From Anaerolineae bacterium (lineage in GTDB: Bacteria > Chloroflexota > Anaerolineae > JAAYZQ01), in contig DAOTXL010000137.1 of the NCBI GenBank assembly GCA_034435455.1, positions 54,687 to 118,686 on the forward strand: a stretch of 64,000 bases of DNA, given 5' to 3'. Below the pieces are notes generated by a model that saw only the letters and a list, made by a program, of their open reading frames with translations, ran no database searches and was not told where the DNA came from. Position numbers and translations under genes: made by a program. Below are positions 1 to 64,000 of this stretch, piece after piece (the first letter of the stretch is position 1; each line of letters starts with the position of its first letter).

Positions 1-1063
1 CGTTGACCCTGGCTGCCAGGTCGGCGGCGTCGCCGGGGGTGTAGAACAGGCTGGCTGCCTCATCGCCGACCACCTCTTGCAAGGCCGGCAGGCGGGGCAG
101 GACCGCGGGGATGCCGCAGGCCCAATATTCGAACTCTTTGAGCGTCACCCGCCCCCGCGCCGAAAGTACATCGGGCAGGATGACCAGCCCCAGGTCGCTG
201 GCCGATATGTAGCGGGCTACGTCGGCCTGGCGCACCCAGCCGGAAAAGTAAAAGCGGTCGGCCAGACCGGCAGCCGCGGCCCGCGCTTTGAGGTCGGGCA
301 CGGCCGTGCCGTCGCCGATCAGCCAGAAGCGGGTGCGGGGGTGACGGGCCAGGATGGCCGGCGCTGCTTCGACGAGCAGTTCCGGGCCATCCTGGGGGTC
401 TATGACGCCGTGAAAGATGAGCACATGGTCGGCGCCGGCGGCATATTTTTCGCGCAGGTCAGCCGCTTCCTGCCGGTGAAAAAGGTGGGTGTCCACGCCG
501 TCGTGGACAAGGTCCACCCGGTCGGAGCTGGCGCCGTAGGTGCGGACCAGGATGTCGCGCATGGCGTTGCTGATGGTGATGACATGGTCGGAGCGGCGCA
601 CGGTGGTCCGCTCCATCCAGCGGCCCACCGAGGCGGCCAGCCGCAGCCAGCGGCCCTTGTAGTCATCCAGGTACTCGAACAGCAGGTCGGTCAGGTCACA
701 CACGGCGACGGTGCGGGGCCGCAGCAGCCTGCCCAGCAACGCGGCGAACCCGGCGGCGGTGTTGTGGGTCAGGATGATGTCGGGTCCTAGCCGCCAGGCA
801 TAGGCGGCGGTGCGCAGGATGTTGAGCGGATAGATGAGGGCATATTTGCGCATCTTGCCGGGGTCCATGCGGCTGACGCCGGCCAGCGGCAGCACCCCCG
901 CCGCACCCAGTTCGCGCCCTGCTTCCTCCAGGCCCACGCCGAACGAGGCAGCGACATAGACCTGATGACCCCGCCCGGCCAGGGCACGGACAATGTTGAA
1001 GGTGCGGGGCGTCCCCCCGCCGCTGATGGGCACCAGCTCCTCAAAAATGACGACAAGTGCTTT
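1..1063 (-). CDS. Family 4 (GT4) glycosyltransferase; C-terminus runs off the window start
   Basis: Minus-strand frame with no stop inside the window (absent from the ORF track). The N-terminus reads MKALVVIFEELVPISGGGTPRTF...GRGHQV and the C-terminal part carries the EFEYWACGIPAV GT4 motif. Start is GTG near 1061-1063 directly after GGAGG; the exact start is uncertain. Confidence 0.7.
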
Positions 1064-1065
1064 CA

Positions 1066-1160
1066 CACCTCCAACTCCTCGTATACCCGCTCCATCCGGC
1101 CCACCTGGGCCCGCCGGCTATACTGGGCCACGGCCTTTTGCCGCGCCGCACGGCCCAGCA
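1066..1160 (-). pseudogene. Duplicated 3'-end fragment of the GT4 gene at 1570..2751 (relic ...RVYEEL(E)V-stop), abutting the start of the first GT4 gene
   Basis: About 95 bp nearly identical to 1573..1666 (ctcctcatacacccgctccatccggcccacctgggcccgcc(g/a)gctatactg(g/c)gccacggccttttgccgcgccgcacggcccag). The relic stop codon is preserved in the ancestral frame. Confidence 0.6.
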
Positions 1161-1167
1161 ACAAGTT

Positions 1168-1470
1168 TTATTCCTGGCAATAGTCGGGACTCGATTCCCG
1201 CAGGATCCTGACGTCTGCCAGAACTCTCTCTCTGACCCAGGTGTTGACGAGCACCTCAGAGGACGTATGCCTTGTTCTGGCAATCTCTGTCAATTTCTCG
1301 GCAAGATCTGCATCAAGGGCGACGAGATGAACCCGTTGCCTGATCTCCACGTCGAAATCAGCTTCGGGCATCTGCTCCAGATAATCTCCCCAGTCGTGGG
1401 TGTCAAAATGCTCGATCAACCGGTCGAGAGACCCAAATTGTGGCAGGCTTCCTGTCTCACTTTCTGTCAT
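1168..1470 (-). CDS. brnA: BrnA-like (CopG/RHH-type) antitoxin
   Basis: MTESETGSLPQF...HLVALDADLAEKLTEIARTRHTSSEVLVNTWVRERV matches the BrnA C-terminal ribbon-helix-helix pattern. The ATG overlaps the stop of the upstream toxin remnant (ATGA coupling). Confidence 0.55.
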   Translation of the reverse strand: MTESETGSLPQFGSLDRLIEHFDTHDWGDYLEQMPEADFDVEIRQRVHLVALDADLAEKLTEIARTRHTSSEVLVNTWVRERVLADVRILRESSPDYCQE

Positions 1471-1578
1471 ATTGTCGCCTTTCCTTCTTTGCCATGTCCC
1501 TGGCACTCAAGACAAGCGCTTCCCTGGTCGTCTTGTAGATGAAAAGCACGGCCAGATACCGCTCGATTCTCACACCCC
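1468..1578 (-). pseudogene. brnT: BrnT-family toxin, C-terminal remnant only (about 35 codons), truncated at the junction with the GT4 3' end
   Basis: The frame reads ...VRIERYLAVLFIYKTTREALVLSARDMAKKERRQYDRK-stop, close to the BrnT C-terminus (..IRIISARKATKKERKxYEE). No N-terminal part survives; upstream the sequence is the GT4 coding region in another frame. Confidence 0.45.
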
Positions 1579-2751
1579 CAGCTCCTCATACACCCGCTCC
1601 ATCCGGCCCACCTGGGCCCGCCAGCTATACTGCGCCACGGCCTTTTGCCGCGCCGCACGGCCCAGCCGCGCCCGCAGGTCGGCATCGGCCAGCAGGTGGA
1701 GGGTGGCTGCCACGAACGCCTGGTCCACCTGGTCGGTCAGCAGGATCTCCTCGCCGTCCACAAACTCCTGCCCCTCGGCGCCGAGGCGGGTGGAGACGAT
1801 GGCCCGCGCGTTGGCCGCCGCCTCCACGATCTTGAGCCGGGTACCCGACCCCGCATCGAGGGGCACCAGCACCAGGTCGGAGGCGGAGAGGTAGTCGCTC
1901 AGGTTGGGCCGGACGCCCGGGCGCGCATCTACAAAGCCGGTAAAGATCATACCATCTCGCCGGTAGTTTGTCAATCTCTCAGCCCCCTGGCCGATGATCA
2001 GGAAGCGGGCTTCGGGATAGTGCGCCCAGACCGCCGGCGCAATTTGGTCGGCGATGTAAGCCACGGCGCGGAGGTTGGGCAGGTAGTCCAGTTTGCCGAC
2101 AAAGGTCAGCACCGGCACCTGGTCGCTCAAGCCCAGCGCCCGGCGGGCAGCGGCCGCCCCGGCGGGCCGGTAGTCGAACAGCTCGGGGTCCACGCCGTGG
2201 GGGATGATCGTAAACCGCTCCGATGGCACATGGTACAGGTCAACCATGAACTCGCGATCCACGTCGGACAGGGCCACCACCCGGTCGGCGGCGCGGCAGG
2301 CCCAGCCCTCCAGCCATTTCAGGAACTTCAGAAACGGGCTGGTCAGGCCCATGCGCACAAATTTCTGATACTCGACATTTTCCTGCATCAGCACCACCGG
2401 CACTCCCAGCCGCTTTCGCAGCCAGAGGGCCGCCGGCGCGGTCCACAGCAGTTCGGCCTGGATGACGTCGGGCCGGAAGCGGCGGGTGGCCTGCCGGGCC
2501 GCATGGTAGTAGAAAGGGTTGACGAGCAGCCCCTTGTAGCCCAGCCGGTCCAGGGGGGAGGGGCGGCAATAACGGATCGTCAGGTTGGGGTGCTGCAGGT
2601 CGATCTGACCATGCTGCGAGTAGAGCCTGCACAGCAAAGCGTAGAGCTGGTTGGTTTCAGATAGGAATTGGACGGTGTGGTAGATGGCCGTGCTGCTGCC
2701 GTGCACCGGCGGGAAGATGTCGCACGGGGAGAGGAGCAGAATCTTGCGCAT
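1570..2751 (-). CDS. GT4 glycosyltransferase
   Basis: 393-aa ORF with a GT4 fold signature (..FVGKLDYLPNL..., EGxGxxxVEAAANARAIVSTRLG). Confidence 0.8.
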   Translation of the reverse strand: MRKILLLSPCDIFPPVHGSSTAIYHTVQFLSETNQLYALLCRLYSQHGQIDLQHPNLTIRYCRPSPLDRLGYKGLLVNPFYYHAARQATRRFRPDVIQAELLWTAPAALWLRKRLGVPVVLMQENVEYQKFVRMGLTSPFLKFLKWLEGWACRAADRVVALSDVDREFMVDLYHVPSERFTIIPHGVDPELFDYRPAGAAAARRALGLSDQVPVLTFVGKLDYLPNLRAVAYIADQIAPAVWAHYPEARFLIIGQGAERLTNYRRDGMIFTGFVDARPGVRPNLSDYLSASDLVLVPLDAGSGTRLKIVEAAANARAIVSTRLGAEGQEFVDGEEILLTDQVDQAFVAATLHLLADADLRARLGRAARQKAVAQYSWRAQVGRMERVYEELGV

Positions 2752-2812
2752 TGTGGTTCAAAAAGGCCTGGCAGGTTCAGGAGGTTGTCCCTCTCTGGCG
2801 ACCCCGGTCGGG

Positions 2813-3940
2813 TTAGCTGACCAGGGCTTTTTCGGCCAGTTCCTTCTCGACCTGGGCAAAGCGGTCCTCTACCGTCTGCTCCCGCACCCAGGTCAGCAGG
2901 TCCCCCATCCCCTCTGACAGCGGGACGCGCGGATCAAAGCCCAGCAACCGGCGGGCCTTGCCCAGGTCGGCGTAGCAGTGGCGGATGTCGCCGGCACGGT
3001 ACTGGTGCCGGATCACGGGCCGGACCTCCCCGTTCGTCAGGTGCTGGCTCAGCATTTCGGCAATCTGGAGGACGGAGGTCGGCACGCCGGTGCCCAGGTT
3101 CAAGACCTGGTAGTCGGCTTCCGGCCGGTCCATGGCCAGCAGCATCCCCTGCACGATGTCACTGACATGGATAAAGTCCCGGCTCTGCAGACCATCTTCA
3201 TAGATGACCGGCGGCTGGCGGTTGAGCAGCCGGCTGGAAAAGATGGCCATGACGCCGGTATAGGGGTTGGAAAGGGCCTGGCGGGGGCCATAGACGTTAA
3301 AGAAGCGGAGCGCCACCGTCGGCAGGCCGTAGGCCAGGCCGGTGCACAGGAACATCTCTTCGTGGTCTCGTTTGGTAACGGCATAGATGGAGGTGGGGAA
3401 CAGCGGCTTGGCCTCGTCGGTCGGGGCGGGGCGTACCTCCCGGCCGCAGTGGGGGCATTTCATCTCCCACTCGCGGGCCTGGAGCTGGGCTTCGGGCCGC
3501 AACCGGGGGTAGACGACGCCGCAGCCGGCACATTCATATTTCCCCTCGCCATAGATCGACATGGACGAGGCGACGATCACCTTGCGCACCGAATGCCTGA
3601 TGTTGGTCAGCAGGTCGAGCAGCGTGGCACCCCCCAGGGTGTTCATTTCGGTATAGTAGCGGATCTGGTACATAGATTGACCCACCCCCACGGTCGCCGC
3701 CAGGTGAAAGACCACCTCTATGCCGTCCAGCGCCCGGCGCAGGGCCTCCGGGTCGCGCACATCCCCCCTGACAAATTCGGCGGCCGGGTTGAGGTAGCCG
3801 GGTACCGCCTGTTGGGGGCCATGCACCTGGGGCACCAGCGCATCGTAGACGCGCACCGTGTCCCCTCGTTCCACCAGCGCATCCACCAGAAATGAACCGA
3901 TGAATCCGGCTCCGCCTGTGACCAGAACCTTTTCTGCCAT
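2813..3940 (-). CDS. NAD-dependent epimerase/dehydratase (SDR) with an inserted CxxC...CxxC zinc-ribbon
   Basis: MAEKVLVTGGAGFIGS Rossmann start; the YxxxK region is present. A GGAGGAATAATG RBS lies upstream and the start overlaps the upstream stop (TAATG). The longer track ORF (to 4528) is a spurious 5' extension into the GT2 gene. Confidence 0.8.
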   Translation of the reverse strand: MAEKVLVTGGAGFIGSFLVDALVERGDTVRVYDALVPQVHGPQQAVPGYLNPAAEFVRGDVRDPEALRRALDGIEVVFHLAATVGVGQSMYQIRYYTEMNTLGGATLLDLLTNIRHSVRKVIVASSMSIYGEGKYECAGCGVVYPRLRPEAQLQAREWEMKCPHCGREVRPAPTDEAKPLFPTSIYAVTKRDHEEMFLCTGLAYGLPTVALRFFNVYGPRQALSNPYTGVMAIFSSRLLNRQPPVIYEDGLQSRDFIHVSDIVQGMLLAMDRPEADYQVLNLGTGVPTSVLQIAEMLSQHLTNGEVRPVIRHQYRAGDIRHCYADLGKARRLLGFDPRVPLSEGMGDLLTWVREQTVEDRFAQVEKELAEKALVS

Positions 3941-4881
3941 TATTCCTCCCCGGTCGCATCCCATAGGTAGCGGATAGAGTATTCCTCTTCTGCCCGAAAG
4001 GTCATGTGGCGCAGCATCTCGCCCAGCAGGCCCACGCTGACAAGCTGGATGCCCACCACCAGGGCGGTGATGCCGAAGAAGAGCAGGGGCCGCCAGCCGA
4101 TCCCCCCCTCGATCAGCCATAACGCCGTCAGGTAGAGCATGATGACCGTGCCGATGGCGGCAAAGAGGCTGCCCGCCAGGCCGAACAGGTGCATGGGACG
4201 CTTCAGATAGGTGGTCAAAAAGAGCACACTGAGAAAGTCCAGATAGCTGCGGACAAAGCGCCGCCCGCCGAACTTGGAACGCCCGAAGCGACGGGGATGG
4301 TGAACGACCGGCACTTCGGCGACCCGATAACCCTTCCAGTGGGCCAGGACCGGGATGTAGCGGTGAAGCTCGCCATACAGGCGGAGCTCCTGAACCACCG
4401 GGCGGCGGTAGACCTTGAAACCGCAGTTGAGGTCGTTGAGCCGGATGCCGGTCAGGGTTGAGACGGTCCAGTTGGCAAAACGGGAAGGCCACCGTTTGGA
4501 GACCGGGTCCTGACGCTTCACCCGCCATGCCCCCACCAGGTCGTACCCTTCCTCCAGCCTGGCCAGCAGCCTGGGCAGTTCGGCCGGGTCATCCTGCAGA
4601 TCGGCATCCAGGGTGACCAGGATCTCGCCCTGCGCCCGGGCAAAGCCGGCACTCAGCGCCGCCGTCTTGCCAAAGTTGCGCCGGAACTGCACGACCCGCA
4701 CGTGGGCCCGGTCTCGTTCGTACAGGTCATGCAGGATGGCCGGGGAGCGGTCGGTGCTGCCATCGTCCACAAAGAGGATCTCGTACGGATAGGGCAGCGA
4801 GCCGGCGACCTGGGTCACCGCCTGGTACAGGAGCTCCAGCGAACCTTCCTCGTTGAGCACCGGGATGACAAACGAAATCAT
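3940..4881 (-). CDS. GT2 polyprenyl-phosphate glycosyltransferase (DPM1/ArnC/GtrB-like) with C-terminal TM helices
   Basis: MISFVIPVLNEEGS...DDGSTD...DADLQDD motifs, followed by 2 TM segments. The start could instead be the upstream GTG/ATG (4896/4911). Confidence 0.75.
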   Translation of the reverse strand: MISFVIPVLNEEGSLELLYQAVTQVAGSLPYPYEILFVDDGSTDRSPAILHDLYERDRAHVRVVQFRRNFGKTAALSAGFARAQGEILVTLDADLQDDPAELPRLLARLEEGYDLVGAWRVKRQDPVSKRWPSRFANWTVSTLTGIRLNDLNCGFKVYRRPVVQELRLYGELHRYIPVLAHWKGYRVAEVPVVHHPRRFGRSKFGGRRFVRSYLDFLSVLFLTTYLKRPMHLFGLAGSLFAAIGTVIMLYLTALWLIEGGIGWRPLLFFGITALVVGIQLVSVGLLGEMLRHMTFRAEEEYSIRYLWDATGEE

Positions 4882-5013
4882 TGTGGTTTGATCCATCAGC
4901 CAGATATCCACCGGTCAGGCAACGGAAGCCATTATATCACGAAAGGGAGGCATTTCCAAATGGGCCGGCCCGGCAGATTGTCAGCGATCGGGTTCCCTGG
5001 TATAATGACTGCT

Positions 5014-6117
5014 ATGAGAGGAAGGGGATGCTGGGGGCGGGCTTTGTTGGCGGCGCTGGCTCTGCTGGCCGGCGTGCCGCTCTCACCGCTGGTGACCCTG
5101 GGGCCACAACAGGTGGTGCCCAGTGTCAACCCCAAGTTGGGTGTCCACACCCGGCTGACCGACGAGGTCGAGCCGTGGAAGATCAAGCGCACGCTGGAAA
5201 TGGTGCGCGAGATGGGGGCGAGCTGGATCGTCGAATATTTCCCCTGGGCCTATTCCGAGCCGACGCCGGGCCGCTTTGACTGGAGCCACGCCGACCTGGT
5301 GGTGGATCACGCCCGCCGCCAGGGGTTGACCGTCATCGCCCGGTTGGGCTTTGTGCCCGAGTGGGCCCGGCCCGATCCGACGGTGCAGCCGACAACCTTT
5401 ACCTACCTGGACGAGGAGCATTATGACGATTTTGCCCGCTATGTCGCCGCTTTCGCGGAGCATTTTCGCGGGCGCGTGAGCCACATCGTCGTCTGGAATG
5501 AGCCGAACATCAGCCTGGAATGGGGCTATCGCCCGGTGGACCCGGAGGGCTATGTGGAACTGTTGCGTGCCGTCTATCCCCGCGCCAGGGCTGCCAACCC
5601 CGATCTGGTTGTGCTGGGTGGGGCACTGGCTCCCACCCTGGCCCCTGTGGGCGACCCGGAGGGCATGAACGACCTGGACTACCTGCGGCGGATGCTGGCT
5701 GCCGGAGCGGGCGAGGTGATGGACGGGCTGGCCGTCCACGCCTATGGCTGGCAAAAGCCACCCGATGCCCCGGCCAACCCCGCTGAGGTGAACTGGAACC
5801 GCACGGAGCTGCTCCGTCAACTGCTGGTCGAGGCCGGCTACGCCGACCTGCCGATTTACATCACCGAAGGGGGCTGGAACGACCATCCCCGCTGGACCAA
5901 GGCGGTGCCCCCTGCACAGCGGGCGGCCTTTACCGTGCAGGCCTATCGGCAGGCGTTGGAAGAGTGGCCCTGGTGCCGGGCGGTCGTCCTGTGGGCCTTC
6001 CGCTTTCCTCGCCCGGCCAACACCTACCAGGACTATTTCACCTTTGTCGGTGCCGATTTCACGCCCAGGCCGATCTACTTTGCCGTGCAACGCTATGCCC
6101 GGGGGGAGGGGCCATGA
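5014..6117 (+). CDS. Secreted/anchored clan GH-A glycoside hydrolase (GH5/GH39-like)
   Basis: N-terminal hydrophobic signal; VVWNEPN acid/base motif and ITEGGW nucleophile motif. A TATAAT box sits 8 nt upstream of the ATG (possibly leaderless). The start is uncertain (5005/5014). Confidence 0.6.
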   Translation: MRGRGCWGRALLAALALLAGVPLSPLVTLGPQQVVPSVNPKLGVHTRLTDEVEPWKIKRTLEMVREMGASWIVEYFPWAYSEPTPGRFDWSHADLVVDHARRQGLTVIARLGFVPEWARPDPTVQPTTFTYLDEEHYDDFARYVAAFAEHFRGRVSHIVVWNEPNISLEWGYRPVDPEGYVELLRAVYPRARAANPDLVVLGGALAPTLAPVGDPEGMNDLDYLRRMLAAGAGEVMDGLAVHAYGWQKPPDAPANPAEVNWNRTELLRQLLVEAGYADLPIYITEGGWNDHPRWTKAVPPAQRAAFTVQAYRQALEEWPWCRAVVLWAFRFPRPANTYQDYFTFVGADFTPRPIYFAVQRYARGEGP

Positions 6118-6914
6118 CGGCCAGGCAGCGGTGGCTGCTCGCCGCGATTCTCATGGCGGTGCTGCTGGCGGTGGGGCTGTGGCTGCTGCGGCGGGTGTTG
6201 CCGCCGGCGGTGGATCCAACCTGGGAGCGGGTGGTGGAGACAGGCGTGCTGCGGGTGTGCACCGACCCCAGTTGGCCTCCCTTTGAATTTGTGGATGAGG
6301 GGACCGGGCAGGTCCGGGGGTTCGACATGGAGCTGGCCGGATTGCTGGCGGCCCGGTTGGTGCCGCGTGGGCGTGCCCAGATCGTTTCTGTCGGCTTTGA
6401 TGGGCTGTACGATGCGCTGCTGGCGGGCCGCTGCGATGCCGTCCTCTCGGCCCTGCCCTACGAACCGCTGCGCACCCGCGATGTGGCCTACTCGGTGGCC
6501 TACTTTAACGCCGGGCTGGTGTTGGTGGTGCGGGAAGGAACCACCGATATCGAGGCGCCCGAGGACTTGGCCGGCCGGGCGGTGGGCGTCGAGTGGGGCT
6601 TTGTGCCGGAGGGCGATAGCCGGCAGCGGCTTTTTCTGCAGAGCCTGGGCCTGCGCCGTTACAACACGCCGCTGGACGCGCTCCGCGCCCTGCAGGCCGG
6701 TGAGGTGGAGGCGGCGCTGGTGGATCGCATCACCGCTCTGGCCTATCTACGCGATTGCCGGGGGTTGCGCATCGTTGGCCGACCCCTCACCGACCTGAAC
6801 TACGTCATCCCGGTGCGGCCTGATAGCTTCCGGCTGCTGGAAGAGGTCAACCGGGTGCTGCTAGAGATGCGCCGGGATGGCACGCTGGAACAGCTCCAGG
6901 AGGCGTGGTTTTGA
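6114..6914 (+). CDS. ABC transporter substrate-binding protein, family 3 (polar amino-acid type)
   Basis: Signal/TM anchor then an SBP_bac_3-like core (VGFDGLYDALLAGRCDAVLSALP...). GGGGGGAGGGG RBS; the ATG overlaps the upstream stop. Confidence 0.65.
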   Translation: MTARQRWLLAAILMAVLLAVGLWLLRRVLPPAVDPTWERVVETGVLRVCTDPSWPPFEFVDEGTGQVRGFDMELAGLLAARLVPRGRAQIVSVGFDGLYDALLAGRCDAVLSALPYEPLRTRDVAYSVAYFNAGLVLVVREGTTDIEAPEDLAGRAVGVEWGFVPEGDSRQRLFLQSLGLRRYNTPLDALRALQAGEVEAALVDRITALAYLRDCRGLRIVGRPLTDLNYVIPVRPDSFRLLEEVNRVLLEMRRDGTLEQLQEAWF

Positions 6915-6919
6915 TCCCG

Positions 6920-7657
6920 TCAGGCCCGGCACGCTTCGGCCAGAGCGTCGAACAGGCGCCGGGCGCGGTCATCCTGGCCGGCCAGCTCTTCCGGGTGCCA
7001 CTGTACGCCGATGAGGAACGGATGCTCCGTCCCTTCCACCCCTTCGATGATGCCATCGGGGGCGCGGGCGACGACGGTCAGGCCGGCGGCGACCTCTTTG
7101 ATCGCCTGGTGATGGAGGCTGTTGACCGGCAGAGAGGTTGTACCCAGAATACGGGCCAGGCACGAGCCAGGGGTCACGACGACCGGGTGAGGCAGGTGGT
7201 CGCGGGGATAACCGGGATACCAGTCGTGTTTCCCGGCCTCCGGCAGTTGAGCTTCGATGTCCTGATACAGGCTACCACCCAGGGCCACATTCAACACCTG
7301 GATGCCCCGGCAGATGCCCAGCAGCGGTTTGCCCTCCGCCGCTGCCCAACGGACCAGCGCCAATTCCGTTTCATCGCGGATAGGGGTCACGCGGCCGCAT
7401 CGTTCATGGCGCACCTCGCCATAGTGGACCGGGTCCACATCCCCGCCGCCGGGCAGCAGCAGGCCATCCAGGCGCTCGTACAGGCGCCGTAGCCGGGCCG
7501 GATCGGTCACTTCGGGGATCAGGAGCGGCACGGCCCCGGCCTGGAGCACCGCCTGGATGTAGGTCTGGCTCTGCCCAAAGCGGGACGGTGCCTGGCCTCC
7601 GTTGGTCTGGAATTCACTACAAATGATACCGATAACCGGCGGTAAAGGGTGGCTCAT
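6920..7657 (-). CDS. Class I glutamine amidotransferase-like hydrolase (gamma-glutamyl-GABA hydrolase PuuD / peptidase C26 family)
   Basis: GICRGIQVLNVALGG and HHQ motifs. Confidence 0.7.
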   Translation of the reverse strand: MSHPLPPVIGIICSEFQTNGGQAPSRFGQSQTYIQAVLQAGAVPLLIPEVTDPARLRRLYERLDGLLLPGGGDVDPVHYGEVRHERCGRVTPIRDETELALVRWAAAEGKPLLGICRGIQVLNVALGGSLYQDIEAQLPEAGKHDWYPGYPRDHLPHPVVVTPGSCLARILGTTSLPVNSLHHQAIKEVAAGLTVVARAPDGIIEGVEGTEHPFLIGVQWHPEELAGQDDRARRLFDALAEACRA

Positions 7658-7706
7658 CGCTCAAGACTCCGTTGGGGTGGTCTGCCTCAGGATCGATTGG
7701 CGCTGC

Positions 7707-10028
7707 CTACTCCTGGTTCCCCCGCTTCTGGATGCCGTCCAGATAGGCGACGTCGCCGGTGTTCAGGTCGGCGGCGTTGGCTTCGTCGGTGTCCAGGTGC
7801 AATTCCAGCTTGAATTTGGGTGAAACCCGCACCACCACGTCGCCAAAGATCAGCTCCCGTTCGTCGCCGGCCCGGACGCGTACCACATCGCCGTCCTGCA
7901 GGCCGAGGCGGCGGGCGTCGTCGGGCGTCATGTGGATATGCCGCTGGGCATAGATGACGCCGTTTTTGATCTCGATCTGGCCGGCCGGGCCTTCCAGGAT
8001 CAGCCCCGGCGTGCCGTCCAGATCGCCCGACAGGCGCACAGGGGCGTTGATGCCCAGCCGGTAGCCCTCTGTCCGGGAGATCTCCACCTGGGTCAGGGTG
8101 CGTGCCGGGCCGAGGACCCGGACGTTCTCTATGCTGCTGCGGGGGCCGATGAGCCGCACCGTCTCTTCGGCGGCGTACTGGCCCGGCTGCGACAGGGGGG
8201 AGCGGGGGGTGAGTTGATGGCCGGCGCCGAACAACCGCTCCACGTCGGCCTGGCTCAGGTGGACGTGGTGGGCCGACACGCCGATGGGGATCGGGATTTT
8301 GCTGGCCTGCATCTGGCGGGTGATGGCCTGGTAGCCCAGGATGCGGATCGTCTCGCGGGCGATCATGCGCGAGGCATCCGAGTGAATGACCAGCACCTTG
8401 ACTTTGGAATCGGGGTGGGAGATCTCTTCCACGCCCGTTACCCCGTCGCGCACCGTCCGGTTTCTGACGGCGTCTATCAGGATGCCCAGGCCCCACATCC
8501 CCTGACAGGCCAGGGCCCGCACCCCGGCCGCGTTCTCCCCGATGCCGCCGGTAAAGACCAGCACATCCAGGCCGCCCAGGACAGCATAGTAGGCGCCGAT
8601 ATACTTGCGCACCCGGTAGGCAAACACCTCGGCGGCCAGCAGGGCCCTGGAGTCGCCGGCGTTGGCCGCAGCGGCGATCTCACGGGTATCGCCCGACAGC
8701 CCCGATAGCCCCTTCAGGCCGCTCTCCCGGTTCAGCAGGTCGTCGATCTGATCGGCCGACAGCCCCTGACGCATCAGGTAGGTGACGATAGCCGGGTCCA
8801 GGTCGCCAGAGCGGGTGACCATGACCAGTCCCTCCAGGGGGGTGAGGCCCATGCTGGTATCCACCGAGCGGCCATGGTCGATGGCGCACACCGAAGCCCC
8901 TTCGCCCAGGTGACAGGTGATGATCTTGAGGCGGGAAAAGGGCCTTTTCAGGTAGGTGGCCGCCATGAGTGCCACATAGTGGTGCGACGGCCCGTGGAAC
9001 CCGTAGCGGCGGATGCCCTCCCTGGTGTACAGTTCCTCCGGCAGGGCGTAGCGATAGGCGTAGGGGGGCATGGTCTGGTGGAAAGCGGTATCGAACACCG
9101 CCACATGGGGCACGTCGGGCAGCAGTTCGCGCAGCCACTCGATGCCCTGGGCCTGCATCGGGTTGTGGAGGGGGGCCAGGGGGGCCAGGCGGCGGATGTC
9201 GGCCAGCACCTGGTCGTCAATCACCACGGGGTTGGAGTACTTGTCGCCGCCATGGACCACCCGGTGGCCAACGGCTGTGATCTCGCCCAGGTCCTTGATG
9301 ACGCCGATCCTGGGATCGGTCAGCCGGTCGAGGACGGCCTGGAGCGCCTGCCGATGGTCGGCCTGGCCTAGCTCGAAGCGGTGCTCGCCGCTGACGGTCC
9401 GGTGGGTCTGGAGGGTGCCCGGCCGGTCAATCCATTCGATCTGCCCTTCGACATGGTGGCTTTCGTCGCCGGTGTCGAAAAAGCGGTACTTGAGCGACCC
9501 GGTGCGCAGGTTGATAACCAATATCTTTTGGGGACCTTCGGGGCCGGGGGTCAGGTTCAGGCCGTAGGGATCGGCCTCTTTTTCGGCCTGCTGGCGGATA
9601 TGTTCTTCTCTGTCTCGCTCGATCAACGTGCCGCGCCGGGCGACGGTCCTGGCAAAACGTTGGAGGGCTGCCGGATCGGCCTGGACCCAGCGGTGAAACA
9701 GATGGCCCGGCACCAGCAGCACCTGGCAGGGGGTGGTGGCGATCACATCTACCGGGGAGGGGATGCCGGCCATCAGCGACAGGGTGCCCAGCTCGCCGCC
9801 GGCCCGGATCGTATCCAGCCGGCGCGGCTCTCCCTCTTGTTCGGCGGTGAAAAAGCCGGCCTCTCCTTCCAGGATCACCCCGAAAAAGGTGAACGGCTGG
9901 CCAAAGGGGACGATCACCTCGCCCGGCGCATAGGGTGCGATCTGGGCCTGTTCCTCAATGGCCTGGGCGATCTCGGGCGGCAGGCCTTCAAAGACCGGGT
10001 ACCGGTTCAGGATTTCTCGCGTAATCAT
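7707..10028 (-). CDS. Tri-domain fusion: cNMP-binding domain + acetate/propionate kinase + PduL-type phosphate acyltransferase
   Basis: The N-terminus has a CAP effector domain (FFGVILEG...ELGTLSLMAG). The middle is AckA (ILVINLRTGS, VVHGGDKYS, HGPSHHYV, ITCHLGEGASVCAIDHGRSVDTSMG, VFTGGIGENAA). The C-terminus aligns nearly residue-for-residue with Salmonella PduL (GVSAHHVHLS, SQPGQYAAEETVRLIGP, AQRHIHMTP, HLDTDEANAA). Confidence 0.85.
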   Translation of the reverse strand: MITREILNRYPVFEGLPPEIAQAIEEQAQIAPYAPGEVIVPFGQPFTFFGVILEGEAGFFTAEQEGEPRRLDTIRAGGELGTLSLMAGIPSPVDVIATTPCQVLLVPGHLFHRWVQADPAALQRFARTVARRGTLIERDREEHIRQQAEKEADPYGLNLTPGPEGPQKILVINLRTGSLKYRFFDTGDESHHVEGQIEWIDRPGTLQTHRTVSGEHRFELGQADHRQALQAVLDRLTDPRIGVIKDLGEITAVGHRVVHGGDKYSNPVVIDDQVLADIRRLAPLAPLHNPMQAQGIEWLRELLPDVPHVAVFDTAFHQTMPPYAYRYALPEELYTREGIRRYGFHGPSHHYVALMAATYLKRPFSRLKIITCHLGEGASVCAIDHGRSVDTSMGLTPLEGLVMVTRSGDLDPAIVTYLMRQGLSADQIDDLLNRESGLKGLSGLSGDTREIAAAANAGDSRALLAAEVFAYRVRKYIGAYYAVLGGLDVLVFTGGIGENAAGVRALACQGMWGLGILIDAVRNRTVRDGVTGVEEISHPDSKVKVLVIHSDASRMIARETIRILGYQAITRQMQASKIPIPIGVSAHHVHLSQADVERLFGAGHQLTPRSPLSQPGQYAAEETVRLIGPRSSIENVRVLGPARTLTQVEISRTEGYRLGINAPVRLSGDLDGTPGLILEGPAGQIEIKNGVIYAQRHIHMTPDDARRLGLQDGDVVRVRAGDERELIFGDVVVRVSPKFKLELHLDTDEANAADLNTGDVAYLDGIQKRGNQE

Positions 10029-10091
10029 AGACTCCTCACCCGTGATGGTTGCTTTTCTTCCTGACCTGGCAGGCTGTGGCAGGACGGAGCT

Positions 10092-10119
10092 ATTATACCA
10101 CCTTTCCTTTCGGCAGCAA
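10092..10119 (-). promoter_or_regulatory. Sigma70-like promoter (TTGCTG-N16-TGgTATAAT) for the kinase fusion gene
   Basis: Hexamers read on the minus strand; leader of about 55 nt to the GGTGAGGAG RBS. Confidence 0.4.
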
Positions 10120-10122
10120 AGA

Positions 10123-10156
10123 CAGGCCTCCGAGGTTTCCCGAACCCCGGAGGCCT
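10123..10156 (-). terminator. Hairpin downstream of the rubrerythrin-like gene (10-bp perfect stem CAGGCCTCCG/CGGAGGCCTG)
   Basis: Stem-loop followed on the minus strand by a weak U-tract (UCUUUGCUG). Confidence 0.35.
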
Positions 10157-10204
10157 GTGATGTGGGCTCTCCGATGGCTTTCCAGGAGGGTACTGCCGGT
10201 ATGA

Positions 10205-10666
10205 TCAGAAGTCGCGGTAGATGACCTCTTCGTACCAGCCTTCTACCAGGTTTTTGTGCCGGAGTTCATCTTTGGCCATGGCCTCGAACAGGTCGCGGAT
10301 CTCGCCCTCGTTCTGCTCTGCCAGGTCGCGGTATAGCTCATAAGACTGCTGTTCTTTCCGCGAGGCAAAGATGCACACATCCTGGAAGGTCGAGTCGGGT
10401 CCCAGCGGCTGGACAACCAGATGATCGCCGATCTTGTAGTCCTGGATGGGGGCCTGTTGCAGGCGTCGGACGGCCCGGCGGACGCTGCCGGGGCTGGCCA
10501 GCATCCGTTCCAGGGCGGCTTTGTGCCCCAGTTCCTCCTGGGCGAGCTGGCGCAACGTCTCTTTGACATGCTCGGCCTTGACCAGGGCCACGGCGTGGGT
10601 GTACAGTTCATGAGATTCGATCTCACCCTGGATCGCTTCTTTCAGGATCTCTTCAATGGCAGACAT
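10205..10666 (-). CDS. Rubrerythrin/ferritin-like diiron protein
   Basis: Two E-x-x-H motifs (EELGHKAALERM, DELRHKNLVEG). AAGGAG RBS 6 nt before the ATG (MSAIEE...). The track ORF's TTG extension was rejected. Confidence 0.6.
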   Translation of the reverse strand: MSAIEEILKEAIQGEIESHELYTHAVALVKAEHVKETLRQLAQEELGHKAALERMLASPGSVRRAVRRLQQAPIQDYKIGDHLVVQPLGPDSTFQDVCIFASRKEQQSYELYRDLAEQNEGEIRDLFEAMAKDELRHKNLVEGWYEEVIYRDF

Positions 10667-10718
10667 CGTTCGCTCCTTGGTTTTGACTTTCAAAAGTGGC
10701 GGGTGCAGGTCGGCCGGA

Positions 10719-11096
10719 TCACTGCTTCAGCAGCCGGTTGACCTCTTGGACCATCCGCTGCAGTGGGACAGGCTTGGTCAAGAAGGTGTCCAGGTGGATG
10801 TACTCGTCGGTCGGGAACAGTTCGGCATAGTCGGTGTTGGCGATGGAGGTCACCATGATGATCGGAATCTCTTTATAGTCCGGGTGTTCGCTCAGGGCTT
10901 GAGAAACCGACAGGCCGTCCAGGACGGTGGCCATGATGATGTCCAGGATGATCAGGTCGGGGGGTTCCTGGTTGATCTTGCGCAGGGCTTCGTCGCCGCT
11001 GGCGGCGCTGTCAACCTGGTAGCCTGCCTGTTCGAGGGCGATGGAGGTGGCGGCGACAAAGTCGGGATCGTCATCTACCACGAGAATTTTAGCCAT
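10719..11096 (-). CDS. Stand-alone response-regulator receiver domain (CheY-like)
   Basis: MAKILVVDDDPDF...D...ILDIIM...K motifs; GGAGAAGGAAAATG RBS. It overlaps the upstream stop. Confidence 0.8.
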   Translation of the reverse strand: MAKILVVDDDPDFVAATSIALEQAGYQVDSAASGDEALRKINQEPPDLIILDIIMATVLDGLSVSQALSEHPDYKEIPIIMVTSIANTDYAELFPTDEYIHLDTFLTKPVPLQRMVQEVNRLLKQ

Positions 11097-12363
11097 TTTC
11101 CTTCTCCTTACATTGCCGGTAACGGATATGGTCTTGGTATTCATGGCGGAAATGCTGGAGGGAAGAGAGGACCGGGTTCACCACGGCGTCGCCCATGGGG
11201 CACAGGGTATGGCCGGCGATCCCCTGACACAACGATTCCAGACGGTCCAGGTCGTCGGGCTGGCCCTGTCCCTGCACGATGCGGGTCAACGTCTCCAGCA
11301 GGCGCAGGGAACCCATGCGGCAGGGGGTGCACTGGCCACACGACTCGTGGGCGAAAAAGTCGATCAGGCGGCGGGCCACTTCGACCATGCAGGTCCCCTC
11401 TTCCATGACCACGATCGCCCCGGTGCCCAACATGGTGCCGGCCTGGGCCAGCGATTCAAAGTCCATCGGGATGTCAATCTGGTCGGGCAGCAACATCGGC
11501 GTGGAGGCTCCGCCGGGGATCACCGCCTTGAGGGGGCGGTCGCCGCGCATCCCGCCGGCATACTGCTCGAGGAGGGTGCGCAGGGGCGTGCCCAGCGGCA
11601 GTTCATAGTTTCCCGGTCGCCGCACATGCCCGCTGATGCAAAAGAGTTTGGGCCCGGGGCTCTTTTCTGTCCCCATCGTTCGGTACCACTCGGCGCCGTG
11701 CAGGACGATGTGGGGCACGTTGGCCAGCGTTTCGACGTTGTGGACCAGGGTGGGCCGGTTCCAGAAGCCTCTCTGGGTCGGGTAAGGCGGCTTGAGGCGC
11801 GGCTCGCCCCGTTTCCCTTCCAGGGAGTTGATGAGGGCCGTCTCTTCGCCGCAAATGTAGGCCCCTGCCCCCCGGTGCACCGACAGGTCCAGGTCAAAGC
11901 CGCTGCCCAGGATATTTTTGCCCAGGAAGCCGTAGGCATAGGCGTCGTCAATGGCTTTGATCCAGCGTTTGACCCCCAGGAAAAACTCGCCGCGGATGTA
12001 GACAAAGGCGCGATGGGCGCCCACTGCATAGGCAGCGATGATCGTCCCCTCGATGATCGAGTGGGGATCGTGCTCCACCAGCAGGCGGTCTTTGAAGGTC
12101 CCCGGTTCCCCTTCATCGGTGTTGACGCAGAGGTATTTGGCGACCGGTTCTTTGGGCATAAACCCCCACTTGACGCCCGCCGGGAAGCCGGCCCCCCCCC
12201 GTCCCCGCAGGCCGGAAGCTTTGACCAGGGCGATCAGCTCTTCAGGCAACATCTGCAGGGCCTTGCGCAGGGCGGTGTAGCCGCCGCGCTCCAGGTAGAC
12301 GGCGATCCGTTCCGAGTTGGGGATGCCCACGTTGCGCGTCAGGACCGGCGCAAAGGTGCCCAT
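11089..12363 (-). CDS. NuoF/HoxF/FdsB-type NAD(H)-binding FMN + 4Fe-4S flavoprotein
   Basis: GRGGAGFPAGVKW, ICGEETALINSLEG and ESCGQCTPCR motifs. Confidence 0.85.
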   Translation of the reverse strand: MGTFAPVLTRNVGIPNSERIAVYLERGGYTALRKALQMLPEELIALVKASGLRGRGGAGFPAGVKWGFMPKEPVAKYLCVNTDEGEPGTFKDRLLVEHDPHSIIEGTIIAAYAVGAHRAFVYIRGEFFLGVKRWIKAIDDAYAYGFLGKNILGSGFDLDLSVHRGAGAYICGEETALINSLEGKRGEPRLKPPYPTQRGFWNRPTLVHNVETLANVPHIVLHGAEWYRTMGTEKSPGPKLFCISGHVRRPGNYELPLGTPLRTLLEQYAGGMRGDRPLKAVIPGGASTPMLLPDQIDIPMDFESLAQAGTMLGTGAIVVMEEGTCMVEVARRLIDFFAHESCGQCTPCRMGSLRLLETLTRIVQGQGQPDDLDRLESLCQGIAGHTLCPMGDAVVNPVLSSLQHFRHEYQDHIRYRQCKEKENG

Positions 12364-12818
12364 GGGGCTGCCCTCTCGATCAGCTCATCAATCAACAGGT
12401 CCACTTTGGCCGTGGTGAGGTTTTCGTACAGCTCGTCGTTCACCCGCATGGCCGGGGCCGTGCCGCACGAGGCCAGGCATTGCACCGTTTCCAGGGTAAA
12501 CAGGCCATCGGCCGTCGTTTCTCCGACCTGGATTTCCAGTTTGCGCTGCAAATAGTCCACCAGCCGCTCGGCCCCGTCGGCCAGGTAGCAGCTCAACCCC
12601 CGGCAGACCTGGAGCACGTACCGGCCCGCCGGCCGGGTGCGGAACAGGGTGTAGAAGCTGGCCGTGCTGTACACCCCGGCCTGGGGCAGGCCCAGCCGTT
12701 CGGCCACCCGTTCCAGCGCCTCCGGGGAAAGATACCGTTCTTGCTCCTGGGCGATGTAGAGGGCGGTGAGGAGGCGCGCCCGTCTGGCAGGGTCAGGGAC
12801 CTGGGGGCCTGTGGCCAT
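12339..12818 (-). CDS. NuoE/FdsG-type thioredoxin-like [2Fe-2S] subunit
   Basis: CRGLSCYLADG...CLASCGTAPAM cysteine pattern. Confidence 0.85.
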   Translation of the reverse strand: MATGPQVPDPARRARLLTALYIAQEQERYLSPEALERVAERLGLPQAGVYSTASFYTLFRTRPAGRYVLQVCRGLSCYLADGAERLVDYLQRKLEIQVGETTADGLFTLETVQCLASCGTAPAMRVNDELYENLTTAKVDLLIDELIERAAPWAPLRRS

Positions 12819-12860
12819 CAGCCGCTCTCCTTTCCTGGTTCCCTGTGGCCCTGGGGGCCG

Positions 12861-13355
12861 TTATCCTCCCCAGGGCATCTGGGCGTACTCTTCAAAGGCC
12901 CGGTCGTGGAGCGTCTTGAACAGCTTTTCGTGCTGCCGCTCCCAGCCGGCCAGCATCTGGAGCGATTTTCGGGCGGCGGCGTCTTGCACCCGCTCGGCGG
13001 CCAGGTCGTAAAACTCGGCAAAGTCGCGTTCGATGAGATAGGCCATGCGCAGCACCGCCAGGTCGGGCACCATGGCTTCGATAACCGTTTGATCGAGCAG
13101 TTCGCTCACGGCCCGATCGGAGAAAAAGCCCGACCGTTCTAGCTCCAGGCCGGCCTCCGGGCCGGTGTCGCCGGCGGCATCCAGGGCGCTGAGGAGGGTC
13201 TGGATAAACTGGATATGTTTTTCCTCCTCCTGGGCCAACTGCTCGAACACGCCGATAACGGCCGCGTGGCCGAAGCGACCGGCATTGGCCCGGAAAAAGT
13301 CCCGCCCTTCCTCTTCACGTTTCAGGGCGTATTGGTATATTTTTTCCAGGTCCAT
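12861..13355 (-). CDS. Rubrerythrin/ferritin-like diiron protein (second copy in the operon)
   Basis: E-x-x-H pairs (EEEKHIQF, WERQHEKL). CAGGAGGAAACGATG RBS in front of MDLEKIY... Confidence 0.6.
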   Translation of the reverse strand: MDLEKIYQYALKREEEGRDFFRANAGRFGHAAVIGVFEQLAQEEEKHIQFIQTLLSALDAAGDTGPEAGLELERSGFFSDRAVSELLDQTVIEAMVPDLAVLRMAYLIERDFAEFYDLAAERVQDAAARKSLQMLAGWERQHEKLFKTLHDRAFEEYAQMPWGG

Positions 13356-13390
13356 CGTTTCCTCCTGGCAGGGCGAAATGACATCTTGTC

Positions 13391-16090
13391 CTACAACGCT
13401 TCGACCTTGATGGCACACACCTTGAACTGCGGGATCTTGCCGACCGGGTCCAATGCGGCGATGGTCAGCTTGTTGGCTGCTGCTTCGGCAAAGTGCCAGG
13501 CCATGAACACAACGCCCGGATCGGTCCTGGGGCTGACCAGGGCCTCTGCTTCGACGGAGCCGCGCCGCGACGACAGGCGCACCCGTTGGCCGTCGGCGAT
13601 GCCCAGCCGGGCGGCGTCATCGGGGTTGATCTCGACCAGCGGTGCCGGGTAGATGGCCGTCAGCCCGGCCGACCGGCGGGTCATGGAGGTGGTGTGGTAG
13701 TGGTATAGCACCCGGCCGGTGGTCAGGATGAACGGATAGGTCTCGTCCGGCTCCTCGGCGGGCGGTTGCCAGTCCACGGCGCTGAACAGGCCCAGCCCGC
13801 GGCTGAACTTGCCTACGTGCAGGATCGGGGTGCCGGGGTGGTCGGGGTTCGGGCAGGGCCATTGCAGGCCCTGGTCACCGATGCGGTCGTAGGTGATGCC
13901 GGCGTAGCTGGGGGTCAGGCGGTTGATCTCGTCCATGATCTCCCGGGGCGAGGGGTAGGTCAGGCCGTCGTAGCCCATCCGGCGGGCGATCTGGCCGATG
14001 ATCCACCAATCGGGCCGGGCCTCGCCGGGCGATGGCACTGCCGGTCGGACAAACTGCACCCGTCGTTCTGAATTGGTAAAGGTGCCCAGCTTTTCCGCCC
14101 AGCTCTGGGTGGGCAGCACCACGTCGGCCAGGGCCGCTGTCTCGGTGAGGAAAATATCCTGGACCACCAGGAACTCCAGGCTGCGCAGGCACTGTTCGGT
14201 GTGGTTGGCGTCCGGATCAGATAGCAGGGGGTTTTCGCCCATGATGTACAGGGCGCGGATTTCGCCGGTTTCGGCCCGGGATAACATCTCGGTCACCGTC
14301 AGGCCCACTTGATTGGAGAGGGGCACTCCCCAGGCCTCTTCAAACTTTTTCCGACTGGCCTCCAGGGTCACGGCCTGGTAGCCGGTGTAGACGTTGGGCA
14401 GGCCGCCCACATCGCATGCGCCCTGGACGTTGTTCTGACCGCGCAGGGGGTTGACTCCGCCGCCCGGCAGGCCGATATTCCCCAGGAGCATCTGCAAGTT
14501 GGCGCAGCTCAGCACGTTCCGGTGGCCGGTGTTGTGCTGGGTGATGCCCATGGCGTACAGCATCGCGCCCGGTTTGTGGGCCGCCAGCAGGTGGGCCGCT
14601 TCGACGATCTGTTCGGCCGGCACACCGCAGATCGCCGCCACCCGCTCCGGCGGGTATTCCAGGATTTTGGCTTTGAACTCCGCAAAGCCCTCGGTCCGTT
14701 CGGCGACGAACTGTTTGTCGTACAGATCCTCGGTGATCAGGACGTGCATGATGCCGTTGAGCAGGGCGATGTCGGTGCCCGGTTTCTGGCGGATGTGGAG
14801 GGTGGCGTATTCGGCGATGGGGATGGTGCGCGGGTCACACAGGATGATCCGGGCGCCCCGCTGCTTCACCGCCTGGCGGAGCCGCATGCCCAACACCGGG
14901 TGGTTTTCGGTGGTGTTGGAGCCGATGATCAGGTAGATCTGGGCCTGTAGGGCGATATCGTCGAAGGAGTTGGTCATCGCCCCGGAGCCGAAAGCTGTGA
15001 CCAGACCGGTCACGGTCACGCTGTGTCAAAGGCGAGCACAGTGGTCTACATTGTTCGTTCCCATCACAGCGCGGGCGAACTTTTGCATGACATAATTCTC
15101 TTCGTTGGTGCATTTGGCCGAGGCCAGGGCGGCGAACGCCGAGGGCCCATACCGGTCCTTGATCTCCCGCAGCCGGGTGGCAACCAGGTCGAGGGCCTCG
15201 TCCCAGGTGGCCTCTTCCAGCTCGCCCCCCTTTTCTCGACGGATCAAAGGCCGGGTCAGCCGGTCGGGGTGGTGGACGAAATCCCAGCCGAAACGCCCCT
15301 TGACGCAGAGCCAGCCGTGGTTGGCCGGGGCGTCCCACTTGGAAGCCACGCCCAGGATGCGCCCGTCTTTGACCTTGAGGTAGAATTGGCAGCCCACGCC
15401 GCAGTAGGGGCAGGTGGTCGCCACCTGGGTCATCTCCCAGGCCCGGCCCTGACCCTGACCCAGGAGGGGGTGCAGCGCCGCCGTTGGGCACAGTTCGACG
15501 CACATGCCGCAGAATTCGCATGGGCTGTCCTGGAGCGTGCCGTCGAAAGCGGTGCCGATCTTGCTTTCCCAGCCGCGCCAGATGACGCCGATGGCCTCCA
15601 CGCCGTTGATCTCCTGGCAGGCGCGGACGCAACGGCGGCAAAGGACGCACTTGTTATAGTCGCGGATGAAGAACGGGTTAGAGGTGTCCAGGGGGTAGTG
15701 GTGCTGGGCGCCGGGGAAGCGGCTCTGTTTGATGCCGTATTGATAGGCCAGGTCTTGTAGCTCGCAGCTCCCCGTCCGCTCGCAGGTCATGCAATCCAGG
15801 GGATGGTCCGAGAGCAGCAGTTCCAGGACAAACCGCCGGGCTTCCTCCACCTGGGGCGAGTGGGTCTTGACCTCCAGGCCATGGGTTGCCGGAAAGGTGC
15901 AGGCCGGTTGCAGCGTCCGCTGCTGCGCCACTTCTACCAGACACAGGCGGCAGGCACCGATGGGGGCCAGGGCGGGGTGATGGCACAGGGTGGGGATTTT
16001 GATGCCCGCGGCGGTGGCTACCTCCAGGATCGTCTGCCCCTCTCGGGTCTGGATTTTCTGTCCGTTGATGGTAAGGGTCACCGTTGTCAT
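13391..16090 (-). CDS. fdhA: Formate dehydrogenase catalytic (alpha) subunit, selenocysteine-containing: N-terminal 2Fe-2S/4Fe-4S (NuoG-like) domains plus molybdopterin domain
   Basis: ORFs 15026..16090 and 13391..15019 are in the same frame and separated only by TGA. Read-through gives ...[33 protein letters not shown], which aligns to E. coli FdhF ...CARV-U-HGPSVAGLHQSVGNGAMSN. Confidence 0.8.
14990..15025 (-). ncRNA. SECIS-like hairpin directly 3' of the in-frame UGA
   Basis: mRNA reads UGA CAC AGC GUGACC-GUGACC-GGUCU-GGUCAC: a 6-bp stem with a GGUCU apical loop about 15 nt after the UGA. E. coli fdhF has GGUCUG at the same place. Confidence 0.5.
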
Positions 16091-16140
16091 TGCCGATTGC
16101 CTTTCCGTTCAGGATGAAATATGGGGCCGGGGCCTCTTGT

Positions 16141-19100
16141 TTATACCAATGAGCCAACCTGGCGCGGCGGAACCGGCTCGAAGGCCAACTCCATCTCTTG
16201 CAGCCATTCCAGGTCGCAGCGCAGGCAGCGCTTGCATTCCTCCTGGGCTGCCCGCTCGTCCAGCCCCAGCTCTACCTCGCGAAAGTTGCCCCGCCGCTCC
16301 TCCACCGGAAGTTCGGGCATCTCCGGCGGGTGGGCCTGGGCATAGTCGTCCAGGTTGAAGGGCTGGTCCACCACTTCGTAGCCGGGTATGGTGATGATCG
16401 GCTCCACCCTGCCGGTTTGCAGATAATAGTCCACCGTCCGGGCCACAGCGTTGCCCTGGGCCACAGCTTCGACCACCGAAGCCGGCCCGCTGACGGCGTC
16501 GCCGGCAGCAAAGACGCCGGGGCGGGAAGTGGCCAGGGCGTCGTTCACGAGCAGGGTGTTGTCCCGCCGCACCTCGACCTGCCCTGCCAGCCCATCCGGG
16601 TCGGGTGTCTGGCCGATGGCCGGGATCAGCACATCCAGGTCGAGGACGAACTCGGAACCGGAGAGCGGCACCGGGCGGCGGCGGCCACTTCGGTCGAATT
16701 CGCCCAGGGTGTGGCGCAGGCATTCCACGCCGGTGACGTGGCCGTCGCCCAACACCCGGGTAGGGTTGGTCAAAAAGTGAAAGACCGTGCCTTCCTCTTC
16801 GGCAGCCTCGATCTCCTCTTTGTAGGCCGGCATCTCGTCGCGGCGCCGCCGGTAGAGGATGTGCACCTGGCTGGCGCCCAGCCGCCAGGCCGTGCGCGCG
16901 GCGTCAATGGCCACGTTGCCGCCGCCGACCACGCCGACCCGTTTGCCCTTCAGGTCGGGGGCATGGCCCAGGGCCACGTCGCGCAAAAAGTCCACACCGT
17001 GGATGACCCCCTCCTTTTCCTCCCCTTCAATCCGCAACCGGCCGCTATAGTGGGCGCCGATGGCCAGCACCACGGCGCTGTATCCCTGCTCCAGGAGGGA
17101 GTCCAGGGTAAAGTCGCGGCCCAGGGCTTGATTGCAGCGGATCTCGACGCCGGCGCGGCGGATGTTGTCAATTTCGACCTGGAGGATCTCCTTGGGCAGG
17201 CGGTAATCGGGGATGCCCACGGCCATCATCCCGCCGGGGATGGGGAGCTTTTCGAATACGGTGACCCTGTACCCCTGTTGGGCCAGGCGCAACGCTGCGG
17301 TCAGGCCGGCCGGACCGGAGCCCACCACCGCCACCTTCTCGGTCTTGGGCTTGCCCAGGAGGGGAGGCGTCCAGGGGTTCTTGAGCTCATGGTCGGCCAT
17401 AAAACGTTTCACGGCGCGGATGGCGATCGGTTCGTCAATGTCGCCGCGCCGGCAGCGGGACTGGCAGAAGGCGGGGCATACCCGACCGCAGACCAGGGGG
17501 AAGGGGTTGGTCCGGCGGTGGATCTCCAGCCCCTCGGCGTAGCGGCCCTGGGCGATGAGGGCCACGTAGCTGGGCACATCCACATCGGCCGGGCAGGCGT
17601 TGGTGCAGCGGGCCCGGACCAGCTCTTTGCAGACGCCGGCCGGGCAGCGCTTTTCCACGATGTGGGCTCGGAACTCGTCCTCAAAGTAGCGCAGCGCCGC
17701 GTTGATCGGCCCCGGTGTCAGTTGCCCCAGGGCGCACAGGCTGCCGGTTTCCATCCCAGCCGCGATCTGGCGGATGGCATCCAGGTCTTCTAGCCGACCC
17801 TGCCCCTTGGTGATGCGGGCCAGCACCTCCAGCAGCCGCTTGCCGCCCATGCGGCAGGGGATACATTTGCCACAGCTCTCGGCGGTGGCAAAGGTCAGGA
17901 AGAACCTGGCGAACTCGACCATGCAGGTGTCTTCGTCCACCACGATCATGCCGCCGGAGCCCATCACCGCGCCCACTTCTTTGAGGGAGTCGAAATCCAC
18001 CCGCACATTCAGGTGTTCGGCGGGGATGCAGCCACCCAGCGGGCCGCCGGTCTGCACGGCCTTGAACCTTTTGCCGTTGGGCACGCCACCGCCGATGTCA
18101 AAGATAATCTCCCCCAGGGTGATGCCCATGGGAACCTCAACCAGGCCGGTGTTGTTCACCTTGCCGGTGAGGGCAAAGATGGCCGTGCCGGGGGAACGGG
18201 GCGAGCCGATGTTGGCAAACCATTCTGCCCCGCGCAGGATGATCTGCGGCACGTTGCAGTAGCTCTTGACGTTGTTCAGGTTGGTGGGTTTGTTCCACAA
18301 CCCCCGGACGGCGGGGAAGGGAGGGCGGGGGCGGGGTTCGCCGCGGCGGCCTTCGATGGAGGCTAGCAGCGCCGTCTCTTCGCCGCAGACAAAAGCGCCC
18401 GCGCCCTCTTTGACATAAAGGCGGAAGGAGAAGTTGGACCCCAGGATATTGTCCCCCAACAGCCCATATTCCTCGGCCTGGGCGATGGCGATCTTGAGGC
18501 GTTTGATGGCCAGCGGATACTCGGCCCGGCAATAGATGTACCCTTCCCGGGCCCCCACCGCGTAGCCACAGATGGTCATCCCTTCGATCAGGCTGTGGGG
18601 GTCACCTTCGATAAGGGAACGGTCCATGAAGGCCCCCGGGTCCCCCTCATCGGCGTTGCACACCACATATTTGACGTCGCCGGGCGCCTTGGCGGTCAGC
18701 TCCCATTTGATGCCGGTGGCAAAACCGGCGCCACCTCGCCCCCGCAGCCTGGAGGCTTTGACCTCTTCGATCACTTCGGCCGGTGTCATGGAGGACAGGA
18801 CCTTGACGAGGGCCTGATAACCATCCCGGGCGATATATTCCTCGATATTCTCCGGGTCGATCATGCCGCAGTTGCGCAGGGTGATGCGCAGTTGTTTGCT
18901 GTAGAAGGGGATTTCGCCGTAGAACGGCACGGCCTGGTGGGCCGAAGGCTCCTTGTAGGTCAGCCGTTCTACCACACGCCCTTTGAGCAGCGTCTCTTCG
19001 ACCAGAAACGGGACATCTTCTGGTTGGACCTGACAGTAAAAGATGCCGTCGGGGTAGATGATCATCACCGGCCCCATGGCACAGAACCCCCGGCAGCCGG

Positions 19101-19242
19101 TGTGCACCACCTGGACCTCACCTGCCAGCCCCTGGCGTTCGACCTCCTGCACCAGGGCCTGGTAGACGCCGGTCGATCCAGAGGCTTCGCAGCCGGTTCC
19201 GCCGCAGACCAGCACACTGGCCCGATAGATTGCTTCGGTCAT
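16141..19242 (-). CDS. Multidomain flavoprotein: NuoE-like [2Fe-2S] + NuoF-like (FMN/NAD, 4Fe-4S) + 2x[4Fe-4S] + GltD/NfnB-like FAD/NAD(P) oxidoreductase domain
   Basis: 1033 aa. VLVCGGTGCEASGS...CRGFCAMGP, then GRGGAGFATGIKW and ESCGKCIPCR, then two CxxCxxCxxxCP ferredoxin motifs, then VAVVGSGPAGLTAA...VGVVGGGNVAIDAAR...VFAAGD. Confidence 0.8.
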   Translation of the reverse strand: MTEAIYRASVLVCGGTGCEASGSTGVYQALVQEVERQGLAGEVQVVHTGCRGFCAMGPVMIIYPDGIFYCQVQPEDVPFLVEETLLKGRVVERLTYKEPSAHQAVPFYGEIPFYSKQLRITLRNCGMIDPENIEEYIARDGYQALVKVLSSMTPAEVIEEVKASRLRGRGGAGFATGIKWELTAKAPGDVKYVVCNADEGDPGAFMDRSLIEGDPHSLIEGMTICGYAVGAREGYIYCRAEYPLAIKRLKIAIAQAEEYGLLGDNILGSNFSFRLYVKEGAGAFVCGEETALLASIEGRRGEPRPRPPFPAVRGLWNKPTNLNNVKSYCNVPQIILRGAEWFANIGSPRSPGTAIFALTGKVNNTGLVEVPMGITLGEIIFDIGGGVPNGKRFKAVQTGGPLGGCIPAEHLNVRVDFDSLKEVGAVMGSGGMIVVDEDTCMVEFARFFLTFATAESCGKCIPCRMGGKRLLEVLARITKGQGRLEDLDAIRQIAAGMETGSLCALGQLTPGPINAALRYFEDEFRAHIVEKRCPAGVCKELVRARCTNACPADVDVPSYVALIAQGRYAEGLEIHRRTNPFPLVCGRVCPAFCQSRCRRGDIDEPIAIRAVKRFMADHELKNPWTPPLLGKPKTEKVAVVGSGPAGLTAALRLAQQGYRVTVFEKLPIPGGMMAVGIPDYRLPKEILQVEIDNIRRAGVEIRCNQALGRDFTLDSLLEQGYSAVVLAIGAHYSGRLRIEGEEKEGVIHGVDFLRDVALGHAPDLKGKRVGVVGGGNVAIDAARTAWRLGASQVHILYRRRRDEMPAYKEEIEAAEEEGTVFHFLTNPTRVLGDGHVTGVECLRHTLGEFDRSGRRRPVPLSGSEFVLDLDVLIPAIGQTPDPDGLAGQVEVRRDNTLLVNDALATSRPGVFAAGDAVSGPASVVEAVAQGNAVARTVDYYLQTGRVEPIITIPGYEVVDQPFNLDDYAQAHPPEMPELPVEERRGNFREVELGLDERAAQEECKRCLRCDLEWLQEMELAFEPVPPRQVGSLV

Positions 19243-19283
19243 CTCTATCCTCTTCCTATTGTTGTCCGATGCCGGTAACTGTT

Positions 19284-19326
19284 CAGGTGCCAGGCACTTG
19301 GGCGAATTCTACAAGTGCCTGGCACC
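19284..19326. promoter_or_regulatory. Dyad-symmetric element, copy A: two AAGTGCCWGGCACTT-type 15-mers separated by 13 bp
   Basis: aactgttcAGGTGCCAGGCACTTgggcgaattctacAAGTGCCTGGCACcc. It lies in the 5' region of the fusion flavoprotein gene, between two copies of a 27-bp direct repeat (19248-19274 and 19336-19362). Confidence 0.5.
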
Positions 19327-19343
19327 CGATAGTAACCCTCTTC

Positions 19344-19733
19344 CTATTGTTGTCCGATGCCGGCGGTGGGTACCCGGCCCATGGCCCATTCCTGAATGAC
19401 CCGGCCGTGGATCAGATGCTCTTCGATCAGCCGGGGTACCATGTCAGGGTGGACGTTGCAGTAGGTAATGCGCGGTTGGCCCGCCTGTTCGATATCCACC
19501 AGCGGTTCTTTGGAGCACATCCCGATGCAACCGACCGTGGAGACATGGGCATCAATCCCCCGCTTTTGTAGTTCGGCCAGGATGGCGTGCATGGTCTCGC
19601 GGGCACCGGCGGCGATGCCACAGGTGCCCATGCCGACGACGATCCGGGTCCCCGTCTCGGTCCGGACTTTGAGGGCTTGTTGGGCTTGTTCGCGGATTTT
19701 TTGCAGTTCGTCAATATTTTTGAGCCTGGGCAT
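19344..19733 (-). CDS. Thioredoxin-like [2Fe-2S] ferredoxin (HndA/NuoE C-terminal-domain-like)
   Basis: VVGMGTCGIAAGARE...VGCIGMCSKEPLV cysteine pattern. Confidence 0.7.
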   Translation of the reverse strand: MPRLKNIDELQKIREQAQQALKVRTETGTRIVVGMGTCGIAAGARETMHAILAELQKRGIDAHVSTVGCIGMCSKEPLVDIEQAGQPRITYCNVHPDMVPRLIEEHLIHGRVIQEWAMGRVPTAGIGQQ

Positions 19734-19990
19734 AGTCTCCTCTCTTCTTCATGGCCTGCGGCCGATCAGGTGTCTGGCGTTCTTGCTGCCCCGGAGGACC
19801 GGGCCTTGCAGAAGGTTTGATCTGGACATTCTGCCCGGTTCGGCCCCGGCGAGAAGCTGGAACCTTGGGACCGGGCAGACCTGGGCAAAGGGCAAAAGGA
19901 TGTCTGAACCCTCGTCAGAAACTTTTTTCAGCCGGACAGGGTTGTCCCCTTGTCTCACGACAGGCACTCCCTATAGCCGGCCCCTCGTGA

Positions 19991-20076
19991 GAGCCTGTCC
20001 GAAAGCCTGGGGGGCAGGCTTCCCAGCCTGCCCGGACGGCCTGGAAGGGCCGTTCCACACCCGTTTTCGGATCGGC
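19991..20076. repeat. Dispersed intergenic repeat, copy 1 (also at 48545..48613; partial at 20255..20310)
   Basis: gagcctgtc(c/t)ga(a/g)a(g/a)cctg(g/t)ggggcag...aagcctgcccgga...acacccgttttcggat(c/g)gg is shared. It contains a conserved hairpin GGGCAGGCU-N4-AGCCUGCCC. Confidence 0.5.
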
Positions 20077-20090
20077 TCTTAGCCTTGTGA

Positions 20091-20119
20091 AGTTTAGCAC
20101 GAACCCGGTTGCCTGTCAA
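20091..20119 (-). promoter_or_regulatory. Sigma70-like promoter, TTGACA-N17-TGcTAAACT, reading leftward into a roughly 345-nt leader
   Basis: Consensus -35 hexamer, 17-bp spacer and extended -10. The same GTGCTAAACTTCACAA block recurs at 25905-25925. Confidence 0.45.
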
Positions 20120-20342
20120 ATATCTGCCCGGCTGTGGGGTTGGCCCTGGATGGGGCGGGGGCGTTGGAGGGCGGTGGCGGTGCCTGGAATCGAGAACTTG
20201 AATTTTCCGGGACAGTGTGATACGATAAGAGCCGGTCCGAAGGACCGGCGGGCGGGCCGTTCGGCCTGCCCGGAGCGGCTGGAAAGGCCATCTGGCTGTT
20301 TGGGGATGGGTTCCAGGTGGGCAGAGGAGGGGAGGGGCAGGT

Positions 20343-21728
20343 ATGGAGGGTGGCATCCCTTTTGAGACAGAGCTGATCGAGCGCATCGGCTGGCTCATCC
20401 GCCTGCGCTGGCTGGCCGTTGTCGGCACGGCGGTGGCTGTGGCCCTGGGCTGGTTGATATACCGGGGCGCGTTGCCTGTGGGGCCCCTGCTCGGTACTGT
20501 CCTGGCCATTGCCCTGTACAACGGCCAGTTTTCCTTCTACGCCCACGCCCTTCGGTCGAGCCAGGCCGGCATCGTCCGGCTGCGGCAGGCGAGCCGCTTT
20601 GCTTCCCTCCAGATCGTGTTGGACCTGCTGGCCCTGGCCGTCCTGCTCCACTTTTCCGGCGGGGTCGAGAACCCGATGGCCCTGTTTTTTGTGTTCCATA
20701 CCATTATTGCCAGCATTCTCCTGTCGCAGCGGGTGAGCTTTGTGATGGCCACGTTGGGAGCTGTGCTGTTTGCCGCTGTCGCCGGGAGTGAGTATGCGGG
20801 CCTGCTGCCCCACTATCATCTGCCTGTCCTGAAGGGGATCGAATTCTATCGGGCTGGTGGCTATGTGCTGACCGTTGTGGGGGTGATGGCCCTGACCCTG
20901 GGGCTGGTGGCCTACATGACCTCTTCCATCAGCGTCAGGCTGCGCGAGCGGGACCGGGAGTTGGTGCAGAGCCACCAGGCTATCCTGGCCAAGAGCCTGG
21001 AATTGCAGGCGGCCAATGAACGGTTGCGGCGGGTGGATGCCGAGCGCACCCGGTTCATAACCCTGGTTACCCACGAACTGCGGGCGCCTATCAATACCAT
21101 CTATACCTGTGTGGAGCTGGCCCTGACCGGTTCTGTTTCCCCGGAAACGGTGCGTGACATGCTGGAACGGGTCAAAAGGCGGGCGGCTGAACTGTCGGAA
21201 TTGATCGGCGACCTGTTGCGGCTGGCCCGGGCGCGGGAGGAGGCCAGTCGGGATGAGGAGGTGGGGATCATTCAGCCGGCCGAGGTGTTGCAGAGTGTGG
21301 TCCAGCTCATGAGGACGGAAGCCTATAGCAAGGACCTGTTTCTCAGCGTGGATATAGACCCGGATCTGCCCCCGGTCCGGGCCAATCCCGACCGTCTGAA
21401 GCTGGTGTGGACCAACCTGTTGAGCAATGCCATCAAGTACACCGAACCGGGCGGCATCGTGGCTGTGGCCCTGAAGCATACTCCTGACCAGGTGGTGGGC
21501 ACTGTGCGGGATACCGGCATCGGCATTGCGCCGGAGGATCAGCAGCGGATCTTTGAAGAGTTTTACCGCGCTGACAATGCCCGGGCCCTCTGCCCGACGG
21601 GGACGGGGGTGGGGTTGGCCATCGTGCGGCGCATTATTGAAAATTGGGGGGGCAGGGTGTGGGTCGAATCGGAGCTGGGTCTGGGGAGCAAGTTCACCTT
21701 TGTCCTGCCCAGGGCGGATGTGGGGTGA
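20343..21728 (+). CDS. Membrane sensor histidine kinase (HisKA + HATPase_c)
   Basis: Multiple TM helices, the H-box ITLVTHELRAPIN and N/G boxes (LLSNAIKYT, DTGIGI, GTGVGLAIV). Confidence 0.8.
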   Translation: MEGGIPFETELIERIGWLIRLRWLAVVGTAVAVALGWLIYRGALPVGPLLGTVLAIALYNGQFSFYAHALRSSQAGIVRLRQASRFASLQIVLDLLALAVLLHFSGGVENPMALFFVFHTIIASILLSQRVSFVMATLGAVLFAAVAGSEYAGLLPHYHLPVLKGIEFYRAGGYVLTVVGVMALTLGLVAYMTSSISVRLRERDRELVQSHQAILAKSLELQAANERLRRVDAERTRFITLVTHELRAPINTIYTCVELALTGSVSPETVRDMLERVKRRAAELSELIGDLLRLARAREEASRDEEVGIIQPAEVLQSVVQLMRTEAYSKDLFLSVDIDPDLPPVRANPDRLKLVWTNLLSNAIKYTEPGGIVAVALKHTPDQVVGTVRDTGIGIAPEDQQRIFEEFYRADNARALCPTGTGVGLAIVRRIIENWGGRVWVESELGLGSKFTFVLPRADVG

Positions 21729-21743
21729 ACCGGCATGGAGGGC

Positions 21744-22211
21744 TCACAGCGTTTCAGCCGACCGTTCACACGCTTCGCGGGTATGATGGAGCCGGGAGGC
21801 GATGACCTCGGCCAACTGTTTCATCACCACGAACCCGATGTGGGGCTCGCGGTCAAAGAGGGCGTTGAGGTCATCGGCCTTGAGGGTGAGCAGGGTCACC
21901 GGTTCCAGAGCGGTAGCCGAAGCGGTGAAGCGCTGCTGTTTGACTAACGAGGACCAGCCAAAGATGCGTCCCGGCTTGACCTCCTCGATGGTGGTCTCGC
22001 CGCCGGGCTCCAGGGTGGAGCGCAGGCGGATGTGGACCTGGACCCGGCCGGTCTGCAGGATGAAGAGCCGGTCGGCCAGTTCTTGCTCGGCGCAGATCAG
22101 GTCGCCGGCCTGGTACGTTTCTTCGCGGACGAGGGGGGCGATTTGGGCCAGGGCATCGTCGCTCAATTCATAGAATAGTTCGCAGTCACGCAGGGCTTCT
22201 GGCGAAATCAC
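21744..22211 (-). CDS. Stand-alone cyclic-nucleotide-binding domain protein
   Basis: CAP-effector-domain pattern (FILQTGRVQV...GRIFGWSSLV...ASATAL); GTG start with a GGGAGGAAAAGAAC RBS. Confidence 0.65.
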   Translation of the reverse strand: MISPEALRDCELFYELSDDALAQIAPLVREETYQAGDLICAEQELADRLFILQTGRVQVHIRLRSTLEPGGETTIEEVKPGRIFGWSSLVKQQRFTASATALEPVTLLTLKADDLNALFDREPHIGFVVMKQLAEVIASRLHHTREACERSAETL

Positions 22212-22243
22212 GTTCTTTTCCTCCCGACGGTGGGGCAGGCTTC

Positions 22244-22789
22244 TCAGGGCAAAGTCAGTTCTGCCTCCCCTTCAGCGATATACTCGCCCAGCCATAGCCA
22301 GACCTGGGGATGGGAGAGGGGGACCTCGCCCAGTTCGGCCTGCAGGTCGGCTGTGTCGAACTCGAACGTTTTGCCGTTGACCTGGTGGCGGTAACGCAGG
22401 CGCACCTCCTGTTTGGAGAGCAGGAAGGCCAGCAGGGTATCGGCAATGTTGCCCAGCGGGGCTCGATCCAGATGGCTGTGGCGAAAGCTGGCTGTGACCG
22501 TGGTGCCCTGGCCACAGGCCGATTGCAGGGTCAGGCCGCCCTCGCACAGTTCTGCCGCCTGGGCCAGAAGCGGCAGCCCCAGGCCTACATGGCGGGTGGT
22601 CCGGGTGGTGAAGAACGGGTCTACGGCCTGCCGGGCCGTCTCGGCGTCCATGCCCCGGCCGTTGTCGCGCACGGTGATGGTCAGCCGGTCGGCCGCCAGG
22701 TCTTCGACAATGTTCAGATCCACCTGGGTGGCTCCGGCTTCCAGGGCGTTCTGCAGCAGGTCCAGGATGTGCAGGGACAGCTCGCGCAT
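22244..22789 (-). CDS. GHKL-type ATPase (histidine-kinase-like ATP-binding domain only)
   Basis: NALEAG...DNGRGMD...GLGLPL (N, G1, G2 boxes); AAGAGG RBS before MRELSL... Confidence 0.6.
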   Translation of the reverse strand: MRELSLHILDLLQNALEAGATQVDLNIVEDLAADRLTITVRDNGRGMDAETARQAVDPFFTTRTTRHVGLGLPLLAQAAELCEGGLTLQSACGQGTTVTASFRHSHLDRAPLGNIADTLLAFLLSKQEVRLRYRHQVNGKTFEFDTADLQAELGEVPLSHPQVWLWLGEYIAEGEAELTLP

Positions 22790-22830
22790 CCTCTTGTCCT
22801 CGCCGGGTAGGACCACCCTCTGGGGTCCGG

Positions 22831-23298
22831 TTACTCCAGGCTGTCTACAAGGGCGGCCATGCTCTCCGGGACCAGGTGGCCCACCACCTTGTCGTCAATC
22901 ATGGCTACCGGGGCCAGGCCGCAGGAGCCCAGGCAGTAGACCACTTCGTAGGTCAGCCGATAGTCGGGGGTTGTCTCGCCCGCCTGGATCCCCAGGCGGT
23001 TTTGGATCGTATCAATAATGCGCGCGGCGCCTCGCACGTGGCAGGCGGTGCCATCGCATTGGCGGATGACGTGTCGCCCGCGGCGGGTGAGGTAGAACTG
23101 GGAGTAGAAGGTCACCACGCCATAGATCTGGCTCAGCGGGACCTTCATTTCCTGGGCGATCGTTTTGAGCACCGGCTGGGGCAGCCAGCCATAGATCTCC
23201 TGGGCTTTTTGCAGGACCGGGATCACCGCTCCGCGCTGTGTTTTATACCTTTCCAACACCTCGTACAGGGGAGCCAGGTTTAGAGCCTCTTCTGCCAT
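22831..23298 (-). CDS. NuoE/HoxE-like thioredoxin-like [2Fe-2S] protein
   Basis: CDGTACHVRGA...CLGSCGLAPV pattern. Confidence 0.8.
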   Translation of the reverse strand: MAEEALNLAPLYEVLERYKTQRGAVIPVLQKAQEIYGWLPQPVLKTIAQEMKVPLSQIYGVVTFYSQFYLTRRGRHVIRQCDGTACHVRGAARIIDTIQNRLGIQAGETTPDYRLTYEVVYCLGSCGLAPVAMIDDKVVGHLVPESMAALVDSLE

Positions 23299-23332
23299 CT
23301 ATTTCCTCCGTCGAAAGGGTTACCAGGTATGC

Positions 23333-24073
23333 CTACTGAATTCTGACCCACCGGCCGGCCTGACCTGCCAGCGCCAGGGCCAGTTCGGCCACGGTAGGCT
23401 GCTGCACTTTGAACATTGTCCGCGCCGTCATCTCTTCCAGGCGGTGGGCATCGCCGCTGACGATTATGCCATAACCTGCCGTCTGAGGCAAACGCCGGGC
23501 CACTTCTAGCGGGTCGGCTTTGCGCGACAGCTCCAGGCCGGCGATCGGCAGGTGGGGGGGGATGAACCCCAGGTTGACGATCAGGCTGTTGGTGGGGCGA
23601 TCGAGGTGGGCCGGCAGCACGATCCCCCCCAGCGTCTGTGTGCCGGTCACCACCTCCTCCACCGACAGGGAGGCTGCGACCGACAACAGCCGTTTTTCGG
23701 TGTAGAGGTACTGGCCGGTTGCGTCTACGACGAACTGGGCGCCAAAGAACTCTTCGTTGTTCTCCCGGTCTGGCAGGGCGGCCCATACCTGTTTCTGCCA
23801 GGCCAGGACCTGTTCCACCGTGTCGAACAGGCAGATCAGGTGCACCTCCTCCCGGCTCTGGACCTCCATGCCGGGCAGGACCGTCAGGCCGGTGCCGGCT
23901 GCTGCTTCGACCACGGCGGCGGTGTTGCCGGCCGCATTGTGGTCGGTGATGGCCAGCAGTTCCAGCCCCAGTTCCCTTGCCCGCCTGACGATGAGGGGGG
24001 GGATCATTTCCACCTCAGCGCAGGGTGACAGGACGGTATGCACATGGAGGTCGGCCAGCAGGTAGTGCCACAT
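23333..24073 (-). CDS. PHP-domain (polymerase/histidinol-phosphatase-like) metal-dependent phosphoesterase
   Basis: LADLHVHTVLSPCA...ITDHN...GMEV motifs. Confidence 0.7.
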   Translation of the reverse strand: MWHYLLADLHVHTVLSPCAEVEMIPPLIVRRARELGLELLAITDHNAAGNTAAVVEAAAGTGLTVLPGMEVQSREEVHLICLFDTVEQVLAWQKQVWAALPDRENNEEFFGAQFVVDATGQYLYTEKRLLSVAASLSVEEVVTGTQTLGGIVLPAHLDRPTNSLIVNLGFIPPHLPIAGLELSRKADPLEVARRLPQTAGYGIIVSGDAHRLEEMTARTMFKVQQPTVAELALALAGQAGRWVRIQ

Positions 24074-24113
24074 GGTTGCTTATCGGGTGGGAGGTGGTTC
24101 GCGGGGGGCTGGC

Positions 24114-24452
24114 CTATGCTCCGGCGATGCCCAGGGCGCTCAACTGGCCGGTCACGGTAAAGGTCGTTTGCGGTGAGCTCAACAGCGTTACCTCATTCTC
24201 CCGGGCCCGGTCCACCGTTTCCCGATCCGGCATCACCCCTTCGGTGATGATCACGGCAGCCAGGTCCAGCAGCGAGGCTACAGCTACGACGTTGGGGTGG
24301 GCCTGGAGGGTGACCCACACGTTGCCCGACCGGGCCCGGGCCATCACACAGCTCAGCAGGTCTGAAGCATAGCCGCCGGTCACCGGGCGGTTCATCTGGC
24401 CGGGGGTGATCACCTGCAGCCCCAACCTGCTCACCAACTCTTGGACAAGCAT
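24114..24452 (-). CDS. DRTGG-domain protein
   Basis: QVITPG...VMARAR...SLLDLAAVIITEG pattern, typical of the DRTGG family. Confidence 0.6.
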   Translation of the reverse strand: MLVQELVSRLGLQVITPGQMNRPVTGGYASDLLSCVMARARSGNVWVTLQAHPNVVAVASLLDLAAVIITEGVMPDRETVDRARENEVTLLSSPQTTFTVTGQLSALGIAGA

Positions 24453-24463
24453 CCTGGCCTCCT

Positions 24464-25393
24464 TTATCTTTCGGGCGGTGGAATGCGGAACCAGGTCTCC
24501 AGGCGGGTGCCGGCGCCCGGCTCCGATTCCAGCTTCATCTCATCGGCACAATGCTGGATGTTCAAGAGCCCCATGCCGGCACCAAAGCCCATTTCGCGGA
24601 TCCATTCGGGGGCGGTGGAAAAACCGGGACGCATGGCCTGTTCTACGTCGGCGATGCCGGGGCCGGTGTCGGTAGCTACGATGTGCACCTGGTCTGGCTG
24701 GATTTCGACCACCAATTCGCCGCCCTTTTCAGCGTGGATGATCAGGTTCATCTCGGCCTCGTAGGCGGCCACCCCCACGCGCCGGGCGATGACGGGGCTC
24801 CCCCCCAGGCGTTCGATGGCCCGCTTGATTCGGCTGGAGGCAGCTCCGCCGTGGGTGAAATCCAGGGGCCGCACCTGGTAGCGCAGGATCAGGCTGGTGC
24901 GGTCGGACATAATGTCCTCAAAGATGTGGCTGGCCCGATAGCGATGGATCTCTTCCTCGTGATAATCTACTTCCAATCGCCGCAGCAGTCCCCGGATGAT
25001 CTCGCCCCGGGTCAGGATGCCCACCAACTGCCCAGAGCGGTCCAATACCGGGAAGCGGCCAAAGTCAAAGCGGATCATGCGGTTGATGGCCTGGACCAGC
25101 GGCTCATCGGCGTAGAGCACTTCGACCCTGGTGGTCATTTTGTCTCTGACCAGGGCATCCATTTCCCCTTTTTCCAGGGCCTTGATCAGGTCTTCCAGGC
25201 TGATGATCCCCACCAGCCGGGTTTCTTCGACGACCGGTGTGCCGGAAATGCGCTTGAGGCGCAATAGCTCCTTGAACTCGCGCATGGAGGTATGGGGGGT
25301 GACGGTGACCACCTCGGCTTTCATGACATCTTGGATTTTGAGGGTGTAGATCAGCTCTTGGAGCCGTGAGCCTTCGGCGGGGCGGACGGTCAT
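24464..25393 (-). CDS. CBS-pair + GHKL (HATPase_c) protein
   Basis: Two CBS-like repeats (VMKAEVVTV..., GRFPVLDRSGQLVGILTRGEI) then an anti-sigma-kinase-like ATPase (LIIHAEKGGELVV..DTGPGI..GFGAGMGL). Confidence 0.7.
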   Translation of the reverse strand: MTVRPAEGSRLQELIYTLKIQDVMKAEVVTVTPHTSMREFKELLRLKRISGTPVVEETRLVGIISLEDLIKALEKGEMDALVRDKMTTRVEVLYADEPLVQAINRMIRFDFGRFPVLDRSGQLVGILTRGEIIRGLLRRLEVDYHEEEIHRYRASHIFEDIMSDRTSLILRYQVRPLDFTHGGAASSRIKRAIERLGGSPVIARRVGVAAYEAEMNLIIHAEKGGELVVEIQPDQVHIVATDTGPGIADVEQAMRPGFSTAPEWIREMGFGAGMGLLNIQHCADEMKLESEPGAGTRLETWFRIPPPER

Positions 25394-25767
25394 TTTTTAT
25401 CCATCAGGTGGCCGGGCAGGCAGGGGTTGGAGACGGGGAGGCCGGCGGCGAACAGACGGCCACACGCTTCGTACATGGTCAGGCGGGTGGAGAGGAGGGG
25501 GATTCCGATCTCTTCGGCCAGGGCTACCGTCTCCGGGGGGGGCACCTTGCCCCGCACAAAGACGATGGCCTGGATGCCGGCCATTTCTGCGGCCCGCACG
25601 GCCTGGGGATGGACCAGCCCGGTCAGGAGGACGGAATTGGGGCGGGCGAAGGCCAACACGTCGCTCATGAGATCGGCGGCGGCTCCGCCGGTGACCGTCT
25701 GTTCCAGGTTTGGCTGGCGGGAGACGATCTCCCCTTCGAGCAAATTCAAGATGGTCTGCAAATCCAT
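25390..25767 (-). CDS. DRTGG-domain protein (second copy)
   Basis: TVTGGAAADLMSDVL...VLLTGLVHPQAVRAAEM pattern; the ATG overlaps the downstream start (ATGA). Confidence 0.6.
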   Translation of the reverse strand: MDLQTILNLLEGEIVSRQPNLEQTVTGGAAADLMSDVLAFARPNSVLLTGLVHPQAVRAAEMAGIQAIVFVRGKVPPPETVALAEEIGIPLLSTRLTMYEACGRLFAAGLPVSNPCLPGHLMDKK

Positions 25768-25795
25768 TGGTTACTCCGATCGGATGGCCGGATTG

Positions 25796-25839
25796 AAAAA
25801 AAGATGAGGAATGGCCTGATGGTAATAAGGGCCTTCCTC
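25796..25839 (-). terminator. Intrinsic-terminator-like hairpin + U7 inside the 5' leader of the DRTGG/CBS/GHKL/PHP operon (candidate attenuator)
   Basis: mRNA GAGGAAGGCCC-UUAUUACCAUCA-GGCCAUUCCUC-AUCUUUUUUUC (10-bp stem, one bulge), 25-30 nt upstream of the start codon at 25767. Confidence 0.4.
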
Positions 25840-25911
25840 CCTTCGGGCAGATCTTCTGGAACCCGGATGATAGCATTGTCCACGGTCCTGCCGATAGTCG
25901 ATCCGTTGTGA

Positions 25912-25940
25912 AGTTTAGCACAAGTTGAGGGGGGCGTCAA
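25912..25940 (-). promoter_or_regulatory. Sigma70-like promoter TTGACG-N17-TGcTAAACT for the regulatory operon
   Basis: Same extended -10 block as the promoter at 20091-20119. Confidence 0.45.
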
Positions 25941-26032
25941 ATCGGCGACCGTCCGCTGGCCTGGTTGGGGGGGATGGGCCTGAAGTCACCGATGGGGGAA
26001 GGGGGTTGAGGTCTGCACCGTTTGGCTCGGAT

Positions 26033-26061
26033 TTGACAAGGGGCTGAGATGGTGGTATGAT
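26033..26061 (+). promoter_or_regulatory. Sigma70-like promoter TTGACA-N17-TGgTATGAT (divergent)
   Basis: Consensus hexamers about 70-100 nt upstream of the glutaredoxin-like gene. Confidence 0.45.
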
Positions 26062-26130
26062 TATGATGGTTTCTGTCCTTCTTCAAACGAGCAACCTGAC
26101 AATGAGCAGCTCTTTCAGGTCCTTCGCCGG

Positions 26131-26436
26131 TTGGAGCCGACTGCAGTCGAACCTGCCCCTGTGTCGGCGGCAGTGCGCCCGGACCGGCCCGGGCCGGTGA
26201 TCCTCTACTGCCGACCGGGCTGCATTGACTGTCGGTTGGCCCGCCGTTTTCTGGAGGACCATGGGGTACCCTACACCGAGATCGACATCCTGGCCTCGCC
26301 GGAAGCAGAAGCCCGTGTCCGACAGTGGACCGGCGGTCCCCTTATCACCCCGGTATTTGACATCGCCGGCACCATCGTCATTGATTTCAAGCGGTCGGAG
26401 CTGATAGAGGTTTTGGGCTTGAAGTTGGGAACATAG
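26131..26436 (+). CDS. Glutaredoxin/NrdH-like thiol-disulfide oxidoreductase
   Basis: VILYCRPGCIDCRLARRFLEDHGVPYTEIDI aligns with the Grx YTKxxCPYC...GVxFxEIDI pattern. The true start is probably an internal GTG (26160/26198). Confidence 0.6.
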   Translation: MEPTAVEPAPVSAAVRPDRPGPVILYCRPGCIDCRLARRFLEDHGVPYTEIDILASPEAEARVRQWTGGPLITPVFDIAGTIVIDFKRSELIEVLGLKLGT

Positions 26437-26613
26437 CCGGCTCTCACGGGGACCCTCCTCGCCGGGATCCCATTGTTCTTTGTTCTGGCCGCTCTCCTGA
26501 CCGGCCCCTTCTACGCAACCCTCTGGAACCGGCTCTGCACTGGCCGCAGCAGGGTTTGCTCCACGGCCCAAGTCGGAGTATACTGGATTGCCAGGCGGTG
26601 AGAGGAGAGAGGG

Positions 26614-28269
26614 ATGCCTGTCGTCCATGTCAGCTATGGGACCCAAACGCGGAGCGTCGAGGTGCCCGCCGGGACCGGCCTGGGGGAGGCGATTGCCCGC
26701 ACGGAACTGCCGCTGGAGCAGCCGTGCGCCGGGCGGGGCACCTGCGGCCGGTGCCGGGTCCTGCTCGAAGGGGGCAGTGCCCCTGCCGGCCGGCTAAGCC
26801 CGTTGGATGCGGTCGAGCAGCGGCTCCTGTCGGCGGCAGAACAGGCGGCCGGCTACCGGCTGGCCTGCCGGGCCAAGGTGCTGGGTGACCTCAGCGTCCT
26901 GTTGGCCCCGGTGGTGGTCTATTCCAACAAGGTGTTCCAGGGCAGTGACCGTTTTCACGATAACGCGGAACCCCTGGGCCTGGCCGTGGACCTGGGCAGC
27001 ACTACGGTCGCCGCGTTCCTGGTGGGCCTGGAGAGCGGCCAGGTCTATCGGGGCGCGGCGGCGCTGAACCAGCAGACCACCTTTGGCGCCGATGTCATCT
27101 CCCGCCTGGCGGCGGCCCGCCGCGGATCGCCGGCTGCCCAACGCCTGTCGAACCTGGCCCTGGCCTCCATCGTCCAGGCCGTTGACGCCCTCCACCTGCC
27201 CCGGCGCGTCGTCCGCCGCATCAGGCGGGCCACGGTCGTGGGCAACGCGGCCATGCATCATCTCCTGCTGCGCCTGCCGGTGGATACCCTGGCCGAACTG
27301 CCCTTCCAGCCCTGCTGCCAGGAGCCGATCCGGGGGGCCGATGGGCACCTGGCCGGCGCTTTCCCGGCCGGCGTGCGGGTGGACCTGCCGCCGCTGATCG
27401 GCGGCTTTGTGGGCAGCGATGCCCTGGCCTGCCTGGCCTACTTTGGCTTCCCCGATGGAACCGCTGACCGTTGCCCGCCCCCGATGATGGCGGTGGACCT
27501 GGGCACCAACGGCGAGATCATGGTCACCGATGGCCGCCAGGTGCTGGTCGCCTCTACCGCTGCCGGCCCGGCCTTCGAGGGGGTGAATATCTCCTGCGGC
27601 GCACGGGCGGTGGATGGGGCCATTGTGGATGTCCGGGTCGGGGAAGAGGGGCAGATCGCCTGGCGGACCATCGGCGATGGGCCGCCGGTGGGCCTCACCG
27701 GCTCTGGCCTGTTGACCCTGGTCGCCCAACTGCGCCGGGTGGGAGTGCTGCACGAGAGCGGCCGGTTCAACCCCGACCGGCTCCCCTTCCAGGGTCGGTT
27801 CGACACCGATGGGGAGGGTGTGCGGCGCTTTCTCCTGGCCGGTGCCGATCAGGTGGCCGAGGGGGGGCGGCCGCTCTACCTGACCCAGAAGGATGTGCGC
27901 GAACTACAAAAGTCCAAGGGGGCGATTCGGGCGGCCGGGGAGATCTTGCTGAAGCAACTGGGGCTGGCCCCTGCCGACCTGAAGCGGGTGGTGCTGACCG
28001 GCTCCTTTGGCGGGCAGGTGGACGTAGAGGCCGTGCTGGAGATCGGCATGATCCCGCCGGTGCAGCCCCACGTGGTGGAAACCTGTGCCAACGGTGCCGG
28101 CCTGGGGGCTGCCCTGTTCCTGACGGACGACGGTTTTGCCCTGGGCGAGCGGCTGGCTGCCTATGCCCGACAGGTGGACCTGACTGCGGACGGCCCAGGG
28201 GACCGGGACGCCGGGTTCAATGCCCTGTTCGTCCGCAGCCTGAACCTGTGCGGGGATTGGGAGCGGTAA
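26614..28269 (+). CDS. RACo-like protein: plant-type [2Fe-2S] ferredoxin domain + ASKHA/DUF4445 ATPase (reductive activase of corrinoid proteins family)
   Basis: CAGRGTCGRCRV...YRLACRAKV at the N-terminus; DLGTNGEI and GSFGG ASKHA motifs. TTGCTC-N17-TATACT promoter at 26556-26584. Confidence 0.7.
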   Translation: MPVVHVSYGTQTRSVEVPAGTGLGEAIARTELPLEQPCAGRGTCGRCRVLLEGGSAPAGRLSPLDAVEQRLLSAAEQAAGYRLACRAKVLGDLSVLLAPVVVYSNKVFQGSDRFHDNAEPLGLAVDLGSTTVAAFLVGLESGQVYRGAAALNQQTTFGADVISRLAAARRGSPAAQRLSNLALASIVQAVDALHLPRRVVRRIRRATVVGNAAMHHLLLRLPVDTLAELPFQPCCQEPIRGADGHLAGAFPAGVRVDLPPLIGGFVGSDALACLAYFGFPDGTADRCPPPMMAVDLGTNGEIMVTDGRQVLVASTAAGPAFEGVNISCGARAVDGAIVDVRVGEEGQIAWRTIGDGPPVGLTGSGLLTLVAQLRRVGVLHESGRFNPDRLPFQGRFDTDGEGVRRFLLAGADQVAEGGRPLYLTQKDVRELQKSKGAIRAAGEILLKQLGLAPADLKRVVLTGSFGGQVDVEAVLEIGMIPPVQPHVVETCANGAGLGAALFLTDDGFALGERLAAYARQVDLTADGPGDRDAGFNALFVRSLNLCGDWER

Positions 28270-28298
28270 AGACCGGAAAAGCACAAGAGGGGGAAACG

Positions 28299-28928
28299 AT
28301 GACAGACCGGGTGGAGCAGATGTATCAGGCGGTGAAACAGAAGCTGCTGAACCTGGAGATCAACCCGATTCAGCCGATTGATGAAAAGGCGCTGGTGCGG
28401 GAAACGGGAGGCAGCCTGACCCTCATCCAGCAGGCGCTGGAGCGGCTGGTCAGAGAGGGGATGGTGGTCAAAGAGCGGGGCCGGTGGCGAGTGTCGCGGA
28501 CGGCTACCGCCTCGATCATGCGGGAGATCTTTGAGGTCCGCACCACGCTGGAGGGGATGTGTGCGCGACTGGCGGCGGAGCGGGTCACCCCGGAGCAGAT
28601 CCAGCGGATGGAGCAGGTGCACCGCGACTTTGAGCGGGTGCTCAAAAAGGAGGACAACAAGGCGCTCCTGGCGGTCGATCACCAGTTCCACCAGTTGCTC
28701 TACGAGGCCTCAGGCAACCGTTTCCTGGCCCGGGCCCTGGAAGAGATGTACCTGATGGTCTACCGCCTGTCCTATTTTGCTCTGGACCGCATGGCCAGCG
28801 TGCGGCCCAACGTGGAGGAACACCGCCATATCCTGGATGCGCTCAAGGCCGGAGACGGGCGGGCGGCCGAACAGCATATCCAGCACCACATCACCCATTT
28901 CCAGACGATGGTCGAGGGGTTGCTGTAA
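28299..28928 (+). CDS. GntR-family transcriptional regulator with FCD domain
   Basis: wHTH then the FadR C-terminal domain pattern (...FHQLLYEASGNRFL...EHRHILDAL); AAGAGGGGGAAACGATG RBS. Confidence 0.8.
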   Translation: MTDRVEQMYQAVKQKLLNLEINPIQPIDEKALVRETGGSLTLIQQALERLVREGMVVKERGRWRVSRTATASIMREIFEVRTTLEGMCARLAAERVTPEQIQRMEQVHRDFERVLKKEDNKALLAVDHQFHQLLYEASGNRFLARALEEMYLMVYRLSYFALDRMASVRPNVEEHRHILDALKAGDGRAAEQHIQHHITHFQTMVEGLL

Positions 28929-28934
28929 CGGCGG

Positions 28935-29621
28935 TTACCCCCGCAGCAGGTGGAGGGTCAGCGCCGCTGCGGCCGGGACGGTCAGGTTGTCCATCCCCCA
29001 CGGGGACACGGCTTCCACCAGGGTGCAGACCAGGGACACGGCCCCGCCATAGAGGAGGGTCAGCAGCCAGTGGATGGGCGGTTTGCCGGCCAGGTAGGGC
29101 ATGATCAGCAAGGCCAGGCTGGTGCTGATCCAGCTCCAGAACAACATGGCGATTGAGCCCTCCAGGGAACGGGTCCGCCCACCGATCCGGTAGTGGTAAT
29201 GGCCGTGGCGTTGGCCGATGACGGCGGCCATGGCATCCCCCCAGGTCATGGGCATCAGGCTGGCGACCATCAGCACCGGCTGGCCCCAGAAATAGTAGAT
29301 CAGGGCGGCAAAGGAGATGGGAAAGTAGAGGGTGCCCAGATTGCCCCGTTCTCCGGTCTCCATCGCCTGAAAGGTGCCGCGCCAGTAGGAGATGGCATTG
29401 ATAACCACAAAGGTCGCCGGCGGGATGAGGGCCAGATACCAGGTTTTGAACAGCAGTGCAGTGCCCACGACCCACAGGCCGACGCCGACGTGGATGAATT
29501 TGCGGGTAAATCCGGCCGGGCGATGGCCAATGCGGCGCAGCAATTCCCCCAGAGCGATAACGCCGAACACGTAAGCGTAGGAAACGGCCAGCGCGGTGTA
29601 ATCGGGTTTCCACCAGGTCAT
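28935..29621 (-). CDS. CTP_transf_1 family membrane protein (dolichol/phytol-kinase or CDP-alcohol-related)
   Basis: Multi-TM; TRKFIHVGVG and WGDAMAAVIGQRHG...RSLEGS motifs. Confidence 0.5.
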   Translation of the reverse strand: MTWWKPDYTALAVSYAYVFGVIALGELLRRIGHRPAGFTRKFIHVGVGLWVVGTALLFKTWYLALIPPATFVVINAISYWRGTFQAMETGERGNLGTLYFPISFAALIYYFWGQPVLMVASLMPMTWGDAMAAVIGQRHGHYHYRIGGRTRSLEGSIAMLFWSWISTSLALLIMPYLAGKPPIHWLLTLLYGGAVSLVCTLVEAVSPWGMDNLTVPAAAALTLHLLRG

Positions 29622-29625
29622 CGGT

Positions 29626-30624
29626 TCAGCCTCCTTTGCGGACCAGTTCCGCCAGGGCGACGGCGATCTGGGCGGCCACGGCGGCGTTGTTTTCCAGCAG
29701 GGCTACGTTGGCCTTGAGGCTGGCTCCCTGGGTCTCCCGGGCGATCCAGCGCAGCAGGAAGGGGGTGGAAGCACTGCCCTGGATGCCCCGGGCCTGGGCT
29801 TCGGCCAGGGCCGAGGTGATGGCCGCTTCCAGGCGGTCGGCGGGCAACTCGGCTTCGGCGGGCACAGGCACGACGATCAGGGTACCCCCTGTCAGCCCTA
29901 TCTGCTGTCCGGCGTGGATGATGGCTGCCGCCTCGGCCGGCGTCTCCACCTGCACGTCCACTGGCAGGCCGCTGTGTCGGGTGTAGAAGGCGGGGAACTC
30001 GTCGCAACCATAGCCGACCACCGGCACGCCGGCGGTCTCCAGCCACTCCAGGGTGGCCCGCAGGTCGAGGATCGACTTGGCCCCGGCGCACACCACAGCC
30101 ACCGGCACAGAGGCCAGGGTGGGCAGGTCATTGGAAATGTCGAAGGGGGGGTCACGATGCACCCCGCCGATCCCCCCGGTGGCAAAGATGCCGATGCCGG
30201 CCCAGGCGGCCACCGTGGCCGTAGCGGCGACGGTGGTCGCCCCATCTTCGCGGCGGGCAATGACCACCGGCAGGTCGCGGCGGCTCACCTTGTGGATCGT
30301 TTTGGCGGTGGCCAGGTGTTCCAGCTCGGCGTCGGTCAGGCCGACCCGCAGTTGTCCGTCGAGCACGGCGATGGTGGCCGGGACCGCGCCGTTCCGCCGG
30401 ACGACGGCCTCCATCTGCCGGGCGGTTTCCAGATTGGTGGGGTAGGGCAACCCGTGGGCGATGACGGTGGACTCCAGGGCGACGACCGCCCGCCCCCTTT
30501 CCAACGCCTCCCGTACCTCGTCCTGTAAGCGCAGGTAAGGGATAGGGGATAAGGGGTAAGGGATGGGGGATAAGGGGAATAAGGGGTAAGGGAGAGGGGA
30601 ACTTGGGCCTCCTGCCTCCTGCAT
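29626..30624 (-). CDS. psuG: Pseudouridine-5'-phosphate glycosidase
   Basis: VVALESTVIAHGLPYP...GAVPATIAVLDG...GGIGGVHR motifs. A 30-aa low-complexity N-terminal tail (PLPYPLFPLSPIPYPLSPIPY) is encoded by the G-rich octamer repeat; the true start may lie downstream. Confidence 0.75.
   Translation of the reverse strand: MQEAGGPSSPLPYPLFPLSPIPYPLSPIPYLRLQDEVREALERGRAVVALESTVIAHGLPYPTNLETARQMEAVVRRNGAVPATIAVLDGQLRVGLTDAELEHLATAKTIHKVSRRDLPVVIARREDGATTVAATATVAAWAGIGIFATGGIGGVHRDPPFDISNDLPTLASVPVAVVCAGAKSILDLRATLEWLETAGVPVVGYGCDEFPAFYTRHSGLPVDVQVETPAEAAAIIHAGQQIGLTGGTLIVVPVPAEAELPADRLEAAITSALAEAQARGIQGSASTPFLLRWIARETQGASLKANVALLENNAAVAAQIAVALAELVRKGG
30541..30600. repeat. Tandem octamer repeat (ATAAGGGG)x8-like, G-rich on the plus strand
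   Basis: gataggggataaggggtaagggatgggggataaggggaataaggggtaagggagagggg. A related (GGCAAGGGG/GGCAAGTTG)n array lies at 36741-36836 on the opposite strand. Confidence 0.6.
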
Positions 30625-30642
30625 CTTGCCTCCTGCCTCTTT

Positions 30643-31575
30643 TCAGATCACCAGCCGGTCGTACAACCGCTCCAGGCTCAGGGTGGGGCACACCGTTTCC
30701 CGGCATTCCAGGGTGAGGGCTGCTGCCGAGACGCCCAGCCGCACCGCTTCGCCCACCGGGAAGTCGTGGAGCAGGCCAAAGATGACCGCTGCGGTTAAAG
30801 CGTCGCCGGCCCCGGTCAGGTCCACGATCTCGACCTCGATGGCCGGGATATGGCCGCTCTCCTGCGAGGTGGCGTAGACCAGACCGGTCGCGCCCAGGGT
30901 CACGATGGCGATCTGCACCCCCAGGCTCACCAGCTTTTGGGCGGCGGCCAGGGCACTTTCCCGGTCGGTTACCGGCGCACCGCACAGGGCTTCGGCCTCG
31001 GCGGCATTGGGGGTCACCAGCAGCAGGTTGGCCAGGTGGGGACGGAGCCGGGGGGCCAGGGTAGCGGTAGTTGGATCGGCGCAGACCGGCACCCGGTGCT
31101 GCCGGGCCAGGCGAAAGACGGTGCGCAACGTGGCGGGGGACAGGTTGGCGTCCAGGACGACCATCCGGGCATCGCGGAACAGGCTGCGATGGCTGTAGAT
31201 GTAAGCGGGGGTCATCAACCGGCGGTGGATGCTCATGTCGTCAATGGAGGTCACCAGGTTGCCGGTCTCGTCCAGCACGGCCAGATAAGCGGCGGTGTGA
31301 TGGTCGGGGCTCACCAGGACGTGGCTGACGTCAATGCCGCGCTCGCGGGCCTGGTGCAGGATCTGGCGTCCGGCGCTATCGTCCCCCACGGCCGAGAGGA
31401 GGACCACCTGTTCGCCCAGGCGGGCCAGGTTTTCGGCCAGATTGCGGCCCACCCCGCCGGTGCTGACGCGGATGGTGCCGGGGGTGGAGGTGCCGGGCCG
31501 GAGGGGGTGAGAGGCGCGGCCTTTGGTATCCAGGCTGGCGGCGCCGATGGTGAGCAGGTGAGAGGTTCCCTTCAT
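30643..31575 (-). CDS. psuK: PfkB-family carbohydrate kinase, likely pseudouridine kinase
   Basis: Ribokinase-fold motifs (GGVGRNLAENLARLG, DLTGAGDA); it sits immediately upstream of psuG. Confidence 0.7.
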   Translation of the reverse strand: MKGTSHLLTIGAASLDTKGRASHPLRPGTSTPGTIRVSTGGVGRNLAENLARLGEQVVLLSAVGDDSAGRQILHQARERGIDVSHVLVSPDHHTAAYLAVLDETGNLVTSIDDMSIHRRLMTPAYIYSHRSLFRDARMVVLDANLSPATLRTVFRLARQHRVPVCADPTTATLAPRLRPHLANLLLVTPNAAEAEALCGAPVTDRESALAAAQKLVSLGVQIAIVTLGATGLVYATSQESGHIPAIEVEIVDLTGAGDALTAAVIFGLLHDFPVGEAVRLGVSAAALTLECRETVCPTLSLERLYDRLVI

Positions 31576-31695
31576 TTCCTTTGCCCTCTTGTCGCCGATA
31601 GTATACCCATCTCCTATTACAGCCCCCAACACCGGGTCTGGAACATTCCTTTGGAGAATATCTCTATTCTAACCAATTTTTTTACCTCAAAAGGC

Positions 31696-31724
31696 TTGAC
31701 AAGCCTGTCTTTTTGTGCTATAAT
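31696..31724 (+). promoter_or_regulatory. Consensus sigma70 promoter TTGACA-N17-TGcTATAAT
   Basis: Perfect -35 and -10 with a 17-bp spacer in an AT-rich intergenic island; GGAGGGGAGGAAT RBS follows. Confidence 0.55.
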
Positions 31725-31755
31725 CCCTTTATCTTTGGAGGGGAGGAATTATAGC

Positions 31756-32016
31756 ATGTATCAAGGAACACAGAGAGGTCTCAAGGTATGGTTCAGAGAT
31801 GAGATCCAAAATACCTTGATGGCCATTGACACTGCGAACCTTGACCTTGTTTCTGCCATTGATTCAGCCGAGATGCAGATCTATCGCAGAGGCTATGCCG
31901 CAGCGATCCGGGCGGTTGCTGCGGCTTTTGGCATTCCTTATCCCCCTTCAGGGCTGTCCACCTCTCGGACTGAGGTGGTGGATTCGCCCGGTTGGACCCC
32001 TCGTATCTTTTCCTGA
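31756..32016 (+). CDS. Small hypothetical protein (86 aa) with atypically low GC
   Basis: MYQGTQRGLKVWFRDEIQNTLMAIDTANLDLV...; the first 150 nt of the ORF are about 48 percent GC against 65-70 percent in flanking genes (counted by eye). No recognisable family. Confidence 0.5.
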   Translation: MYQGTQRGLKVWFRDEIQNTLMAIDTANLDLVSAIDSAEMQIYRRGYAAAIRAVAAAFGIPYPPSGLSTSRTEVVDSPGWTPRIFS

Positions 32017-32077
32017 GCCCGGTCGGGCAACCTTCTTGGGAAACAACCCTCGCGCCACCTGTGCTGGACACAGATGG

Positions 32078-33355
32078 CTATTTGTCGTCCGCGTCCCCTT
32101 CCCCAGGGGGAAGTGGCAGGTTGGCTGTCGTTTGCAGCAGCCTGGTTGCCTCGCGGGGCATGTAGGTCATCACCAGAGAGTCTGCATCAATGTTCCGCAT
32201 GGCCAGTTGAAGTTGTAGTTTAGCCCCTGCCACAAAAGCCTCATACCCTCCACTCTTGGTCAGATCATGCAGGACATTGGCAATATCGCGGATCCTTTTC
32301 GCCGTGATCTCGGAGTAGGCTGTCTCCACCTTTTCAATGTACCCGGCCTCGCCTGTGCCCAGATATTCGGTCGCCCACCGCTGCCAGGCGGCCTGCCAGC
32401 TTTCGATCCATTGCTGAGTTACTTTGTCGGCGACTCGGATCTGCCCCAATTCGACCTTTAGGATTTTGGCTCCCACCCTGGCGGCGGCGGCATGCAACGC
32501 CTCCTCCAACTCCTGACGGATGACCTGCCGGGGATGCTCCTGTCCCGGCTCTTTCGGCCCGATGAGACGGTCCAGAGGGTAGCGGGCCAGGATGGAGCGG
32601 AGGGTCCCTTCGGTGGCCGAAATGACGATCAGCCCTTTCCAGTCCAGTACCCGGTCGCCCTCGGGGCGGCTGGCCTCTCGGATCCATTTGCTCGTCGAGG
32701 CGATAAAGACGGCGTTGGGGTCCATGGGAAACGGGTTTTTGCCGCTTGGCGGCTCGCCCCCGTCCTGAATCTGCATCATGATATCGGTCTCACACAGGAC
32801 CGGGATCCCTTCCTTACTCATGCCCTCGACCGGGAACTGCCATCGTCCGGGGCGCAGGTCGATAATGTCATAGATCCGCTCAAAAGGCCGGAGCTTGGGA
32901 AAGCCAGGACCCTCCACCCTGGTAAGTCGCCCGCCCCTCTCCAACACCACAGCCGACTCTTTGCGGATAACCATGTTTCCCGGTCCGCCTACCTTGACGA
33001 GCAGGCTGTGCGGATCGTTGACTCGTGAGCTGATCTTGCTTTCCTCGACCAGGATGTAGGGCCTGAAGTTAGCCTGGCCGAACAGGCGATGGACCAGGTA
33101 CCAGAAAACCTCGCGCCTGCTTTTGAGGGCGTACAGCTTTTGCATGAAATTTGTGGATAGAGCCAGGGCTGCCACGATGGCCAGGGTCGCCAGGAGCAGA
33201 GCAGCGGCAAATTTCAGGCCCGGTTGCCATCCTCGGGTGGGCTGCTCTCCTGACTGCAGGGCGATCCAGACCAGCAGCACCCAAACGGCATAGAATGGGA
33301 TGAGCAGGGCCAGGAGACGCCCCCAGAATTTCAAGACACGCTTGAAACTAAACAT
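32078..33355 (-). CDS. SPFH/band-7 (flotillin-like) membrane protein
   Basis: Two N-terminal TM helices then ...VKVGGPGNMVIRKESAVVLERGGRLTRVEGPGF... and a long helical C-terminus. Confidence 0.5.
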   Translation of the reverse strand: MFSFKRVLKFWGRLLALLIPFYAVWVLLVWIALQSGEQPTRGWQPGLKFAAALLLATLAIVAALALSTNFMQKLYALKSRREVFWYLVHRLFGQANFRPYILVEESKISSRVNDPHSLLVKVGGPGNMVIRKESAVVLERGGRLTRVEGPGFPKLRPFERIYDIIDLRPGRWQFPVEGMSKEGIPVLCETDIMMQIQDGGEPPSGKNPFPMDPNAVFIASTSKWIREASRPEGDRVLDWKGLIVISATEGTLRSILARYPLDRLIGPKEPGQEHPRQVIRQELEEALHAAAARVGAKILKVELGQIRVADKVTQQWIESWQAAWQRWATEYLGTGEAGYIEKVETAYSEITAKRIRDIANVLHDLTKSGGYEAFVAGAKLQLQLAMRNIDADSLVMTYMPREATRLLQTTANLPLPPGEGDADDK

Positions 33356-33357
33356 GG

Positions 33358-34887
33358 CTATTCCCCTTGCCTTTTTGCCGATGGGGCGGAGAGCAATAAC
33401 GGCTTCCCTATCGAACGCAGATAGGTCAATTTGGCCCTGGTGTCCTGTTCCAGTTTTATGCCGGGCTTGTTGGCCATACCCTCCAGGGAGGCTACCACGG
33501 CGGCAGCCAGCAGTTCATCGGACATCTCCTCGCCTTCGGCCAGGGTCTCGGCAAGCATCTTGGAGACCGCGATCAGGAGCTCCTGTTCAACTCTGGCTTG
33601 TGCCTGCCCGATGAGGTGTGCCCGTTGGGCGTCCCCTTCTGCCTGCATGGCCATGATCCGGTTCTGCCATTTGGTCCGCCAGTTGGCGATCCGCTGCTGA
33701 ATCAGTTCGTTGTCGGTGGGCAACAGGTTGCTGATGCCGCCGCCCAACACCTCGATGCCAAAGGGTTTCATCGCCTTCCTGAGGCGTGTTACCAGTTCGC
33801 TACGGATTTGGAGGCGGGGGTCGTGCCTGGGGTCGGCAGGGGCGGGTTCCTCGTCAGACTGATAAAGGAGCACAAGGTCATCTGCCGGCCCGTTGATACA
33901 CGGTCCCAGGGCCAGGCACAGATCGTCGAATTTGTAACGGGAGATGATATCTTGCATGATCCGGGTGCCGTGAATTACAACGAGGTCTTCCCAACCGCGT
34001 TTCTGGCCTTGTTCGACAGGCTCGGCGGTGACAGCCTGGAAGATGGCCCGTTTCTGGAATGGAAAAGGTTTGCCCGGCGTGGGTTTCTGGCCGCCCCAGT
34101 GGATGTGAAATGGACAAAAGGTCAGGACCCGTAGGGGAATCCCATCCAGGGTGCGCGCTTCTACCGGAAAGGCCTTGAGCTGTGGCCGGAGGTCTATCAC
34201 CTCCTGGATCACCTCAAAGCGGCCGGTGAAGGTCAGGCCCGGCTCGTCTGGCACTTTGATGTTGCTGCCATCGGTGATCACGGCGAGGTGATCGCAATCG
34301 GTCATGGCGATCCCCGGCCCACAAAAGAAGGACTTGTAGGGGCTGCCATCCACCCGTTTCTCCAGTTCCCGATCATTCATGACATAGTAGGGGTAATTGG
34401 TACCGAGGGAGAAGGTGAGCAGGCTGTGGAAGGCCTCATCCCGTTGGCTGCTGTCGCGTAGTGGCAACAAGAAACCGGAGAATAAGTAAAGCGCCCCCCA
34501 AAACAGGAGGCCGGTTGCCAGGGCAATGAGGAGAGCTCCGGTGCTGCCGGCGATCCAGTATCCCACCGCCCCGCTCAGACACAAGCCCAGCCACAGCCCG
34601 CTTATCAGCCAGGCCCCTTTCCGTTGGCCCAGCTTGCGGCCCACCACCGCTCCGAGCAGCTCAACCACCCCGATGGCGACCAGCAATCCGGGCCAGCCGG
34701 CCAGCCAGGTGCCCAAGATACACAAGCCGGCGGCGATGGCCGCTGCGCCGGCAAGCAGGATCAGGCCGCAACCTCTTTGCAGAAAGAGGCCCAGGAGTGC
34801 CGCTCCCAAGATCATGAAGGCAGCGAGGCCTGCTTCGGCAAAAATGAGATCATCCATTCTGTAGCCTTCTGGACAGGTCATCCGCAC
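33358..34887 (-). CDS. SPFH/flotillin-like membrane protein, paralog of 32078..33355
   Basis: 4-5 TM N-terminus; FFCGPGIAM...VPDEPGLTFTG parallels the GPG..GPGF region of its neighbour. C-terminal coiled coil with EA-type repeats. Confidence 0.5.
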   Translation of the reverse strand: MRMTCPEGYRMDDLIFAEAGLAAFMILGAALLGLFLQRGCGLILLAGAAAIAAGLCILGTWLAGWPGLLVAIGVVELLGAVVGRKLGQRKGAWLISGLWLGLCLSGAVGYWIAGSTGALLIALATGLLFWGALYLFSGFLLPLRDSSQRDEAFHSLLTFSLGTNYPYYVMNDRELEKRVDGSPYKSFFCGPGIAMTDCDHLAVITDGSNIKVPDEPGLTFTGRFEVIQEVIDLRPQLKAFPVEARTLDGIPLRVLTFCPFHIHWGGQKPTPGKPFPFQKRAIFQAVTAEPVEQGQKRGWEDLVVIHGTRIMQDIISRYKFDDLCLALGPCINGPADDLVLLYQSDEEPAPADPRHDPRLQIRSELVTRLRKAMKPFGIEVLGGGISNLLPTDNELIQQRIANWRTKWQNRIMAMQAEGDAQRAHLIGQAQARVEQELLIAVSKMLAETLAEGEEMSDELLAAAVVASLEGMANKPGIKLEQDTRAKLTYLRSIGKPLLLSAPSAKRQGE

Positions 34888-34965
34888 CTGTCCGACTGCC
34901 GAAACGTGGGCTGAGAGTTGATGGCACAGTCAACTATTCCGCGTTCTATTATACCACAGATCGGC

Positions 34966-35001
34966 CCAAAAACCAACTTGGGCCCCACACGGTTGGGCCC
35001 A
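34966..35001 (-). terminator. Rho-independent terminator (UUGGGCCC-N9-GGGCCCAA + U5)
   Basis: Perfect 8-bp stem then GUUGGUUUUUGGG on the minus strand, downstream of 35012..36748. Confidence 0.45.
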
Positions 35002-35011
35002 ACCCGGCCCT

Positions 35012-36748
35012 TCACACCCTCACCTGAAAGTCGCGCAGGATGCTCCCCCCCACAAACTCGCGCAGGATCGAATTGTCCGGCACCAGGTCCGGCGTCAGCG
35101 GCTCGAACCAGTCCAAAAAGGCCAGCAGCCGCTTGGCCTCCACATAGGCCCGGCTGCCCGGCCTGACCTGCAACAGCAGCGGCTCGGCCAGCGGCTTGAG
35201 CACCGCCAGTTCGTAGACCAGCGCCGAGTTGAACATCCCGTCGGCATGTTCCTGAAAGGGAAAAATCCACCGCTTCTCGCCGCGCCGCACGCTCTCCCAC
35301 CGCTCAATCGTCTGTTGCGCCGAATAGCCCCGCTGTGCTGCATCTCGCACGATCCGCCGCAGCAGGCGCGTGTCGGTCGTGGGCACCCGGTTGTGCTTGT
35401 CTATGTTGAGCTGGGTCAGCGCCGAAACATAGACCCGATAGGTCCGCTCCGGCGGGATGTTGGGCACCAGGGCGGGGTTCAACCCGTGGATCCCTTCCAC
35501 CAGGATGATGTGATCGGGCCGCAATTGGACCCTCTCCCCCGCCTCCCGCCGACCGGTCTGAAAGTTGTAGTGGGGCAGGGTCACCTCCTGCCCGTCCAGC
35601 AGCCGCAGCAGATGATCGTTGAACAGCGCCACCTCCAGCGCGCCCAACGATTCAAAATCGTACTGCCCCTGCTCATCGCGGGGGGTCTTGTCCCGGTCCA
35701 CGAAATAGTTGTCCAGTTCCAGGGCAAAGGGCCGCAGCCCGTTGGCCAGCAACTGGATGCTCAGCCGCTTGCTAAAGGTGGTCTTGCCCGACGATGACGG
35801 CCCGGCGATGAGCACCAGCCGCACCTTCGCCCCGCGTGTATTCTCCCACCGGGCGGCGATGTCGGCGGCGATGCGGGCCACCCGCTGCTCGTGGAGCGCT
35901 TCAGAGACCAGCACCACCTCGCGCACCCGTTCGCCAGCAATCGCTTCGTTGAGGGCGCCCACATCGGGGACCCCCATCAGTTCCAGCCACTCCCCATACT
36001 CGCGAAAGACCCCCACCAGCCTGGGATAATCCACAAAGGGATGGAGGTACATCGGCGGGTCGCTGCGGGGGAAGCGCAGGATAAAGCCGGGCGGATAGTC
36101 TTGCAAGCCAAAGACGCTCAGATAGCCGGTAGAGGGAACCATATAGCCATGAAAATAGTCGCGGAGGCCGCGCAACTGGTAGAGAGTCAGGAAATCTTTG
36201 CGCCGGTGCCGTAGTAACCGTACCTTGTCGTGGTCCCCCCGCGCTTCAAAGAGGGCAATGGCCTCGTTCAGCGGCACCCGCTCTTTGCGGATCGGTTCGT
36301 CGGCGGCCACGATCTCCCTCATGCGACCTTCGATCCGGGCCAGTTCATCGGCGGTAAAGGGCTCGCGGCCGCGCACCTGGCAAAAGTAGCCGCCGAAGGT
36401 CAGGGAGTGGTCCACATAGACCGTTGCCTCCGGAAACAGCTCGTGGACGGCCGTCACCAGGAGAAAGGTCAGCGAGCGGCGGTAGATGCGAAAGCCATCG
36501 CTCTCGGCCATGGTGATGGGCGTCACCTCGATGTCTTTTTCGACCCGGTAGGTCAGTTCGCGCAGTTCGTTGTCAATCAGAGCGGCAACGGTGGGGGCAG
36601 TGGGGTCCGAGCCGGCCGCCCGGACAAACTCTTCCAGCGGCGTGCCGACCGGCCCCTCGAACACACGCCCGTCGTCGAACCAGACCTGCACCGTGTCGCG
36701 GGGCTGCGCCAAATGGATTCTAGACCCCAGATTGCCTGTTCCTTGCAT
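35012..36748 (-). CDS. TGS-domain + uridine-kinase/PRK-family P-loop kinase
   Basis: VQVWFDDGRVFEGPVGTPL (TGS/ThrRS-N like), LIAGPSSSGKTTF Walker A and ILVEG motifs. Start at MQGTGN with an AAGGGGCAGG RBS; the track ORF's N-terminal extension is repeat-encoded. Confidence 0.7.
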   Translation of the reverse strand: MQGTGNLGSRIHLAQPRDTVQVWFDDGRVFEGPVGTPLEEFVRAAGSDPTAPTVAALIDNELRELTYRVEKDIEVTPITMAESDGFRIYRRSLTFLLVTAVHELFPEATVYVDHSLTFGGYFCQVRGREPFTADELARIEGRMREIVAADEPIRKERVPLNEAIALFEARGDHDKVRLLRHRRKDFLTLYQLRGLRDYFHGYMVPSTGYLSVFGLQDYPPGFILRFPRSDPPMYLHPFVDYPRLVGVFREYGEWLELMGVPDVGALNEAIAGERVREVVLVSEALHEQRVARIAADIAARWENTRGAKVRLVLIAGPSSSGKTTFSKRLSIQLLANGLRPFALELDNYFVDRDKTPRDEQGQYDFESLGALEVALFNDHLLRLLDGQEVTLPHYNFQTGRREAGERVQLRPDHIILVEGIHGLNPALVPNIPPERTYRVYVSALTQLNIDKHNRVPTTDTRLLRRIVRDAAQRGYSAQQTIERWESVRRGEKRWIFPFQEHADGMFNSALVYELAVLKPLAEPLLLQVRPGSRAYVEAKRLLAFLDWFEPLTPDLVPDNSILREFVGGSILRDFQVRV

Positions 36749-37094
36749 CCTGCCCCTTGCCTCTCGCAACTTGCAACTTGCCTCTCGTATCTTGCCCCTT
36801 GCCCCTTGCCTCTTGCAACTTGCCTTCTTGCAGGAGCCAGCGGGCGATGAAGAGGAACAGCAGGGCGATGAGGCTGCCTTCCACGACCCGCACCTGGCCA
36901 ATGGTCCACGGGATGAGGTTCAGCAGTGGGCCGGCGATCTGACCGGCGGCAAAACCGACCACGGCTGCCAGCCAGTAGAACAAGAGATCGCGCCACCGGC
37001 GGCCCTGCCACAGGTAAAAGAGCGCGGCATAGATCGAAGCCAGAAGGAGCGAAAAGATCAAAGCCGGCGGTTGCGGCATGATTTTCATCGTCAA
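36720..37094 (-). CDS. Small membrane protein with a repeat-encoded charged tail
   Basis: Three predicted TM helices. The C-terminus ([26 protein letters not shown]) is translated from the GGCAAGGGG repeat array; the start overlaps the mnmA stop (ATGA). Confidence 0.35.
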
Positions 37095-38164
37095 CCATCC
37101 ATCGTCAATCGAATAATCCCCCCACCGAGCACCTCGTCGCCCTGGTAGGCGACCACCGCCTGGCCGGGGGTGATGTCCCGCAGCGGGGTATCGAACTCGA
37201 CTCTGGCGCGTGGACCATCCAGCGGCACCCAGGTCGCATGGGCCAGCACGGCCTTGTAGCGGATCTTGGCCTGGACGCGCAGCGGGCCGCCCGGCGGTTC
37301 TCCATTGACATAACTGACCTCCTCGGCCAGCAGAGACCGGCGCCCCAGTTCCCGTGCCGGACCGACGATGAGGGCGTTGTGCTCCACATCCAGGCGGAGG
37401 ACGTACAGCGCCTCTGCGGCGGCGATCCCCAGGCCTTTCCGCTGGCCGACGGTGTAGAACGGCAGGCCCTGATGCTGCCCGATCTCCCGGCCGGTTGTAT
37501 CGAGGATGGGGCCGGGGCGCACGGCCATGGGCGCGTGTTGGCGCAGGAACCGCCGGTAATCGTCATCGGCGATGAAGCACAACTCCATGCTCTCCTCCCG
37601 TTCGGCCACCGGCAGGCCGCGCCGGGCCGCGATCTCCCGCACCTGGGTTTTGGTCAGGCCCCCGACGGGGAACAGCACGCGGCGCAGTTCCTCTTGCCCC
37701 AGCATATAGAGCACATACGACTGGTCTTTCTGCGGGTCAACGCCCATCCGCAGCCGGTAGCGGCCGTCGGCCCGATCCACCCGCGCATAGTGTCCCGTCG
37801 CCAGATAGTCGGCGTCGAGAGCCTGGGCGTGGCGCAGCAGGCGGCCAAAGCGGATAGAACGGTTGCAGGCCAGGCAGGGGTTCGGCGTCTGCCCCCGGCT
37901 GTACTCGGCGATAAAATAGTCCACCACGCAGGCCCGGAACTCGGCCTCATAGTTGACCAGGTAGAAAGGGATGCCCAGTTGCGCCGCCACGCGGCGGGCG
38001 TCGTCCACCGCCTGGGGCGCACAGCAGCGGTTCTGCCCTTCGGCCCACAGGCGCATCATCACCCCGACAACCTCATAGCCCTGTTCCACCAGGAGGGCAG
38101 CCGCCACGGAGCTATCCACGCCGCCGCTCATGGCCACGACGACCCGGCTTCTGCTAGCTGCCAC
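37091..38164 (-). CDS. mnmA: tRNA-specific 2-thiouridylase
   Basis: [17 protein letters not shown]-loop and [10 protein letters not shown] motifs. GTG start after a GGAAGGAAGG RBS; a TTG start at 38194 is possible. Confidence 0.85.
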
Positions 38165-39110
38165 CTTCCTTCCTTCCCGGCGTATCCCCGGCAAACAGCC
38201 ACCCTTCGAGTTGACGCAGGCGCGCCGTGCCCTTTATCTCCTCGGCAAAGAGGGGCAGGCGGGTGATGGCCATCCGCCCGTCGTATTCGGCCTTCAGCAG
38301 GTCCAGGTAAGGGCGTTGCATCGCCTGGCGGCGGCGCAGGAATTCAGAATCGGCCTGAAGGACCACATGGTTGACGATCAGGTGGTGGATTTCCAGGCCC
38401 ACGCGGGCAAAATCCTGTACCAGCCGCCGCGCCTGGTAGACGCCCAGCGCTTCGGGGATGGTCACCAGAATAAACTCGGCGTGGGCCGGGTTGCGAAAGA
38501 AATCGGCGATCTCTTGCGACAGCGCCCGCCAACTGTCAATCAGCTCCAGGAAGGGCACCTTTTTGAGCTGGAGCTTGTCGCGCACGTTCAGGTACACCCT
38601 GGGCGCGGCCCGCAGGTGGTTCAGGAACTTGTAGGGCAATTCCAGCAGGCGCAGGGTATCGCCGGCGGGGGCGGTGTCCCACACCACCAGGTCGTAGCGG
38701 CCGTCGCGCACCCGTTCCAGGATGAAATCGAGCATAAACTCCTCCTGGATGCCGGGGGCCAGGCCGACATAATCCACCACCTCGTCGTAGGGCATGTCCA
38801 CGAACACCTGCGACGCCGCATAGATTTCGGGGCCGAATTTGTGCTTCCAGCGGCGCATGACCTCGTCAGGGCTGATCTCCAGCCCCCACAGGTTGGGCAC
38901 GCCGGGGATCGGGGTCTCGACGGCACCGATGTCGGTCTCCAGGATGTCCGACAGGGAGGGGGTCAGATCGCTGGACAGGACCAGCGTCCGCCGGCCGGCC
39001 AGGGCAAAGTGCACAGCCGTGGCTGCCGACGTCGTGGTCTTGCCGACGCCACCCTTGCCGCCGAACATCAGCACCCGCTTGTGGGTTTGGTCTAGCGATG
39101 AAAGGGACAT
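38154..39110 (-). CDS. ArsA/Get3-family anion-transporting ATPase
   Basis: [18 protein letters not shown]-loop and [12 protein letters not shown] motifs. A TGgTATACT -10 lies 7 nt upstream of the ATG, suggesting a leaderless transcript. Confidence 0.7.
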
Positions 39111-39217
39111 GCTGCCAGTATACCACAAAAAGGCGGGATGGTAAACATGAGCACTATAATTTGACAAATGGCCCGCTTCATTGTATACGCACAGCAAACG
39201 GTTTTTGCGAGGACAAG

Positions 39218-39877
39218 ATGACCAAACGCCTGGTGCTCGTTGCCGGGAACATCGGCACGGGCAAGACCTCTCTGACGGAGAGGTTGGGGGCGCGCCTGGG
39301 CTGGCGCACCGCCTTCGAGTCGGTGGCCGACAACCCCTATCTGGCCGACTTTTATGCCGATATGCGCCAGTGGTCGTTCCATCTGCAGGTGTTTTTCCTG
39401 GGCCACCGCGCCCGGCAACATCTGGAGCTGGCGCGCTGCCCCGAATCGGCCATCGCCGACCGCAGCATCTACGAAGACGCCCACATCTTTGCCCGCGCCC
39501 TGTACCACCTGGGCAACCTGAGCGAGCGCGATTATCGGGCCTACCGCCACGTGTTTGACCTGGTGGTGAGCGGCCTGCCCCGCCCCGACCTGCTGCTCTA
39601 CCTGCAGGCCCCGGTTCCGGTGCTCATGGAGCGCATTAACCGGCGCGGCCGGGCCATCGAAAGCGGCATCACCGCCGACTATCTGACGCTGTTGGAGACC
39701 TTTTACGGCGAGTGGCTGCGCACCTTCGACCTGTGCCCGGTGCTGACCATTCGCACCGATGACCTGGACTTTGTCCACAAAACCCGCCACCTGGACACCG
39801 TCGTGCAGCGCATCCAGGAGCGGCTGGCGGGCAGGGAAGAGGTGATCCTGGCGAATGAAGGGGCCAGACCCGGTTAA
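39218..39877 (+). CDS. Deoxynucleoside kinase (dNK/dGK/dCK family)
   Basis: LVLVAGNIGTGKTSL and ESVADNPYLADFY motifs plus an ERS-like SERDYRAY region. TTGACA-N17-TATACG promoter at 39156-39186. Confidence 0.8.
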   Translation: MTKRLVLVAGNIGTGKTSLTERLGARLGWRTAFESVADNPYLADFYADMRQWSFHLQVFFLGHRARQHLELARCPESAIADRSIYEDAHIFARALYHLGNLSERDYRAYRHVFDLVVSGLPRPDLLLYLQAPVPVLMERINRRGRAIESGITADYLTLLETFYGEWLRTFDLCPVLTIRTDDLDFVHKTRHLDTVVQRIQERLAGREEVILANEGARPG

Positions 39878-40024
39878 CGGGCCTGGCCTCTGAGGGCTGG
39901 TCTGAAAAGGGGACCGCAAAGGCCAAGATCGAAGGAACAAAAAGGAATAGCCCCAAACCCTTGATGTCCTTCGTGTCCTTGGTGGTTTTCAGACCAGATC
40001 TGACCGACCAGGAGGGCCCTTGGG

Positions 40025-41209
40025 TTAGCCGCCGTACAGCGGGCTTATGCGGCGCAGCTTGGCGACGATATCGGGCAGGATCTCCAGCACGTAATCAATC
40101 TCTTCTTCGGTGTTCTCCCTGCCCAGCGTCAGCCGCAGCGAGCCGTGGGCCACCTCGTGCGGCAGGCCCATGGCCGTCAGCACGTGCGACGGCTCCAGCG
40201 AAGCGCTGGTACAGGCCGATCCGCTGCTGGCCGCCACGCCCATCAGGTCCAGGTTGAGCAGGATCGATTCCCCCTCGATATACCGAAAGACGAAACTGGC
40301 GCTGTTGGGTAGCCGCTGCGTCGGATGGCCGGTCAGTTGGCTGTCGGGGATGCGGTCCAGCACCCCGGCAATCAGCCGATCGCGCAGGCGGGCGATGCGG
40401 GCATTGGCCTCTTCCGCCTCGTCGTAGGCCAGCCGTAGGGCCGTGGCCAGGCCGACGATATACGCCACATTTTCGGTGCCGGCGCGCCGGCCGCGCTCAT
40501 GGCCGCCACCGGTCTGCATCGGCAAAAAGTGAACCCCTTTGCGGGCGTAGAGCAGGCCGATCCCTTTGGGGCCGTAGAACTTGTGCGCCGATAGCGACAG
40601 CAGGTCCACATTCAGCGCCTTCACATCCAGGCTGAGGGTGCCGCCGGCCTGGACGGCGTCGGTGTGGAACGGCACCTTGTGGGCGCGGGCAATGGCGCCG
40701 ATCTCGGCAATCGGCTCGATGGTGCCCACTTCGTTGTTGGCGTACATGATGCTGATGAGGGCTGTGTCGGGCCGGATCGCCTTTTCCACATCGGCCGGGT
40801 CCACCAGGCCGTGGCTGTCCACCGGCACATAGCTCACCTCGAAGCCGAAATATTTGACCAGTTGCTCGACGGTGTGGCCGATGGCATGGTGCTCAATGGG
40901 CGAGGTGATGAGGTGGTTCTTCCTGGCGCTGTGGCGCCGCTCCAGGGCCACGCCGCGCACGGCCAGGTTGTCGCTTTCGGTGCCGCAACTGGTAAAGATG
41001 ACCTCGGTAGGCGCGCAGTTCAGGATCTCGGCCACCGTCTGCCGGGCCTGGTCCAGCGCCTGGTGGGCTTCGCGCCCCAGGGCATAGATGCTCGACGGAT
41101 TGCCATATTTTTCCGTCCAGAAGGGCAACATCGCCTCCACCACCCGCGGGTCCACGGCGGTCGTGGCCGCGTGATCCAGGTAAACAAGCCGTTTGGTTCG
41201 GTTCTCCAT
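40025..41209 (-). CDS. iscS: Cysteine desulfurase (NifS/IscS class V aminotransferase)
   Basis: SAHKFYGPKGIGLLY PLP-lysine region and the SSGSACTS active-site loop. Confidence 0.85.
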   Translation of the reverse strand: MENRTKRLVYLDHAATTAVDPRVVEAMLPFWTEKYGNPSSIYALGREAHQALDQARQTVAEILNCAPTEVIFTSCGTESDNLAVRGVALERRHSARKNHLITSPIEHHAIGHTVEQLVKYFGFEVSYVPVDSHGLVDPADVEKAIRPDTALISIMYANNEVGTIEPIAEIGAIARAHKVPFHTDAVQAGGTLSLDVKALNVDLLSLSAHKFYGPKGIGLLYARKGVHFLPMQTGGGHERGRRAGTENVAYIVGLATALRLAYDEAEEANARIARLRDRLIAGVLDRIPDSQLTGHPTQRLPNSASFVFRYIEGESILLNLDLMGVAASSGSACTSASLEPSHVLTAMGLPHEVAHGSLRLTLGRENTEEEIDYVLEILPDIVAKLRRISPLYGG

Positions 41210-41214
41210 CTTCC

Positions 41215-42156
41215 TTACCTCACTCCTTTATCTGCGGCCTGGTCAAACAGCCCGGTGCTGAGATACCGCTCGCCGGTGTCGGGCAGCACCACCACCACCG
41301 TCTTGTCCTCTCCCAGACGAGATGCTACCTGGAGCGCTGCCCAGGCGGCTGCGCCGGAGGAGATGCCGGCCAGAATGCCCTCTTCGCGGGCCAGGCGGCG
41401 GGCCGTTTCGGCGGCGTCGTGGTTGCTCACGCACACGATCTCGTCAATGATGCCGGTGTTGAGCACCTCCGGGATAAACCCCGCTCCGATACCCTGGATC
41501 GGGTGCTTCCCAGGCGAGCCGCCCGACAGGACCGGGGAGTCGGCCGGCTCCACGGCGACGATCCAGACGCCGGGGAGCGTATCCTTGAGGATCTCCCCTA
41601 CCCCGGTGATGGTCCCGCCGGTGCCTACACCGCCGACAAAGGCATCCACCCGGCCCACCTGGGCCAGGATCTCGGCGGCGGTGGTGCGGCGGTGCACCTC
41701 CGGGTTGGCCGGGTTCTGGAACTGTTGGGGCATAAAGTAGCCGTGATCGCGGACCAGTTCTTCTGCCCTGGCGATGGCGCCTTTCATCCCCTCCGCGCCG
41801 GGGGTCAGGATCAGCTCGGCGCCGTAGGCCTGGAGCAGTGTCCGACGCTCCAGGCTCATCGTCTCGGGCATGACCAGGAGCAGGCGGTAGCCCTTGACGG
41901 CGGCCACCATCGCCAGGCCGATGCCGGTGTTGCCGCTCGTCGGTTCGACAATGACATCGCCGGGCCGGAGCACGCCGGCTTCCTCGGCGGCCTCGATCAT
42001 CGCCAGGGCGATGCGGTCCTTGACGCTGCCGCCGGGGTTGGCCCGTTCCAGCTTGGCCCACACCGCCGCACTGCGGGGCGGTGGCAGGCGGCGCAACCGC
42101 ACCACCGGCGTGTTGCCGATCAGGTCCAGGACGGTTTCTGCTTTGACCGCTTTCAT
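41215..42156 (-). CDS. cysK: Cysteine synthase (O-acetylserine sulfhydrylase)
   Basis: [10 protein letters not shown] and [10 protein letters not shown] motifs and the TSGNTG PLP loop; GAGAGGAAG RBS. The upstream 196-aa extension in the track ORF was rejected. Confidence 0.85.
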
Positions 42157-42953
42157 CCGCTTGCTTCCTCTCTTCTGGCCGCTGTCCCCAGGCAGGCAGG
42201 GGACGGCGGTTCGTCCCGATGGGCCGGGGGAGCCTGGGTCAGGTCCCGCACCTGTTTTTCCAGGGATTCGACCCGTTCTACCAGGCATTTGAGCGTCTCT
42301 ATGACGGGGTCGGGCAGGCGGCTGTGGTCCAGGGGGTCGGTTCGCTGCTCCAGCCGGCAGCCGTTGAGGCGCACCACCCGGCCGGGCACGCCGACGACCG
42401 TTGCCCCCGGCGGTACCGACTCGATGACCACCGACCCGGAACCGACCTTGGCTCCGTCGCCTACGGTGATGTTGCCCAGGATCACAGCGTGGGAGCCGAT
42501 GACCACCCCGTTGCCGATGGTGGGGTGGCGCTTGGTGCGCTCCGACGACGTGCCGCCCAGGATAGCGCCGGTGTACATCAGCACATCGTCGCCCACCTCG
42601 GCCGTCTCGCCGATCACCACCCCGGCCCCGTGGTCCACAAAGAACCTGCGTCCAATGCGCGCTCCGGGGTGGATCTCGATGCCGGTCAGGAACCGGTTGA
42701 GATGGGATACGATCCGGGCCAGGGTCAGGTGGTTGCGGTTCCACAGGCCGTGGGCGATGCGGTGCAGCCAGCAGGCGTGTAGCCCTGGATAGCAGGTCAG
42801 CACCTCGACCAGGCTGCGCGCCGCCGGGTCCTTGCGGTAAATGGTCTGGATGTCCTCGCGCAGCAGCTCCAGCCAGCGGCCAGGATGTCCTGCCCTGCGC
42901 TTCGCCTGCGCCCTGGCGCTATCTCGGTCCAGCGTTCCTACCATTTCCCCCAT
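42153..42953 (-). CDS. cysE: Serine O-acetyltransferase
   Basis: Hexapeptide-repeat core ([30 protein letters not shown]...); its stop overlaps the cysK start (ATGA). Confidence 0.8.
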
Positions 42954-42963
42954 TCGCCCACTT

Positions 42964-43365
42964 TTACTGCAGATTGGCCAGCGTGATCGCATCCAGCGTT
43001 TCCGCCAGCCGGTTGCTCACCTTTTCCCACACACTGCGCGCCGTGCACTCCTCCTCGTAGGAACAGGGAGAGCACTTGTGCTCGGCGACGCATTCCACCG
43101 GCAGGATAGAGCCTTCCAGGGCGCGGATGATGTCGCCGGCGGTAATGGCCTGTGGGGGACGGGACAAGAGATAGCCCCCCTGCACCCCCCGTCGGCTTTC
43201 CAGCAGGCCGGCGCGCCGCAGGTCAATGGCAATCTGCTCCAGGTAGGCCTGGGAGATCCCCTGGTGGCGAGCTACCTCGGCCAGTGAGACCGGACCCTGC
43301 CCAAAGCGGCGGGCAAACTCGCTCATGGCCCGCAACCCGTATAGCTCCCTGGCCGATATCCGCAC
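42964..43365 (-). CDS. Rrf2-family transcriptional regulator (CymR/IscR-like)
   Basis: wHTH with C-x6-C-x5-C near the C-terminus; it heads the cysE-cysK-iscS operon. Confidence 0.8.
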
Positions 43366-43528
43366 CGGACCCCTCCTAATCCCTACTAAAACGTCGGGAT
43401 TATTCTACCACAGGAGTCATGGGCTGTCAAGTAGGGTGGGTACTCAGGGCGTAGAGCGTAAAACGTAAGGCGTGAAGGGCAACTTTGCGCTTTCTTGGCT
43501 TTTGGTGTATCATATTGGAAAGGAGCAG

Positions 43529-45626
43529 AGTGCCCGTGTTGGATATGTTCTTCAATCCCCGGTCGGTGGCCGTGATCGGTGCGTCTCGGACGCCGGGCAA
43601 GTTGGGCTACACCGTGCTCCACAACATCGTCCAACACGGCTACAGGGGGGCTATCTACCCTGTCAACCCAACCGCCGATCAGATTTTGGGCCTGAAGTGC
43701 TATCCCAACATCCTGGCAGTGCCCGGCCCGGTGGACCTGGCCGTCGTAACGGTTCCGGGCAAGATCGTCCCGGCCGTTCTGACCGAATGTGGCGACAAGG
43801 GGGTCAAAGGGGCCATCGTCATCTCGGCCGGGTTCCGGGAGATGGGCCCTGAGGGCCGACACCGGGAACGCGAGATCGTCGAGATCGCCCGGCGGTATGG
43901 GATGCGGTTGATCGGCCCCAACTGCCTGGGCTTGATTGATACCGTCTCTGGGCTGAACGCCTCCTTTGCCGTGGGCATGCCCCGGCGGGGAACGATTGCC
44001 TTCCTGTCGCAATCGGGGGCGCTGTGCACCGCGGTGTTGGACATGGCCCTGGCCGAAGAGGTGGGCTTTTCCCGCTTTGTCAGCCTGGGCAACAAGGCCG
44101 ATACCGACGAAATCGCTTTTCTCGAAGCCTGGCAAGACGACCCGCACACCCGTGTTATTATGGTTTACCTGGAGGGGATCGAAAACGGCCCGGCGTTTAT
44201 GCGGGTGGCCCGGCAGGTGAGCCGTGACAAGCCGATCCTCTGCATCAAGGCGGGGACGACCGGTGCCGGCTCGCGGGCGGTTTCGCTGCATACCGGGGCG
44301 CTGGCCGGCCTGGAGCGGGCCTATGAGGCGGCCTTTCGCCAGAGTGGGGTCATCCGGGCCCGGTCCATTCAGGAACTGTTCGACTATGCCGTTGCCTTTG
44401 CCCGCCAGCCGCCGCTGCGCGATGATCGGATTGCCATTATCACCAACGCCGGCGGGCCGGGCATTATGGCGACCGATGCCTGTGAGCGGGCCGGTTTTCA
44501 ACTGGCCTCCTTTGCGCCGGAGACGATCCAGGCGTTGCGCCAGGCCCTGCCGCCGGCTGCGAGTGGGCTGAATCCGGTGGACCTGCTGGGCGACGCCCCG
44601 GCCGAGCGTTACCGCCTGGCGCTGGAGCCGGTGATCCGGGACCCGAATGTGGGGGGAGTGGTGGTCATCCTCACCCCCCAGGTCATGACCCAGGTAGAGG
44701 AGACCGCTCAGGTGATCGGCGAACTGTCGCAGCGGAGCGACCGGCCGATCCTGGGCTGTTTTATGGGCCGGGGACGGGTGGAGCCGGGCATCCGCCTGCT
44801 CAATCGCTATGGCGTGCCCAACTATCCGGTGCCCGAACGGGCGGTAGCGGCCCTGGCGGCCCTGATGCACCATCGGCGCTGGCGCGAGCGCCCGCCCCAG
44901 GCGCCGGAAAGTTTCGACCTGGACCACGGTCGGGTGCGTCGAGTGCTTGCCGACGCCCGGGCCGAAGGGCGGGTGATGCTGGGCGATGCCGAGGCCGGCG
45001 AGATCCTGGCGGCGTGTGGCATCCCCACGCCTCGCACCTTCCTGGCCGGTGACGCCGAGACCGCCGTGCGCCTGGCCGGCGAGATCGGCTTCCCGGTGGC
45101 GATCAAGGTTGCCTCGCCCGACATTCTGCACCGAACCGATGTGGGGGCCGTCCGGCTCAACGTCGCCGCGCCGGACGAGGTACGCGCTGCTTTTGACCTG
45201 ATCCTCTACCGCGCCCAACGCTACATGCCCGAGGCCGAAATCCAGGGCTGTCTGGTGCAGGAAATGGTGCCGGGCGGCAGGGAGGTCATTGTCGGCATGA
45301 GCCGCGACCCCCACTTTGGCCCGCTGATCCTGTTCGGGTGGGGGGGAGCCTATGCGGAGGTCTGCCCCGAGGTGGCGTGCCGCCTGGCTCCCTTTGACCG
45401 TCGCGAGGTCCGGGAGATGATCGCCGAGGCTCCGGCATACAACCTGCTGCGGGGGGTGCATGGGGAACGACCCTCAGACCTGGAGGCGCTGGTGGAAGCG
45501 ATGTTGCGTCTGGCGCGGTTGGCCCTGGATTTTCCAGGGATTGCCGAGTTCTCCATAAACCCCCTGACCGTCTTGGAGGAAGGCCGGGGGGTGATGGGCA
45601 TTGATATGCGGCTGGTGCTTGGATAG
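43529..45626 (+). CDS. ADP-forming acetyl-CoA synthetase (fused alpha/beta; CoA-binding + ligase-CoA + ATP-grasp)
   Basis: SVAVIGASRTPGKLG, LIGPNCLG, SQSGAL and an ATP-grasp C-terminal half. GTG start 5 nt after AAGGAG; a TTGCGC-N17-TATCAT promoter lies upstream. Confidence 0.8.
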
Positions 45627-45703
45627 CTTGAGGGGGTGAGAAAAGAGCAGCATACCGGTTTACGTTCCGTGTGGTGCATGCGAATTGCTATCGGGAGGGA
45701 TGG

Positions 45704-48087
<2,384 letters not shown>

Positions 48088-48104
48088 TTGAGAGGCAGGC
48101 AGCA

Positions 48105-48431
48105 ATGAAGAGCAGCCCGATTATCCCGACTTATGAGGTCGAAGTCCAGCCTGGTGAGAGGCTGGCCCTGCCCGAGCCGCTTGTTGAGAGCATTGGGGCA
48201 GGGCGCTGGATTATCACCGTACAACCTGCTGTCATGGGAATCCCGGTTACCCCGATCCGCGATCATGCCGCTTTCCTGAACAGCTATACATCAGAAGACG
48301 AAGGGTTGTATGATGACTATCCGGCCAGGTTCAACCCACCGCTGCGCATCGAAGAGGAGCCGGGCGAGGCAGCGCTGTACGCGGGCATGGGAGCGTTCTA
48401 CAACATCAGGCACGGACAATCTGGCCTCTAG
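48105..48431 (+). CDS. Chimeric small ORF: novel 75-aa N-terminus fused in frame to a diverged copy of the last 30 codons of eno
   Basis: MKSSPIIPTYEVEVQPGERLALPEPLVESIGAGRW... then ...FNPPLRIEEEPGEAALYAGMGAFYNIR against the enolase tail [28 protein letters not shown]. At the DNA level 48330-48410 matches 48001-48087. Confidence 0.4.
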   Translation: MKSSPIIPTYEVEVQPGERLALPEPLVESIGAGRWIITVQPAVMGIPVTPIRDHAAFLNSYTSEDEGLYDDYPARFNPPLRIEEEPGEAALYAGMGAFYNIRHGQSGL

Positions 48432-48544
48432 CACCTGACAACGAACCATTCTGAAGTGGGGACCTGGCCGGAAATGCGCTTTTTCCACCGGCTGAAGCCT
48501 CCGCTTCGGCAAGCTGTGGGAAGGAGGGTGGAGTCGAGCTTTGG

Positions 48545-48613
48545 AGCCTGTCTGAGAACCTGTGGGGCAGTCTGGAAAGCCTGCCCGGATACACCCGTTT
48601 TCGGATGGGTTCC
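48545..48613. repeat. Dispersed intergenic repeat, copy 2 (homologous to 19991..20076)
   Basis: About 80 percent identity over about 70 nt including the hairpin GGGCAG(G/U)CU-N4-AG(A/C)CUGCCC. Flanked by imperfect direct repeats GCTGAAGCCTCCGCTTCGGC (48491) and GTGAAGCCTCCCCTCCGGCG (48647). Confidence 0.45.
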
Positions 48614-48779
48614 TGGTTTTCGCAGGAAACGCACCTTTTTTCATCGGTGAAGCCTCCCCTCCGGCGTCTGTGAAAAAGGAGGTGATCAGGCCAGGGAACC
48701 CTTGTTCCGGTTGAGGAGGCAGTGTTCCAACGGAAAGTGTCGGCCTGAGCCGATAACACACAAAGAAGGGGAGGAAACC

Positions 48780-50177
48780 ATGTCTACCAGGAGAATGTTG
48801 TTGGTCGTTTGGGTCGCCAGCGCCGTGGTGCTGGCTCTGAGCGCCGGCCCCCAGCCGGCCGCCACAGTCAACGCCCTGTCCCCGGCAGGGACGACCGTTC
48901 CCTATTCCGGGCGTCTAGGCGACGAGGCGGGACAGCCGGTCGTCGACGGAGCGTACGACTTGAGCTTTGCGTTGTACGACACTCCGGAGGGTGGCAGCTT
49001 ACTCTGGTCAGAAACCCAAACCGGAGTGGCGGTGCAGGGCGGCTTTTTTACCTGCCAATTGGGCAGTGTGAACCCCTTACCGGCCGGCGTGCGGGAGGGG
49101 CAGGGGTGGCTGGCGGTCGGCGTGCGCGGGCCGGGGGAAACCGATTTTACGGCGTTGAATCCACGCCAGGCGTGGAGCGCCTCGCCGGCCAGCCCCACCA
49201 ACGGCGGAGCTTGCCCCCACGACCACTTTGGGGAAACCTGGACCGGAACCGGCCTGGCATTGGCCCTGAATAGCAGCTATGCCGACAACGAGACTCTGTA
49301 CGTTACGAACAATGCCACATCTGGTGATGGGATTCGCGTTTACAATTCCGGCACAGGATCCAACGATGCTGCCGTGAAGGGGAGCAACCTCTCCTCCGGA
49401 CTCGGCATACGTGGCTCGAGCACTACCGGCATTGGCGTCAAAGGTACCAGTGGCTGGGTGGGTGTTTGGGGGGAATCCACGGCAGCGGCCAACGGCGTAG
49501 GCGTAGCCGGCCTGGCCAACGCCTCTGGCTGTTCTACCGGCATCGGGGGTTGCTACGGCGTCCAGGGCAGCAGCACCAACGGGTATGGCGTGGAAGGGGT
49601 TACCGACGGCAGCGGCGTGGCCGTACATGCCTATAGCAACGGCAACGGCGTCGCCCTGCGCGTCGAGGGCCAGTATAGCGGCAACCTGATTGAAGCCTAT
49701 CATGGCCCGCTGTTCCTTGATCGCGAGTTCTACGTGAGCAGCACAGGCGAGGTCTACGCCGATGGCCAGTTCCATTCCGGCGGCGCTGACCTGGCCGAGA
49801 TGCTGCCGGCGGCCAAGGGGCTGGAGCCGGGCGACGTGTTGGTGATGGGAACAGACGGCAGGCTGACCCGTTGCACGCAGGCCTATCAGACCAGCGTCGT
49901 CGGCGTATATTCGACCAGGCCCGGTTTTGTGGGCGGCGCTGAAGACGGCGCCGACCTGAGCGGCAAAGTGCCGCTGGCGGTGGTGGGCGTCGCGCCGGTG
50001 AAGGTCACCGCCGAAAATGGTTCCATCCAGCCCGGCGACCTGCTGGTGGCCTCGTCCACCCCTGGCCACGCCATGAAAGCCGGCCCCAATCCGCCCGTCG
50101 GCACGGTCATCGGCAAGGCGCTGGGCGCGCTACAGTCCGGCACCGGTGTCATCCAGATGCTGGTCACTTTGCAGTAG
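48780..50177 (+). CDS. Secreted glycine-rich beta-helix/tail-fibre-like repeat protein
   Basis: Signal peptide then an N-domain (..GAYDLSFALYDTPEGGSLLWSETQTGVAVQGGFF..). The middle carries about 10 GxxGxGV(K/E)G repeats. The conserved C-domain reads ..VVGVYSTRPGF..PLAVVGVAPVKV..GDLLVASSTPGHAMKA..IGKAL..VTLQ. Confidence 0.55.
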   Translation: MSTRRMLLVVWVASAVVLALSAGPQPAATVNALSPAGTTVPYSGRLGDEAGQPVVDGAYDLSFALYDTPEGGSLLWSETQTGVAVQGGFFTCQLGSVNPLPAGVREGQGWLAVGVRGPGETDFTALNPRQAWSASPASPTNGGACPHDHFGETWTGTGLALALNSSYADNETLYVTNNATSGDGIRVYNSGTGSNDAAVKGSNLSSGLGIRGSSTTGIGVKGTSGWVGVWGESTAAANGVGVAGLANASGCSTGIGGCYGVQGSSTNGYGVEGVTDGSGVAVHAYSNGNGVALRVEGQYSGNLIEAYHGPLFLDREFYVSSTGEVYADGQFHSGGADLAEMLPAAKGLEPGDVLVMGTDGRLTRCTQAYQTSVVGVYSTRPGFVGGAEDGADLSGKVPLAVVGVAPVKVTAENGSIQPGDLLVASSTPGHAMKAGPNPPVGTVIGKALGALQSGTGVIQMLVTLQ

Positions 50178-50188
50178 GAGGGAGGACG

Positions 50189-50455
50189 ATGAAAGCAGGG
50201 GTTGTCATCTTGCTCGTCGCGCTCGCCGGCGCCCTGTTCGTGAGCGGCATCGTTCTGGCCCAGGGCGGCGGCAGCACTCAGCCCGGCGTGACGACCCTCA
50301 GCGGGGGCCACTACCGGCTGGTCAGCCTGGAGGCGCCGACGGGCCTGCTTGCCAGCGGCGGGGGGTACCGCCTGCTGGCGTCCCTCCCTGCGGGGCCTGT
50401 CGGCAGCGGCTGCTGCTGCACCTACCTGCCCTGCGTGTTGCGCACCTTCCCGTAG
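50189..50455 (+). CDS. Small secreted Cys-rich protein (88 aa) co-transcribed with the repeat protein
   Basis: Signal peptide, two GG(H/G)YRL(V/L)(S/A)SL repeats and a C-terminal GSGCCCTYLPCVLRTFP; GGAGGGAGG RBS 12 nt after the upstream stop. Confidence 0.45.
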   Translation: MKAGVVILLVALAGALFVSGIVLAQGGGSTQPGVTTLSGGHYRLVSLEAPTGLLASGGGYRLLASLPAGPVGSGCCCTYLPCVLRTFP

Positions 50456-50516
50456 GAGGTCAAGGACGCATATCAGATTCTATGCGTCCTCCGCTACGGC
50501 GGGTAGAATGACGTAC

Positions 50517-50559
50517 GGACCTCCCGCAGGTTGAGAACCTGCGGGAGGTCTGGTTTGCC
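50517..50559 (+). terminator. Rho-independent terminator (13-bp stem GGACCTCCCGCAGG/CCTGCGGGAGGTC + UGGUUUGCC)
   Basis: Perfect inverted repeat after the two-gene unit; a second 10-bp hairpin lies at 50463-50490. Confidence 0.5.
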
Positions 50560-50583
50560 GTTGCTGCCCGATTGTGCTATACT
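50555..50583 (+). promoter_or_regulatory. Sigma70-like promoter TTGCCG-N17-TGcTATACT
   Basis: The -10 is 18 nt upstream of the ATG at 50602, giving a very short leader. Confidence 0.4.
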
Positions 50584-50601
50584 ATCCCCGTGGCCGATCT
50601 G

Positions 50602-51456
50602 ATGGTTCCCGCCCAATGGAGTTGCCTCGACGTGGAGGATTGGCGCGGTGTTGTGATGGTGATCGGCGCTTCCGATACGGGCAAGTCCACGTTGGCCCGC
50701 TACCTGTTTCAGGAGCTATGTCGTCATGGCCGCCGCGCCGCCTACCTGGACGGCGACGTGGGCCAGAGCACGTTGGGGGTGCCGACCACCATGACCGTGG
50801 CGCTGACCTCGGCGCCGGGCGACGATCGCTTTCCACCTCATGGCCCGCGGGCAACCTATTTCGTCGGAGCCACCACGCCGCGCGGGCACATGCTACCCAC
50901 GGTGATCGGCTGCTATCGTCTCCGGCAAAAGGCGCTGGCCCTGGGCGCCGAGGCGATCGTGGTGGACACCACCGGCCTGGTGGACCCCGCGGAAGGAGGC
51001 AAGGCGCTCAAACAGTGGAAGGTTGAGCTGTTGGCCCCCTCGGTGGTGATCGGCCTGCAGCGGCGGCACGAGCTGGAGCCGATCCTGTGGCCGCTGCGCC
51101 GCGAGGGGCGGCTGCGCTGTATTGAGCTTTCTGTCTCGCCCCACGCTGTGGAACGGCCCCGCGAGGTGCGCATCGCCCGGCGACGGGAGCGGCTGGTCGC
51201 CTACTTTGAGGCGGCCCGGCCCCAACTGCTGGAGTTCAGGCGGCTGGCGGCCTACGACCTGGAGCGGCTGGCCGTGGGTGCCCTCCTGGCGTTCCAGGAT
51301 GCCGAGGGCCTGGTCCTGAGCCTGGGTGCGGTCGAGGAAACCGACCGGCTGGGCGGCACAGCCATAGTGCGTACGCCGTTGCCGGGCCTGGAGGGGGTGT
51401 GCAGTGTGCGCTTTGGTGCGGCCCGCTGGGACCTGGTCAACCGACGGGAATTGTGA
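50602..51456 (+). CDS. Clp1/Grc3-family polynucleotide 5'-hydroxyl kinase homolog (CLP1_P P-loop domain)
   Basis: VMVIGASDTGKSTLARYLFQELCRHGRRAAYLDGDVGQSTLGVPTTMTVAL parallels eukaryotic/archaeal Clp1 (VMVVGPTDVGKST...ELDVGQGS..IPGTM). Confidence 0.6.
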   Translation: MVPAQWSCLDVEDWRGVVMVIGASDTGKSTLARYLFQELCRHGRRAAYLDGDVGQSTLGVPTTMTVALTSAPGDDRFPPHGPRATYFVGATTPRGHMLPTVIGCYRLRQKALALGAEAIVVDTTGLVDPAEGGKALKQWKVELLAPSVVIGLQRRHELEPILWPLRREGRLRCIELSVSPHAVERPREVRIARRRERLVAYFEAARPQLLEFRRLAAYDLERLAVGALLAFQDAEGLVLSLGAVEETDRLGGTAIVRTPLPGLEGVCSVRFGAARWDLVNRREL

Positions 51457-52674
51457 ATGAAGCCAAAATTGCGAGAGGTTGAAGCCCATCCCATCCGCTA
51501 TCAGGGCCAGCCGATGATCCTGCTGCGCGACCCGCTGCGCCTAAGCGATGCCCAGATCGCCGTCCCCCGGCCCCTGGCTCCGCTGCTGGGGCTGATGGAC
51601 GGCAGCCGCGACGAATCAGAGTTGGAGGCGGCGCTGCTGCTCCGCGCCGGGGTGCGGCTGGCCCCTGGCCTGCTGTCCAAACTGCTGGCCGACCTGGACG
51701 CGGCCTGCCTGCTGGACAATGAGCGTTTTGCCGAGGCCAAAGCGGCCGCGTTGCGGGCCTACCGCGAAGCGCCCTTTCGCCCCCTGGCCTCCCTGGATGG
51801 TTCTGGAGCGGCTGACGACCCCGACCGGGTGGCCGCTCATTTGCAAGGCTATCTGGACGCCCTGCCGCCGGCGGAGCAGCCGGCAGACGACCGGCCGATC
51901 CGGGGCCTGATCAGCCCCCACATTGATTACCAGCGCGGCGGGCCGGTGTATGCCCAGGTGTGGCGGGCGGCGGCCCAGGCGGCCTGCCAGGCCGAGCTGG
52001 TCATCATCCTGGGCACCGATCACCAGGGCGACGACGGCACGCTGACCCTCACCGGCCGGTCGTATGCCACGCCGTGGGGGGTATTGCCCACCGATGATGA
52101 GGCGGTGGCCGCCCTGGCAGAGGCGTTGGGCCGGGAAGCGGCCTTTGCCGGAGAACTGAACCACCGCAGTGAACACTCGGTCGAACTGGCCGCCGTATGG
52201 CTCCACTTTATCCGTGGCCGTCGGCCGGTGTCGCTGCTGCCGATCTTGTGCGGAAGCTTCGGCGGCTTTATAGCCGGTACGGGCGATCCGGCTACCCATC
52301 CACCCTTTGTTGCTGCCCTGGAGGTGCTGCGGAGGGTGATGGCCGCCCGCCGGACGTTGGTGGTCGCCGCCGCCGACCTGGCTCACGTTGGGCCGGCCTT
52401 TGGCGACCCCAGAGGGTTGGATTTTATCGCCAGGGCCCAACTGCACAACGCCGACGAACGGTTGCTGGCGGCGGTCTATGCCGGGGATGCGACCGCCTTT
52501 TTCGAGCAGTTAAAGGCCGAGGGTGACCGGCGGCATGTATGTGGCCTGCCGCCCATCTATCTGACATTGCGGCTGTTGGACGGGGCGCAGGGGGAGCCGG
52601 CCGGCTACGCCCAGTGCCCGGCCGATCCGCAGGGGCTATCGTGGGTGACGATTGCCGGAGTAATTCTACGGTGA
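51457..52674 (+). CDS. MEMO1-family (AmmeMemoRadiSam system protein B-like) with a 130-aa N-terminal extension
   Basis: ISPHIDYQRGG...ILGTDH...AAADLAHVG...HVCGLPPI core motifs; the ATG directly follows the upstream TGA. Confidence 0.7.
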   Translation: MKPKLREVEAHPIRYQGQPMILLRDPLRLSDAQIAVPRPLAPLLGLMDGSRDESELEAALLLRAGVRLAPGLLSKLLADLDAACLLDNERFAEAKAAALRAYREAPFRPLASLDGSGAADDPDRVAAHLQGYLDALPPAEQPADDRPIRGLISPHIDYQRGGPVYAQVWRAAAQAACQAELVIILGTDHQGDDGTLTLTGRSYATPWGVLPTDDEAVAALAEALGREAAFAGELNHRSEHSVELAAVWLHFIRGRRPVSLLPILCGSFGGFIAGTGDPATHPPFVAALEVLRRVMAARRTLVVAAADLAHVGPAFGDPRGLDFIARAQLHNADERLLAAVYAGDATAFFEQLKAEGDRRHVCGLPPIYLTLRLLDGAQGEPAGYAQCPADPQGLSWVTIAGVILR

Positions 52675-52686
52675 GGGGAACTGTTC

Positions 52687-52721
52687 AGGTGCCAGGCACT
52701 TTCTACAAGTGCCTGGCACCT
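52687..52721. promoter_or_regulatory. Dyad-symmetric element, copy B (two AAGTGCCWGGCACTT 15-mers, 5-bp spacer)
   Basis: aactgttcAGGTGCCAGGCACTTtctacAAGTGCCTGGCACct, between the Memo-like gene and the DUF4139 gene. Confidence 0.5.
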
Positions 52722-52762
52722 TTGGCGAGTCGGTCTGAATAGTAGCGGGGAAAGGAGCAAAT

Positions 52763-54697
52763 ATGACCTGCCTACCCATTGTGCACATGACCCTGTACAA
52801 ACATGGCATCGGCTTTTTCGAGCGCCGGGCCCGGCTCAGCGGCGAGGAGGTGGCCCTCTCCTTCCGCGTGGAAGAGATGAACGACATCCTCAAGAGCCTG
52901 ACGGCCATTGACCGGGGTGGCGGACAGGTGTTGGGCGTGGACTATGCCACCCCCCAGAGCCGGGAGGAGCGGCTGGCCGGCTGTTCGGTGCGCCTGGGCG
53001 ACGACCGCAGCCTGCGCGACCTCCTGATCGGCCTGCGTGGGCGACGGGTGCGGTTGCTGCTCGACCAGGAGGAGACGGCCAGCGGCACCTTGCTGGGGTT
53101 GGACGAAGTGCCGGAGCGGCAGCCGCTGAGCACGGCGCTGGTCTCGTTGTTGCTGGAGGAGACGGCGCAGGTGCAGGTGGTGAACCTGGGGCGGGTGCAG
53201 GGGGTCGAAATCCTGGACGAGCGAGGGGTGGGTGACCTGCGCTTCTTCCTGCAGACGGCCCTCACCCAGGAGGACTATCGTCAGGTGACGATCCGCCTGA
53301 CGCCCGGCGAGCACGACCTCTCGGTCAGCTACATCGCCCCGGCGCCAACCTGGCGGGTCAGCTACCGCCTGGTGGCCGAACCGGAGACGGACGATGGGCC
53401 GCGGGCCCTGCTGCAGGGGTGGGGCATTTTCGATAACCGGCTGGAGGAAGACCTGAAGGATATCTCCCTGTCGTTGGTGGCGGGCATGCCCATCAGTTTT
53501 GTCTACGACCTGTACACCCCTTTCATGCCCAGGCGCCCGGTCGTGGAAGAAGAAGCCCGCGTCGCTGCGGCACCGGTCCAGTTTGCCGAGGCGACGTTGG
53601 GCGCGGAACCGGAAGCGGCTCCTGCCCCGATGGAGATGGCTGCGATGAGGATGGCCGCGCCGATGGCTCCGCCGCTGCCGCCTGCCATTGACCGCCGGGC
53701 GTTGGCCCAGGCTACGGCGGTGACAACTACCGGGGAATCGCTGGGGGAGCTGTTCCAGTACCTCATCGGCACGCCGGTGACGGTCGGGCGTGGCCAGTCG
53801 GCCATGGTGCCCATCCTCTCGGCGGACCTGAGCTATCGCAAGGATCTGCTCTACAACGGCAGCAAGATGCCGACCCATCCGGTGGCCACCCTGCGCCTCA
53901 AAAACGAGACCGGCCTGACCCTGGAACGCGGCCCGGTGGCCGTCATCGAGCGGGGCGAGTATGTGGGTGAGGCGGTGCTGTCCTTCACCGCCGCCGGCGG
54001 CGAGGTGGTGGTGCCCTATGCGGTGGAATTGGGCATCAGGGTGCGTGAGGAGAGCGGTTCCAGCCGCGAGGTCCACCGCCTGTGGATCAAAGGGGCCTAC
54101 CTGCACTTCGAGGAGTGGGAGGTCCGCTGGCGGGAGTATCAGCTCACCAACCGTACCGGCAAGGCGGTGACCGTGTTGGTCGAGCATCCCCGCACAGCCC
54201 AGTACGACCTGTGGGACACGCCGGAGCCGACAGAACGCACCGAGGAGCAGTACCGTTTCGCGGCCAGGGTCCCGGCGCGGGGCGAGTCGGGGCTACGGGT
54301 ACAGGAGCGCCGCCTGGTCAGCCGTTATGAGGATCTGCAGAGGCAATCGTACGATCTCTTGCAACGCTATCTGCAGCGGGGGTTGTTGGATCGGAAGGCC
54401 TGTGACCGCGCGGCCAGGCTGCTGCGGTTGTGGGAAGAGGTCAAGAATGCTGAGGGGCAATTGGGGAAACTGGATCAGGAGCGGCAAAAGATCTACAAGG
54501 CCCAGCAACAGATCCAGGGGAATATGGGGGCGCTATCCACGACGGGCAAAGAGGGAACCTTGCGGGCCCAGTATGTGGATCAGTTGCAGGCCAGCGAAGA
54601 GAGGCTGAAGGAGGTAGATCGGCAGGAGGCGGGTCTGAAGGCCGGGCTCGAGCGGCTGAAAGCGGAGATCGAGGCGGAGTTGAAGGCCCTCGAATAG
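52763..54697 (+). CDS. DUF4139/DUF4140-like protein with a C-terminal coiled coil
   Basis: 644 aa. N-terminus ..VHMTLYKHGIGFFERRARLSGEE.. and a long charged helical tail (..LERLKAEIEAELKALE). The family assignment is tentative. Confidence 0.45.
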   Translation: MTCLPIVHMTLYKHGIGFFERRARLSGEEVALSFRVEEMNDILKSLTAIDRGGGQVLGVDYATPQSREERLAGCSVRLGDDRSLRDLLIGLRGRRVRLLLDQEETASGTLLGLDEVPERQPLSTALVSLLLEETAQVQVVNLGRVQGVEILDERGVGDLRFFLQTALTQEDYRQVTIRLTPGEHDLSVSYIAPAPTWRVSYRLVAEPETDDGPRALLQGWGIFDNRLEEDLKDISLSLVAGMPISFVYDLYTPFMPRRPVVEEEARVAAAPVQFAEATLGAEPEAAPAPMEMAAMRMAAPMAPPLPPAIDRRALAQATAVTTTGESLGELFQYLIGTPVTVGRGQSAMVPILSADLSYRKDLLYNGSKMPTHPVATLRLKNETGLTLERGPVAVIERGEYVGEAVLSFTAAGGEVVVPYAVELGIRVREESGSSREVHRLWIKGAYLHFEEWEVRWREYQLTNRTGKAVTVLVEHPRTAQYDLWDTPEPTERTEEQYRFAARVPARGESGLRVQERRLVSRYEDLQRQSYDLLQRYLQRGLLDRKACDRAARLLRLWEEVKNAEGQLGKLDQERQKIYKAQQQIQGNMGALSTTGKEGTLRAQYVDQLQASEERLKEVDRQEAGLKAGLERLKAEIEAELKALE

Positions 54698-54720
54698 GCA
54701 GGGGCCGGGTAGTATCGGCT

Positions 54721-55257
54721 TTACCGGGCTGCCTCGGCGAGCATATCCAGCAATGCCTGGCGTTTTTCGGCGTACTGGGGCTCGTCGAACAGCGGGGTGC
54801 AGGCCTTTACTTCGGCCTCGCCAACCGTGATCTGGCCGGCAAAGGCAAAGCAGGAGGGCTGGCCGCACCGCTTGCAGTTGGTCTGGGGCAACAGCCTGTA
54901 AACCTCCATGGCCACCAGGCGCTTGCGGGTCGTGTGGAGCGGCGTCAGGTTGTCACGGTCCATCCAGATGCGGTTGATGGCGGCGATGATCTTTTCCATC
55001 TGGATGGCAGCCGTGTCGCGGTCCGGCAGGTTGCTGATGGTGATCTCGTGGGGTTTCAAGGCCACGGCATGGCCTTCGAAGCGGAGGGTGATTTGCCGGG
55101 CGGCCGGGCTATAGATGGCCTCTTTCCACTGGGCGTTGAGGTAGGGGAACACCTCGCTGATCTCCTCCTCAAAGCGGGCTGTGGCGTTCCAATACTCGGC
55201 GCCGGGCTCGCAGGCCGGGGCCTCCAGATGCATCTCATAATCTTTGGCAATAAACAT
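54721..55257 (-). CDS. Putative Fe-S cluster protein with a CFeSP-like motif (PF04060-type)
   Basis: ...VYRLLPQTNCKRCGQPSCFAFAGQ... matches the corrinoid-FeS-protein N-terminal LPKTNCGxCGxPTCxAFA motif. GGAGGAGCG RBS before MFIAKDY. Confidence 0.5.
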   Translation of the reverse strand: MFIAKDYEMHLEAPACEPGAEYWNATARFEEEISEVFPYLNAQWKEAIYSPAARQITLRFEGHAVALKPHEITISNLPDRDTAAIQMEKIIAAINRIWMDRDNLTPLHTTRKRLVAMEVYRLLPQTNCKRCGQPSCFAFAGQITVGEAEVKACTPLFDEPQYAEKRQALLDMLAEAAR

Positions 55258-55350
55258 CGCTCCTCCCCAGGTCCCCGATGCGTCGGCCGGGGCAGGGGTA
55301 GTATACCATGCTCTGCCGCAAAGGTCAAACCGGCGGGATGGGCTGCTGTT

Positions 55351-55365
55351 CAAGTGCCAGGCACT
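55351..55365. promoter_or_regulatory. Dyad-symmetric element, copy C (single perfect unit AAGTGCCAGGCACTT)
   Basis: gctgctgttcAAGTGCCAGGCACTTtcg in the divergent intergenic region between 54721..55257 (-) and 55482..56432 (+). Confidence 0.45.
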
Positions 55366-55481
55366 TTCGCTTCCAGATGGGAGATACCCTGGCCCGGCCA
55401 ATTTGACAAAAGTCAGAAAATGACTATAATTATATTTTATTGGTGCTGGCTGGGAGAAAATCAAGAAAGGGAGGGTGATTC

Positions 55482-56432
55482 ATGGACCAATTGTTCTGTT
55501 GCGTCTGCCACGCCCCGGTGGGCGACGACGCGCCACGCCTGGGTGGGCGGGCCTATTGTGCGCAACACTATGCCAGGGCATCCAGGGAACGGCGCAGCGT
55601 GTGGCGGTCGGGGGTGGCGCAGATCGTGGCCGTCGTTTTGTTTGCCGTGTTGGTCGCGCTGATCTTGGGTACGATCAAGCCGGCATGGGAGGGTCCGGCG
55701 CTGGTGTTGAGCGGTGCCGTGTTGGCGTTGGTGCCGGCGGCGTTGTGGCTGGCCTTCTTTTATGCCCAGGACCGACTGGAGCCGGAGCCCAAGCCTTTCG
55801 TCATCGGGGTCTTTGTCCTGGGGGCGCTACTGGCCAATGCCATCGGCATTCCGCTGGTGCGCGACCTGTTCCGGGTGCAGGACTGGCTGGGCCGCAGCCT
55901 GCTCACCAACCTCTTGGGTTCGATCCTGGTTGTCGGCTTTGTCCAGGAGTTTCTCAAATATGCGGCGGTGCGCTACAGCGTCTATCTGCTGCCCGAATTC
56001 GACGAGCGGATGGATGGCATCCTCTACGGCACGGCGGCCGGGCTGGGCTTTGCCACGATGCTGAACATCAACTATGTGGTCGAAAGCGGCGGCGTGGACC
56101 TGGGGGTGGGCGTCATCCGCATCGTGGTGACGGCCCTGGCCCAGGCCAGTTTTGCCGGTATCACCGGTTATTTCCTGGGCCGCGCCAGGTTCGAGGAGGA
56201 GCCGGTGTGGTGGCTGCCCCTGGGGGTGACGGTGGCGGCGGTGCTCAACGGCCTGTTCACCGTGATCCTGGGCGGCGTGACCCGCGTTGGATCGGTGTTG
56301 GCCGGAAAGACGGCCAATCCGTGGTATGGGCTGGTGCTGGCCACTGTGGTCGCCGGCCTGATCTTTGGGCTGCTCATTGCCCTCATCCGCCGCGCCATCC
56401 GCCTGACCGTGACCGGTCAGCAGGGGGCCTGA
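55482..56432 (+). CDS. PrsW-family intramembrane metalloprotease with an N-terminal zinc ribbon
   Basis: CCVCHAPV...YCAQHY, then 7-8 TM helices with QEFLKYAAVRY (EExxK-like) and the GILYGTAAGLGFATMLN region. Confidence 0.55.
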   Translation: MDQLFCCVCHAPVGDDAPRLGGRAYCAQHYARASRERRSVWRSGVAQIVAVVLFAVLVALILGTIKPAWEGPALVLSGAVLALVPAALWLAFFYAQDRLEPEPKPFVIGVFVLGALLANAIGIPLVRDLFRVQDWLGRSLLTNLLGSILVVGFVQEFLKYAAVRYSVYLLPEFDERMDGILYGTAAGLGFATMLNINYVVESGGVDLGVGVIRIVVTALAQASFAGITGYFLGRARFEEEPVWWLPLGVTVAAVLNGLFTVILGGVTRVGSVLAGKTANPWYGLVLATVVAGLIFGLLIALIRRAIRLTVTGQQGA

Positions 56433-56457
56433 GGGTGGAGAAAAGGAGAAGGATCTG

Positions 56458-57057
56458 ATGGCAAAAAAGGTTTCTGTACGCACGCCCCGCGACCGCTGGG
56501 CCGATTGGGCTGTCCTCGGTGTGGTCGTCGTGGCCCTGCTCCTGGGTTGGGGGGTGATGGCCATAGCTCAGGGACAGCGAGGCCTCTATGCCGATGACCG
56601 GACCGGGCTGACGGTCTGGTATCCGGAGGGCTGGCTACTCAAGGCCGGTGAGAACCTGGCTTTCCAGGCGGTGGACCCGGCCTCGGGCGAGTTCAAGACG
56701 ACCTACCAGGTGCGCCTGGTGCCGATTGACGCGACGGCGGCAGTCACCCCCACCCTGGCCGCAGTGTTGAACAGGCTCTCGCTGGCCCGCGCCCAGGAGG
56801 GGACCGCCTACCGGTTGTTCGACATCGCCGAGGGAGCAAAAATCGGCGGCCAGCCGACGATGGAGGCCACCTGCGTTTACGTGATAGAGAGCAGTAACCT
56901 GTTCGTCCAGCGCCTGCCGGTGATAGTCCAGGGGCTGGACGTGGCTGTGGCCCACGGCGACCGGGCCTACATCTTTAGCCTGTTGGCCTCGCAGGAGAAT
57001 TTTGAGAAGGCGGAGCCGGCCTTCCGCCGGTTCGTCAAATCTGCTGAGATCAGGTGA
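56458..57057 (+). CDS. Membrane-anchored hypothetical protein
   Basis: Single N-terminal TM helix then a 170-aa soluble domain; no family recognised. Confidence 0.45.
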   Translation: MAKKVSVRTPRDRWADWAVLGVVVVALLLGWGVMAIAQGQRGLYADDRTGLTVWYPEGWLLKAGENLAFQAVDPASGEFKTTYQVRLVPIDATAAVTPTLAAVLNRLSLARAQEGTAYRLFDIAEGAKIGGQPTMEATCVYVIESSNLFVQRLPVIVQGLDVAVAHGDRAYIFSLLASQENFEKAEPAFRRFVKSAEIR

Positions 57058-57081
57058 CAGGGGATTAAGGAAGGGGTGAGC

Positions 57082-59325
57082 ATGATGAAGCGAATGTTCC
57101 GATGGCTCAGCGTGCCGTTGGTGTTGGTGCTCCTGCTGACCGGGTTGGGGCCCTCGCTGGCCCTGGACCGGCAAACCCGGCTGGATGTCATGTCGGCGGT
57201 GGTGCAGATATCTCTGGTCAAGATCGAGGGGGAGGAGGTCTATTATCTGCCCTTGGGTTCGGGCACGATCATTTCGGCCGACGGCCTGATCTTGACCAAC
57301 TGCCACGTGGCCGACCCGGTCCGCTATGGCTTCCCCCCTGAAGAGGTGCCTGCCTATGACTACCTGGGGGTGGCCCTGACCATCCGCTCGGACAGGCCGC
57401 CGCAACTGGCCTATCTGGCCACGGTGGAACAGGCCGATCCCCGCCTCGATCTGGCCGTCATCCGCATCAGGTACAAGACCGATGGGACCGAGCTAAAATC
57501 GTCGGACCTCAAGCTGCCCTACGTGGCGCTGGGGGACTCGGACGTGCTGGTGGTCGGCGATGATCTCAACATCTTTGGCTATCCTGGCATCGGCGGCGAG
57601 ACGGTGACTTTTACCAGAGGGGTGGTAAGCGGCTTTAGCATGGAGGCGGGCATCGAGGGCGCGGCCTGGATCAAGACCGACGCCAGCATCGCCGGCGGCA
57701 ACAGCGGCGGGACGGCGGTGGACGAGGAGGGCCTGCTGGTGGGCGTGCCGACGCGGGGGGGCGACGTGGACTGCCGCGTTGTGACCGACACCAATGGGGA
57801 CGGGAAGGTGGACAACCGCGACAGTTGTGTCCCGGTCGGCGGCTACATCAACAACCTGCGGCCGGTCAATCTGGCCAAACCGCTTATTGAGGCGGCCCGC
57901 CAGGGGCTGCCGGACCCCAACAAGAGGGATGGGCAAAAGGGGACGACCCCTGCCCCTACAGGTCAGCCCAGGCTCAGCAACCTGTTTTTCTCGCCCGGCG
58001 TGAACGAGTTTGACCAGCCGACTACGGTCGTCACCCGCCTGCCGTCGGGCAGCCGCAGCCTGTACCTGTTCTTCGACTATGAGAACATGTCGCCCGACAG
58101 GACGTTGGAGATGAAGCTGTCGTTCAACGGCACAGAGTTGCCCGAATGGGGCCTGCCGGCCGGCCCGTGGAGCGGTGGCGAGCAGGGGACATGGTGGATC
58201 GGCTGGAACGACGCCGCCTTTGCCGACGGGATCTACAGGCTGGCGCTCTATGTGGATGGTACCAGGATGGCCGATGCCGAGATCGAGATCGGCGGCGTGG
58301 CCGAGAACAAGCCGTCGTTCTCCAACATCCTGTTCAGCCTGGAAAAGACGGCCCAGAACCGGCCCGTGGAGCCGGCCGTCCTCTTCCCGGCCGGGACCAA
58401 ACGGCTGCTGGCCTTTTTCGATTATCAGAACATGTCCGGTACGAACAAATGGACCCGCACCTGGCTGGCCGACGGCCAGGTGGCCCTGAGCAAGGATGAA
58501 TCGTGGACCGAGGGCCGGGCAGGGAGCTATGTGCTGGAGTTGACCTCTTCCAAGGGCCTGGCTGCCGGGGCCTATCGCCTGAACCTGTACATTGATGGCA
58601 GGCTGGCCGCGATGTCGAACTTTTGGATCACGGGTGCGCAGGGGGGGGGCGCCTCCTTTGCGCCGATCGTTTTTGCCAGAGGCGAGGACCGCCAGGGCAA
58701 TCCGGTTGGCGTGGCCCAGAGCTTCCCCTCCGGCCTGGAGGAACTGCACGCCTTCTCCGACTATAGCGGCATGAAGGACGGCCTGGCGTTTCAGATCAAC
58801 TGGTACGTGGATGGTCAGAAGGTGATCGAGTCCCCCTTTGACTGGGATGGCGGTGAATCGGGAACATGGCACGACTATCTTTACTCCCAGAAGGGGGTGC
58901 TGCCCGACGCCGAGTACAGTGTGGAGCTGTTGGTGGAGGGCCAGGTACTGCAAAAGGGGACCACGACGGTGGGGACCGGAGCTCGGCCCACCCCAGCCCC
59001 CACACCAGGCCCCAAAGATGGGGTTCAGGTGCAGGGGACGATCACCGATCTGGACACGAACCGGCCCATTGCCGGGGCTATCTTTCTGGTGCTCAAGCCG
59101 GGGATCACCCTGGACACCTTCCAGTGGACCGACGATGAGGTCTATACCTCGGCCGAAAGTGATCGCCAGGGCTTCTATAAGTTGCCCGACCTGCTACAGC
59201 GGGGTGAATGTTATACCATGATCATCGGCGCCCAGGGCTATTGGCCCTACGGCGAAGACGATGTGTGTGTCGGGACGGAAGCGCCGGCAGTGGTCGATCT
59301 GCCGGTGCAACTGGAGAAAAAGTAG
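57082..59325 (+). CDS. Secreted trypsin-like (S1) serine protease with C-terminal repeated beta-domains
   Basis: Signal peptide; catalytic triad context TNCHVAD...DLAVIRI...GNSGGTAVD; four similar ~90-aa repeats (..FFDYENMS.., ..FFDYQNMS.., ..FSDYSGMK..). Confidence 0.75.
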   Translation: MMKRMFRWLSVPLVLVLLLTGLGPSLALDRQTRLDVMSAVVQISLVKIEGEEVYYLPLGSGTIISADGLILTNCHVADPVRYGFPPEEVPAYDYLGVALTIRSDRPPQLAYLATVEQADPRLDLAVIRIRYKTDGTELKSSDLKLPYVALGDSDVLVVGDDLNIFGYPGIGGETVTFTRGVVSGFSMEAGIEGAAWIKTDASIAGGNSGGTAVDEEGLLVGVPTRGGDVDCRVVTDTNGDGKVDNRDSCVPVGGYINNLRPVNLAKPLIEAARQGLPDPNKRDGQKGTTPAPTGQPRLSNLFFSPGVNEFDQPTTVVTRLPSGSRSLYLFFDYENMSPDRTLEMKLSFNGTELPEWGLPAGPWSGGEQGTWWIGWNDAAFADGIYRLALYVDGTRMADAEIEIGGVAENKPSFSNILFSLEKTAQNRPVEPAVLFPAGTKRLLAFFDYQNMSGTNKWTRTWLADGQVALSKDESWTEGRAGSYVLELTSSKGLAAGAYRLNLYIDGRLAAMSNFWITGAQGGGASFAPIVFARGEDRQGNPVGVAQSFPSGLEELHAFSDYSGMKDGLAFQINWYVDGQKVIESPFDWDGGESGTWHDYLYSQKGVLPDAEYSVELLVEGQVLQKGTTTVGTGARPTPAPTPGPKDGVQVQGTITDLDTNRPIAGAIFLVLKPGITLDTFQWTDDEVYTSAESDRQGFYKLPDLLQRGECYTMIIGAQGYWPYGEDDVCVGTEAPAVVDLPVQLEKK

Positions 59326-59341
59326 GGAAAATCGTGGCCCT

Positions 59342-59378
59342 CCCGCCGGTTTCCGGGCCGGCGGGGGGCTTTTTTTTG
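59342..59378 (+). terminator. Rho-independent terminator (CCCGCCGG...CCGGCGGG + U8)
   Basis: GC-rich stem followed by TTTTTTTT immediately after the protease gene. Confidence 0.55.
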
Positions 59379-59393
59379 AGAGGGCAAATAGGT

Positions 59394-59503
59394 CGTAGGG
59401 GCGAGGTTGCCTCGCCCTTTTTGGGTTGCAGGGGTGGGTTGCAGGGGCCAGTTGTAGGGGCCAGTTGTAGGGGCCAGTTGTAGGGGCGAGGTTGCCTCGC
59501 CCC
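59394..59503. repeat. Minisatellite: 5 tandem 13-bp units (GGCCAGTTGTAGG-like) bracketed by two identical 21-bp hairpins GGGGCGAGGTTGCCTCGCCCC
   Basis: gtaggggcgaggttgcctcgccc-ttttt-gggttgcaggggtgggttgcaggggccagttgtaggggccagttgtaggggccagttgtagg-ggcgaggttgcctcgcccc. Confidence 0.6.
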
Positions 59504-59519
59504 CTGGGGCAGGTACATT

Positions 59520-60035
59520 TTATTGGCCGGCCCGGATGAGGAACCGGCAATAGGGATCCCCTTTGCCCTGGCGAAGGGGATAGTGCACCTCCACCGGAAC
59601 GCCGGGCAGCAAGGTCTCCAGCCAGGCGTTCCATACCGTTTCGCAGGCGACGCACGCCTGGTCGGTGCGGGGCAGGGCAGCGCGTTTGGCCCCTTCGTAG
59701 GCGGCGCAGCGACGGACGATCACTTCGGCCCTGTCGGCCTCCACCGTAGCAAACTCGGCGCGCAGGGCCTCGCCCATGAACGCCGCCGTGTAGGTGCGCA
59801 GCAGGCGCATGGCGTCGGGCAGGTTGTCGGCCCGCGATTTGCCCACCACCTTGAGCAGGGTGCGCATTTCGATGCGCCCGAACGAGGTCCGCACCCGGGC
59901 GTTGAGGCCGATGGCGGCCTCCAGCCCAAAGGCCTCGACCGCTTTGAGAAACCATTGCCCATCCCAGTAGAGCATCAGCTTGCGCAGCATCTGCACCTGG
60001 TCGGCGTCGGAGAGGGGATACGGTTCGTCGGTCAT
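59520..60035 (-). CDS. ATC-hydrolase-family protein (L-2-amino-thiazoline-4-carboxylate hydrolase-like)
   Basis: MTDEPYPLSDADQVQMLRKLMLYWDGQWFLKAVEAFG... with a CxxC near the C-terminus; GAGGTGAGG RBS. The track ORF's 128-aa N-extension overlaps the aminotransferase gene and was rejected. Confidence 0.55.
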   Translation of the reverse strand: MTDEPYPLSDADQVQMLRKLMLYWDGQWFLKAVEAFGLEAAIGLNARVRTSFGRIEMRTLLKVVGKSRADNLPDAMRLLRTYTAAFMGEALRAEFATVEADRAEVIVRRCAAYEGAKRAALPRTDQACVACETVWNAWLETLLPGVPVEVHYPLRQGKGDPYCRFLIRAGQ

Positions 60036-60039
60036 GGCC

Positions 60040-61206
60040 TCACCTCTGCCGGCCGGCCGGTCTGGCTCCGCCTGCCTGTAGATCGGCCAGGCAGGCACTG
60101 ACCCGTTCCAGCGCCGTGGCAAAGACCGGCGGGTCCTGGCCGATGCCGATCCGCAAATAGTGCTCCAGGCCAAAGGCCGAACCGGGGGCGAGCATGACGC
60201 TGTATTCCTCGGCCAGCCTGTTGGCCAGTTCCAGCGAGGGGATGTCCAGCTCATAGTGCAGCAGGGCCAGCAGGCCGCCACGCGGCGGGACCCACGACAG
60301 CAGCCCGGCATGGCCGGCGATCCAGGCGTTGGCAGCGGCCAGGTTGGCCGTGATGATCGCCTGGTTGCGGGCGATGATCCGATCCCGGTATCGGATGGCC
60401 AGGATGGCCAGGGCGTCATTCAGCCTGCCGGGGCTTAGCGTGACATAATCGCGCATCCCCCAGCAGCGGGCGACGATGTCGGGGGGGGCGGCCAGCCAGC
60501 CTATGCGCAGGCCGGGCAGGCCGAACGGCTTGGAAAGGGTGCCGACGCTGATGCCGGCCGGCCCCAGGTCGAAGGCCGGGGGGGCCGGACGCTCGCCGCC
60601 GGGGATGGTCAGCCAGCGGTAGGCTTCATCGCTCAGCACCATCGCTCCCCTCGTCCGGGCGATTTCATATACGTGTGCCAGGTCTTCTGCCGACAGGACC
60701 GTGCCGGTGGGGTTGTGCGGGCTGTTGATGACGATCAGGCGGGTGTGCGGTTGCACCAGCCGTTCCAGATCGTCCACATCGTAGCGGAAGCCGGTTTCGG
60801 GGCGGATGGGCCACAGCGATAGGTCGCAGCCCAGCGCCCGGGGCACGCTGTAGAGCTGTTGATAGGCCGGGTAGGGGGCGATCACGTGATCGCCGGGGTT
60901 CAGCAGCACGTTGAACAGCAGGAAATTGGCCTCGATGGCTCCGGTGGTGACCAGGATATTGTCCGGGCTGCCATTGGCGTAGGTTTCGGCCAGCGCCCGG
61001 CGAAGCTCCAGCGACCCCCGGGCCTCGCTGTAGCCCAGCCGCAGGTTGAGCAGGCGCTGCAGTGTCGGACCGCGTTCTGCGGCTGGCACCAGGTCCAGCA
61101 GGTCGTTGGCCGTCAGGGGAAAGATGCCGCTTTCGGCGATGTCGTACTGCACCCGGGTTTCATACGTTGTCATCCAGCGTTCCAGAGCAAAGGGTTCGAT
61201 CTGCAC
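60040..61206 (-). CDS. PLP-dependent aminotransferase, class I/II
   Basis: Fold-type I pattern (..INSPHNPTG.., ..SKPFGLPGLRIGW..); GTG start with a GGAG RBS. Confidence 0.8.
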   Translation of the reverse strand: MQIEPFALERWMTTYETRVQYDIAESGIFPLTANDLLDLVPAAERGPTLQRLLNLRLGYSEARGSLELRRALAETYANGSPDNILVTTGAIEANFLLFNVLLNPGDHVIAPYPAYQQLYSVPRALGCDLSLWPIRPETGFRYDVDDLERLVQPHTRLIVINSPHNPTGTVLSAEDLAHVYEIARTRGAMVLSDEAYRWLTIPGGERPAPPAFDLGPAGISVGTLSKPFGLPGLRIGWLAAPPDIVARCWGMRDYVTLSPGRLNDALAILAIRYRDRIIARNQAIITANLAAANAWIAGHAGLLSWVPPRGGLLALLHYELDIPSLELANRLAEEYSVMLAPGSAFGLEHYLRIGIGQDPPVFATALERVSACLADLQAGGARPAGRQR

Positions 61207-61425
61207 GGGTTGCTCCTCTCCTGTTTCACGTTCCGGGACGTGCCCCAGGCTGAAAGCCTGGGCTACAGCCGTCCGGGTACCAGCCGGTTTCGATCATACC
61301 ACAGGAAATTTCCCGTGTCAAGGCAACTTTTTTGCCCTGGGGGAGGTTTTTTGTGCCGTGCTCGCTTGTCGCCGGTTGGCTTTTGGAGTATAATTTCTGG
61401 GTGCGTGGGAGGAAATGAAAACAGG

Positions 61426-64000
61426 ATGAACGTTCGCCGAGCACACCTGCTGTGGGGCCTGGCCCTGCTCAGCCTGGTGTTTTCCCTGGTCCAACCGACG
61501 GTATGGGCAGCCCAGACACCGCCCATCAGGCCGACCCCAGAGGTCCAGGCCTCGCCCACCAAACCGGCCCCGAAGACCCCACCGGCCGATGAGGCCTGGC
61601 TGGATGCCATGTTGGAGCGCATGACCACCGCCGACAAGGTGGGGCAGCTCTTCCTGGTCACCTTTCAGGGGAGCGATGCCGATGCCCGGTCGGAGATCGC
61701 CCGGTTGGTGCAGGTATTCCGCGTGGGAGGGGTGATCCTCTCGGCGGAAAATGGGAATCTCCGCAACGACCTCCCTGCCCCGGAGCAGGTCCTGTCGCTG
61801 ACGACCGCCTTGCAACAGTTGGCCTTTACCGAATCGGCGCCGATGACCATGACCCAAATAGTGCCCGTCACCGTGACTATTCCCCCTTCGATCACGCTGC
61901 CGGCCACGGTGACGCCGCTGTTGACCATCCCGGCTGAAATTTCCATCACCAACGTCGTCACCCAGCCTCCCCAGGGCCTCCCGCTGCTGATCGCGGTGGC
62001 CCAGGAGGGGGATGGTTTCCCGTTCACGGCGCTGCGCAACGGCTTCACCGAGCTGCCGAGCAGCATGGCCATCGGCGCAACGTGGGACGATCGCAACGCC
62101 GAGGCGGTGGGCCGCATTGTCGGCCGTGAGTTGGCGGCGGTGGGCGTCAACCTGCTGTTGGGGCCATCCCTGGATGTGCTCAAGGTGCCCCGACCGGGGC
62201 AGAGTGGCGACCTGGGCACGCGGGTGTTTGGCGGCGATCCTTACTGGGTAGGACGGCTGGGCCGGCTCTACATCCGAGGGGTGCATCTGGGAAGCGAGGG
62301 CCGGGTGGCGACGGTGGCCAGGCACCTGCCCGGCCTGGGCGCCAGCGACCGCAGCCTGGAGGAAGAGGTCGCCACGGTGGATAAATCGCTCCAGGACCTG
62401 CGGCTCATCGAGTTGCCGCCCTTTTTCGCCGTGACTCAGGTCGGCCTCATTACCGACACAGCCGACGCCCTGATGACCGCCCACATCCGCTACCGGGGTT
62501 TTCAGGGCAATATCCGGTCGGTCACCCCCCCCATCAGCCTGCACCCCCAGGGCTTGCAGCAGATCATGGCCCAGCCGGAGTTGGTGCCCTGGCGGGAGGC
62601 CGGTGGGGTGCTGGTCAGCGATTCGTTAGGGGTGCCGGCCATCCGCCGCTACTATTCGCCCACCCTGAAGTCGTTTCCCCACCGGCAGATCGCCCTGGAT
62701 GCCTTGCAGGCCGGGAATGACCTCCTCAATCTGTCGCGCTTTTCCCTCACCGATTCGTGGGAAGAACAGGCGCGCAACATTGAGGATACCATCCTCTTTT
62801 TCCAGACCCGTTACGAAACTGACGAGACCTTTCGCGCCCGAGTGGACCAGGCGGTGCGGCGCATTTTGAAACTCAAGCGGCGCATCTGCCCGGAATTTAC
62901 TCTGGAAGCCTGTACCGGCCAGGCCGAAGCCCTGGCCGGCGTGGGCGGGGGCCGGGGGGCCATAGCCCGGATCGCCCAGCAGGCGGTGACGCTGCTCTAC
63001 CCTTCGGCCGAGGAACTGGCCCTGCGGTTGCCCCGCCCCCCGCGCCCGGATGAGCAGATCCTGATCTTTACCGATGCGCGCGAAGCCCGTGAGTGCCCGC
63101 TGTGCCCGCCCTTTTACCTGCTGGAGCCCCAGGCCTTGCGCGATACCATTCTGCGGATGTACGGGCCGGAGGCTACCAAGCAGGTCGCGCCCGAACGGAT
63201 CACCGCTTTTACCTTTGCCCAATTGCACAGCTTTTTGCTGAACGGCAGCCCCGATCTCAACGCCTACATCCGTGATGCCGACTGGATCGTATTCGCCATG
63301 ACCGACTATGGGCCCAACGCCGTCCCCAGTTCCATGGCACTCAAACAGTTTCTTAGCGAGCGGGCGGCCAGCCTGGAGGTGCAAAAGATTATCGTCCTGG
63401 CCTATGGAGCACCCTATTACCTGGATACCACCGAGGTCAGCAAGCTGACGGCCTACTATGGCATCTATGGCAAGACGCCCCCCCTTATCGAGGCATCGGT
63501 GCGGGCGCTGTTCCTGGACTTTGTGCCGACAGGCCGCCCCCCGGTGACCGTCGAGGGGGTTGGCTACGACCTGACCCGCCAGTTGTCGCCCGATCCCAAT
63601 CAGGTCATCTCGGTGGATTGGGCCGACGAGCCGGTTACCGGTGAAGGGACGCCTGCGCCGTCGGTGGAGCTGGACGTGGGGGACCCACTGCACGTACGCA
63701 CCAGCGTCATTCTCGACCGGAACGGCAATCCGGTGCCCGATGGCACGCCGGTCATCTTTCACTCGTTCTACGTGCCGGAGCAACTGGAGCGCCGGGTCGA
63801 GGCGGTGACGGTCAACGGCGTGGCCGATGCCATCATCACCCTGGAACTGGAGGGGGAGATCGAGATCCGGGCGACCAGCGACCCGGCGGTCAACTCCAGG
63901 CCGCTGGTGGTCCGGCTGCTGGGCGGCACAACCCAATTCCTGACCCCCACCCCGACCTCCACGCCAACCCCCACCCCTACGCCCACGCCAACCCCCACTC
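61426..64000 (+). CDS. Glycoside hydrolase family 3 (secreted; NagZ/beta-glucosidase-like N-domain), runs past the window end into a Pro/Thr linker
   Basis: Signal peptide; KVGQLFLV, the GH3 N-domain pattern (..RHLPGLGASDRS..), and a (PT)n linker at 63940-64000. Not in the ORF track because no stop occurs in the window. TTGTCG-N17-TATAAT at 61365-61394. Confidence 0.75.
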   Translation, partial: MNVRRAHLLWGLALLSLVFSLVQPTVWAAQTPPIRPTPEVQASPTKPAPKTPPADEAWLDAMLERMTTADKVGQLFLVTFQGSDADARSEIARLVQVFRVGGVILSAENGNLRNDLPAPEQVLSLTTALQQLAFTESAPMTMTQIVPVTVTIPPSITLPATVTPLLTIPAEISITNVVTQPPQGLPLLIAVAQEGDGFPFTALRNGFTELPSSMAIGATWDDRNAEAVGRIVGRELAAVGVNLLLGPSLDVLKVPRPGQSGDLGTRVFGGDPYWVGRLGRLYIRGVHLGSEGRVATVARHLPGLGASDRSLEEEVATVDKSLQDLRLIELPPFFAVTQVGLITDTADALMTAHIRYRGFQGNIRSVTPPISLHPQGLQQIMAQPELVPWREAGGVLVSDSLGVPAIRRYYSPTLKSFPHRQIALDALQAGNDLLNLSRFSLTDSWEEQARNIEDTILFFQTRYETDETFRARVDQAVRRILKLKRRICPEFTLEACTGQAEALAGVGGGRGAIARIAQQAVTLLYPSAEELALRLPRPPRPDEQILIFTDAREARECPLCPPFYLLEPQALRDTILRMYGPEATKQVAPERITAFTFAQLHSFLLNGSPDLNAYIRDADWIVFAMTDYGPNAVPSSMALKQFLSERAASLEVQKIIVLAYGAPYYLDTTEVSKLTAYYGIYGKTPPLIEASVRALFLDFVPTGRPPVTVEGVGYDLTRQLSPDPNQVISVDWADEPVTGEGTPAPSVELDVGDPLHVRTSVILDRNGNPVPDGTPVIFHSFYVPEQLERRVEAVTVNGVADAIITLELEGEIEIRATSDPAVNSRPLVVRLLGGTTQFLTPTPTSTPTPTPTPTPTPT

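What the first reader, a model, noticed from the sequence alone, without database searches (positions are those of the whole stretch)
19273..19336. Dyad-symmetric AAGTGCCWGGCACTT element present three times in the window (also 52687-52721 and 55351-55365)
The 15-mer is an almost perfect palindrome (7-1-7). Copies A and B each contain two units and share the identical left flank AACTGTTC, so this is either a dimeric transcription-factor operator or a small repeated hairpin-forming element. Copy A lies in the 5' region of the FDH fusion-flavoprotein gene. Copy B lies between the Memo-like and DUF4139 genes. Copy C lies in a divergent promoter region. No known operator consensus that I recall (Rex, CRP/FNR, CIRCE, NtcA) matches it.
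Basis: seen in the sequence. Interest (0 to 1): 0.55.

Follow-up and report, generated by a model that had tools for sequence, protein, structure and literature searches.

The report
Decayed MITE copies with hairpin ends
The repeated palindrome is not a regulator's binding site but the inverted-repeat core of a small non-coding jumping element (a MITE with IS66-type ends) that is scattered through Anaerolineae genomes; the three copies here are shortened, decaying insertions, which is ordinary biology.

Summary
In detail: five GTGCCWGGCAC units lie at three sites, where chance predicts 0.24. The operator reading is not supported.

**What the palindromes are.** In each two-unit copy the units are reverse complements of one another. 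They are the inner inverted repeats of a mobile element of about 144 bp: 8-bp target duplication | GTAAGCGTTCAG-GTGCCAGGCAC-TT…68 nt…AA-GTGCCTGGCAC-~38 nt-CTGAACGSTTAC | duplication.

**How widespread it is.**
- Exact-pattern scans found it in 15 contigs of about 10 Anaerolineae MAGs.
- They also found it in 114 metagenome stretches.
- The element lies at unrelated, mostly intergenic loci.
- Of 28 copies with a recognisable right end, 14 have 8-bp flanking repeats matching at 7/8 or better. The shifted control gives 0 of 28 at 5/8 or better.

**What family the ends point to.** Ends that begin GTAAGCG together with 8-bp duplications are the published hallmarks of IS66-family insertion sequences. 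No autonomous partner was found.

**Why it is not an operator.** All three window copies are internally deleted or truncated. They are shared with a strain 97.5% identical, where they have decayed further. They are absent from the orthologous sites of the next relatives (82–91% nucleotide identity), although the neighbouring promoters and ribosome-binding sites are conserved there.

**What stays unexplained.** Copy A is flanked by a perfect 27-bp duplication that regenerates a stop codon and a ribosome-binding site.

**Verdict.** This is a new, apparently undescribed member of a known kind, of low-to-moderate interest.

The parts
19249..19275 (.). Left copy of the perfect 27-bp direct repeat flanking copy A (CCTCTTCCTATTGTTGTCCGATGCCGG). 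On the - strand it carries the ribosome-binding site used by the 1033-aa gene and a duplicated, unused 3' end plus stop codon of the HndB-like gene.
   Evidence: repeat D1, 100% identical
19276..19336 (+). Copy A, a 61-nt miniature derivative. Left end (G)TAACTGTTCAG, inner repeat AGGTGCCAGGCACTT (19285-19299), 13-nt loop, inner repeat AAGTGCCTGGCACCC (19313-19327), right end CGATAGTAAC. It folds into a near-perfect hairpin.
   Evidence: A profile of 80 outside copies hits 19276-19300 at E 7.7e-6.
19337..19363 (.). Right copy of the 27-bp direct repeat. It contains the functional stop codon (19344-19346, - strand TAG) and the last codons of the 129-aa HndB-like gene.
52677..52746 (+). Copy B, an internally deleted element of about 70 nt that keeps both degenerate termini. 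Left end GGAACTGTTCAG, inner repeats at 52687-52701 and 52707-52721, a shortened right arm, and right end CTGAATAGTAGC. It is flanked by, and partly overlaps, an imperfect 8-bp repeat: GAGGGGAA (52673-52680) and GCGGGGAA (52745-52752). It was inserted between the Memo stop codon (52672-52674) and the ribosome-binding site of the 644-aa gene.
   Evidence: E 4.5e-6
55342..55395 (+). Copy C, a truncated or decayed copy. It has a degenerate left end GCTGCTGTTCAA, a single palindrome AAGTGCCAGGCACTT (55352-55366) and about 30 nt of possible interior remnant. There is no second unit and no right end. The right boundary is uncertain.
   Evidence: E 2.5e-4. A single-unit state can arise by deletion between the two units, as seen at site B in L189.
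55300..55328 (-). Sigma-70-like promoter of the FeS-domain gene (TTGACC-17-TATACT). It is not part of the element. It is listed because copy C sits between it and the next promoter.
   Evidence: conserved in L191, which lacks the element
55403..55430 (+). Sigma-70 consensus promoter (TTGACA-16-TATAAT, 12/12) of the PrsW-family gene. It is not part of the element.
   Evidence: conserved in L189 and L191

Best explanation
The three sites are old insertions of a miniature inverted-repeat transposable element (MITE) family that is spread through Anaerolineae.

**Intact element (143-144 bp, no ORF).** It reads GTAAGCGTTCAG | GTGCCAGGCAC | TT…~68 nt variable interior…AA | GTGCCTGGCAC | ~38-nt right arm | CTGAACGSTTAC, and it is flanked by an 8-bp target-site duplication. 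This is why each two-unit copy is one long hairpin.

**Inferred mechanism.** A DDE transposase encoded elsewhere binds the GTAAGCG… termini, cuts the element out or copies it, and inserts it at staggered cuts 8 bp apart. The termini and the 8-bp duplication point to an IS66-family TnpC.

**Shown here.** After insertion the copies drift neutrally. They shrink by deletion between short repeats or between the two palindromes, giving 28-41-nt inner forms and single-palindrome remnants.

**The window's copies.**
- A is a 61-nt mini-form.
- B is a form of about 70 nt that still has both degenerate ends.
- C is a left-end fragment.
- A and B share subfamily-specific ends (AACTGTTCAGG…TCTACAAGTG…ATAGTA), so they come from one sublineage that was active in this organism's ancestor.

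**Inferred only, side effects.** Copies A and B place very stable RNA hairpins between co-transcribed genes. These could alter mRNA processing or stability, as described for other bacterial MITE and REP elements.

**Confidence.** The figure of 0.88 applies to the MITE reading. The sub-claim that the ends derive from the IS66 family I put at about 0.65.
For: **Many copies at unrelated loci.**
- The exact 20-mer TGTTCARGTGCCWGGCACTT occurs in 16 GTDB genome stretches. Fifteen are in Anaerolineae MAGs, with 1-3 per MAG.
- AGYGTTCAGGTGCCAGGCAC occurs in 114 metagenome stretches.
- After de-duplication about 90 loci remain, each with different flanks.

**Conserved architecture that the search pattern did not require.**
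- The second, inverted unit AAGTGCCTGGCACCT is present in most copies.
- Among the metagenome hits, the span from the start of unit 1 to the end of unit 2 is 90-96 nt in 77 hits, 99 nt in 12, and 28-37 nt in 10.
- A right arm ending in CTGAACGSTTAC gives total lengths of 143-144 bp in 17 of 28 copies.

**Target-site duplications.**
- Of 28 unique copies with a recognisable right end, 8 have perfect 8/8 flanking repeats and 6 have 7/8.
- In the control with the left flank shifted, no copy reaches 5/8.
- At least two more (L107, L115) become perfect 8-mers when the register is shifted by one base.
- Two copies in one MAG (L003, L006) are homologous exactly from the left end to the right end and then diverge. 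They carry different 8-mers: TCCGTCGT and GCTTCCTC.

**Presence or absence at orthologous sites.**
- Site A is filled in the window and in L020 (97.5% nucleotide identity). It is empty in L022 and L023, where the intergenic spacers are 34 and 24 nt.
- Site B is empty in L191, where the Memo stop TAA runs straight into AAAGGAG.
- Site C is absent in L191, although both promoters are conserved there.

**Decay.**
- In L020, site A has 7 changes in about 100 nt of element plus repeats, against 1 in about 100 nt of coding flank. The changes include hits in both palindrome cores.
- In L189, site B lost 20 bp, which collapsed the two units into one.
- L014 and L015 are an orthologous site carrying a short and a long form.

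**Membership of the window copies.** An nhmmer profile built from 80 distinct outside copies finds exactly the three window sites and nothing else (E 4.5e-6, 7.7e-6 and 2.5e-4).

**Location.** Elements are depleted from long open frames: 24/95 against 369/475 for random positions, at a threshold of 150 codons.

**IS66-type ends.**
- A published IS66-family IR reads GTAAGCGTCCGGCGAACTCACCTT (PMC12888890).
- The same IR lies 7 nt from an annotated IS66-family transposase gene in a Pseudomonas plasmid. It matches the MITE terminus at 10 of the first 12 bases.
Against: - No autonomous element with these ends was found. There are no transposase domains among the window ORFs screened with Pfam. tblastn with IS66 TnpA, TnpB and TnpC found nothing in about 0.8 Mb of fetched Anaerolineae-type DNA. 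No pair of inverted termini lies 0.4-5 kb apart enclosing a gene.
- The assignment to IS66 therefore rests only on the terminal sequence and the duplication length.
- Copy A is flanked by a 27-bp duplication, not an 8-bp one. A 14-bp repeat (L071) and a repeat of about 25 bp (L138) also occur. Canonical IS66-type insertion does not explain these.
- Half of the 28 copies tested show no clear duplication. Old age or mis-set ends could explain this, but I did not prove it.
- Copy number per genome could not be measured. The source genome is not among the GTDB representatives that were scanned.
Confidence: 0.88

Rival explanations
1. The palindrome is the operator of a dimeric transcription factor, for example the cNMP-binding or GntR proteins encoded nearby, and it co-regulates the FDH/Hnd-type operon, the Memo/644-aa pair and the FeS/PrsW divergent pair.
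For: - The 7-1-7 dyad symmetry is typical of operators.
- Copy C lies between two divergent promoters, 18 nt and 37 nt upstream of their -35 boxes.
Against: - The motif is absent at all three orthologous sites in the nearest other species, while the promoters and ribosome-binding sites are conserved.
- The palindrome cores are mutated or deleted in a strain 97.5% identical.
- Copies A and B lie between a stop codon and the next ribosome-binding site, inside operons.
- The same sequence is part of a 144-bp element with target duplications at about 90 unrelated loci next to unrelated genes.
Confidence: 0.03
2. It is a REP/BIME-type element, that is, a repetitive extragenic palindrome mobilised by a RAYT (IS200/IS605-like Y1 transposase).
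For: - It is a short GC-rich extragenic palindrome occurring in inverted pairs.
- A CTAC/GTAG tetranucleotide lies next to unit 2 in copies A and B.
Against: - Intact copies have terminal inverted repeats and 8-bp target-site duplications. Y1-transposase elements do not make these (established knowledge).
- The CTAC is not conserved across the family.
- The density is about 3 per 64 kb, and additional units are sparse in the other fetched loci.
- No Y1 or RAYT gene was seen among the window ORFs screened.
Confidence: 0.03
3. The copies are MITE-derived in origin but have been exapted. The hairpins at A and B would act as intercistronic RNA stabilisers, RNase III sites or attenuators that tune relative expression within the operons.
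For: - The hairpins are very stable (dG -40 and -31 kcal/mol, z -7 and -5).
- They sit exactly between co-directional genes.
- They have been retained in two strains that are 2.5% diverged.
- At site A the 27-bp duplication keeps both the upstream stop codon and the downstream ribosome-binding site intact.
Against: - The stems are being eroded in the sister strain. At site A there are two core mutations, and at site B the hairpin is lost through a 20-bp deletion.
- No T-run follows the stems, and no terminator was called.
- There are no expression data.
Confidence: 0.08
4. The CTGGCAC in the motif is the -24 element of sigma-54 promoters.
For: TGGCAC is the sigma-54 -24 consensus (established knowledge), and it is present in every unit.
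Against: - No TTGC-like -12 element lies at N5 in any window copy: TGGCAC-CTTTG-GCGA, TGGCAC-CCGAT-AGTA and TGGCAC-TTTCG-CTTC.
- The motif is palindromic and is part of a mobile element.
Confidence: 0.01

Closest known systems
IS66-family insertion sequences and non-autonomous derivatives of them
   Same: - The terminal inverted repeat begins GTAAGCG. The MITE's GTAAGCGTTCAG compares with the Pseudomonas IS66-family GTAAGCGTCCGG at 10 of 12 bases.
- The target duplication is 8 bp.
   Different: - The element is 144 bp with no tnpA/tnpB/tnpC genes.
- No autonomous partner has been identified.
- The host clade is Anaerolineae. The paper read here says most IS66 members are in Proteobacteria, with some from Bacteroidetes/Chlorobi and Firmicutes.
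- The left end carries a self-complementary 11-mer immediately after the terminal 12 nt, and this 11-mer is repeated in inverted form about 38 nt from the right end.
- Occasional 14-27-bp flanking repeats occur.
Correia elements (Neisseria) and ERIC/IRU elements (enterobacteria). This comparison is from my own knowledge and was not tested here.
   Same: - They are extragenic elements of about 100-150 bp that fold into long imperfect hairpins.
- They occur as full-length and internally deleted forms.
- They are often co-transcribed with neighbouring genes.
   Different: - There is no sequence relationship.
- Correia elements duplicate TA, and ERIC elements show no target duplication. Here the duplication is 8 bp.
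- The host phylum is different.
REP/BIME elements with RAYT transposases
   Same: They are short GC-rich extragenic palindromes, often in inverted pairs between convergent or co-directional genes.
   Different: REPs lack terminal inverted repeats and target duplications and depend on a Y1 transposase. The intact form of this family has both.

Membership tests
MITE (miniature inverted-repeat transposable element) | Small size (under about 300 bp) with no coding capacity | tested here: met
   The full form is 143-144 bp and the window forms are 61 nt, about 70 nt and a fragment. At 143-144 bp the element cannot hold a transposase gene; I did not list its ORFs.
MITE (miniature inverted-repeat transposable element) | Terminal inverted repeats | tested here: met
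   The left end is GTAAGCGTTCAGGTG. The reverse complement of the right end is GTAAGCGTTCAGGTG(G). About 15 nt are shared.
MITE (miniature inverted-repeat transposable element) | Target-site duplication of fixed length flanking independent copies | tested here: met
   14 of 28 copies have 8-bp repeats matching at 7/8 or better. The control gives 0 of 28 at 5/8 or better. For the window copies themselves: B is 7/8, A has a 27-bp repeat instead, and C has none detectable.
MITE (miniature inverted-repeat transposable element) | Multiple copies at unrelated loci, with presence/absence polymorphism at orthologous sites | tested here: met
   About 90 distinct loci were found. Empty orthologous sites exist for A, B and C.
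MITE (miniature inverted-repeat transposable element) | A cognate autonomous element with the same ends that supplies the transposase | tested here: not met
   None was found in the window, in about 0.8 Mb of fetched loci or in viral contigs. Whole genomes could not be searched, so absence is not shown.
IS66 family (as source of the ends) | Terminal IR of 20-30 bp that starts with GTAAGCG | tested here: met
   The family consensus starts GTAAGCG. The criterion comes from PMC11946415, and an example IR comes from PMC12888890 and L192. The window copies are degenerate: GTAACTG, GGAACTG and GCTGCTG.
IS66 family (as source of the ends) | 8-bp direct target repeats | tested here: met
   the criterion is
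IS66 family (as source of the ends) | Mobilisation by a TnpC-type DDE transposase (tnpA-tnpB-tnpC element in the same genomes) | not testable with these tools
tblastn of Pseudomonas TnpA, TnpB and TnpC against the held loci gave no hit.
REP/RAYT | No target duplication, and an associated Y1 (RAYT) transposase | tested here: not met
   8-bp duplications are present. No such gene appears among the window ORFs screened.
Transcription-factor operator | Conservation at orthologous regulatory regions, and a consistent position relative to promoters | tested here: not met
   The motif is absent in L022, L023 and L191 at all three sites, while the promoters and ribosome-binding sites are conserved. 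Positions are heterogeneous: two copies are intercistronic and one lies between promoters.
Known RNA families (Rfam) | A match to a curated covariance model | tested here: not met
   There was no hit in the window at gathering thresholds. There was no hit in a full-length copy at E<=1.

The most novel reading that the evidence does not exclude
The short, almost fully palindromic derivatives, such as copy A, may spread or be fixed by a non-canonical route that produces long target duplications of variable length (14-27 bp).

In this reading, a hairpin-form DNA would be inserted at widely staggered nicks, or by template switching at a stalled fork. Such an event can land inside tightly packed operons without destroying the upstream stop codon or the downstream ribosome-binding site. 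The resulting intercistronic hairpin would then be kept because it tunes expression of the hnd/FDH operon.
Probability: 0.08. Interest if true: 0.5.

Novelty: new member of a known kind. Interest (0 to 1): 0.22.

Why it matters
**Practical.** The finding removes a false regulatory lead. It also gives annotators of Anaerolineae and Chloroflexota MAGs a defined repeat family, with a consensus, a 144-bp architecture and an 8-bp duplication. This family breaks assemblies and mimics operators, terminators and sigma-54 boxes.

**Biological.**
- IS66-type termini have been active in a phylum where I could find no description of this family. No paper in the searchable library mentions the motif or an Anaerolineae MITE.
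- The data give a clean natural series of MITE decay: full length, then internal deletion, then a single palindrome.

**The one odd point.** The perfect 27-bp duplication at copy A exactly regenerates a stop codon and a ribosome-binding site. It would deserve a look if more examples turn up.

Tried and rejected
- **Operator hypothesis.** Rejected by the three orthologous empty sites.
- **IS200/IS605 or REP-like element with a fixed left target 'TGTTC'.** I considered this early, because the left flank looked constant and the right flank did not. I rejected it once the real right end and the 8-bp duplications were found 25-40 nt beyond unit 2.
- **attC- or CRISPR-like 'constant length, variable interior'.** Rejected, because the interiors are homologous but diverged subfamilies.
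- **Sigma-54 promoter.** Rejected, because there is no -12 element.
- **Intrinsic terminator.** No T-run follows the stems, and none was called.
- **Search for the autonomous partner.** All of the following failed:
  - Loci with a solo left end (L011, L012) carry ordinary genes, namely a nitrogenase-like oxidoreductase, an AI-2E transporter and others.
  - No inverted termini lie 0.4-5 kb apart around a gene.
  - The viral-contig scan with GTAAGCGTTCAGGTG gave 49 hits, all chance matches in coding sequence.
  - tblastn with Pseudomonas IS66 TnpA, TnpB and TnpC against all held loci gave no hit.
  - L102 shares the first 55 nt of one subfamily and then diverges, but the contig ends 120 nt later. 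The only open frame is about 30 codons, so I ran no further search on it.
  - Orphan right ends in L062 and L066 turned out to be another repeat of about 115 nt, not an IS.
- **Rfam.** No family matched.
- **Literature searches** for the motif, for 'Anaerolineae + MITE' and for 'IS66 + MITE' found nothing relevant to this family.
- **A crude ORF-overlap test using only the 17-nt left end** was too permissive. I replaced it with the whole-element test.

Full report
**1. The observation**

The 15-mer AAGTGCCNGGCACTT, allowing up to 2 mismatches, occurs five times in the window: at 19285, 19313, 52687, 52707 and 55352. All five are on the + strand. Shuffles give 0.24 on average, and none of 100 reaches 5. 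The 11-nt core GTGCCWGGCAC is exact at all five sites.

Copies A and B share AACTGTTCAGGTGCCAGGCACTT and TCTACAAGTGCCTGGCACC. All three copies share CTGTTCARGTGCCAGGCACTT. The observation therefore stands.

Two things were missed.
- In A and B, unit 1 (AGGTGCCAGGCACTT) and unit 2 (AAGTGCCTGGCACCT) are reverse complements. Each copy is one long hairpin rather than two independent dyads. The folds give dG -40.2 kcal/mol (z -7.1) for A and -30.7 kcal/mol (z -5.1) for B.
- Copy A is bracketed by a perfect 27-bp direct repeat, 19249-19275 and 19337-19363.

**2. Gene context**

- **Copy A** lies in the 101-nt spacer between a 129-aa HndB-like 2Fe-2S protein gene (19344-19733, -) and a 1033-aa NuoF/GltD-type fusion gene whose ATG is at 19242. 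It is not inside the flavoprotein gene. On the coding strand, each copy of the 27-bp repeat contains the last codons of hndB, its TAG stop and the GGAAGAGG ribosome-binding site. Both genes therefore stay intact.
- **Copy B** lies between the TGA of the Memo-like gene (52672-52674) and the ribosome-binding site of a 644-aa gene.
- **Copy C** has a single unit. It lies between a 178-aa FeS-domain gene (ATG at 55257, - strand) and a PrsW-family gene (55482, +). More precisely, it sits between their two divergent sigma-70-like promoters.

No tRNA gene and no Rfam family lie in the window.

**3. The same sequence elsewhere**

Scanning one genome per GTDB species for TGTTCARGTGCCWGGCACTT gave 16 stretches. 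Fifteen are in Anaerolineae MAGs from about ten assemblies, with 1-3 per MAG. The window's own organism is not among them. Its contigs come from Logan assemblies of SRR10095340 and SRR10095342, and from an NCBI contig.

In almost every hit the pattern is followed by AAGTGCCTGGCACCT, which the search did not require. The inner span is either 93-95 nt or 29-41 nt. The interiors differ between loci but fall into recognisably homologous subfamilies. The short forms are internal deletions of the long ones. Examples:
- L016 compared with L004.
- L014 compared with L015, which are the same locus in two species.

**4. The true ends**

Two copies in one MAG (L003, L006) are homologous from (G)CAAGTGTTCAGG to …CCTCTGAACGCTTA(C/T). 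That right boundary is about 45 nt beyond unit 2. Directly outside those boundaries lie different 8-mers, each repeated on both sides: TCCGTCGT and GCTTCCTC.

A metagenome scan with AGYGTTCAGGTGCCAGGCAC returned 114 stretches. Among those hits, inner lengths are:

| Inner length (nt) | Hits |
|---|---|
| 90-96 | 77 |
| 99 | 12 |
| 28-37 | 10 |

The consensus architecture is: 8-bp repeat | GTAAGCGTTCAG-GTGCCAGGCAC-TT…AA-GTGCCTGGCAC-CTTGACGGCTC.CCCCACCATCCAC-CTGAACGSTTAC | 8-bp repeat. The total length is 143-144 bp.

Of 28 de-duplicated copies with a recognisable right end, 8 have perfect and 6 have 7/8 flanking 8-mers. With the left flank shifted by 9 nt, no copy reaches 5/8. At least two more (L107, L115) are perfect when the register is shifted by one base.

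Elements avoid long open frames: 24/95 lie in a frame of 150 codons or more, against 369/475 for random positions.

A profile built from 80 distinct outside copies recovers exactly the three window sites and no others (E 4.5e-6, 7.7e-6 and 2.5e-4). Alignment shows that copy B keeps both degenerate termini (GGAACTGTTCAG…CTGAATAGTAGC) and an imperfect 8-bp flank (GAGGGGAA and GCGGGGAA). Copy A keeps both termini around a 13-nt loop. Copy C is a left-end fragment.

**5. Insertion, not a conserved site**

Close relatives were fetched through homologues of the flanking proteins. GCA_037439345 is 97.5% identical to the window over 18.6 kb. The other relatives are 82-91% identical.

| Site | 97.5% strain | More distant relatives |
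|---|---|---|
| A | Element and both repeat copies present, with 7 changes in about 100 nt against 1 in about 100 nt of coding flank. Changes include GTGCC→GTACC and GGCAC→GGTCC in the cores. | L022 and L023 have 34- and 24-nt spacers with no element. |
| B | Lost 20 bp, fusing the two palindromes into one. | In L191 the Memo stop TAA runs directly into AAAGGAG. |
| C | Element present, with one base change (AAG→AGG) | L191 lacks the palindrome and is 26 nt shorter between the two -35 boxes, which are themselves conserved. |

So the element is lineage-specific, evolves at least as fast as neutral sequence, and is not needed by the promoters it neighbours. This disposes of the operator reading.

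**6. What kind of element**

The evidence is small size, no ORF, terminal inverted repeats, fixed-length target duplications, many unrelated loci and empty orthologous sites. Together these make it a MITE.

The termini point to a parent family. The IS66 family is described as having 20-30-bp IRs that start with GTAAGCG, and 8-bp direct repeats (PMC11946415). A published IS66-family IR is GTAAGCGTCCGGCGAACTCACCTT (PMC12888890). I verified that this IR lies 7 nt from an annotated IS66-family transposase gene in a Pseudomonas plasmid. The MITE terminus GTAAGCGTTCAG matches it at 10 of 12 positions.

I could not find the autonomous partner.
- No transposase domain appears among the window ORFs screened.
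- There is no tblastn hit to IS66 TnpA, TnpB or TnpC in about 0.8 Mb of held loci.
- No gene-sized pair of termini exists.
- Viral contigs gave only chance hits.

'IS66-derived' is therefore an inference from two family hallmarks. I put it at about 0.65. I put the MITE call itself at about 0.9.

**7. How it works**

*Shown:* the architecture, the duplications, the insertion polymorphism and the decay routes.

*Inferred:*
- A transposase supplied in trans recognises the GTAAGCG… ends and inserts the element at 8-bp staggered cuts.
- Copies then erode. The two 15-nt inverted repeats promote deletion (L189) and even inversion of the interior (L138).
- Copies A and B share subfamily-specific features (AACTGTTCAGG, TCTACAAGTG, a right end in ATAGTA). 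This suggests that a short sublineage amplified in this organism's ancestor.

Any effect on host genes is speculative. A hairpin of -40 kcal/mol inside the hndB-flavoprotein-FDH operon, and one of -31 kcal/mol between Memo and its neighbour, could in principle affect mRNA processing. The erosion of both hairpins in the sister strain argues against strong selection.

**8. What remains unexplained**

The 27-bp perfect duplication at copy A does not fit an 8-bp mechanism. Two other long flanking repeats were seen: 14 bp at L071, and about 25 bp (imperfect) at L138, where the right arm is truncated.

One mundane reading is selection. At a site where the stop codon overlaps the ribosome-binding site 13 nt before the next ATG, only a rare, widely staggered event would leave both genes functional. 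I could not test this.

**9. Novelty and verdict**

Nothing in Rfam matches the element. Nothing in the searchable literature matches it either.

The finding is a previously undescribed family of a very familiar kind. It is useful for annotation and mildly interesting for IS66 biology in Chloroflexota. It is not a new regulatory system.

Noticed in passing
window 15026-15028 (- strand), within the FDH alpha gene 13391-16090: An in-frame TGA lies at the conserved active-site position (HCARL-U-HS), followed by a GTGACC…GGTCAC hairpin. The two mechanical ORFs (354 aa and 542 aa) are therefore probably one selenoprotein gene. The strain 97.5% identical (L020 5839-5841) has TGC (Cys) at the same codon, which is a within-species Sec/Cys difference. 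The more distant relatives L022 and L023 also show the split (Sec) form.
   Followed up: partly
window 7707-10028 (- strand): A 773-aa three-domain fusion: cyclic-nucleotide-binding domain, acetate kinase and PTAC-type phosphotransacylase. It is conserved in the relatives (L020, L024, L025). This is an unusual single-polypeptide Pta-Ack with a cNMP sensor.
   Followed up: no
window 55403-55430 (+) and 55328-55300 (-): A perfect 12/12 sigma-70 consensus promoter (TTGACA-16-TATAAT) lies upstream of the PrsW-family gene. A divergent TTGACC-17-TATACT promoter (with TG) serves the FeS-domain gene. Both are conserved in a relative about 82% identical that lacks the element.
   Followed up: partly
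L007 (Lentibacillus halophilus NZ_BAAADM010000029.1) 1510-1535, 4495-4520, 5247-5295: The motif AATTCTGAATTGTKYRS-GTGCCWGGCAC occurs three to four times in 5.7 kb of a Bacillota genome. It has the same 11-nt palindrome core but a different flank and no MITE architecture. One copy sits directly upstream of a ribosome-binding site. It may be an unrelated repeat or binding site.
   Followed up: no
L062 (reverse strand, first 165 nt) and L066 (reverse strand, 120-250): A second small repeat of about 115 nt ends in GTGAACGCTTAC, the same kind of terminus. Its inner inverted repeat is different (GAAACCGGGTTTTT and GAAAAACCCGGTTTC). In L066 it lies directly next to a copy of the main family. Several non-autonomous families may share one transposase.
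   Followed up: partly
L138 700-900 (- strand); L039; L101: Structural variants of the family:
- In L138 the interior is inverted relative to the ends, and the copy has a truncated right arm and an imperfect flanking repeat of about 25 bp.
- In L039 a unit of about 38 nt is triplicated inside the element (inner length 204).
- In L101 a hairpin of about 35 nt is inserted in the right arm.
   Followed up: partly
L189 1575-1600 compared with window 52687-52721: A 20-bp deletion in the sister strain removes exactly one palindrome plus the loop. It leaves a single GTGCCAGGCAC. This is direct evidence for how single-unit remnants such as copy C arise.
   Followed up: yes
L022 4503-4907 and L023 10001-10408 compared with window 19344-19733: The HndB-like protein is 134-135 aa in the relatives that lack the element but 129 aa in the window lineage. 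The 3' end of the gene and the spacer were remodelled in the lineage that later received, or simultaneously received, the insertion.
   Followed up: no

Follow-up and report, generated by a model that had tools for sequence, protein, structure and literature searches.

The locus and its non-coding elements

Three genes lie in a row on the forward strand of the window, as the whole 64,000-nucleotide stretch of Anaerolineae DNA analysed here is called. The third-position GC content of the three ORFs (0.79-0.85) is as expected for a genome of 65% GC, indicating that they are real genes. The features of the locus are as follows.

50463-50490 and 50518-50550, + strand: two GC-rich hairpins (inverted repeats of 10 and 15 nt, 100% complementary)
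50555-50583, + strand: promoter-like element (promoter scan match, conserved in relatives)
50590-51456, + strand: predicted Clp1-family polynucleotide 5'-OH kinase (CLP1_P match, motifs, conserved GTG start)
51457-52674, + strand: Memo-family protein, 405 aa (Pfam Memo and TIGR04336)
52677-52721, no strand assigned: dispersed palindromic intergenic repeat (arms 52687-52701 and 52707-52721, from an inverted-repeat search)
52763-54697, + strand: divergent DUF4139-family protein, 644 aa (full-length homology to a Rhizobium DUF4139 protein)
54721-55257, - strand: convergent gene for a protein of 178 aa whose C-terminal domain is PF04060, "putative Fe-S cluster" (Pfam FeS, E=5e-12)

Both hairpins are downstream of an 88-aa ORF and ahead of the kinase gene. 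They have no strong T-run and look like terminators that would set the kinase operon apart from the upstream genes. The promoter-like element consists of a -35 box (TTGCCG), a 17-nt spacer and an extended -10 box, TGTGCTATACT (50573-50583), which ends 6 nt before the GTG at 50590. The pattern CTTGCC-N17-TGTG(C/A)TATACT is kept in seven related loci (L004, L005, L006, L082, L083, L084 and L088), and the distance from the -10 box to the start codon is 6-7 nt in loci that retain the kinase and 14 nt in L088. Such a short distance in the window suggests, on sequence grounds, that the transcript is leaderless. This single conserved promoter would probably drive co-transcription of all three genes. 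The first-pass annotation described the Memo start as coupled to the kinase stop, and the junction is indeed TGAATG, with the stop codon of the kinase abutting the Memo start (0 nt); translation of the two is probably coupled. The DUF4139-like gene has its own GGAGG-type ribosome-binding site. The dyad element previously noticed ahead of it spans 52687-52721 and has inverted 15-nt arms that match perfectly (CTGTTCAGGTGCCAGGCACTT...AAGTGCCTGGCACC). A full copy occurs elsewhere in the window at ~19277-19327 and a half copy at ~55345-55366, and GTGCCWGGCAC was observed five times against 0.08 expected. Judged by its sequence, the palindrome is an inserted mobile repeat that is not specific to the cluster. 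The convergent Fe-S-domain gene, called in L001, L084, L088 and L089, is the usual downstream edge of the syntenic block and lies outside the three-gene unit.

Family membership of the three proteins

The proposal that the first gene encodes a Clp1-type kinase is borne out by its match to CLP1_P in Pfam (E=1.3e-32, 113.5 bits against a cutoff of 26.6, aa 22-203) and by the presence of all the motifs quoted for it (GASDTGKST, LDGDVGQ and PTTM). No other family fits the protein better; Pfam matches to other P-loop families are restricted to the P-loop, with E-values of at least 3.8e-4. Among solved structures the best match is human CLP1 (8hmy; E=6.5e-11, aa 12-204), followed by C. elegans Clp1 and NOL9, and the Walker A, LDxDVGQ and lid RxxxxR motifs align with human CLP1. 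Walker A and Walker B are found in 46 of 46 diverse homologues; the lid arginines are R185 and R190, and R194 is kept in all 46. The kinase domain is thus homologous to that of eukaryotic and archaeal Clp1, Nol9 and Grc3, but the Clp1 N- and C-terminal domains are missing, the clasp ends in L instead of W, and the context is not that of a tRNA-splicing or 3'-end-processing complex. The start codon is probably GTG 50590 and not ATG 50602, the start assumed in the first-pass annotation and used by NCBI. The GTG is conserved among related loci and yields 288 aa, the length of most homologues, whereas the ATG yields 284 aa.

The family can no longer be regarded as typical of eukaryotes and archaea. 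Bacterial Clp1 kinases have been described previously (Saito 2019, PMC6777427), with 149 sequences known in 2019, and the bacterial family now comprises about 2,000 clusters at 50% identity. Like the window kinase, the described bacterial proteins (Ts-Clp1; seed Geobacter uraniireducens A5G778; PMC6777427) have a short N-terminus and a CLP1_P domain with Walker A, Walker B and lid, and lack the eukaryotic and archaeal N- or C-terminal domains. They are scattered over bacterial phyla, as are the loci recovered here, which include two from Geobacteraceae (L060 and L061). The window kinase differs in belonging to an Anaerolineae subgroup in which a conserved, family-specific domain of ~80 aa follows the CLP1_P domain. 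It is conceivable, if improbable, that the protein has kept the Clp1 fold with changed specificity and in vivo phosphorylates a small molecule or protein that Memo then uses. The RNA-binding clasp [T/S/L]xGW is altered to TxG(L/F/M) across the bacterial family in the homologue alignment, and the C-terminal domain replaces the eukaryotic and archaeal ones (alignments; PMC6777427). However, the catalytic residues of Walker A, Walker B and the lid do not vary and are intact in the window kinase, its clasp being the variant part, and matches to alternative kinase families do not extend past the P-loop. Moreover, the only bacterial member tested biochemically, Ts-Clp1 of Thermus scotoductus, is a 5'-OH RNA kinase with a low-micromolar Km for ATP that prefers ssRNA and phosphorylates both ssRNA and ssDNA (PMC6777427).

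The second protein was correctly recognized as a member of the Memo family. It passes the thresholds of both Pfam Memo (E=2.3e-24, aa 141-375) and TIGR04336 (AmmeMemoRadiSam protein B, E=7e-23), and is named accordingly under NCBIfam rules. The motifs PH.DY, GTDH, EHS.E, ADLAH and CG are invariant among 21 homologues. Solved Memo structures are too distant for detection, profile search included. By these matches, and by the Memo motifs kept in its subfamily, the protein resembles the Memo component of the AmmeMemoRadiSam system (AMMECR1, Memo and radical SAM; TIGR04335-04337) and MEMO1, but it differs in two respects. It carries an extra N-terminal domain of ~135 aa (51457-51870), conserved in its subfamily, which gave no Pfam hit, fold match or PDB profile match. 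In addition, its canonical partners were not found in the window, in line with what had been pointed out: tblastn gave no AmmeMemoRadiSam-type radical SAM protein (best E=0.42), no ORF of at least 200 aa contains CxxxCxxC, and a check of ten mid-sized ORFs revealed no AMMECR1. Neither partner appears in the gene tables of related loci, which cover flanks of up to 8-10 kb per side.

The label of DUF4139-like coiled-coil protein holds for the third gene by transitive homology. The 644-aa protein has no direct Pfam match, even at E<=10, and none of its 120 closest homologues has a precomputed Pfam domain; the PF13598 model is not reached by any of them. It aligns end to end (aa 5-643), with the same architecture and C-terminal coiled coil, with a 644-aa Rhizobium protein (BLASTP E=3e-30; hhalign 99.7%, E=3.4e-27) that itself exceeds the Pfam DUF4139 threshold (42.1 against 31.8 bits). 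The N-terminal half is beta-rich, with a probable Sm/WYL-like barrel at ~aa 80-150, and is followed by a disordered linker rich in Ala and Pro (~aa 241-330), a beta-sandwich region (aa 322-524) and a modelled antiparallel coiled-coil hairpin (aa 530-643; pLDDT about 90). The protein contains no catalytic motifs, and no informative literature on DUF4139 function was found.

Conservation and loss of the gene neighbourhood

Related genomes (L001, L005, L017, L082, L084 and the P0509 contig) carry the trio in the same order, and in the clade the kinase and Memo genes belong to a longer, housekeeping-type synteny of acyl-CoA synthetase, DRTGG, enolase, MFS, kinase and Memo. Its phylogenetic range was defined with 80 species-representative kinase loci from about ten phyla, in which Memo was sought by tblastn and HMM within 8 kb of the kinase. 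Memo stands beside the kinase only where the kinases are at least 63% identical, which corresponds to one Anaerolineae clade, and is absent within 8 kb from all 73 loci outside it. The gene immediately downstream of the kinase is Memo in 4 of 71 loci, a nitroreductase in 8 (a count that no other family exceeds), SMC in 4 and L25 in 3, while no family occupies the upstream position in more than 2 of 76. By de novo clustering of ORFs, the most frequent neighbour family, of response-regulator type, was present at 13 of the 80 loci.

Inside the clade the genes are lost independently of one another. Memo is intact in L088, where the kinase is cut down to a 32-codon remnant at the locus examined, and in L089, where the kinase is absent from the locus examined; the Memo promoter and the surrounding synteny survive in both. 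The DUF4139 gene is absent from L003 and L089 and displaced by 3.3 kb in L083. Since the presence and loss of each gene do not depend on the other two, it seems fairly likely that three genes of known families stand in a row through a lineage-specific accident of gene order and do not form a conserved functional module.

The constancy of the kinase-Memo pair counts against an accident of gene order. Memo directly follows the kinase wherever the clade retains the latter (the P0509 contig and 11 loci with DNA); besides the abutting codons of the window, the two genes overlap by 4 nt in L084 and in the P0509 contig and are 2 nt apart in L083. Adjacency with such tight junctions is the pattern of functional partners, and the pair has a single conserved promoter ahead of it. 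It is possible, though rather unlikely, that kinase and Memo form a two-enzyme pathway of the Anaerolineae clade with the DUF4139 protein as a bystander. The strongly conserved N-terminal domain of Memo would then replace AMMECR1 and radical SAM, and Memo would modify or process a nucleotide or nucleic-acid substrate that the kinase phosphorylates at its 5' end. Burroughs et al. (2019) reportedly linked the gene contexts of the Memo clade, as a prediction, to nucleotide-base modification, a role that would be compatible with a kinase of nucleic acids. In three lineages of other phyla the kinase adjoins radical-SAM enzymes whose nearest NCBIfam model is the AmmeMemoRadiSam radical SAM, which could hint at a deeper tie between the kinase family and that system. 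However, these enzymes score only 63-82 bits against the TIGR04337 cutoff of 220, and neither Memo nor AMMECR1 was found beside them. The adjacency itself says little because enolase also stays in place at the same divergence. The persistence of Memo with its promoter where the kinase is gone from the locus, and the absence of Memo within 8 kb of the kinase in the 73 loci outside the clade, also argue against a pathway of two enzymes.

It is highly improbable that all three genes constitute a nucleic-acid end-healing or repair module in which the DUF4139 protein, through its barrel and coiled coil, is a nucleic-acid-binding scaffold. Apart from the recurrent gene order, such a module would be consistent with a Memo-DUF4139 spacer of merely 11 nt in L082 and with a local resemblance, by Foldseek, to Sm/Hfq and ssDNA-binding WYL domains. 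Yet these matches are weak (E 0.01-0.3) and the fold is not specific to nucleic-acid binding. In the window the mobile repeat separates Memo from the DUF4139 gene, which is itself absent or displaced at some loci of the clade. Homologues that are just as similar (67-69% identical) occur in unrelated contexts with neither kinase nor Memo (L085-L087), and more distant ones, on plasmids of Rhizobium and Azospirillum, are solo genes (L090 and L091).

Predicted roles of the gene products

Bacterial Pnkp-Hen1 RNA repair contains a polynucleotide 5'-OH kinase activity for RNA end healing. There, a kinase of the T4 Pnk-type family forms a fusion with phosphatase and ligase modules, and Hen1 is a conserved partner. 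The window cluster, by comparison, has no phosphatase, ligase, methyltransferase or conserved partner. The first-pass annotation had suggested an uncharacterised end-healing, repair or modification unit; its families were correct and the trio does recur, but a dedicated unit is unsupported given the restriction to one clade, the independent losses and the prior description of bacterial Clp1 kinases.

If the row is an accident of gene order, each product would have a role of its own. The second gene would encode a Memo-family metalloenzyme with an extra N-terminal domain, its canonical partners not being nearby, and the DUF4139 protein is most likely a structural or scaffolding protein. By homology, the kinase would phosphorylate the 5'-OH ends of RNA with the gamma-phosphate of ATP, and those of DNA less efficiently. 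In this way, it is likely to prepare cleaved RNA for ligation or for decay that depends on a 5'-monophosphate.

Family assignments of the three genes

Between 50.5 and 54.7 kb, the window carries three plus-strand ORFs with GC3 values of 0.79-0.85, as expected for genuine genes; the genome is approximately 65% GC. Proteins identical or near-identical to the products of this trio are present in public Anaerolineae (Chloroflexota) metagenome-assembled genomes. The features of the cluster are as follows:

50555-50583, promoter-like element, TTGCCG-17-TATACT with an extended TGTG
50602-51456, + strand, kinase gene, 284 aa as annotated
51457-52674, + strand, Memo gene, 405 aa, its start abutting the kinase stop as TGAATG
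52687-52721, dyad with 15-nt arms between the Memo and DUF4139 genes, a copy of a short dispersed palindromic intergenic repeat
52763-54697, + strand, DUF4139-family gene, 644 aa, family assigned by transitive homology

The kinase is predicted to be an active Clp1-family kinase because it matches CLP1_P and its catalytic motifs are intact. The Pfam CLP1_P match (113.5 bits, cutoff 26.6; E=1.3e-32) covers 187 of 188 profile positions, and the best solved-structure matches are human CLP1 (E=6.5e-11, residues 12-204), followed by C. elegans Clp1 and NOL9. Motif conservation was assessed by aligning 46 diverse homologues (31-65% identity). In the Walker A motif (G22-ASDT-G27-K28-S29), G22, G27 and K28 are present in all 46, with serine or threonine at position 29, and D50, D52, G54 and Q55 in and beside Walker B (D52-V-G-Q55) are likewise unchanged in 46/46. 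The lid, R185-PREV-R190, lines up with RSKDFR of human CLP1; R185 is arginine in 39 and lysine in 5 of the 46 homologues, R190 is arginine in 45, and a further arginine, R194, is found in every one. The clasp, T123-T-G125-L126, is a variant of the RNA-binding [T/S/L]xGW of the family; T/S and G are kept in 46/46, and the final residue in the bacterial homologues is L, F or M, and W in none. The Clp1-type assignment of the first-pass annotation is thus borne out by the profile match and the intact Walker A, Walker B and lid motifs, and no other NTPase family scores better, since the remaining P-loop families match the P-loop only, at E>=3.8e-4 (runner-up APS_kinase, E=3.8e-4). Membership in a defence system was considered and rejected, as the sole PADLOC match is a trivial P-loop similarity to mad8 (E=3.7e-5).

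From its homology to characterised members and its intact catalytic motifs, the kinase would transfer the gamma-phosphate of ATP to 5'-OH polynucleotide ends. Its role may be to prepare RNA fragments with 5'-OH ends for ligation or for decay that depends on a 5'-monophosphate. Among bacterial homologues, 5'-OH polynucleotide kinase activity has been demonstrated only for Ts-Clp1 of Thermus scotoductus, a thermostable 5'-OH kinase that prefers ssRNA and whose Km for ATP is about 2.5 uM (PMC6777427); given the motifs, a substrate other than a polynucleotide is improbable for the window kinase.

The Memo gene product exceeds the thresholds of Pfam Memo PF01875 (86.5 bits, cutoff 27; E=2.3e-24, residues 141-375) and NCBIfam TIGR04336, 'AmmeMemoRadiSam system protein B' (81.2 bits, cutoff 26), so the Memo call made earlier stands; the start coupling is seen at the TGAATG junction. 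The motifs PH.DY, GTDH, EHS.E, ADLAH and CG, which are characteristic of the Memo family and are taken to supply the metal ligands, are invariant within the Memo subfamily, which suggests that the metal site is active. Profile searches against solved structures gave zero matches, these structures being too distant to align the presumed ligands with those of MEMO1. Residues 1 to ~135 precede the Memo domain and are strongly conserved among homologues. This extension has no Pfam match, no Foldseek match below E=0.6 and nothing relevant in a PDB profile search, and its model has a beta-beta-beta-alpha-alpha-alpha topology at poor confidence (pLDDT 52). From its sequence pattern and predicted topology it was suspected to be a PqqD/RRE-type peptide-recognition domain, a candidate for which these searches gave no support.

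The 644-aa protein has no Pfam match even at E<=10 and none in NCBIfam, and the name 'hypothetical' is given to every one of its 120 closest homologues (67-97% identity), which have zero precomputed Pfam domains. Near-full-length relatives were recovered from annotated plasmids by tblastn, under the NCBI name 'DUF4139 domain-containing protein'. One of these homologues, the 644-aa WP_278333387.1 of Rhizobium tumorigenes, matches DUF4139 (PF13598) at 42.1 bits against a threshold of 31.8, and aligns with the window protein by BLASTP (E=3e-30, residues 5-643) and by hhalign (99.7%, E=3.4e-27, 602 aligned columns). The earlier label 'DUF4139-like' is therefore correct by transitive homology, with a direct Pfam match absent. 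In the AlphaFold model (pLDDT 68.7), beta-rich domains are joined by a disordered Ala/Pro-rich linker at approximately residues 241-330, and a C-terminal helical hairpin is confidently predicted. No catalytic signature was found, and the architecture resembles that of a multidomain scaffold whose tail is a coiled coil.

Neighbourhoods of the kinase across bacteria

Bacterial Clp1 proteins were catalogued by Saito et al. in 2019 as rare and phylogenetically scattered (PMC6777427). An exhaustive search at E<=1e-3 places the bacterial kinase family at ~2,000 clusters at 50% identity; among the best 150 of these, the majority are ~290 aa and align over the full query. Clp1 is thus less unusual in bacteria than the first-pass annotation assumed, and the family was already described. 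For locus sampling, a narrower kinase alignment (A2) was used since the first, diverse one (A1) was too divergent, and searching species-representative genomes with one 10-residue pattern gave 271 loci. Eighty were retained; they span Chloroflexota, Desulfobacterota, Acidobacteriota, Planctomycetota (Brocadiales), Methylomirabilota, Actinomycetota, Binatia, Calditrichaceae and Rhodothermales, and were compared with up to 8 kb of flank per side by tblastn and then by profile HMMs.

Adjacency of Memo and kinase is limited to loci whose kinase shares at least 63% identity with that of the window, the related loci L002-L006 and L017, and also L001 and L082-L084; in the 73 remaining loci, neither tblastn nor profile HMMs detected Memo beside the kinase. 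The gene directly downstream of the kinase encodes Memo in 4 of 71 loci, a nitroreductase in 8, SMC in 4 and ribosomal protein L25 in 3. No upstream neighbour family exceeds 2 of 76 loci, and no family from de novo clustering of neighbouring ORFs exceeds 13 of 80. Because no neighbour family recurs broadly in the 80 loci, the kinase is a stand-alone gene across bacteria. Gene order is kept in a single clade, and at distant loci the kinase, Memo and DUF4139 genes do not form a conserved multi-gene module beyond general synteny. That the three nonetheless constitute a functional module, as their adjacency in the window could be read, is extremely unlikely.

The commonest neighbour overall, the nitroreductase-family gene (~170-195 aa), lies directly downstream on the same strand in eight Anaerolineae/Chloroflexota loci (L025, L032, L033, L040, L045, L055, L059 and L064), whose kinases are 36-46% identical to that of the window.

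Memo is one component of the AmmeMemoRadiSam system; it is present in the window, and the radical-SAM and AMMECR1 components were not found nearby. A bona fide TIGR04337 radical-SAM protein searched against the 64-kb window gave a best tblastn E of 0.42, and CxxxCxxC is absent from all window ORFs of at least 200 aa. AMMECR1 (TIGR04335 / PF01871) has no match in ten window ORFs of 161-259 aa or in the ORFs around the cluster. Both components are also missing from the gene tables of L082-L084, L088, L089 and a further clade contig with the same trio (P0509). The remark in the first-pass annotation that the partners are absent therefore holds for an AmmeMemoRadiSam-type radical SAM in the 64-kb window and for AMMECR1 among the ORFs tested.

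Radical-SAM genes do occur beside distant kinases. In three Thermodesulfobacteriota/Syntrophobacterales loci (L067 5437-9402, L074 3778-8849 and L077 5109-8852), a cluster recurs with a distant kinase subfamily (34-37% identity) in the order divergent PflA/AmmeMemoRadiSam-like radical SAM, DUF763, kinase, with DUF488 next in L067 and a family-9 glycosyltransferase upstream. A literature search on DUF763 turned up nothing; the cluster may be a genuine uncharacterised nucleic-acid-related operon. In anammox-type Brocadiales/Planctomycetota (L062 7264-10565, L063 1333-3337, L070 819-2251 and L071 5522-6954), the neighbours of the kinase are DUF72 (L062), a divergent radical SAM (L062, L063) and an NTPase_1/THEP1-like NTPase (L062, L070, L071). 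The closest NCBIfam model of these divergent radical SAMs is the AmmeMemoRadiSam enzyme, at 63-82 bits, far under the cutoff of 220, and neither Memo nor AMMECR1 lies beside these kinase/radical-SAM loci. L062 and L071 also have a bona fide TIGR04337 radical SAM, 3-4.5 kb upstream of the kinase and with opposite-strand genes between. A full AmmeMemoRadiSam system near the Brocadiales kinase was rejected, as the genes around this radical SAM encode an ECF sigma factor, DUF3106 and opposite-strand transporters, with no AMMECR1 or Memo.

A recurrent functional link between bacterial Clp1-type kinases and AMMECR1-Memo-radical-SAM enzymes would draw together, in one Anaerolineae clade, the operon coupling of the kinase to an orphan Memo that carries an N-terminal extension and, elsewhere, the coupling of Brocadiales and Thermodesulfobacteriota kinases to radical SAMs closest to AmmeMemoRadiSam, accompanied by DUF763, DUF488, DUF72 and NTPase_1. 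Only the distant radical-SAM neighbours point, weakly, to such a deeper connection of the kinase with the Memo system, and the link is decidedly doubtful.

Synteny, gene loss and transcription in the Anaerolineae clade

In the clade of Anaerolineae loci with a kinase at least 63% identical to that of the window, the order is ADP-forming acyl-CoA synthetase, DRTGG protein, enolase, MFS gene (opposite strand), kinase, Memo, DUF4139 gene and FeS-domain gene (opposite strand). Enolase is ~85% identical at the divergence of the clade and general gene order is kept, so adjacency alone says little about function. In L088, the kinase is cut down to about its last 30-32 codons (E=1.6e-9), with the promoter, Memo and DUF4139 gene intact. 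This amounts to a natural knock-out in which Memo persists without an adjacent kinase. In L089, Memo is present and both the kinase and DUF4139 gene are absent. The DUF4139 gene is missing from L003, and in L083 it lies 3.3 kb further downstream, past a PMT-type glycosyltransferase and a histidine kinase. In L085-L087, DUF4139 homologues of equal similarity (67-69% identity) lie in unrelated surroundings, with neither a kinase nor a Memo gene inside 8 kb, and the remote homologues of Rhizobium and Azospirillum occur as solo genes. Each of the three genes varies independently of the others: Memo is constant, and the kinase and DUF4139 gene come and go. It is probable that three independent genes share a lineage-specific operon. 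The start-coupled kinase and Memo genes could be a real functional pair within it, which is unlikely given that Memo outlasts the kinase in L088 and L089. The observation and family calls of the first-pass annotation stand, and its proposed end-healing, repair or modification unit is not supported, the adjacency being confined to one clade and the losses independent.

The deletion in L088 (7903-7998) is in-frame; the start and C-terminal remnant form a 31-aa ORF behind the conserved promoter and before the intact Memo gene. The promoter-like element is common to the clade as CTTGCC-N17-TGTG(C/A)TATACT, and because it is kept in L088 despite the kinase deletion, it would drive whatever lies downstream. 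The -10 end is 6-7 nt from a conserved GTG, in the window at 50590, four codons upstream of the annotated ATG; read from this GTG, the kinase is 288 aa, equal to the modal homologue length. A distance of 6-7 nt from -10 to start codon is the spacing typical of leaderless mRNAs. L002 (7985-8001), the closest species-level relative, whose kinase is 83% identical, has no MFS gene, and enolase is followed directly by the kinase across a gap of ~16 nt with no recognisable promoter; even between close relatives, therefore, the operon boundary is flexible.

The dyad is an insertion and not a defining part of the cluster, because the repeat is dispersed and the Memo-DUF4139 spacer of L082 is only 11 nt; on the same grounds, a cluster-specific regulatory role was ruled out. 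Full copies lie at ~19277-19327 and 52677-52721 and a half copy at ~55345-55366, all intergenic. The repeat reads CTGTTCA(G/A)GTGCCAGGCACTT ... AAGTGCCTGGCACC. GTGCC-W-GGCAC, a self-palindrome present in every arm, was counted 5 times in the window; the expected number is 0.08. The repeat could represent a REP-like element, or else an operator that is repeated.

Several flanking features were also observed. Upstream of the cluster (48702-50455) are a 491-aa protein with an N-terminal hydrophobic segment, Gly/Ser-rich repeats and no Pfam match, and an 88-aa ORF (GC3 0.91) with a signal-like N-terminus and a Cys-rich C-terminus (GCCCTYLPCVLRTFP), downstream of which are two hairpins. Of the downstream neighbours, the syntenic block keeps most stably a convergent small-protein gene (54721-55464, - strand; 178 aa per gene callers, longest ORF 247 aa). 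In its product only a C-terminal PF04060 'putative Fe-S cluster' domain, shared with RnfB and the CODH/ACS gamma subunit, can be recognised. Upstream of a PrsW-family intramembrane protease gene (55482-56432) is a promoter that matches the sigma-70 consensus perfectly (TTGACA-16 nt-TATAAT, 12/12; 55403-55430), which is unusual for a 65% GC genome.

Implications for the Memo and Clp1 families

Were the recurrent link true, Memo-type enzymes could act on RNA or a nucleotide with a 5'-phosphate, and the kinase-Memo pair would represent the pathway in minimal form. The kinase-Memo operon would then offer a simple two-gene test system for Memo-family substrates, a question that bears on human MEMO1 and on the prokaryotic AMMECR1-Memo-radical-SAM system. 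If independent genes merely share an operon, the value is mostly in tidying up: each gene is a further member of a known family, and bacterial Clp1 kinases were already described. The Anaerolineae family of 644-aa 'hypothetical' proteins is now placed in DUF4139, and bacterial Clp1 kinases are far more widespread than in the 2019 survey, with ~2,000 clusters in at least ten phyla and no fixed partner gene.
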